A DNA stretch of 20,599 nt. Source: a bacterium (lineage in GTDB: Bacteria; Arandabacterota; Arandabacteria; Arandabacterales; JALGWA01). The notes under the pieces were generated by a model that saw only the letters and a program-made list of their open reading frames with translations, did not search any database and had not been told where the DNA came from. The translations under genes were made by a program, and so were the position numbers. Shown here piece after piece: positions 1 to 20,599 of the stretch (within the stretch, counting starts at the first letter, position 1; every line of letters starts with the position of its first letter). The DNA lies in assembly GCA_050125095.1 (NCBI GenBank), contig JASFEA010000043.1, positions 1-20,599 of the forward strand. Reading direction: 5' to 3'.

Positions 1-1
1 A

Positions 2-658
2 CTCGGTCATGGTGTTAAACGGGTTCGGCCTGTTGTGTGATACCGCGAACCGGCCTGGGACCGTATCCATGCCGTCGGGCTTGCCTGCGAAGATCTGCTG
101 ATCCTCGGCGCTTCCGCCGGCGCCCATGCCGCGGAACTCGATTTCGTCGATATAGACGTCATCGATGTTTCCGCTGGCATCGCACATGTCGCCGCCGCAG
201 GCGCATATCTCGAGGGCGGAGCAGTACTGGGAGTAGCTCGGGCGCCGGTCATCGTACGTGGTCGCCCCCACGGCTATCACCTGCGAGTACGCCGCCGGAT
301 AAGATACCTTCCCCGTGCCGGAGTTCCCCGACGACGCGAGGAGCACAACGCCCGCGTTATATGCATACGTAATGGCGTTCGACACGGTCGATCCCGGGTT
401 ATAGCCCGGAGGCCAGCCCAGGCTCGTATTGATGACCTGGGCCCCGTGGTCGGCCGCCCAGTAAAGGCCGTCGGCCAGCGACTGCGCCGAGCCCGATCCC
501 GAGTAATCCAGGACCTTGACGGGCATCAGCGTGCAGTTGAACGCCATGTCCGCGACTCCCTGGCTGTTGTTCATGGTCCGGGTCACGGTGCCGGCGACAT
601 GCGTGCCATGCGCGCAGTTGTCATTGGGATGGGTGTCTTTGTTTATGAAGCCATAGCC
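2..658 (-). pseudogene. Degenerate S8 (subtilisin/thermitase-like) peptidase fragment fused to a PNPFN-type C-terminal domain; runs off the left edge
   Basis: Not in the ORF track. Manual translation: GYGFINKDTHPNDNCAHGTHVAGTVTRTMNNSQGVADMAFNCTLMPVKVLDYSGSG...VINTSLG...LLASSGNSG...SYPAAYSQVIAVGATT...ACGGDMCDASGNIDDVYIDEIEFRG...HNRPNPFNTMTE. It has the HGTHVAG His motif (590-610) and the oxyanion-hole SGN. It lacks the catalytic Asp (DTG) and GTSMA Ser motifs. There is an in-frame TAG at 728-730 and no start codon before the His motif. Confidence 0.75.
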
Positions 659-705
659 CGACTTCGCCCGCCGGCGCGGCGCTCCGCCGCCCCGCCAGTT
701 GGGGC

Positions 706-734
706 TTGTGGCATCCGGGGCGAGTTGCTAGAAT
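706..734 (+). promoter_or_regulatory. Putative sigma70 promoter of bpsA-speD
   Basis: TTGTGG (706-711), 17-bp spacer, TAGAAT (729-734) with an extended -10 TG, just upstream of bpsA. Confidence 0.45.
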
Positions 735-761
735 AACTGCCAGTATTCCGTCGGGTCTTGC

Positions 762-1769
762 GTGGGGGAGAACTTGGCCAGGATTACCAGGAACGAAGAG
801 AAAGTGCTCGCCGAGATGCTCAACTCATCGGATCCCTGGCGTGTCGCGGGGCACGCCAAAGTCGACTTCGCTCATTATGTCAAGACTCTGAAGACCCTCG
901 TCAAGAAGGGCTTCATTTCAATAGAGGGCGCCGAGATACTGCTCACCGAAAAAGGCATGAAGCTCGTGCGCGACATCAACCTGCTCCCGGCGGAGGAGAT
1001 ATCCGGCAGGGTCGAGACCGCCAGGAAGGATTTCATCAAGGTAATCCGCAGGAGGCCTAGAACCGCAGCGATTTACGACCAGGGTTACATGACCCTGAAC
1101 TCCGTCTTCAGGCGCGTGAGCCTCATTGCGAGAATGGGGGACGCAAGCGGCAAGAGAATCGCCGTCCTCGGCGACGACGATCTCATGTCGGTGGCGCTAT
1201 GTCTGACCGTTCAGCCGCGCCATGTGAACGTCCTGGAGGTCGACGAGAGGCTCGTCAACCTCATCGGAGAAGTCGCAGGGGAATCGGGACTTCCCATAAC
1301 GGTGGACCGCTGGGACCTTCGCGATCCGCTGCCGGCCAAATACAAGGGGCAATTCGACACATTCGTGACCGACCCATCGGAGACCATGCCCGGGCTCAAG
1401 ATGTTCCTGGGCCGCGCGCTTTTCACCCTGCGCGCGGGCGAGGGCGGGGCCGGCTACTTCGGCCTCACGGCCATCGAGGCCTCTTACAAGAAATGGGGCG
1501 CGTTTCAGCAGTGGCTCTTGAAGACCTACCCTCTGGCCATAACCCACATACTCCCCGGCTACGCTTACTACGACAACTGGACCGGCCTGGCCAAGCAGAC
1601 GAAGGGCTACGGGCTGGATCCCTTCAAGAGCATGCCACAGGCCACCTGGTTCAACTCGGCCCTGGTGAGGCTCGAGACCCTCACGGGTTTCGCCCCGAAG
1701 CAGACCGGGAAGACGCGGGGTACGATATTCGAAGACGACGAATCCTGCGGAACGACCAAGGAAGTGTGA
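762..1769 (+). CDS. bpsA: N4-bis(aminopropyl)spermidine synthase / branched-chain polyamine synthase (DUF43 family)
   Basis: Motifs YDQGYMT, RIAVLGDDDLMSVAL, LEVDERL, DLRDPLP, FDTFVTDPSET, GYFGLT, NW, WFNS and C-terminal DDES match BpsA of Thermococcus-type thermophiles. An N-terminal winged-helix-like segment is present (LTEKG). Start is GTG 762 or TTG 774. Confidence 0.88.
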   Translation: MGENLARITRNEEKVLAEMLNSSDPWRVAGHAKVDFAHYVKTLKTLVKKGFISIEGAEILLTEKGMKLVRDINLLPAEEISGRVETARKDFIKVIRRRPRTAAIYDQGYMTLNSVFRRVSLIARMGDASGKRIAVLGDDDLMSVALCLTVQPRHVNVLEVDERLVNLIGEVAGESGLPITVDRWDLRDPLPAKYKGQFDTFVTDPSETMPGLKMFLGRALFTLRAGEGGAGYFGLTAIEASYKKWGAFQQWLLKTYPLAITHILPGYAYYDNWTGLAKQTKGYGLDPFKSMPQATWFNSALVRLETLTGFAPKQTGKTRGTIFEDDESCGTTKEV

Positions 1770-2146
1770 TGGCATTCGGCACGAAACGCGGGCCGGCGCC
1801 TGTCCCGGGCAAGCATATCATATTGGAGATGTGGGACGCCAATAACACCAACTCGCCCGAAGCCATCAGGTCCGCGATCACCGAGGCCTGTGACAGGGGC
1901 AACCTTCGGCTCCTCAAGGTTCTCATTCACCAGTTCGAACCCATCGGCATATCGGGCGTCGCCATGATCGCCGAGTCACATATAACGATCCACACCTGGC
2001 CCGAGTACTCCTTTATTGCGGTGGACATCTACACCTCCAAGAAGGGCGCCGATATCGACAGGGTGGCCCAGGCCATGAAGGCCGCCTTCTCGCCGGGGCA
2101 GGTGAACCAGGTGGAGATCCAGCGCGGCAAGGGACGGCAACCCTAG
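1769..2146 (+). CDS. speD: S-adenosylmethionine decarboxylase proenzyme (class 1B, pyruvoyl-dependent)
   Basis: GKHIILEMW, HQFEPIGISGVAMIAE-SHITIHTWPE self-cleavage site, DIYT, and a terminal RG. The ATG at 1769 overlaps the bpsA stop (TGATG). The longer 1199 start in the track is a shadow inside bpsA. Confidence 0.88.
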   Translation: MAFGTKRGPAPVPGKHIILEMWDANNTNSPEAIRSAITEACDRGNLRLLKVLIHQFEPIGISGVAMIAESHITIHTWPEYSFIAVDIYTSKKGADIDRVAQAMKAAFSPGQVNQVEIQRGKGRQP

Positions 2147-3870
2147 GCGATCTTCTTGCCCCTGCGGGTAGTGGCGCGGTAGAGGTTGGTTATGGGCATC
2201 CGCCTGTCCTTGCCGAACGCCCTGGGGGTTATCCTTATGCCGGGCGGCCCCTGCCTCCGCTTGTACTCATTGCTGTCGACCATGTTGGCGACCTTGACGA
2301 CGAGCGATTTCTTGAAGCCCTCCTTGGCGATCCGGCCGATCGACATGTCCTCCTCAACGTACATGCCGAGAACGGGGTCCAGCACTTCGTAGGGCGGAAG
2401 CGCGTCCTCGTCTTTCTGATCGGCCCTGAGTTCGGCCGAAGGCGGCTTGGTGAAAACGCTCTCGGGAAACACCTTCTTGCGTTTGCCGTTCCGGTGGCGG
2501 GCAAGGTGGTAGACCAGCGTCTTGGGAACGTCTTTTAAGACCGCAAGGCCCCCGGCGAGGTCGCCGTAGAGCGTGCAATATCCCACCGCGAGCTCGCTCT
2601 TGTTGCCGGTGGCAAGCATGAGCCAGTTGTTCTTGTTGGCCAGGGCCATGAGGATATTGCCGCGTATGCGCGCCTGTATGTTTTCCTCGGTTACGTCCGG
2701 CTTGGTGCCTCTGAATACCGGCGCGAGCGTCTTGAGGTATGATTTGAATATGGGCTCTATCTTAACGGTCTGGAGCTTTATGCCCAGGTTCCCGGCGACG
2801 GCGCGTGCGTCGGTTATGCTGTGGTCCGAGGAATAGCGCGAGGGCATTGAGACGCCTACGACATTGGCCTTGCCCACCGCGTCCGCCGCTATGGCCGCAA
2901 CGAGCGTCGAGTCGATGCCGCCGCTCAAGCCGATGACGACTTTCTTGAACCCGTTCTTGCGTATGTAGTCCCTGGTGCCCAGGACGAGGGCGGCGTATAT
3001 CTCGGGCAGCACCTGCAGGGACTTTTCGACCCTGAGCGCTATCTTCTTCCTGCGTTCCCTGGGTTTTACCTGATGGTCGGCCGTGTCCACGCGGAGGCCG
3101 TGACCCCTTCGCTCCCAGCCAACGCGGCTCTTCTCCCTTCCCGGTATGTCTTCGATGTCGGCTACCAGGAGGTCCTCGGCGAACTGCTTGGCCTGCGCGA
3201 TCACCTTGCCCGCGGGGTCGATGACCATGCTCTGGCCGTCGAAGACGAGCTCGTCCTGCCCGCCGACCAGGTTCACGTAAGCCACATAGGCATTATTGGA
3301 CACCGCGCGCTGGCCGAGCAGCCCGGCCCGCGCGCTTCCCTTGCCTACGTGATAAGGAGACGAAGAAATATTGAGAAGTATGGACGCCCTGCCCTCCCAG
3401 GCCTGCACCGCGGGGACGTCCTCGGACCAGATATCCTCGCATACGCTGATGCCCATCCTGGTGCCGCTCAGGTTCAGGACGCAGACCTTGCGCGCGGGCT
3501 TGAAGTAGCGCCTCTCGTCGAAGACCCCATAGTTGGGAAGGTGGACCTTGTTGCATTTGAACACGACGCGCCCGTCGCTTACCACTGCCGCCGTATTGAA
3601 GACGTCTCTGGCGGCGCAGGGTACGCCGACCACCGCCGTGATCCCCTTAACCCTCTTGGCCAGGGCATACAGGGCATCGGCGCAATCCGACAGGAAATGC
3701 TTCTTGAAAAGGAGATCCTCCGGAGGATAACCCGATATGGCCAGTTCGGGAAATGCGACAAGGTCGGCCTGGGCCTTCTTGGCCCTGTCGACCCACTTGA
3801 TGATCTTCTTCGAATTGCCGGCGATGTCGCCGACTTTGAAATTGACCTGCGCGAGGGCAATCCTCAGCAT
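2143..3870 (-). CDS. nadE: Glutamine-dependent NAD+ synthetase
   Basis: Nitrilase-like domain with the E-K-C triad (FPELA, NKVHLPNY, CEDIW). Synthetase domain has SGGIDS, ENIQARIRG, TGNKSE, GYCTLYGD, PSAEL and EYKRRQ. ATG 3870 is preferred (GGAG 10 nt upstream); GTG 3879 is an alternative. Confidence 0.96.
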   Translation of the reverse strand: MLRIALAQVNFKVGDIAGNSKKIIKWVDRAKKAQADLVAFPELAISGYPPEDLLFKKHFLSDCADALYALAKRVKGITAVVGVPCAARDVFNTAAVVSDGRVVFKCNKVHLPNYGVFDERRYFKPARKVCVLNLSGTRMGISVCEDIWSEDVPAVQAWEGRASILLNISSSPYHVGKGSARAGLLGQRAVSNNAYVAYVNLVGGQDELVFDGQSMVIDPAGKVIAQAKQFAEDLLVADIEDIPGREKSRVGWERRGHGLRVDTADHQVKPRERRKKIALRVEKSLQVLPEIYAALVLGTRDYIRKNGFKKVVIGLSGGIDSTLVAAIAADAVGKANVVGVSMPSRYSSDHSITDARAVAGNLGIKLQTVKIEPIFKSYLKTLAPVFRGTKPDVTEENIQARIRGNILMALANKNNWLMLATGNKSELAVGYCTLYGDLAGGLAVLKDVPKTLVYHLARHRNGKRKKVFPESVFTKPPSAELRADQKDEDALPPYEVLDPVLGMYVEEDMSIGRIAKEGFKKSLVVKVANMVDSNEYKRRQGPPGIRITPRAFGKDRRMPITNLYRATTRRGKKIA

Positions 3871-3899
3871 TCTGGACACTCTCCGTCAGGAGCCAAGCA

Positions 3900-3929
3900 A
3901 TAATAGAATATCCCCGTGCCTCCTGACAA
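3900..3929 (-). promoter_or_regulatory. Putative sigma70 promoter of nadE
   Basis: Minus strand TTGTCA (3929-3924), 18-bp spacer, TATTAT (3905-3900). Confidence 0.45.
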
Positions 3930-3966
3930 GATTAATGTGGGGGCACAGGGGGCCTGCCGGTTCTTC

Positions 3967-3995
3967 TTGAAAACCGGAGCTCTAATATGTACGCT
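3967..3995 (+). promoter_or_regulatory. Putative sigma70 promoter of the AI-2E transporter
   Basis: TTGAAA (3967-3972), 17-bp spacer, TACGCT (3990-3995), in the divergent intergenic region. Confidence 0.45.
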
Positions 3996-4019
3996 CAGGC
4001 CGACTCGGAGGATCGGGGC

Positions 4020-5129
4020 ATGACCCGCAAGCAGCAGATAGCGCTGGCCATATTCGCGGCATTCGTCGTAGTTATTTTCTACATCTTCTACCTAATTCTG
4101 AGGCCCTACCTTTCCTATCTCATATGGGGAGCCCTGCTGGCCCTTATCGCCAATCCGCTCAACAGGCGGTTCCGGGACAGGATTTCCAACGACAATCTCA
4201 GGGCGATGCTTCTCTCGATAATCGTCGTGGCCCTCATAATCGTGCCCGTCATCCTTCTTGTGCTGGGGCTTGTCGGCGAGGCCAGCGACATGTACGCAGC
4301 TTTCAGGGAAGCCTCGGCAGAGGGCAAGTACGACTTCGTACTCAGGCCGGAGGCCTACGGCTGGAACGAGAAGCTCGGCGAATTCCTGGCCCCATACATA
4401 GACACAACCAGGCTCGACATAGAGGGGTGGATCTCCGGGAATCTCCAGAGGATCACGTCTTTCCTCGCCGGGAAGGTATCGTCCGTGGTCGGCAATGTCT
4501 CCATGGCCATCGTGAGCTTCGTCTTTATCGTGTTCTCCATGTTCTTCTTCATAAGAGACGGGAACAAGATCGCCGACTACACGTGGGACCTTCTGCCCAT
4601 GTCGGATGACCTCAAGGAAAAACTCGCCACTCATCAGCTGGAGGTCGTCGAGGCGTCCATATACGGGGGCCTCATGATCGCGGCCGTGCAGGGCGGGCTC
4701 GGAGCGCTCGTTTTCTGGATCCTCGGGCTTCCATCGCCCCTCTTCTGGGGCGTTGTGATGGCCTTCCTCTCTGTGATCCCGCTCGTGGGGCCATGGGTTG
4801 TCTACATACCCGCCGCGGCCATACTCGCCCTGTCGGGGAGCTGGGTGAAGGGAGGCATACTGCTGGCCATCGGGACCATCGTCGTGAGCCAGGCCGACAA
4901 CTTCTTGAGGCCGGTTATAGTCGGCAAGCGGGCAAAAATACCGACGCTCATTCTGCTCTTCAGCATACTCGGGGGGATAAAGCTCTTCGGCCTGCTGGGG
5001 ATACTGCTCGGTCCCATCATCGCTTCGATGGTGCTTACGCTGGTTCAGTTCTATCACGGCCTCAACGCCAGCGACGCGGACGCGACTCCCGACGAGGACG
5101 CACCCGGCGAGGCCGGCACCGCCCTATAG
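4020..5129 (+). CDS. AI-2E family transporter (PerM/YdiK-like)
   Basis: Multiple TM segments plus FFFIRDG, SVIPLVGP, DNFLRP and GGIKLFGLLGILLGPII family motifs. GGAGGA RBS precedes ATG 4020; the track start at 3987 lies within the putative promoter. Confidence 0.9.
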   Translation: MTRKQQIALAIFAAFVVVIFYIFYLILRPYLSYLIWGALLALIANPLNRRFRDRISNDNLRAMLLSIIVVALIIVPVILLVLGLVGEASDMYAAFREASAEGKYDFVLRPEAYGWNEKLGEFLAPYIDTTRLDIEGWISGNLQRITSFLAGKVSSVVGNVSMAIVSFVFIVFSMFFFIRDGNKIADYTWDLLPMSDDLKEKLATHQLEVVEASIYGGLMIAAVQGGLGALVFWILGLPSPLFWGVVMAFLSVIPLVGPWVVYIPAAAILALSGSWVKGGILLAIGTIVVSQADNFLRPVIVGKRAKIPTLILLFSILGGIKLFGLLGILLGPIIASMVLTLVQFYHGLNASDADATPDEDAPGEAGTAL

Positions 5130-5171
5130 GCAGGCAGACCCCGAGCTCATTCATGTATTAGCCGGCCAGGC

Positions 5172-6059
5172 CTATTCCACTTCGTTGCCCACCTTGAAAA
5201 CCAGCCCGAGGGCCAGCGCGTCCCTCATCTGAACCGCGGTGCTTACGTCGCGGTCATAGACGAGGTTATAGTCGAAGGTGACGTCAACGTACGGAGCCAC
5301 CGCGGCGGCTAGGGAATTGTCCCACTTGACGTCGACGTCCTTGAATCCTTCCATATTGGAGAAGAAGTTCACTCTCGTGAAATAAACCAGCTTCTCGCTG
5401 ATCTCATAACCGAAGTCGGTGACCCATTCGGCGCCGTACTCGGCCCGGAGAGCCTCCTTCTCGTCAGTGTCGGGATCGTCGCTGAACGCGCGGAACTCGT
5501 TCGTGATAGTCTGCTTGGCGGCGAAGCCGATTCTCGTCTGCCATTCAGCCCAGTAGTTGTAGCTCATTCCGGCGCTCTCGGTGAAGTAACCGGGATCCAT
5601 GAAGTTGGAGATGGCGACCCCGCTGGTGTCCGTATACTCGTAGCCTTTGGCGAACTGTGTCTCCCAGTAGAGAGCCGCATAAGCGCCGAGCGGGCCGTTG
5701 AGTTTGGCGCCCACCTTGCTCTCGAGCTTGATCTCGTCCACCGACTTGCGGGAATCCTCATCGCCCTGCTTGGTTCTGCCATATCCGAGTTTGAACCAGT
5801 TGGACCAGTCGTACGCCTCCTGGTCGTAGAGGAACCTTCCGGTCGTAGTGAGCTGCCAGGCCAGGGCGTTCTCGCCTCCCGGGGCCCAGTTGGAGAAACC
5901 GGCCTGGGTGAGCTTGAAGCCGCCCAGTAAACCGTTCTTCCAACCGTATGTGGGCGCCTCCTCTTCGCCCTCAGCGAACGCGGGGCTCGTTACAGCCATG
6001 GCAGCCAACATTACGGCCGGGATCATGACCGGAACAACTACCTTGATAAGAAGCTTCAC
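5172..6059 (-). CDS. DUF3078-like secreted / outer-membrane beta-barrel protein
   Basis: Signal peptide ending AFA, then LTQAGFSNWAPGGEN, LGYGRTK, RKSVDEI, TQFAKGY and ISNFMDPGY motifs with amphipathic beta-strands. GGAGGTGA RBS precedes GTG 6059. Confidence 0.78.
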   Translation of the reverse strand: MKLLIKVVVPVMIPAVMLAAMAVTSPAFAEGEEEAPTYGWKNGLLGGFKLTQAGFSNWAPGGENALAWQLTTTGRFLYDQEAYDWSNWFKLGYGRTKQGDEDSRKSVDEIKLESKVGAKLNGPLGAYAALYWETQFAKGYEYTDTSGVAISNFMDPGYFTESAGMSYNYWAEWQTRIGFAAKQTITNEFRAFSDDPDTDEKEALRAEYGAEWVTDFGYEISEKLVYFTRVNFFSNMEGFKDVDVKWDNSLAAAVAPYVDVTFDYNLVYDRDVSTAVQMRDALALGLVFKVGNEVE

Positions 6060-6172
6060 AATATCACCTCCGATTCGAGAATGGGTTGGAGTCACTTCGC
6101 CGGACACCCGGGGACATGATCAGAAAGCCGGGCGAATCCTGATTTATGCCGAAACGGGGTAGATCCGGCGAC

Positions 6173-6206
6173 AGAAAGCACGGCCCCCCGTCTATGAGGG
6201 AGGCCG
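6173..6206 (-). terminator. Putative intrinsic terminator after the pullulanase gene
   Basis: Minus-strand 9-bp stem CGGCCUCCC/GGGGGGCCG (one U-G pair) with an 8-nt loop, followed by UGCUUUCU, 25 nt after the stop codon. Confidence 0.55.
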
Positions 6207-6230
6207 CACTCAGTCAACCGGCCACACATC

Positions 6231-9113
6231 CTACCTGTACATCACCAGTGCCGTCGCCCGCGGCACCTTGATCTTGTCGCCCTTATACTTGTCCTTGCCG
6301 GACTTGACCTTCTCCGTGCCGGCTTCCTTCTCGTTGACGACGACGGTCCACTCACCACCCTCCGGAACCCTGAATACCTCTTCGCCGCCGTTGGGATTGA
6401 TGAGCACCATGACCTCGTTCCAGGCGTCGCCGGAGTTGCCGGCGGAGAGCACGTAGCCCACGCAGTTGGCCGGCACCGTCAGGCCGAGATCGTCATCCAG
6501 GAACCTGAGATTGGCTTCCACTTCCGCACGCGTCTTCATGCGGAAGATGGGATGGGCCTTTCTCAAGGCGATGAGACCGCGGTAGTACTCGTAGATGTCC
6601 ATGTTATCCATCTTCCACTGCCACTGTATGGCATTGACGGCGTCGGGTTTGTTATAGGAGTTGTGGTCGCCCTGCTTGGTCCTCAGGATCTCCTGGCCGC
6701 CGAGCATGAACGGTATGCCCTGGGAGGTGAAGATGAGCACCGCCCCCATCTTGACCATGCGTTCCCTGTCGCTTTCGCTGATGCGCCGGTCGTCCTTGGT
6801 GGTGATCATCAGCCTGTCCCAGAAGGTCCGGTTGTCGTGGCTGCTTATGTAGTTGATGCTCTCGGTGGGATGCATGGTGAAGTCGTTAATCGAACCCTCT
6901 ATGCCCTTCTTGATCTTATCCACGTTGATGCCCGTCTGCACGTAGCCGGGATTGAGGTCGAAGACGCCGCCCTTTATGGCGTCGCGGAAGTGGTCGTTGA
7001 AGACAGCGAACCCTTTGCCCTTCTGGGCGCCCTTATAGGTCGGGCTGATAGGCGTCTCGCCGCCCGTCCATGGCTCGCCGTGAATTATGATATCCGGATT
7101 CAGAGTCCTGAGCTCCTCTACGGCCCGGGTGATGGTCTCCATGTCCATGAGGCCCATGAGGTCGAACCTGAAGCCATCGACCTTGTATTCGGTCACCCAG
7201 TACTTGAGGGACTCGATGATGAACTTGCGCATCATGGGCGCCTCGGAGCGGGTCTCGTTGCCCGTTCCCGAGCCGTTCCAGTACGAGCCGTCGTCCTTGT
7301 ACCTGTAGTAGTAGCCCGGCACCAGGCCCTCGAAGGAGTAGATCTTGTCGGGGCGGTACTCGGCCGTATGGTTGTACACCACGTCCATGACCACCTTCAT
7401 GCCGTTGCGGTGAAGCGCGTCCACCAGCATCTTGAATTCCTCAACCCGCTTGGCGTTGTATGTCTCGGTGGCGTACCAGCCGTCGGGCGAATTGAAATGC
7501 ACGGGCATATAGCCCCAGTTGTATTGCTGCGAGAGCTCGTCGTTCTCGAAGTCCTGTATGGGCAGGAGCTGCACCACGTTGACTCCGAGGTCGATGAGAT
7601 GGTCGAGGCCCGTCTGGATGAGTTCGGGAGTCCCCGTAAGCAGCGTGCCCCTCTCCGTGAATCCCAGGTATTTGCCCTTGTTTCTCACGCCCGAGCGCTC
7701 GCCGATGGTGAAGTCGCGCACGTGCATTTCGTATATGATGGCCTCGCTTCTGTCGAAGGTCGGCGCGTCCGCGATCGGCGTCTCGTCGGTGAATATAAAG
7801 GTCCTGCCATTGTGGGCCGAGTTGCACTTCGCGTAGGGTTCTATGACTTCGCGGCCGAGCCCGGGGTCCCAGCCCTCGGCTTTGATAGTGTAATAGGTTC
7901 CCTTGGCGTCGCCTGGGAGCTTCACCTCCCATACGCCGCCTCCGGTGTACTGCATCTCGTAGCCCTTCGACCTGCTTCCCTGCTGGTATGCGTAGAGAAG
8001 CGCCGTGACCTTCGTTGCCGTGGGCGCCCAGACCCGAATAGTGGTGCTCTGCGGCGTGTAGAAACAGCCGAGCTCGGCGTCCGACTGGTATTCGGGAAGG
8101 TCCAGTATGGCGCGGTAAGTGAGGTTGGTTGGCTTGAAGCCCTGGACTTCAGCCGTGTACAGGGGGATCGGGTCGGTCCTCACGTTGAGTTCCCTGTCGA
8201 TACCGACGCCCACAAGGTACACAGAGCCCTTGCGCGGCGGCACCTCGCGGATGGCGGTTATGGGTAAGGGGTTGCCGGCCTCGTCCTTGATGGCGAAGTT
8301 GTCGGGAACCAGCGCATCCTCGGGCAGGACCGTCGAAAGCGACAGCGTGATCACGCTCTTGCCGTCTACGAAGGCGCCCAGAAGGCGCGGCGTCGTGTCG
8401 GGGACCTCGGTGAAGAGCTCTTCCTCCCCCCCCAGGATATACACCTCTTCTCCGTGGAAGGGATACCAGATGCGGTCGGGCGCGTCCTTGTCCGCCCAGT
8501 TGCCGTACTTGGGAAGCAGGCCGATCTGTGTGCCGCTCCCGTACATGGCTGGATCGACCTTGAATACGAGGCCGAAGTCGTCCTTGCCGGACGGCATGAT
8601 CTCGTTTGAGTTTTCGTCCGTCGCGTCGTCCCAGGTCCAGAGCGTCCACCCGTCATAGTCGCCGCGCGCCCTGTGGTAGTGCACGGTAATTGATCCAATG
8701 TCTTTAGTCGCCATCATGTCCTCGCCCGGCTCGCTGGTGAAAAGGTCGGGATGGCCCGAGATTATCCAGATCTCATCACCCATATCGGCCGTCCATATGC
8801 GGTCGGGTGGGTCCTTGCTGACCCACTCCTGGTATTTGGGCAGCAGGCCTATCGCGTCGCCCCTGCCGTACTCGGACTTGACTACATGGAAGATGAGACC
8901 GAAGTCATCGCTGCCCTCGCGCTCCAGCTCCTGCGAGGCCTGTCCCGTCTCGGCTTCCCAGGTCCAGAGCGTCCAGTCGCCGTACTCGCCGTCAAGGCGA
9001 TGGTAGTGCACGACCAGAATGTCGCCCTGGGAATGGGCCAGGGGTGCAAGGAGCATAAGCGCCAGCGCGAATGCCATCAGGATAGTGCCCGGCTTTCCCT
9101 GCATGTTCTCCAT
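6231..9113 (-). CDS. pulA: Secreted type I pullulanase (GH13) with two CBM41-like domains and a CBM48-like domain
   Basis: Signal peptide; two HYHRxxGxYxxWTLWTW repeats; RVWAPTA, IIYEMHVRDF, YNWGYMP and DVVYNHT motifs; catalytic GFRFDLM, HGEPW and SSHDN. AGGAGG RBS precedes ATG 9113. Confidence 0.92.
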   Translation of the reverse strand: MENMQGKPGTILMAFALALMLLAPLAHSQGDILVVHYHRLDGEYGDWTLWTWEAETGQASQELEREGSDDFGLIFHVVKSEYGRGDAIGLLPKYQEWVSKDPPDRIWTADMGDEIWIISGHPDLFTSEPGEDMMATKDIGSITVHYHRARGDYDGWTLWTWDDATDENSNEIMPSGKDDFGLVFKVDPAMYGSGTQIGLLPKYGNWADKDAPDRIWYPFHGEEVYILGGEEELFTEVPDTTPRLLGAFVDGKSVITLSLSTVLPEDALVPDNFAIKDEAGNPLPITAIREVPPRKGSVYLVGVGIDRELNVRTDPIPLYTAEVQGFKPTNLTYRAILDLPEYQSDAELGCFYTPQSTTIRVWAPTATKVTALLYAYQQGSRSKGYEMQYTGGGVWEVKLPGDAKGTYYTIKAEGWDPGLGREVIEPYAKCNSAHNGRTFIFTDETPIADAPTFDRSEAIIYEMHVRDFTIGERSGVRNKGKYLGFTERGTLLTGTPELIQTGLDHLIDLGVNVVQLLPIQDFENDELSQQYNWGYMPVHFNSPDGWYATETYNAKRVEEFKMLVDALHRNGMKVVMDVVYNHTAEYRPDKIYSFEGLVPGYYYRYKDDGSYWNGSGTGNETRSEAPMMRKFIIESLKYWVTEYKVDGFRFDLMGLMDMETITRAVEELRTLNPDIIIHGEPWTGGETPISPTYKGAQKGKGFAVFNDHFRDAIKGGVFDLNPGYVQTGINVDKIKKGIEGSINDFTMHPTESINYISSHDNRTFWDRLMITTKDDRRISESDRERMVKMGAVLIFTSQGIPFMLGGQEILRTKQGDHNSYNKPDAVNAIQWQWKMDNMDIYEYYRGLIALRKAHPIFRMKTRAEVEANLRFLDDDLGLTVPANCVGYVLSAGNSGDAWNEVMVLINPNGGEEVFRVPEGGEWTVVVNEKEAGTEKVKSGKDKYKGDKIKVPRATALVMYR
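8404..9015 (-). repeat. Tandem duplication of a CBM41 (PUD)-like domain within pulA
   Basis: Two ~100-aa units share HYHR..G.Y..WTLWTW, DDFGL.F.V, IGLLPKY..W..KD.PDRIW and LFT. Boundaries are approximate. Confidence 0.8.
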
Positions 9114-9203
9114 CCTTCTCCTCCTTGGTAAGCGGCCGTCAGGATAAGGGCCGGCAAAGACCAATTTCCGGATTAATGGGGCTTAAGAAAAGTCACCCAA
9201 GCG

Positions 9204-9232
9204 ATAATAACCCTCCCGGCAAAATCACTCAA
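9204..9232 (-). promoter_or_regulatory. Putative sigma70 promoter of pulA
   Basis: Minus strand TTGAGT (9232-9227), 17-bp spacer, TATTAT (9209-9204). Confidence 0.5.
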
Positions 9233-9323
9233 GAGATTTAACACGAGGGGCCGGCAACCCGTTCCGGCCGGTTGACGCGGCCCGGCCCGCCAGACCTTTT
9301 GCCGTGTCTGCCTTTTATTCCCT

Positions 9324-9352
9324 TTGACTTCAGGTCCGTCATGTGTAAGAAT
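9324..9352 (+). promoter_or_regulatory. Putative promoter of the alr operon
   Basis: TTGACT (9324-9329), 17-bp spacer, AAGAAT (9347-9352) preceded by TG; the -10 is imperfect. Confidence 0.35.
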
Positions 9353-9404
9353 GTGTACGTATGCTATTCTGTGCCTTTCACACCTCCAGACTTGAAGTCG
9401 AATC

Positions 9405-10571
9405 GTGATTACCTCCTCGCACATCGAGCTCAGCAAAAAGGCGTTGGAGGGTAATATCCGGTTTCTAAGGCGCAAAATCGGGAAAGACACGGTCTTCTCG
9501 TCGGTGATCAAGGGAAACGCCTACGGTCACAACATTGAAGACTTCGTCCCTCTAGCCGAAAGCTGCGGAGTCAGGCATTTCTCAGTATTCAACATTGAAG
9601 AAGCGGCAAGAGCGCACACCGTGCTGTCCGAAGAGAGCCACATCATGATTACCGGTTACATAGATGATAGAGACCTGGAATGGGTGATGACAAGGGGCAT
9701 GTCCTTTTATGTATTCGACGAGGCGAGGCTGCACGCCGCGGTCAAAGCCGCCAGGAAGACCGGTATTGCAGCGCGTGTCCATCTCGAATTGGAAACCGGT
9801 CTCAACCGCACCGGCCTGAACCGGAACGAACTCGAAGGTTGCCTCGAGATCATAGAAAAGAACCGGGACTGCATCAGGGTCGACGGAATCTGCACTCATT
9901 ATGCGGGAGCTGAGAGCATAGCGAATTTCTGGCGGATAAAGAACCAGGTAGAGGTTTTCAATGAGATCTCGGACGAGCTCAGGTCCAGGGGATTCACCGC
10001 TCCGGCTCGACACACCGCCTGCTCGGCGGCGGCCCTGCGCTACCCCGAGACGGTTATGGACATGGTTAGGTTCGGCATCGCGCAGTACGGCTACTGGCCG
10101 AGCAAGGAGACCCGGATACAGCACTTCGTCGAAGAGGAGCAGAGCGGAAAGCCGCCCAGGCGGAGTCCGCTCAAGGCCGTCCTTACATGGAAGAGCCGGA
10201 TCATGGGAATCAAGTCGGTAAGCGCCGGCGAATATGTGGGCTATGGAACCATCTACCAGGCCAGCCGCCGCCAGCAGATCGCCACCGTTCCGGTGGGCTA
10301 CTTCCAGGGATTCGCCCGCGATCTCAGCAACCTGGGCTACGTGCTGGTTCACGGCAAGAGAGCCGCGGTACTGGGTTTCGTCAGCATGAACATGATAGTA
10401 ATCGATATCACTGGCATACCGGATGCGCGTAGAGGAGATGAGGTAGTCGTAATAGGCAAACAGGGAAGGAACGAGATGAGCGTCAGCGCCTTCGGCGAAA
10501 TGAGCCGGAACCTGAATTACGAGGTGCTGGTGCGCATTCCTTCGGAGATTCCCAGGATAGTCGTGGATTGA
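9405..10571 (+). CDS. alr: Alanine racemase family PLP enzyme
   Basis: VIKGNAYGH (PLP Lys), HLELETGLNRTG, CTHYA, MVRFGIAQYG, GEYVGYG (catalytic Tyr), PVGY and NYE. Confidence 0.9.
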   Translation: MITSSHIELSKKALEGNIRFLRRKIGKDTVFSSVIKGNAYGHNIEDFVPLAESCGVRHFSVFNIEEAARAHTVLSEESHIMITGYIDDRDLEWVMTRGMSFYVFDEARLHAAVKAARKTGIAARVHLELETGLNRTGLNRNELEGCLEIIEKNRDCIRVDGICTHYAGAESIANFWRIKNQVEVFNEISDELRSRGFTAPARHTACSAAALRYPETVMDMVRFGIAQYGYWPSKETRIQHFVEEEQSGKPPRRSPLKAVLTWKSRIMGIKSVSAGEYVGYGTIYQASRRQQIATVPVGYFQGFARDLSNLGYVLVHGKRAAVLGFVSMNMIVIDITGIPDARRGDEVVVIGKQGRNEMSVSAFGEMSRNLNYEVLVRIPSEIPRIVVD

Positions 10572-10631
10572 GCTCCGGGGTATATGAGCGCGGACGAACC
10601 GGTCAGACGAAGGCAGAGAATCGGAGGTTGC

Positions 10632-11087
10632 ATGGAGCTGAAAGTCAGGCGGATAGAGAGACAGGCCGACTTCGAGAATGGATTCACCAGAGAGGATTTT
10701 ATCGAGTTCCTCTATACGCACCTCGGTAGATTCGGCGACACCAGGTCGGCGATAGAAAAGGCCGTGGATTATGCTTTCTCCGAAACCGAGGGCAAGGGCG
10801 GATTCCTGGTTACCGCTCACCTGGGCGACGACCTCGTCGGCGAAGTGGTGATAAACGACACAGGCATGGCGGAATACGTTCCCGAGCACCTGCTTGTGTA
10901 CATTGCCGTCCACGGGGATTATCGCAGCAAGGGCCTGGGCGCCCGGATCATGGATGAGACATTCAGGATGTGTGAAGGCAACGTCGCCCTGCATGTGGAG
11001 TACGATAACCCGGCGAAGCGGTTCTACGAACGGCTCGGCATGAAAAGCAAGTACGCCGAGATGAGGTATATCAAGCAGGCTGAGTGA
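10632..11087 (+). CDS. GNAT family N-acetyltransferase
   Basis: Motif A IAVHGDYRSKGLG and motif B LHVEYDNPAKRFYERLG. GGAGG RBS precedes ATG 10632. Confidence 0.9.
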   Translation: MELKVRRIERQADFENGFTREDFIEFLYTHLGRFGDTRSAIEKAVDYAFSETEGKGGFLVTAHLGDDLVGEVVINDTGMAEYVPEHLLVYIAVHGDYRSKGLGARIMDETFRMCEGNVALHVEYDNPAKRFYERLGMKSKYAEMRYIKQAE

Positions 11088-11088
11088 T

Positions 11089-12198
11089 ATGGCAACGCTG
11101 ACGATCAACATCGACCGGATACTCGGGAATATCCGCAAGCTGAATGCCTACTTGTCGGATCACGACATAACCTGGTCTCTCGTGACCAAGATGCTGAGCG
11201 GTTATCCTCCGATCCTCGAACCCCTTCTTGAGGCGCCATGCATGAAGTCGCTTCACTCGGTCGGCGACTCCCGCATATCCAATCTGCGCGTGATCAAGAA
11301 GATAAGACCCGACATCGTTACCATATATATAAAGCCGCCGGCAGTGAACCAGGCCAGGAACGTAATCCGTTACGCCGACATTTCTCTCAACACGACATAC
11401 CGCACGATTCTCGAATTGAGCAAAGAGGCAACGAGGTACGGCAAGGTGCACAGAATCGTGATCATGCTTGAACTCGGCGAACTGCGCGAAGGGATCGCCC
11501 GGGACAATGTCATAGAGTTCTACGAGAGAGTATTCCACCTCCCCAACATCCGAGTCATCGGTCTTGGCACCAATCTGGGCTGCATGTTCGGAATCGAGCC
11601 GACCTATGACAAGTTGATACAGCTCAACCTGTTCGCCCAGCTCGTGAAGGCCAGGTTCCAGCAGGACTTCGAGCTGATCTCGGGCGGGAGCTCCATCACG
11701 CTCCCGCTTTTGGGCAGGGGCAAGATCCCCCGCGGCGTCAACCACCTCAGGATCGGTGAGACAGCCTTCCTGGGAAGATCGCTGCTGACTGGGAGACGAT
11801 TCCGAGATCTCTCGACAAACGCATTCGATTTTTCAGCCGAGATAGTCGAGATAGAGAAGAAATCCTCGATGCCTGACGGGCGGATAAGCGACGCAAGCGT
11901 CGGACATGCCGTCGGGTCCGACAGGACCGTAGAGGAAGACGGACAGGAATACCGGTGCCTGGTGGACTTCGGCCAGGTGGACGTCGGACTGGATGACCTG
12001 ACCATAAAGGACAGGGGTATCAGATTCGTTGGCACCACGTCGGACATGACGGTCTACAGCCTCGGTAAAGACAAGAGGAAGTGGAAGGTAGGGAAGCAAA
12101 TGCAGTTCAGTCCCAACTACATGGCCGTCGCGCGGCTTATGAACAACAGGTATGTCGAAAAGAAGGTAGTCCGGAGCGTGCCCGGCGAGGAGCCGTGA
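11089..12198 (+). CDS. Alanine/ornithine (lysine) racemase family PLP-dependent enzyme
   Basis: LVTK (Lys34), GDSRISNL, GELREG, GTNLGC (Cys165), ISGGSS, NHLRIGE and SDM. It starts 1 nt after the GNAT stop. Confidence 0.82.
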   Translation: MATLTINIDRILGNIRKLNAYLSDHDITWSLVTKMLSGYPPILEPLLEAPCMKSLHSVGDSRISNLRVIKKIRPDIVTIYIKPPAVNQARNVIRYADISLNTTYRTILELSKEATRYGKVHRIVIMLELGELREGIARDNVIEFYERVFHLPNIRVIGLGTNLGCMFGIEPTYDKLIQLNLFAQLVKARFQQDFELISGGSSITLPLLGRGKIPRGVNHLRIGETAFLGRSLLTGRRFRDLSTNAFDFSAEIVEIEKKSSMPDGRISDASVGHAVGSDRTVEEDGQEYRCLVDFGQVDVGLDDLTIKDRGIRFVGTTSDMTVYSLGKDKRKWKVGKQMQFSPNYMAVARLMNNRYVEKKVVRSVPGEEP

Positions 12199-12379
12199 TT
12201 CTATATACCTGCCTCGACTGAGTGAAGCGCGTCCCGGTCAATGACGCGGCTTCTCCGGGCTGCGCCCGACGGCGATGCAGACACGAGCACGGGCGGCCGG
12301 GCCTGTTACGGGCCGGGGCGCCTGCGAGCGGCCAACAGAGGGTCGGAGGAATGAAGCGACAACGAGACATGGAGGAACG

Positions 12380-13960
12380 ATGGACACCGACAAGGGGGTA
12401 ATATTCACACGTAGGGCCTCGGGGCTCGTTCGCGAGCTCTCGTGGTTCGATGTTTTCATATTCGTGGTGGCGGGCCCGGCCGCATCCGGGGTTACGTTTT
12501 ACTCCGTCTCCACCGCGGCCGATTTCCCAGGGGCCAGCCTCCCGCTGGCCTTCCTCGTGGGGCTCGCAGTCTTCCTTCCCGTGACGCTGCTGGTGGCAAT
12601 CACATCCGCCACCATGCCCAGGTCCGGGGGCCTCTACATAGTAGTCAGCAGGGTTATGGGCCCGACTCTCGGGTACCTGAGCGCCTGGCTCCTGTTCATC
12701 GGCTACGGCATCTCCAGCGGCGTACTCGGCTACATAGTCGTGGGGCTCATGGGCTCGGCGTTCTCCACCGCGGCCCTCACGAGCGACATCGGCTGGCTGG
12801 CGAGGCTCGGCCAAATCATGCAGGCGCCGGTATGGCAGCTCGTTGGAGGGGCGCTTGTGGTGGGGCTATTCTGGCTCATCGCCTACAGGGGCATACGCAA
12901 GGTAAAGTCCATGATGCGGGCGCTGTTTTTCATACCGCTCGTCGGGACCGTAGTCGCAATACTGTGGTTTGTGTTCTCGGGAGGGCCCGAGAGCGCGGCG
13001 GCCGGCTTCAACGGCACCTGGGGCGCGGGCGCCTACCAGGCCATAGTCCAGAAAGCAGCCGAACTGGGGTGGACCCGGCACTCATTCGACCTGGGCAGCA
13101 CGATCAGCGCTCTGATCGTCGTAATATGGGCTTACGCGAGCATCACCATAATCAACTATGCGGGCGGCGAGATAAAGACTCCCAAGACAAGCATGATAAG
13201 GGGATTTACGATCGGCACGATTTTCGTCGGCGTCTTCTACGTGGTCATCGTGCAGAGCGTGTACGGCGCCTTCGGGGAGTTCATCGCTTCCTACGATTTT
13301 CTGTACGATCACCATCCGGAAGTGCTGTCGGGAATAATGGGCGGACTGGTGAAGCCCTCCGTGCCTTTCTATTTCATGGCCGTCGCGGGCAACGTGTGGT
13401 TCGGCCTTGTCGTGGCCCTCACTATCGCCCTGTGGTACGCGAACTCCATACTCCCGGGCTTCCTAGCCAATTCCAGGCTCGCCTTCGCGCTTTCCATGGA
13501 CAAGTCTTTTCCCAAGGCGCTGTCGGCGGTCAACCGGCGCACGGGTTCGCCTACCAACGCGGTCCATCTCAATGCCCTGTTCTGCTTCCTCGGCGTGCTC
13601 ATGATGATGCTCTCAGTGGACGTGATTCTCTCAATACTCACCATCACAACATTCTTTATCTTCTGGCCGTTCGGCCTCAGCGCGATGCTGCTACCCTATC
13701 ACAAACGTGAGATCTACGACCGCTCGCCGGTACAGTGGAGTCTCTTCGGGCTTCCCCTGATGACCCTGCTGGGCGGTTTTACCTTCCTGGCCGGCTGGTT
13801 CTTTATTTACCTGTCGCTCAGGAACTTCAGCCCTCCGGTGATGATGACCCTGATAGGCGTAATGCTGGCCGGAATCGTCCTGTACCTGTACCAGCAGGCC
13901 AAGAACAAGAAGGAGGGCGTGGACATAGACAGCATATATTCCCAGATACCACCTGAATGA
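12380..13960 (+). CDS. APC family amino acid/polyamine permease
   Basis: FTRRASGLVRELS N-terminus, MPRSGGLYIVVSR, GGEIKTP and SRLAFALSMDKSFP motifs, many TM helices, and a C-terminal IPPE. GGAGG RBS precedes ATG 12380. Confidence 0.9.
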   Translation: MDTDKGVIFTRRASGLVRELSWFDVFIFVVAGPAASGVTFYSVSTAADFPGASLPLAFLVGLAVFLPVTLLVAITSATMPRSGGLYIVVSRVMGPTLGYLSAWLLFIGYGISSGVLGYIVVGLMGSAFSTAALTSDIGWLARLGQIMQAPVWQLVGGALVVGLFWLIAYRGIRKVKSMMRALFFIPLVGTVVAILWFVFSGGPESAAAGFNGTWGAGAYQAIVQKAAELGWTRHSFDLGSTISALIVVIWAYASITIINYAGGEIKTPKTSMIRGFTIGTIFVGVFYVVIVQSVYGAFGEFIASYDFLYDHHPEVLSGIMGGLVKPSVPFYFMAVAGNVWFGLVVALTIALWYANSILPGFLANSRLAFALSMDKSFPKALSAVNRRTGSPTNAVHLNALFCFLGVLMMMLSVDVILSILTITTFFIFWPFGLSAMLLPYHKREIYDRSPVQWSLFGLPLMTLLGGFTFLAGWFFIYLSLRNFSPPVMMTLIGVMLAGIVLYLYQQAKNKKEGVDIDSIYSQIPPE

Positions 13961-13976
13961 GAATGGAGTTTATCTT

Positions 13977-14927
13977 ATGGCAAAGCTGTTCTTCTCGGTA
14001 GACGTTCACGGCGCGGAGAGCGTGTGGAGGAAGTGGTTGAAAGTGCCCGAGCTCTACGGAGTCGACGGTATGCTTCTCTGCGGAGACCTGACGGGCAAGT
14101 CGCTGGTTCCGCTCATCGAGCAGCCGGACGGAAAGTACAAGGCGTTTTACTTCGGACAGAACTGGGAACTCGAGCCGGGAGCCGAGGTAGCCGAGATGGA
14201 GAAGCGCATTCGTGACGCCGGGGCCTATACCATGAGATCCGACCCCGACCGCGTGGAGGAACTTAAGGACAATCCGGCGAAGGTCGAGAGCCTGATGATG
14301 GGCATGATAATCGACAGGATGAGCCGGTGGATGGAGATACTGCTCGAGACCGTGGACGTCAGCAAGGTGGACGCCATTGTGATGCCCGGCAACGACGACG
14401 ACCACGAGGTAGACGATGTGATCAAGTCGTTCGGTGACAGGGGCATTAAGTGGTGTCTCGACGGGGTACTATCTGTGCTGGGGGCTCCCATGGTGAGCCT
14501 GGACTACGTTAATCCCACACCCTGGGACACGCCCAGAGAGGACAGCGAGAAAGGCCTTTCCAAGAGAATCAGCAGGATCGTCGGAAAGCTCGATGACCCC
14601 TCGGCGGCGATCTTCAACTTCCACGCCCCGCCCCACGGGACCATGCTGGACCTGGCCCCCGAGCTCGACGCCAGCAGAAAGCCCGTGACAGTGGCCGGCC
14701 AGGTCAACTTCGTGCACGTTGGGAGCAAGGCTGTCCTGAAATCCATCGAGGAATACCAGCCCATGATCGGGCTGCACGGGCATATACACGAGTCCTCCGG
14801 GGACGACAGGGTCGGCCGCACCGTTGTGGTGAATCCCGGGTCCGAGTACGGCGAGGGCATCCTCAGGGGCTACATTCTGGACATCAAGGACTCCCGGGTC
14901 GTCAACCAGTGGAAAGTCGAGGGCTGA
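13977..14927 (+). CDS. Calcineurin-like metallophosphoesterase (Icc-related)
   Basis: All five motifs are present: DVHG, GDLTGK, PGNDD, FHAPP and HGHIHE, plus NPGS. GGAG RBS. Confidence 0.88.
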   Translation: MAKLFFSVDVHGAESVWRKWLKVPELYGVDGMLLCGDLTGKSLVPLIEQPDGKYKAFYFGQNWELEPGAEVAEMEKRIRDAGAYTMRSDPDRVEELKDNPAKVESLMMGMIIDRMSRWMEILLETVDVSKVDAIVMPGNDDDHEVDDVIKSFGDRGIKWCLDGVLSVLGAPMVSLDYVNPTPWDTPREDSEKGLSKRISRIVGKLDDPSAAIFNFHAPPHGTMLDLAPELDASRKPVTVAGQVNFVHVGSKAVLKSIEEYQPMIGLHGHIHESSGDDRVGRTVVVNPGSEYGEGILRGYILDIKDSRVVNQWKVEG

Positions 14928-15766
14928 GCTTGGAAGCGAGAATTCCGCCCGGTGTGCATGCTCCATTTCTGGAGGAAGGCGCGGCCCTCACAGGGGATAA
15001 CCTGGAGAAGCAGGAGAGCGAATTCGCCGCATTGCTACATGAGTTCATGGAAAGGGCCGCCGGTCACGGCGCCACCGTCAGGGTCATCGGGTCTCTGGCC
15101 TTCCGGCTTAAATGCCCGGATTACAAATACATCCAGTACGACAACGGCCGCTATCTCACCGACATCGACTTCGTCACGTATTCCCGGGACATAGCCGGCG
15201 TTCAGGACATGTTCGCCGGCATGGGCTGGGAAGAGAACATGAATGTGCTGCGTCTCTTCGGTGACAAGAGGAGGATATTCTACCATCCCTCGCTCCCCCT
15301 TCATTCGGACATCTTCCTCGACAAACTCCGCTTCTGCCACGAGATAGACTTCAGGGAAAGACTGGAACTGGAAAGCCCCACCATAACCCTCATAGACCTC
15401 CTCCTGGAAAAACTCCAGATCGTTCAGATTAATCGCAAGGACCTCGTGGATCTGATGGTGCTTCTCAGCCAATACCCGGTGGACAGGGAACCGGGCGCCA
15501 CGGACAGCATAGACGGTTCCAGGCTGGCGGCGCTTTGCGGCCGCGACTGGGGCTGGTGGCGCACCGCCACAATGAACCTTCGCAAGGCCAATGAGTTCGC
15601 GGGAGACTTCATCTCCGGTGAGGACGCCCGGAGAGTGAGAGATAGACTGGACATCCTGGCGGCCATGGTGGAGGCCGAACCAAAAGGCCTTGGCTGGAGG
15701 ATCCGCTCGGCAATAGGCGACAGGATGCGCTGGTACAGGGAAGTAGAAGAAGTCGAAAGGGACTGA
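14909..15766 (+). CDS. Uncharacterised Pol-beta superfamily nucleotidyltransferase
   Basis: hGS motif (RVIGSLA), DxD (TDIDF), a third acidic residue (SDIFLD), and a helical C-terminal KLQI..INRKD..D. The start is uncertain (GTG 14909, TTG 14930 or GTG 14954). Confidence 0.7.
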   Translation: MESRGLSLEARIPPGVHAPFLEEGAALTGDNLEKQESEFAALLHEFMERAAGHGATVRVIGSLAFRLKCPDYKYIQYDNGRYLTDIDFVTYSRDIAGVQDMFAGMGWEENMNVLRLFGDKRRIFYHPSLPLHSDIFLDKLRFCHEIDFRERLELESPTITLIDLLLEKLQIVQINRKDLVDLMVLLSQYPVDREPGATDSIDGSRLAALCGRDWGWWRTATMNLRKANEFAGDFISGEDARRVRDRLDILAAMVEAEPKGLGWRIRSAIGDRMRWYREVEEVERD

Positions 15767-15773
15767 CCGCAGT

Positions 15774-17267
15774 CTAGCCCAGGAGCCGCTGGGCCCCGTA
15801 GAAGCACTTCTTGGAATACACGATGGGATAGGAGCGGAGGTTGGCCATGCTGATAAGGGCCCTCCGGCCCAGAAAGCCGATGGCGCTCGGAAACGTTCTC
15901 CACACATAGCTGATATTCTGGATCGCCTTCCTGGGCCGCATATAGAAGGATCTATAGGCCGCAATCTGAATCCGTATCAGCTCATCAGGAGTCACATGAT
16001 CCATCTCTATCACGGGGTGCAGACCCGAGTACATACCCCAGTCATCGGTGAGAAGGCGGTCCTTCATTTTCTCGAAGGTCTTGGAGCCGGGGTACGGGGT
16101 CAGCAACGAGAACTGGGCCCTGCGCGGATCCAGCCGCTTTGCGAAGTCTATTGTCTCCATCATCATCTGCTTTGTCTCATGGGGCGCGCCGAGTATAAAG
16201 GCACCCGTCACTTCGACCCCGTTTTTCCTGAGGATCTCCATGGCTTTGAAAGAGTCATCGACCTGTGCTTTCTTGCCGTACCCATCCAGAGCCTCCTGGC
16301 TGCCGCTCTCAAAGCCTATGAAGGTCCACCTGAGACCGGCCCGCGCCATTGCCCGGACCATGTCCGGATTCTCGACTATTGTATCTACGCGGGTCATACC
16401 GCCCCAGATGATGTCCCACCCCCGGGCCAGGATCTTCTCGGAGAGCTCTATGGCCCGGCCGGGGTTCAGCGTGAGGTTGTCATCTACGAATGAAATCGCG
16501 CGATAGCCGTATTTACTTTGCAGCAGCTCCACCTCGGCAAGAATGTTGTCCGCGGACCTCGCCCGCCAGCGGACGCCGAAAAAGCGCGAGGACGAACAGA
16601 ATTCGCATTTGAAGGGACAGCCCCTGGATGTAACCACCGTAGTGCTGAGTCGCCCGTTCATCCTCTCCTTATAGAGATTCATGGGCAATAGGTCCCTGGC
16701 CGGGAAGGGGAGAGCGTCAAGATCTCTGATGAACGGGGCGTCGGGTGTCCTGCGGACTTCGCCGTCTTCCATATACGAGACGCCCCTGACGTCTTCGAGG
16801 GCTCTCTTGTTCTGGAGGAATTCCACAAGCGACAGAAGTGAGTATTCGCCCTCATTCCGGACGACGTAATCTACCGCTCCTGTCTCCAGGGCGTCTGCGT
16901 CCTGGAAGCTGACGTGAGGCCCGCCCATCACCACCACGGCGCCCTGCTCTCTGGCGAGCCTGGCGATTTCAAGGGATTGCGGGTATCTTGACGTATCGAC
17001 TGAAATGCCAACGAGATCGAATTCCCCGTACGGGTACCTGGACCAGTGCTGCGTCTCTACGGCGAAGTCGACTATACTTACCTGGCAATGGTCCCTGAGA
17101 ACGGCGGCGATATAGGCCAGGCCCAGAGGGGGGCGGCTTATGCCCAGGATCCCGTAGGAGAAGCCGCCGTGGGGATTGACCAGCAGCACCTTTGAAACGT
17201 CTCTGGGCATTCTGGCGGAGCCTACCTCAAGATCGGCCGCGCAGGCGGCATCCGGAATCGATTTCAT
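15774..17267 (-). CDS. B12-binding domain radical SAM protein (class B methyltransferase-like)
   Basis: N-terminal PPLGLAYIAA and GGPHVS; SRGCPFKCEFC (CxxxCxxC); FVDDN, IGFESG, FILGAP and LTPYPGS. The start is uncertain (17291, 17267 or 17210). Confidence 0.9.
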   Translation of the reverse strand: MKSIPDAACAADLEVGSARMPRDVSKVLLVNPHGGFSYGILGISRPPLGLAYIAAVLRDHCQVSIVDFAVETQHWSRYPYGEFDLVGISVDTSRYPQSLEIARLAREQGAVVVMGGPHVSFQDADALETGAVDYVVRNEGEYSLLSLVEFLQNKRALEDVRGVSYMEDGEVRRTPDAPFIRDLDALPFPARDLLPMNLYKERMNGRLSTTVVTSRGCPFKCEFCSSSRFFGVRWRARSADNILAEVELLQSKYGYRAISFVDDNLTLNPGRAIELSEKILARGWDIIWGGMTRVDTIVENPDMVRAMARAGLRWTFIGFESGSQEALDGYGKKAQVDDSFKAMEILRKNGVEVTGAFILGAPHETKQMMMETIDFAKRLDPRRAQFSLLTPYPGSKTFEKMKDRLLTDDWGMYSGLHPVIEMDHVTPDELIRIQIAAYRSFYMRPRKAIQNISYVWRTFPSAIGFLGRRALISMANLRSYPIVYSKKCFYGAQRLLG

Positions 17268-17476
17268 GAAATTGCTTTCCCTGCTCCCCACCCCATCGTC
17301 AAGGGGTCATAGATAGAAGCTTTAACGAGAGAGTAGCACCCCGGCCGAATCGAGGCAAGAAAATAACGACAGGGAATTTACAGCCGCCATTTGCTGAGAC
17401 AGCCCGCCGACTCAGCGGGCGCAGGTGAACGGCCGCCGGCGTTTCCGGTACAACCCGGGTCAGGGAAACTGGCGGT

Positions 17477-17505
17477 TTGACATAGAGGCCGTTTCGCAAT
17501 ATAGT
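17477..17505 (+). promoter_or_regulatory. Near-consensus sigma70 promoter of the glyA-DUF1847 operon
   Basis: TTGACA (17477-17482), 17-bp spacer, TATAGT (17500-17505). Confidence 0.7.
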
Positions 17506-17534
17506 CTCGGTTGGCCTCAAACCTTGAATTACGC

Positions 17535-17560
17535 GCAATCACAGGCAATCACAAGCAATG
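17535..17560 (+). repeat. Short 10-bp-period direct repeat in the glyA leader
   Basis: GCAATCACAG-GCAATCACAA-GCAATG, abutting the GGAGGG RBS. Confidence 0.6.
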
Positions 17561-17569
17561 GAGGGAATC

Positions 17570-19021
17570 ATGTCAGACCTCAAGGCCAAGCTCGGGAACG
17601 TGCTTTCGAGGACGGTGGAGAATAACCTCTGGCGCCAGCGCAGGTGCTTCAACCTCATCCCGTCCGAGACCACGCCCAGCCTGCTGGTAAAGATGTGCGA
17701 GATCTCGGATCCGGCGGGCCGCTACGCCGAGCACCGCACCATGAAGGGCAAGGAGATCTATTTCTACCAGGGAATCGACTTCATTCGCGATGTCGAGGAG
17801 GAGTGCCGTGACGCCATAAGGGAATACTTCGGCTGCGAGGAGGCCGAGCTCCGCACCATAAGCGGCCAGATGGCCAACGAGGTCGTCTTCAAGGCCATGG
17901 CCAGGTGGAAGTCGTCGCCCAAGGAAGGCGTCATGCGCCGCATGCGGCTCGTCATGAACAACGACCTGACCAAGGGCGGCCACCTGAGCTCGCAGCCCAT
18001 GGGGGCGCTGTTCAACTACGTCGACATGGACGCCGAGACCCACAGGGAAGCCGTTGTCAACTTTCCCATCCGCTCCGACAACCTCTACAAGATAGACGCC
18101 GACCGCATGGTGGAGCTCATAAAGGAGCGCAGGCCCGACCTCATCGTCTTCGGAAAGAGCATGTTCATATATCCCGAGCCCGTTAAGGAAGCTTTCGAGG
18201 CCTGCAAAGACCTCGACCCCAGGCCGGTGATCATGTTCGACATGGCCCATGTGCTGGGGCTTTACGGGGCCTTTCAGGAGCCGCTGGCCGAGGGCGCCGA
18301 CCTGGTGACGGGGAGCACTCACAAGACTTTTTTCGGGCCCCAGCGCGGAGTGGTGGTGAGCAACATGGTGAAGGGCTCGGACTTCCGCAAGGTGTGGATC
18401 GAGATAAAGGGCAGGGCCTTCCCCGGCTCTACCAGCAACCACCACCTCGGGACGCTGCTGGCGCTGCTCGTGGCCACATACGAGATGAACCACTTCAAGC
18501 AGGCCTACCAGGAGCAGGTGCGCAAGAACGCCAGGGCCTTCGCGAAGGCTCTCGTGGACGCCGGCATCGCCGTCGAAGGCGACCCGGCCGACGGCTACAC
18601 CCAGACCCATCAGGTGCTGCTCCGCGTCAAGGAGCACGGCCTCGGGGACGAGATCGCGCGGAGGCTCGAGGAGAACAATATCGTATGCAATTACCAGGCG
18701 CTCGCCGATGACGAGACCTTCCTGGAGCCGAGCGGCCTGCGCACGGGAGTCCAGGAGATGACGCGCTTCGGCATGGTGGAAGCGGACTTCGGGCCGCTGG
18801 CCGAGTTCATCGCCGACGTCGTGATCAAGAACAAGAACGTCGGGGATGAGGTCACGGCCTACCGTCAGAAGTTCCTCGAGATGAAGTTCTGCCTCCCGCC
18901 CCAGGACTCGGCCGAGCTCGGGGCGACGGTCCTGGAGTCGGTATTCCCCAAGAGCGGGTATGCGGCCAAGTTCGCCGGGAACATGCTCAAGGTAGCGGGG
19001 CGCATCCAGGAGGGCAAATAG
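17570..19021 (+). CDS. glyA: Serine hydroxymethyltransferase-family PLP enzyme (archaeal-like variant)
   Basis: LIPSE, RYAE...FYQG, SGQMAN, GGHLS, DMAHVLG, GSTHKT (PLP Lys), FPGSTSNHH and SGLRTG..E.TRFG. GGAGGG RBS precedes ATG 17570. Confidence 0.85.
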   Translation: MSDLKAKLGNVLSRTVENNLWRQRRCFNLIPSETTPSLLVKMCEISDPAGRYAEHRTMKGKEIYFYQGIDFIRDVEEECRDAIREYFGCEEAELRTISGQMANEVVFKAMARWKSSPKEGVMRRMRLVMNNDLTKGGHLSSQPMGALFNYVDMDAETHREAVVNFPIRSDNLYKIDADRMVELIKERRPDLIVFGKSMFIYPEPVKEAFEACKDLDPRPVIMFDMAHVLGLYGAFQEPLAEGADLVTGSTHKTFFGPQRGVVVSNMVKGSDFRKVWIEIKGRAFPGSTSNHHLGTLLALLVATYEMNHFKQAYQEQVRKNARAFAKALVDAGIAVEGDPADGYTQTHQVLLRVKEHGLGDEIARRLEENNIVCNYQALADDETFLEPSGLRTGVQEMTRFGMVEADFGPLAEFIADVVIKNKNVGDEVTAYRQKFLEMKFCLPPQDSAELGATVLESVFPKSGYAAKFAGNMLKVAGRIQEGK

Positions 19022-19023
19022 CC

Positions 19024-19608
19024 ATGAAGTGCGCCTACTGCGACAATAAAGAATGCACCTCGGGCAAAGACTGCACGGGCAAGGCGAGAGATGTAAAGGG
19101 GCTTTACAAGGACGAGGTCCTTGACATCGCGCGCATCGCTTCCCGAACCGAAGCCAGGTACTACATGAAAGAGCCCCGCATCGTGGAGATCATCGAGTTC
19201 GCCAAGGCCATGGGATATAAGAAAATAGGCATCGCATTCTGCATAGGGCTCTCGAGGGAGGCCGAGACCGTCCACTCGATTCTGAAGCAACACTTCGAGG
19301 TCTATTCGGTCTGCTGCAAGGTATGCGGCATCGCCAAGAAGGACTTCAACTTCGAGACCATAACGGATAATCCCGAGGAGGTCATGTGTAACCCGGCCGG
19401 CCAGGCCGCAATGCTCAATGACAAGGGCACGGACCTCAATCTCATCGTGGGGCTTTGCATCGGGCACGATATAGTCTTCACGAAAGTGTCGGAAGCGCCC
19501 GTGTCGACGCTGGTGGTCAAGGACAGGGTGCTGGCGCATAATCCCTGCGGGGCGATTTACTCGAGGTACTATCTTCGCAGGCTCGGGCCCGACCTCGTAA
19601 AAGACTAG
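19024..19608 (+). CDS. DUF1847 family Cys-rich (probable metal-binding) protein
   Basis: N-terminal CxxC..C..C, then RIVEIIEFAK, GIAFCIGL, VCCKVCG, MCNPAGQA, GLCIGHD and VKDRVLAHNP. It starts 2 nt after the glyA stop. Confidence 0.85.
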   Translation: MKCAYCDNKECTSGKDCTGKARDVKGLYKDEVLDIARIASRTEARYYMKEPRIVEIIEFAKAMGYKKIGIAFCIGLSREAETVHSILKQHFEVYSVCCKVCGIAKKDFNFETITDNPEEVMCNPAGQAAMLNDKGTDLNLIVGLCIGHDIVFTKVSEAPVSTLVVKDRVLAHNPCGAIYSRYYLRRLGPDLVKD

Positions 19609-19632
19609 GCGGGCACCGGGCGGGCGGATTCC

Positions 19633-19878
19633 TCAGGCGGCGGGGCCTGAGGGCTTGTCCTTATCCTTCTCCGTCTCGGGAGGCGGCGCCTCGGTCTTGG
19701 CGGCGGCGTCCTCAGCCTTTGCTTCATCTCCCTCGCCGCGCATGCCCTTCTTGAACTCGCGCGTGCCCGACCCCAGCGAGCGCATGAGCTCGGGGATCCT
19801 GCGGGCGCCGAAGAGAAGCAGGATCACGGCCGCTATGAGGATGATCTCCGTGGTGCCTATTCTAAGTAGTGGTAGCAG
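19633..19878 (-). CDS. tatA: Twin-arginine translocase subunit TatA/E
   Basis: [39 protein letters not shown] followed by a charged tail. The frame extends upstream of the track start to CTG 19878, which has AGGGGG 7 nt upstream. Confidence 0.88.
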
Positions 19879-19952
19879 TTTACTGCCCCCTGTTTGAGTT
19901 CACTCTATCAGTATCTTCACTCCAACTCCCTCCCGGGTCAACCTTTTTTCGA

Positions 19953-20039
19953 GGGGTCAGGTCTCGAAATGCACAAGAGCCTGGGGTCAGGTCTTGAAAT
20001 GCACAATCTCGAGGCAGCCCGGACCCGCACCTGAACCCC
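19953..20039. repeat. REP-like extragenic repeat cluster
   Basis: GGGGTCAGGTCTYGAAATGCACAA occurs twice (19953-19976 and 19983-20006, one mismatch), plus an imperfect inverted copy ACCTGAACCCC at 20029-20039. Confidence 0.65.
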
Positions 20040-20072
20040 ATAAGAACTTCGATTTGGCGGGCTTTCTTCCTG

Positions 20073-20101
20073 TTGACGAGTATCCACCCTTTTGATATGT
20101 T
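20073..20101 (+). promoter_or_regulatory. Putative sigma70 promoter of transketolase
   Basis: TTGACG (20073-20078), 17-bp spacer, TATGTT (20096-20101) with an extended TG. Confidence 0.55.
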
Positions 20102-20173
20102 TATCCGGCAGCCGGGGGGCCTCCCTCTGGCTTAACTCATGTAATCGCGAAGGGACTCACGGGGGGAAAAGGT

Positions 20174-20599
20174 ATGCCTATCATCGACTCCAAGTCGGGA
20201 AATGTCGTCAAGGATTACTCCATCGCCGAACTCGAGGAGGCCGCCAATCGCATGCGCGGCTACAACCTCATATCGCTCGCCTGCGCCAGGTCCGGGCACT
20301 CGGGCGGGACGCTGTCCGTCATGGACGTAGCGGCGGCCCTATATCTCAAGGTTGCCAGGCACGACCCCAAAGACGCCTTCTGGGAAGGGCGCGACCGCAT
20401 CATCTGGTCCTCGGGCCACAAGGCGCCGGCGCTCTACATCGCCCTCGGCATGGCGGGGTACTTCCCAGTCGAGGAAGTGGCCAAGCTCCGCAAGCTATAC
20501 GCCCCCTACCAGGGCCACCCGCACTGGCTCAAGCTCGACGGCGTCGAGGCTTCAACCGGCTCGCTGGGCCAGGGCCTTTCCATCGCCAATGGCATAGCC
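20174..20599 (+). CDS. tkt: Transketolase, N-terminal TPP-binding part; runs off the right edge
   Basis: Not in the track because it has no stop. Manual translation: MPIIDSKSGNVVKDYSIAELEEAANRMRGYNLISLACARSGHSGGTLS...RDRIIWSSGHKAPALY...YQGHPHW...VEASTGSLGQGLSIANGIA. Confidence 0.9.
   Translation, partial: MPIIDSKSGNVVKDYSIAELEEAANRMRGYNLISLACARSGHSGGTLSVMDVAAALYLKVARHDPKDAFWEGRDRIIWSSGHKAPALYIALGMAGYFPVEEVAKLRKLYAPYQGHPHWLKLDGVEASTGSLGQGLSIANGIA

Follow-up and report, generated by a model that had tools for sequence, protein, structure and literature searches.

Three adjacent genes in the window (the whole 20,599-nucleotide stretch analysed here, from a bacterium of the Arandabacterota) almost certainly form one functional unit. 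The unit joins a dedicated importer of an APC subfamily, a metallophosphoesterase (MPE) with an intact metal site, and a Pol-beta nucleotidyltransferase (NT) with intact catalytic residues that belongs to the ANT/LnuA/MenT/JHP933 structural clade. It occurs in more than 10 bacterial and archaeal phyla, including uncultured sediment and soil lineages, and is present five times in one genome. Should the enzyme pair control or complete uptake, it would constitute an unrecognised biochemical layer on a whole class of nutrient importers, a layer that would escape the operon annotation "amino acid permease, phosphoesterase, hypothetical protein". Regarding the mechanism, a substrate-independent control of uptake by writing and erasing a nucleotidyl group is the best reading, albeit a tentative one.

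Gene layout in the window

The permease start codon is ATG 12380, preceded at 5 nt by a GGAGG box, and a 16-nt gap (13960 to 13977) separates the permease gene from that of MPE. NT has two candidate starts: GTG 14909, which would create a 19-nt overlap with MPE, and TTG 14930, which lies 2 nt past the MPE stop and is used by the closest homologues (P0001 and P0002). The ORF list and junction sequences thereby confirm the tight packing (the 16-nt gap, followed by an abutting or overlapping junction) described in an earlier, sequence-only reading of this DNA. The same-strand genes upstream are probably the pathway context of this copy of the trio. The features are as follows:

9405..12198, + strand: upstream alanine racemase (9405-10571), GNAT acetyltransferase (10584-11087) and ornithine-racemase-like PLP enzyme (11089-12198), by Pfam and NCBIfam matches
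12380..13960, + strand: APC-superfamily permease of the trio-linked subfamily, 526 aa (Pfam AA_permease_2)
13916..13957, + strand: conserved extreme C-terminal tail of the permease, residues 513-526, G-V-D-I-D-S-I-Y-S-Q-I-P-P-E (alignment of locus permeases)
13977..14927, + strand: binuclear MPE, 316 aa, with GNDD replacing GNH[DE] (conserved metal-ligand positions, AF2 model)
14103..14351, + strand: inserted MPE sub-domain between motifs II and III, residues about 43-125 (model secondary structure)
14388..14399, + strand: GNDD box of MPE, G138-N139-D140-D141, invariant in 28/28 aligned sequences
14930..15766, + strand: NT, 278 aa from TTG 14930 or 285 aa from GTG 14909
15089..15310, + strand: NTase catalytic motifs G61-S62 (15089-15094), D85-I-D87 (15161-15169) and D134 (15308-15310), numbered from 14909
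15731..15760, + strand: conserved C-terminal NT segment W-Y-R-E-V-E-E-V-E-R; K-W-Y-x-[DE]-V-[ED]-E-V recurs in all clades

Recurrence of the trio

Because other genomes also have this trio, its arrangement cannot be due to chance. Of the 79 loci found via NT, which span more than 10 phyla, archaea included, 56 have the three genes within 5 kb; the window's gene order is kept in 39 of these linked loci and rearranged in 17. A further 9 of the 79 have flanks shorter than 3 kb and are not judgeable, and 5 have full flanks around NT yet neither MPE nor the permease within 8 kb. Of these five, L030 otherwise resembles a trio locus (L012). Within one Chloroflexota class of 121 genomes, NT is found in 29 and MPE in 27, with both in 26, one alone in 4 and neither in 91, and all four single-enzyme genomes show partial matches or matches near a contig end. 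In this class, NT and MPE copies lie 1-8 kb apart, and their numbers are equal in eight multi-copy genomes (5/5 in G037 and 2/2 in the other seven), whereas G135 has 1 NT against 3 MPE.

Pairwise distances are correlated among permease, MPE and NT, with Spearman coefficients of 0.73-0.88 across 50 loci and of 0.42-0.65 for the FCB clade alone, shared phylogeny being a contributor to these values. Between clades, the mean distance is greatest for the permease (0.60, compared with 0.54 for NT and 0.49 for MPE), whereas within the FCB clade the permease is the least divergent (0.24, compared with 0.27 for MPE and 0.42 for NT), a pattern that fits changing permease specificity with constant partners. 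A search for fused forms, in itself weak evidence, found none. The sequence-only reading had pointed to similar neighbourhoods in archaea and some bacteria, correctly as it turns out, and had made its proposal depend on the genes co-occurring across genomes and on the lack of a match to a characterised pathway. The genes do co-occur, no characterised pathway or family was matched, and our literature searches found no paper describing a permease/MPE/NT unit.

The permease and its tail

The permease belongs to the APC superfamily, having a transmembrane core of about 11-12 hydrophobic segments (hydropathy scan) and profile matches above the curated cut-offs of Pfam AA_permease_2 (E 5.5e-29, 101.8 bits against 27, residues 20-495) and AA_permease (81.8 bits against 24.6). 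Assignment to a named APC equivalog (NCBIfam BcaP, FrlA, MmuP and others) was rejected, the scores being far under every equivalog cut-off (the best, TIGR00909, 77.6 bits against 556.8; BcaP, 31.8 against 690), and phmmer returned no PDB match at E<=0.01. By tblastn, it is the only APC-family match in its own genome.

Judged by their sequences, the trio-linked permeases are a subfamily of their own, marked by a conserved C-terminal tail on the cytoplasmic side that is absent from other APC paralogues, a distinction new in this analysis. Their tails end in ..[FYH]xx[IVL]P-x-[EAD], the terminal [IVL]-P-x-[EAD] being found in 45 of 49 permeases from the loci and the full pattern in 42. Three second permease paralogues that do not adjoin MPE are without this pattern; likewise, in five genomes the tail is present in 12/12 strong subfamily matches and in 0/3 weak APC matches. 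The tail contains no invariant hydroxyl residue, and its aromatic position is occupied by Y, F or H. At the other end of the protein, a near-invariant R-x-A-[ST]-G-L-x-R lies in the cytoplasmic N-terminal segment.

The metallophosphoesterase

MPE possesses the metal-ligand motifs of the calcineurin-like superfamily (DxH, GD, GN, H, GH, GxH). Across 28 aligned sequences, some of them relatives at 34-42% identity, residues D9, H11, N139, H216, H269 and H271 never vary, and at least 90% of the sequences have D37. The exception is the His of GNH[DE], which serves in metallophosphoesterases as general acid or transition-state ligand: the MPE box reads GNDD, and D140 is invariant in all 28 sequences. 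Between D37 and N139 there are 101 residues, in which the AF2 model (pLDDT 95.1) places the extra strands and helices of the inserted sub-domain (E43-48, E54-58, E61-65, H69-80, E84-88, H90-97 and H100-125). Both traits had been read from the letters beforehand, namely a complete set of metal motifs with GNDD instead of GNHD and a long insert between motifs II and III, and both hold in the alignment and the model.

The model adopts the four-layer alpha/beta sandwich, as Foldseek gives 171 PDB matches at E<=0.001 and 44/44 among the matches listed have the metallophosphoesterase fold. The best are 2YVT (aq_1956; E 2.7e-11) and 1UF3 (TT1561; E 2.2e-8), two structural-genomics metallophosphoesterases of Pfam Metallophos_3 that, to our knowledge, have no assigned function; a literature search on their function found nothing relevant. 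They are shorter than MPE (225-257 residues against 316), appear to be without its sub-domain at 43-125, and show 13-19% sequence identity to it. At the sequence level, 2YVT is the only PDB match and a weak one (E 0.022), and the matches to Metallophos_2 (25.2 bits, under the cut-off of 27) and Metallophos_3 (23.5, under 28.2) are confined to residues 243-291.

The nucleotidyltransferase-fold protein

NT carries the Pol-beta superfamily motifs hG[GS] ... [DE]h[DE]h ... h[DE]h. Among 79 sequences, G61, D85 and D134 are each present in 79/79 and D87 in 77, while S62 is found in 53 and replaced by Ala in the other 26. Thus, by residue conservation (28 MPE and 79 NT sequences), both enzyme active sites of the unit are intact. 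The AF2 model (pLDDT 90.2, with low confidence in the last residues) has the NTase core fold: VIA-align yields Z 8.3-11.9 to eight NTase-fold chains, with further NTases lower in the list, and every Foldseek match listed is an NTase fold, none reaching E<=0.001. The Pol-beta NTase with GS...DID...D that the sequence-only reading saw in the third protein has therefore withstood modelling. The Z scores are 11.9 for ANT(2'')-Ia, 11.3 for 5UVD, 11.1 for MenT1, 10.0 for JHP933, 9.7 for LnuA, 9.5 for MenT3 and 9.3 for MenT4.

With ANT(2'')-Ia and LnuA (PDB 4XJE, 4WH5), NT has in common the G-S...DxD...D core (154 residues at rmsd 3.2 and 137 residues, respectively). However, identity is 12-16%, these enzymes have 158-175 residues whereas NT has an extra helical C-terminal domain (residues 161-272), and NT lies outside a resistance context, linked instead to MPE and the permease. 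The extra domain is conserved in the family and includes an invariant K-L-Q-I-V-x-I-N-x-K-D motif. No Pfam or NCBIfam family matches NT above cut-off. Membership in Pfam NTP_transf_5 (PF14907) was rejected at 13.3 bits (E 0.064) against a gathering cut-off of 31.2, and weak matches in 25/30 family members (best E 4.1e-5) point to a distant relationship at most. When clustered at 50% identity, the family comprises 2,290 clusters with E<=0.001, 680 of them with E<=1e-30, and no curated model, solved structure or paper was found for it.

Changing neighbourhood of the trio

The genes around the trio vary by clade and include D/L-amino-acid, choline/methylamine, creatinine, agmatine and hydantoin genes. 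FCB-type bacteria have alanine racemase (Alr), GNAT and ornithine-racemase-like (Orr-like) genes (19 of 36 FCB-type loci have at least one of the three next to the trio or to its NT, and 8 have all of them), together with an M20 amidohydrolase (14/79 loci) and a class-III aminotransferase (10/79). In Thermococci-like archaea, a nitroreductase (7 loci) and a PepD-like dipeptidase (5 loci) adjoin the trio. Chloroflexota, Alphaproteobacteria and Bathyarchaeia have a choline-kinase-like kinase (15/79 loci) and a DMGDH-like demethylase (16/79), and in one locus an MttB homologue lies between the choline-kinase-like kinase and MPE. The five modules of G037 adjoin glycerol-kinase/G3P-oxidase-like, agmatinase-like, hydantoinase/CN-hydrolase, DUF1028/S-Me-THD and E1-dehydrogenase genes, and another trio module adjoins creatininase. 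In Halobellus limi the neighbours are GbsB-like and betaine-aldehyde-dehydrogenase-like genes, both under family cut-offs. Transcription regulators of the GntR, IclR, LacI and TetR types often adjoin the modules.

Proposed function and alternatives

The permease is predicted to import a nitrogenous organic solute, which for the window's copy is probably a D/L-amino acid or a diamino acid, judging by the alanine racemase, GNAT and ornithine-racemase-like genes beside the trio. NT would move an NMP from an NTP to a hydroxyl group, creating a phosphodiester bond that MPE would cleave, and the pair could thus act as a write/erase switch on uptake. Because the metabolic genes vary by clade whereas MPE, NT and the permease tail are constant, the target is most likely common to all modules; it could be the permease complex, with soluble MPE and NT docking on the tail, or a permease-bound component. 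In its most specific form, the proposal is that NT and MPE dock on the tail of the dedicated permease subfamily and reversibly nucleotidylate the transport complex or its bound ligand, gating uptake of the local operon's nitrogen compound in bacteria and archaea alike, a version that is conceivable but on balance doubtful.

A precedent is the AmtB-GlnK-GlnD system, in which an ammonium importer is controlled by nucleotidyl writing and erasing, the writer being a Pol-beta-fold NTase and the eraser a metal-dependent phosphohydrolase. The trio similarly encodes a nitrogen-source importer with a proposed nucleotidyl writer and eraser. However, it has no PII protein, HD or ACT domain, its eraser would be a separate metallophosphoesterase, its permease is APC-type and not an Amt channel, its modification is putative, and its NT falls in the ANT/LnuA/MenT structural clade and not in that of GlnD/GlnE. 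GlnE/GlnD-type protein-modifying NTases are absent among the 50 VIA-align matches listed for NT, although a functional analogy may exist all the same. On the modelled fold, the nearest relatives of NT modify small molecules (ANT(2''), LnuA) or the 3' ends of tRNA (MenT) and not proteins, which would count against a protein target.

This last point leads to the closest competitor, in which the pair processes the imported compound itself. The permease could import a zwitterionic phosphoester or another conjugate of an amine (phospho- or glycerophospho-choline/-ethanolamine, or another phosphorylated or nucleotidylated nitrogen compound) from which MPE frees the amine for the neighbouring catabolic enzymes, or NT could trap or activate the imported compound by O-nucleotidylating it, with MPE resolving the diester. 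NT is structurally closest to the small-molecule O-nucleotidyltransferases ANT(2'')-Ia and LnuA, and metallophosphoesterases such as GpdQ hydrolyse glycerophosphodiesters. The choline-kinase-like and glycerol-kinase-like neighbours and the alcohol/aldehyde dehydrogenases suggest that the substrate itself may undergo phosphoester or amino-alcohol chemistry. The DMGDH-like demethylases, the MttB homologue, the G3P-oxidase-like gene and the sub-cut-off matches in Halobellus limi also speak for processing of the substrate. An analogous assembly is the Lic phosphocholine system, composed of the LicB permease, the LicA choline kinase, LicC, LicD (NTase fold) and the Pce esterase, which likewise combines a permease with an NTase-fold transferase and with a phosphoesterase that acts on an amino-alcohol phosphate. 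Yet the trio has no LicC-type cytidylyltransferase, the Lic esterase has another fold, most trio loci are without the kinase, and FKRP, which we take to be a LicD-type phosphotransferase, is the only such protein among the VIA-align matches listed for NT (Z 6.1). Moreover, the creatininase, agmatinase-like, hydantoinase, D/L-amino-acid and dipeptidase contexts involve substrates without an obvious common phosphoester or hydroxyl handle, MPE and NT are conserved across contexts whereas the permease diverges, and the making and breaking of one bond by a transferase and a hydrolase would be a futile cycle unless the two were separated in time or substrate. No choline-kinase homologue is present in the genome that the window comes from. 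Processing of the substrate is only slightly less probable than write/erase control. The turnover of contexts and the trio-specific tail argue less for the transported compound than for a shared target such as the permease complex or a signal nucleotide.

The signal nucleotide is an unlikely form of such a target. NT would make a linear or cyclic second messenger depending on the transport state of the permease, with MPE as its phosphodiesterase, and the signal would control uptake or the adjacent catabolic operon. Like write/erase control, this function would be independent of the substrate and would employ both intact active sites; the class III cNMP phosphodiesterases (CpdA, Rv0805) are metallophosphoesterases, and the frequent regulators beside the modules are consistent with it, but regulators near catabolic operons are commonplace. 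Additionally, cyclase-type relatives (CD-NTases, cGAS-like, OAS) reach Z <=4.5, far under the ANT/MenT group, and the neighbourhoods revealed no conserved receptor domain.

Unlikeliest by far is a MenT/AbiEii-like toxin module or anti-phage defence, with NT as a tRNA-nucleotidylating toxin neutralised by a neighbouring gene: NT does resemble MenT/AbiEii/JHP933 proteins (DUF1814-type; PDB 8AN4, 6J7N, 6Y56, 4OK0) in its NTase core and helical C-terminal domain (Z 9.3-11.1 over 170-206 residues), but it has no mobile or defence context and no adjacent AbiEi/MenA-type antitoxin gene, its constant neighbours being the permease and MPE; Pfam AbiEii matches 1/30 family members without significance (E 0.11); among PADLOC-DB 2.0 profiles, neither NT nor the permease has a match, and MPE matches PDC-S10 only partially, over 42 residues; no match occurs among 50,697 phage records; and phylum labels cluster on a quickly built NT tree, needing 16 changes where 15 is the minimum.

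Write/erase control of uptake and its competitors are experimentally accessible, since the haloarchaeon Halobellus limi, which carries the trio on a plasmid, is cultured.

Gene Layout of the Unit

The unit comprises three genes:

12380–13960, plus strand: APC permease (526 aa), starting with ATG 5 nt after a GGAGG box
13977–14927, plus strand: metallophosphoesterase (MPE, 316 aa), 16 nt after the permease
14909 or 14930–15766, plus strand: nucleotidyltransferase-fold protein (NT), starting with GTG 14909 (19-nt overlap with MPE) or TTG 14930 (2 nt past the MPE stop)

As the sequence-only reading had described, the three genes are closely packed on one strand, with a 16-nt gap followed by an abutting or overlapping junction, an arrangement borne out by the ORF list and the junction sequences. 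The closest homologues of NT start at the position of TTG 14930; the NT residues cited below are numbered from 14909. The identification of the first gene product as an APC permease likewise holds (Pfam AA_permease_2, 101.8 bits versus a cut-off of 27), and this protein scores far under every named NCBIfam transporter model and has no match at E ≤ 0.01 in a sequence search of the PDB. A search of the whole window against Rfam returned no RNA element at E ≤ 1, and neither promoter-like nor terminator-like sites around the trio showed a useful excess over shuffled expectation.

Co-inheritance of the Three Genes

One genome was scanned for each prokaryotic species, which returned 294 stretches with an NT relative; the best 79 loci were kept, and linkage was scored by tblastn with the window's own proteins as queries. 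The window's order (permease, MPE, NT) recurs in 39/79 loci, and a further 17/79 carry all three genes within 5 kb but differently ordered or oriented. Only one partner was found in 9/79, an undercount, as the permease of locus L075 was detected by clustering; flanks are under 3 kb in another 9/79, and 5/79 have full flanks with neither partner. Judged from record titles and the NT tree, the loci belong among bacteria to Fermentibacterota, Cloacimonadota, Eisenbacteria, WOR-3, Armatimonadota, Desulfuromonadaceae, Chloroflexota, Thermomicrobiota, Actinomycetota, Alphaproteobacteria and Acidobacteriota, and among archaea to Thermococci/Methanomicrobia-labelled lineages, Bathyarchaeia, Thermoprotei and Nitrososphaerales.

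Co-occurrence was assessed independently in 121 genomes from the class of one Chloroflexota match, using profiles for NT (E ≤ 1e-20) and MPE (E ≤ 1e-40). NT was found in 29 and MPE in 27 of these genomes, with both present in 26 and neither in 91. Two of the three genomes with NT alone hold partial matches and the third a match at a contig start, and the single MPE found alone lies near a contig end. Copy numbers are also equal (5/5 in genome G037, 2/2 in seven genomes), with the exception of G135 (one NT, three MPE), and paired copies lie 1–8 kb apart. As these genomes are related, no p-value is attached to the counts. The expectation that the three genes would co-occur across genomes is therefore sustained, by 56/79 loci within 5 kb and by 26 genomes with both enzymes versus 4 with one.

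A quick maximum-likelihood tree places the window's NT inside a Fermentibacterota group (SH-aLRT 95) within a 36-row clade of bacteria, here called FCB-type (support 100), with Thermococci-like archaea next to it; phylum labels require 16 changes on this tree versus a minimum of 15. The identity of 70–86% across FCB phyla had raised the suspicion of a housekeeping role, which was rejected: NT is present in only 2/18 genomes of the window's own phylum, and the unit is thus accessory.

At two loci, L030:8001-10341 (an Armatimonadota-labelled MAG) and L029:73-2413 (a Cloacimonadota MAG), an Amidohydro_3 enzyme follows NT. L030 has neither permease nor MPE within 8 kb of NT, its upstream genes match those of the trio locus L012, and it may represent a module that has decayed or been split.

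The Two Enzymes

The metal motifs attributed to MPE, including GNDD instead of GNHD, are confirmed by an alignment with 27 relatives (identity down to 34%), in which D9, H11, N139, H216, H269 and H271 never vary and at least 90% of rows retain D37. Equally invariant, the GNDD box occupies the position of the GNH[DE] that is usual in the metallophosphoesterase superfamily. Pfam Metallophos_2 and Metallophos_3 cover residues 243–291 only, under their cut-offs. The long insert noted between motifs II and III is real, with 101 residues separating them. In Foldseek, a structural model of MPE (pLDDT 95.1) has 171 matching chains in the PDB at E ≤ 0.001, and the structurally nearest known proteins are aq_1956 (E 2.7e-11) and TT1561 (E 2.2e-8), both uncharacterised products of structural genomics. 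Residues 43–125 are predicted to form an extra strand-and-helix sub-domain, and the shorter length of aq_1956 and TT1561 (225–257 residues) suggests that both lack it. In genome G108, a 902-aa open frame over MPE was considered as a permease–MPE fusion and rejected as a spurious extension in high-GC DNA.

NT has no family match in Pfam or NCBIfam, and its profile reached only unrelated proteins among PDB sequences (best E 0.087); Pfam NTP_transf_5 gave weak, sub-threshold hits to 25 of 30 members (best E 4.1e-5). For an AlphaFold model built with 30 homologues (pLDDT 90.2, pTM 0.88), no PDB chain reached E ≤ 0.001 in Foldseek, and all of the matches listed are nucleotidyltransferases. A structural alignment search covering 48,161 chains gave the Z-scores below.

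Structural matches of the NT model
ANT(2'')-Ia: Z 11.9
NTase-like protein 5UVD: Z 11.3
MenT1: Z 11.1
JHP933: Z 10.0
LnuA: Z 9.7
MenT3: Z 9.5
MenT4: Z 9.3
TM1012: Z 8.3

Lower-scoring matches begin with the AbiEi antitoxin (6Y8Q, Z 6.7), under which come FKRP, DNA polymerase beta, terminal uridylyltransferases, CCA-adding enzymes and RelA/SpoT. Based on these Z-scores, which make ANT(2''), LnuA and MenT the structurally nearest known proteins, the modelled NT is a Pol-beta-fold nucleotidyltransferase with a helical C-terminal domain, and its predicted fold places it in a clade acting on small-molecule hydroxyls or tRNA ends. The NTase fold anticipated for the third protein is accordingly found in the model, and the GS...DID...D signature read from its sequence corresponds to G61-S62, D85-I-D87 and D134. 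Across 79 sequences, G61, D85 and D134 are each kept in 79/79 and D87 in 77/79, and the C-terminal domain retains a K-L-Q-I-V-x-I-N-x-K-D motif; a C-terminal K-W-Y-x-[DE]-V-[ED]-E-V segment is conserved in all clades. By these alignments, the active sites of both NT and MPE are intact. When 1.84 billion representatives were searched by profile, the NT family came to 2,290 clusters at E ≤ 0.001, of which 680 reach E ≤ 1e-30; among the 150 clusters listed, nearly all are single-domain proteins of 210–310 residues, and a search for NT-domain fusions among proteins of 500–2000 aa found none, which is weak evidence.

A Dedicated Permease Subfamily

The loci yielded 49 permeases with a length of 500 aa or more. 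The C-terminus of 45 reads [IVL]-P-x-[EAD]-COOH, and 42 carry the longer G-[VIL]-x(5-8)-[FYH]-x-x-[IVL]-P-x-[EAD]-COOH (the tail, residues 513–526 of the window's permease), with near variants in four others. The three that lack a tail of this kind are second paralogues with no adjacent MPE. The motif persists at 19–25% overall identity to the window's permease, and the permease of the haloarchaeon Halobellus ends in G-V-D-L-D-N-L-H-S-E-I-P-K-D. A permease profile run on five genomes gave 12 strong matches (E ≤ 1e-67), all with the tail, and three weak APC-family matches (E 4e-15 to 2e-8), all without it. By these sequence criteria, the permeases of the trio form a subfamily of their own, marked by the tail and newly recognized here.

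A hydropathy scan of the window's permease shows about 11–12 hydrophobic segments and basic residues at both ends. The standard APC topology has 12 helices and, if it applies here, both the tail and a conserved N-terminal R-x-A-[ST]-G-L-x-R segment would be cytoplasmic. Within the FCB clade, the permease varies less than either of its partners (mean distance 0.24), and between clades it diverges furthest (0.60, versus 0.49 for MPE and 0.54 for NT), a pattern that fits a changing substrate specificity with constant partners. A predicted complex of MPE, NT and permease residues 480–526, with the tail scored, gave 0.00 in two runs, which bears on binding neither way.

Changing Metabolic Neighborhoods

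In the window, three genes lie upstream of the trio:

9405–12198, head to tail: alanine racemase, GNAT acetyltransferase and ornithine-racemase-like (Orr-like) PLP enzyme (263 bits versus a cut-off of 480)

All three are recurrent neighbors in FCB-type loci, in varying order near the trio, and are often joined by an M20 amidohydrolase (14/79 loci; best named NCBIfam equivalog the N-acetyl-diaminobutyrate deacetylase DoeB2, 170 bits versus a cut-off of 550) and a class-III aminotransferase (10/79). This set looks like a D/L-(di)amino-acid acetylation/deacetylation route, and the operon neighbors of the window's permease (Alr, GNAT and Orr-like) suggest a D/L-amino acid or diamino acid as its solute.

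Other lineages show other partners. Thermococci-like archaea have a nitroreductase-family gene at seven loci and a PepD-type dipeptidase at five. Among L035–L042 of these archaea together with L055 and L056, a conserved ORF of ~230 aa with no Pfam match (e.g., L038:4468-5148, minus strand) adjoins the trio at six loci. Chloroflexota, Alphaproteobacteria and some Bathyarchaeia have a choline-kinase-family kinase (15 loci; best NCBIfam model the guanitoxin-pathway kinase GntI, 295 bits versus a cut-off of 357) and a dimethylglycine-dehydrogenase-type demethylase (DAO+GCV_T; 16 loci). One Bathyarchaeia locus (L073:4525-10461) holds a choline-kinase-like gene, an MttB-family methyltransferase, MPE, NT and permease together, the methyltransferase lying between kinase and MPE; in aerobic lineages the demethylase sits at the equivalent place. 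In G108, a creatininase (251 bits versus a cut-off of 235) lies between permease and MPE. G037, of the Chloroflexota class, contains five pairs of NT and MPE along with six permeases that have the tail (L081–L085), each module with a different catabolic gene set:

Module with glycerol-kinase-like and G3P-oxidase-like genes and a GntR regulator
Module with an agmatinase-like gene
Module with a CN-hydrolase, a hydantoinase and an Amidohydro_3 enzyme
Module with DUF1028 and S-Me-THD
Module with an E1 dehydrogenase

The cultured haloarchaeon Halobellus limi carries the trio on a 398-kb plasmid (NZ_CP031312.1, 386259-389795; L104), beside an IclR regulator and two dehydrogenase genes. One encodes an iron alcohol dehydrogenase with the choline dehydrogenase GbsB as its best match, the other an aldehyde dehydrogenase that best matches betaine-aldehyde dehydrogenase, and both scores fall below cut-off; the Halobellus limi NT is a hypothetical protein in RefSeq. 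This host puts the chemistry of the trio within experimental reach. What these neighborhoods share is the degradation or conversion of nitrogen-containing organic compounds, with no compound common to all.

Possible Functions

The trio is a set of three co-inherited genes with a dedicated permease subfamily and a changing metabolic context. Membership tests placed none of its components in a characterized family below superfamily level, and a full-text search of literature outside subscription journals found no description of it; within that literature, the proposal of an undescribed module stands, for a unit that is real and occurs widely. Its nearest functional analogy is presumably AmtB-GlnK-GlnD.

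The sequence-only reading, confirmed in its observation, had proposed that NT adds and MPE removes an NMP on a protein, perhaps the transporter, or on the transported compound, an interpretation that is partly supported. NT would form a nucleotidyl phosphodiester, and MPE would cleave it. The simplest reconciliation of constant enzymes with variable pathways is a target common to all modules, either the transport complex, where the tail would serve for docking, or something bound to that complex, and this reading is tentatively favored, at less than even confidence. The strongest argument against it is that the nearest structural relatives of NT modify small molecules or tRNA, not proteins; additionally, the tail has no invariant hydroxyl. 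Alternatively, NT and MPE could process the imported compound itself, or an imported phosphoester conjugate, as the kinase, glycerol-kinase and GbsB/BADH-like neighbors would suggest; the contexts with creatinine, agmatine, hydantoin or amino-acid genes speak against this main rival, which ranks only slightly below the favored reading. That the two enzymes form a signal-nucleotide pair is compatible with the data and considerably less probable. A toxin–antitoxin or defense role is very unlikely, defense and phage origin having been rejected by PADLOC profiles and a search of phage records.

Other Genes in the Window

Downstream of the trio, 15774–19608 encodes a B12-binding radical SAM enzyme (minus strand), then an SHMT-like protein (487 aa, 262 bits versus a cut-off of 335), which is the sole SHMT match in the genome, and then a DUF1847 protein. 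At 762–2146, an ORF for a branched-chain polyamine synthase (BpsA_C domain) overlaps a frame that has an S-adenosylmethionine decarboxylase as its C-terminal part, a polyamine-synthesis pair that, to our knowledge, is unusual outside thermophiles.
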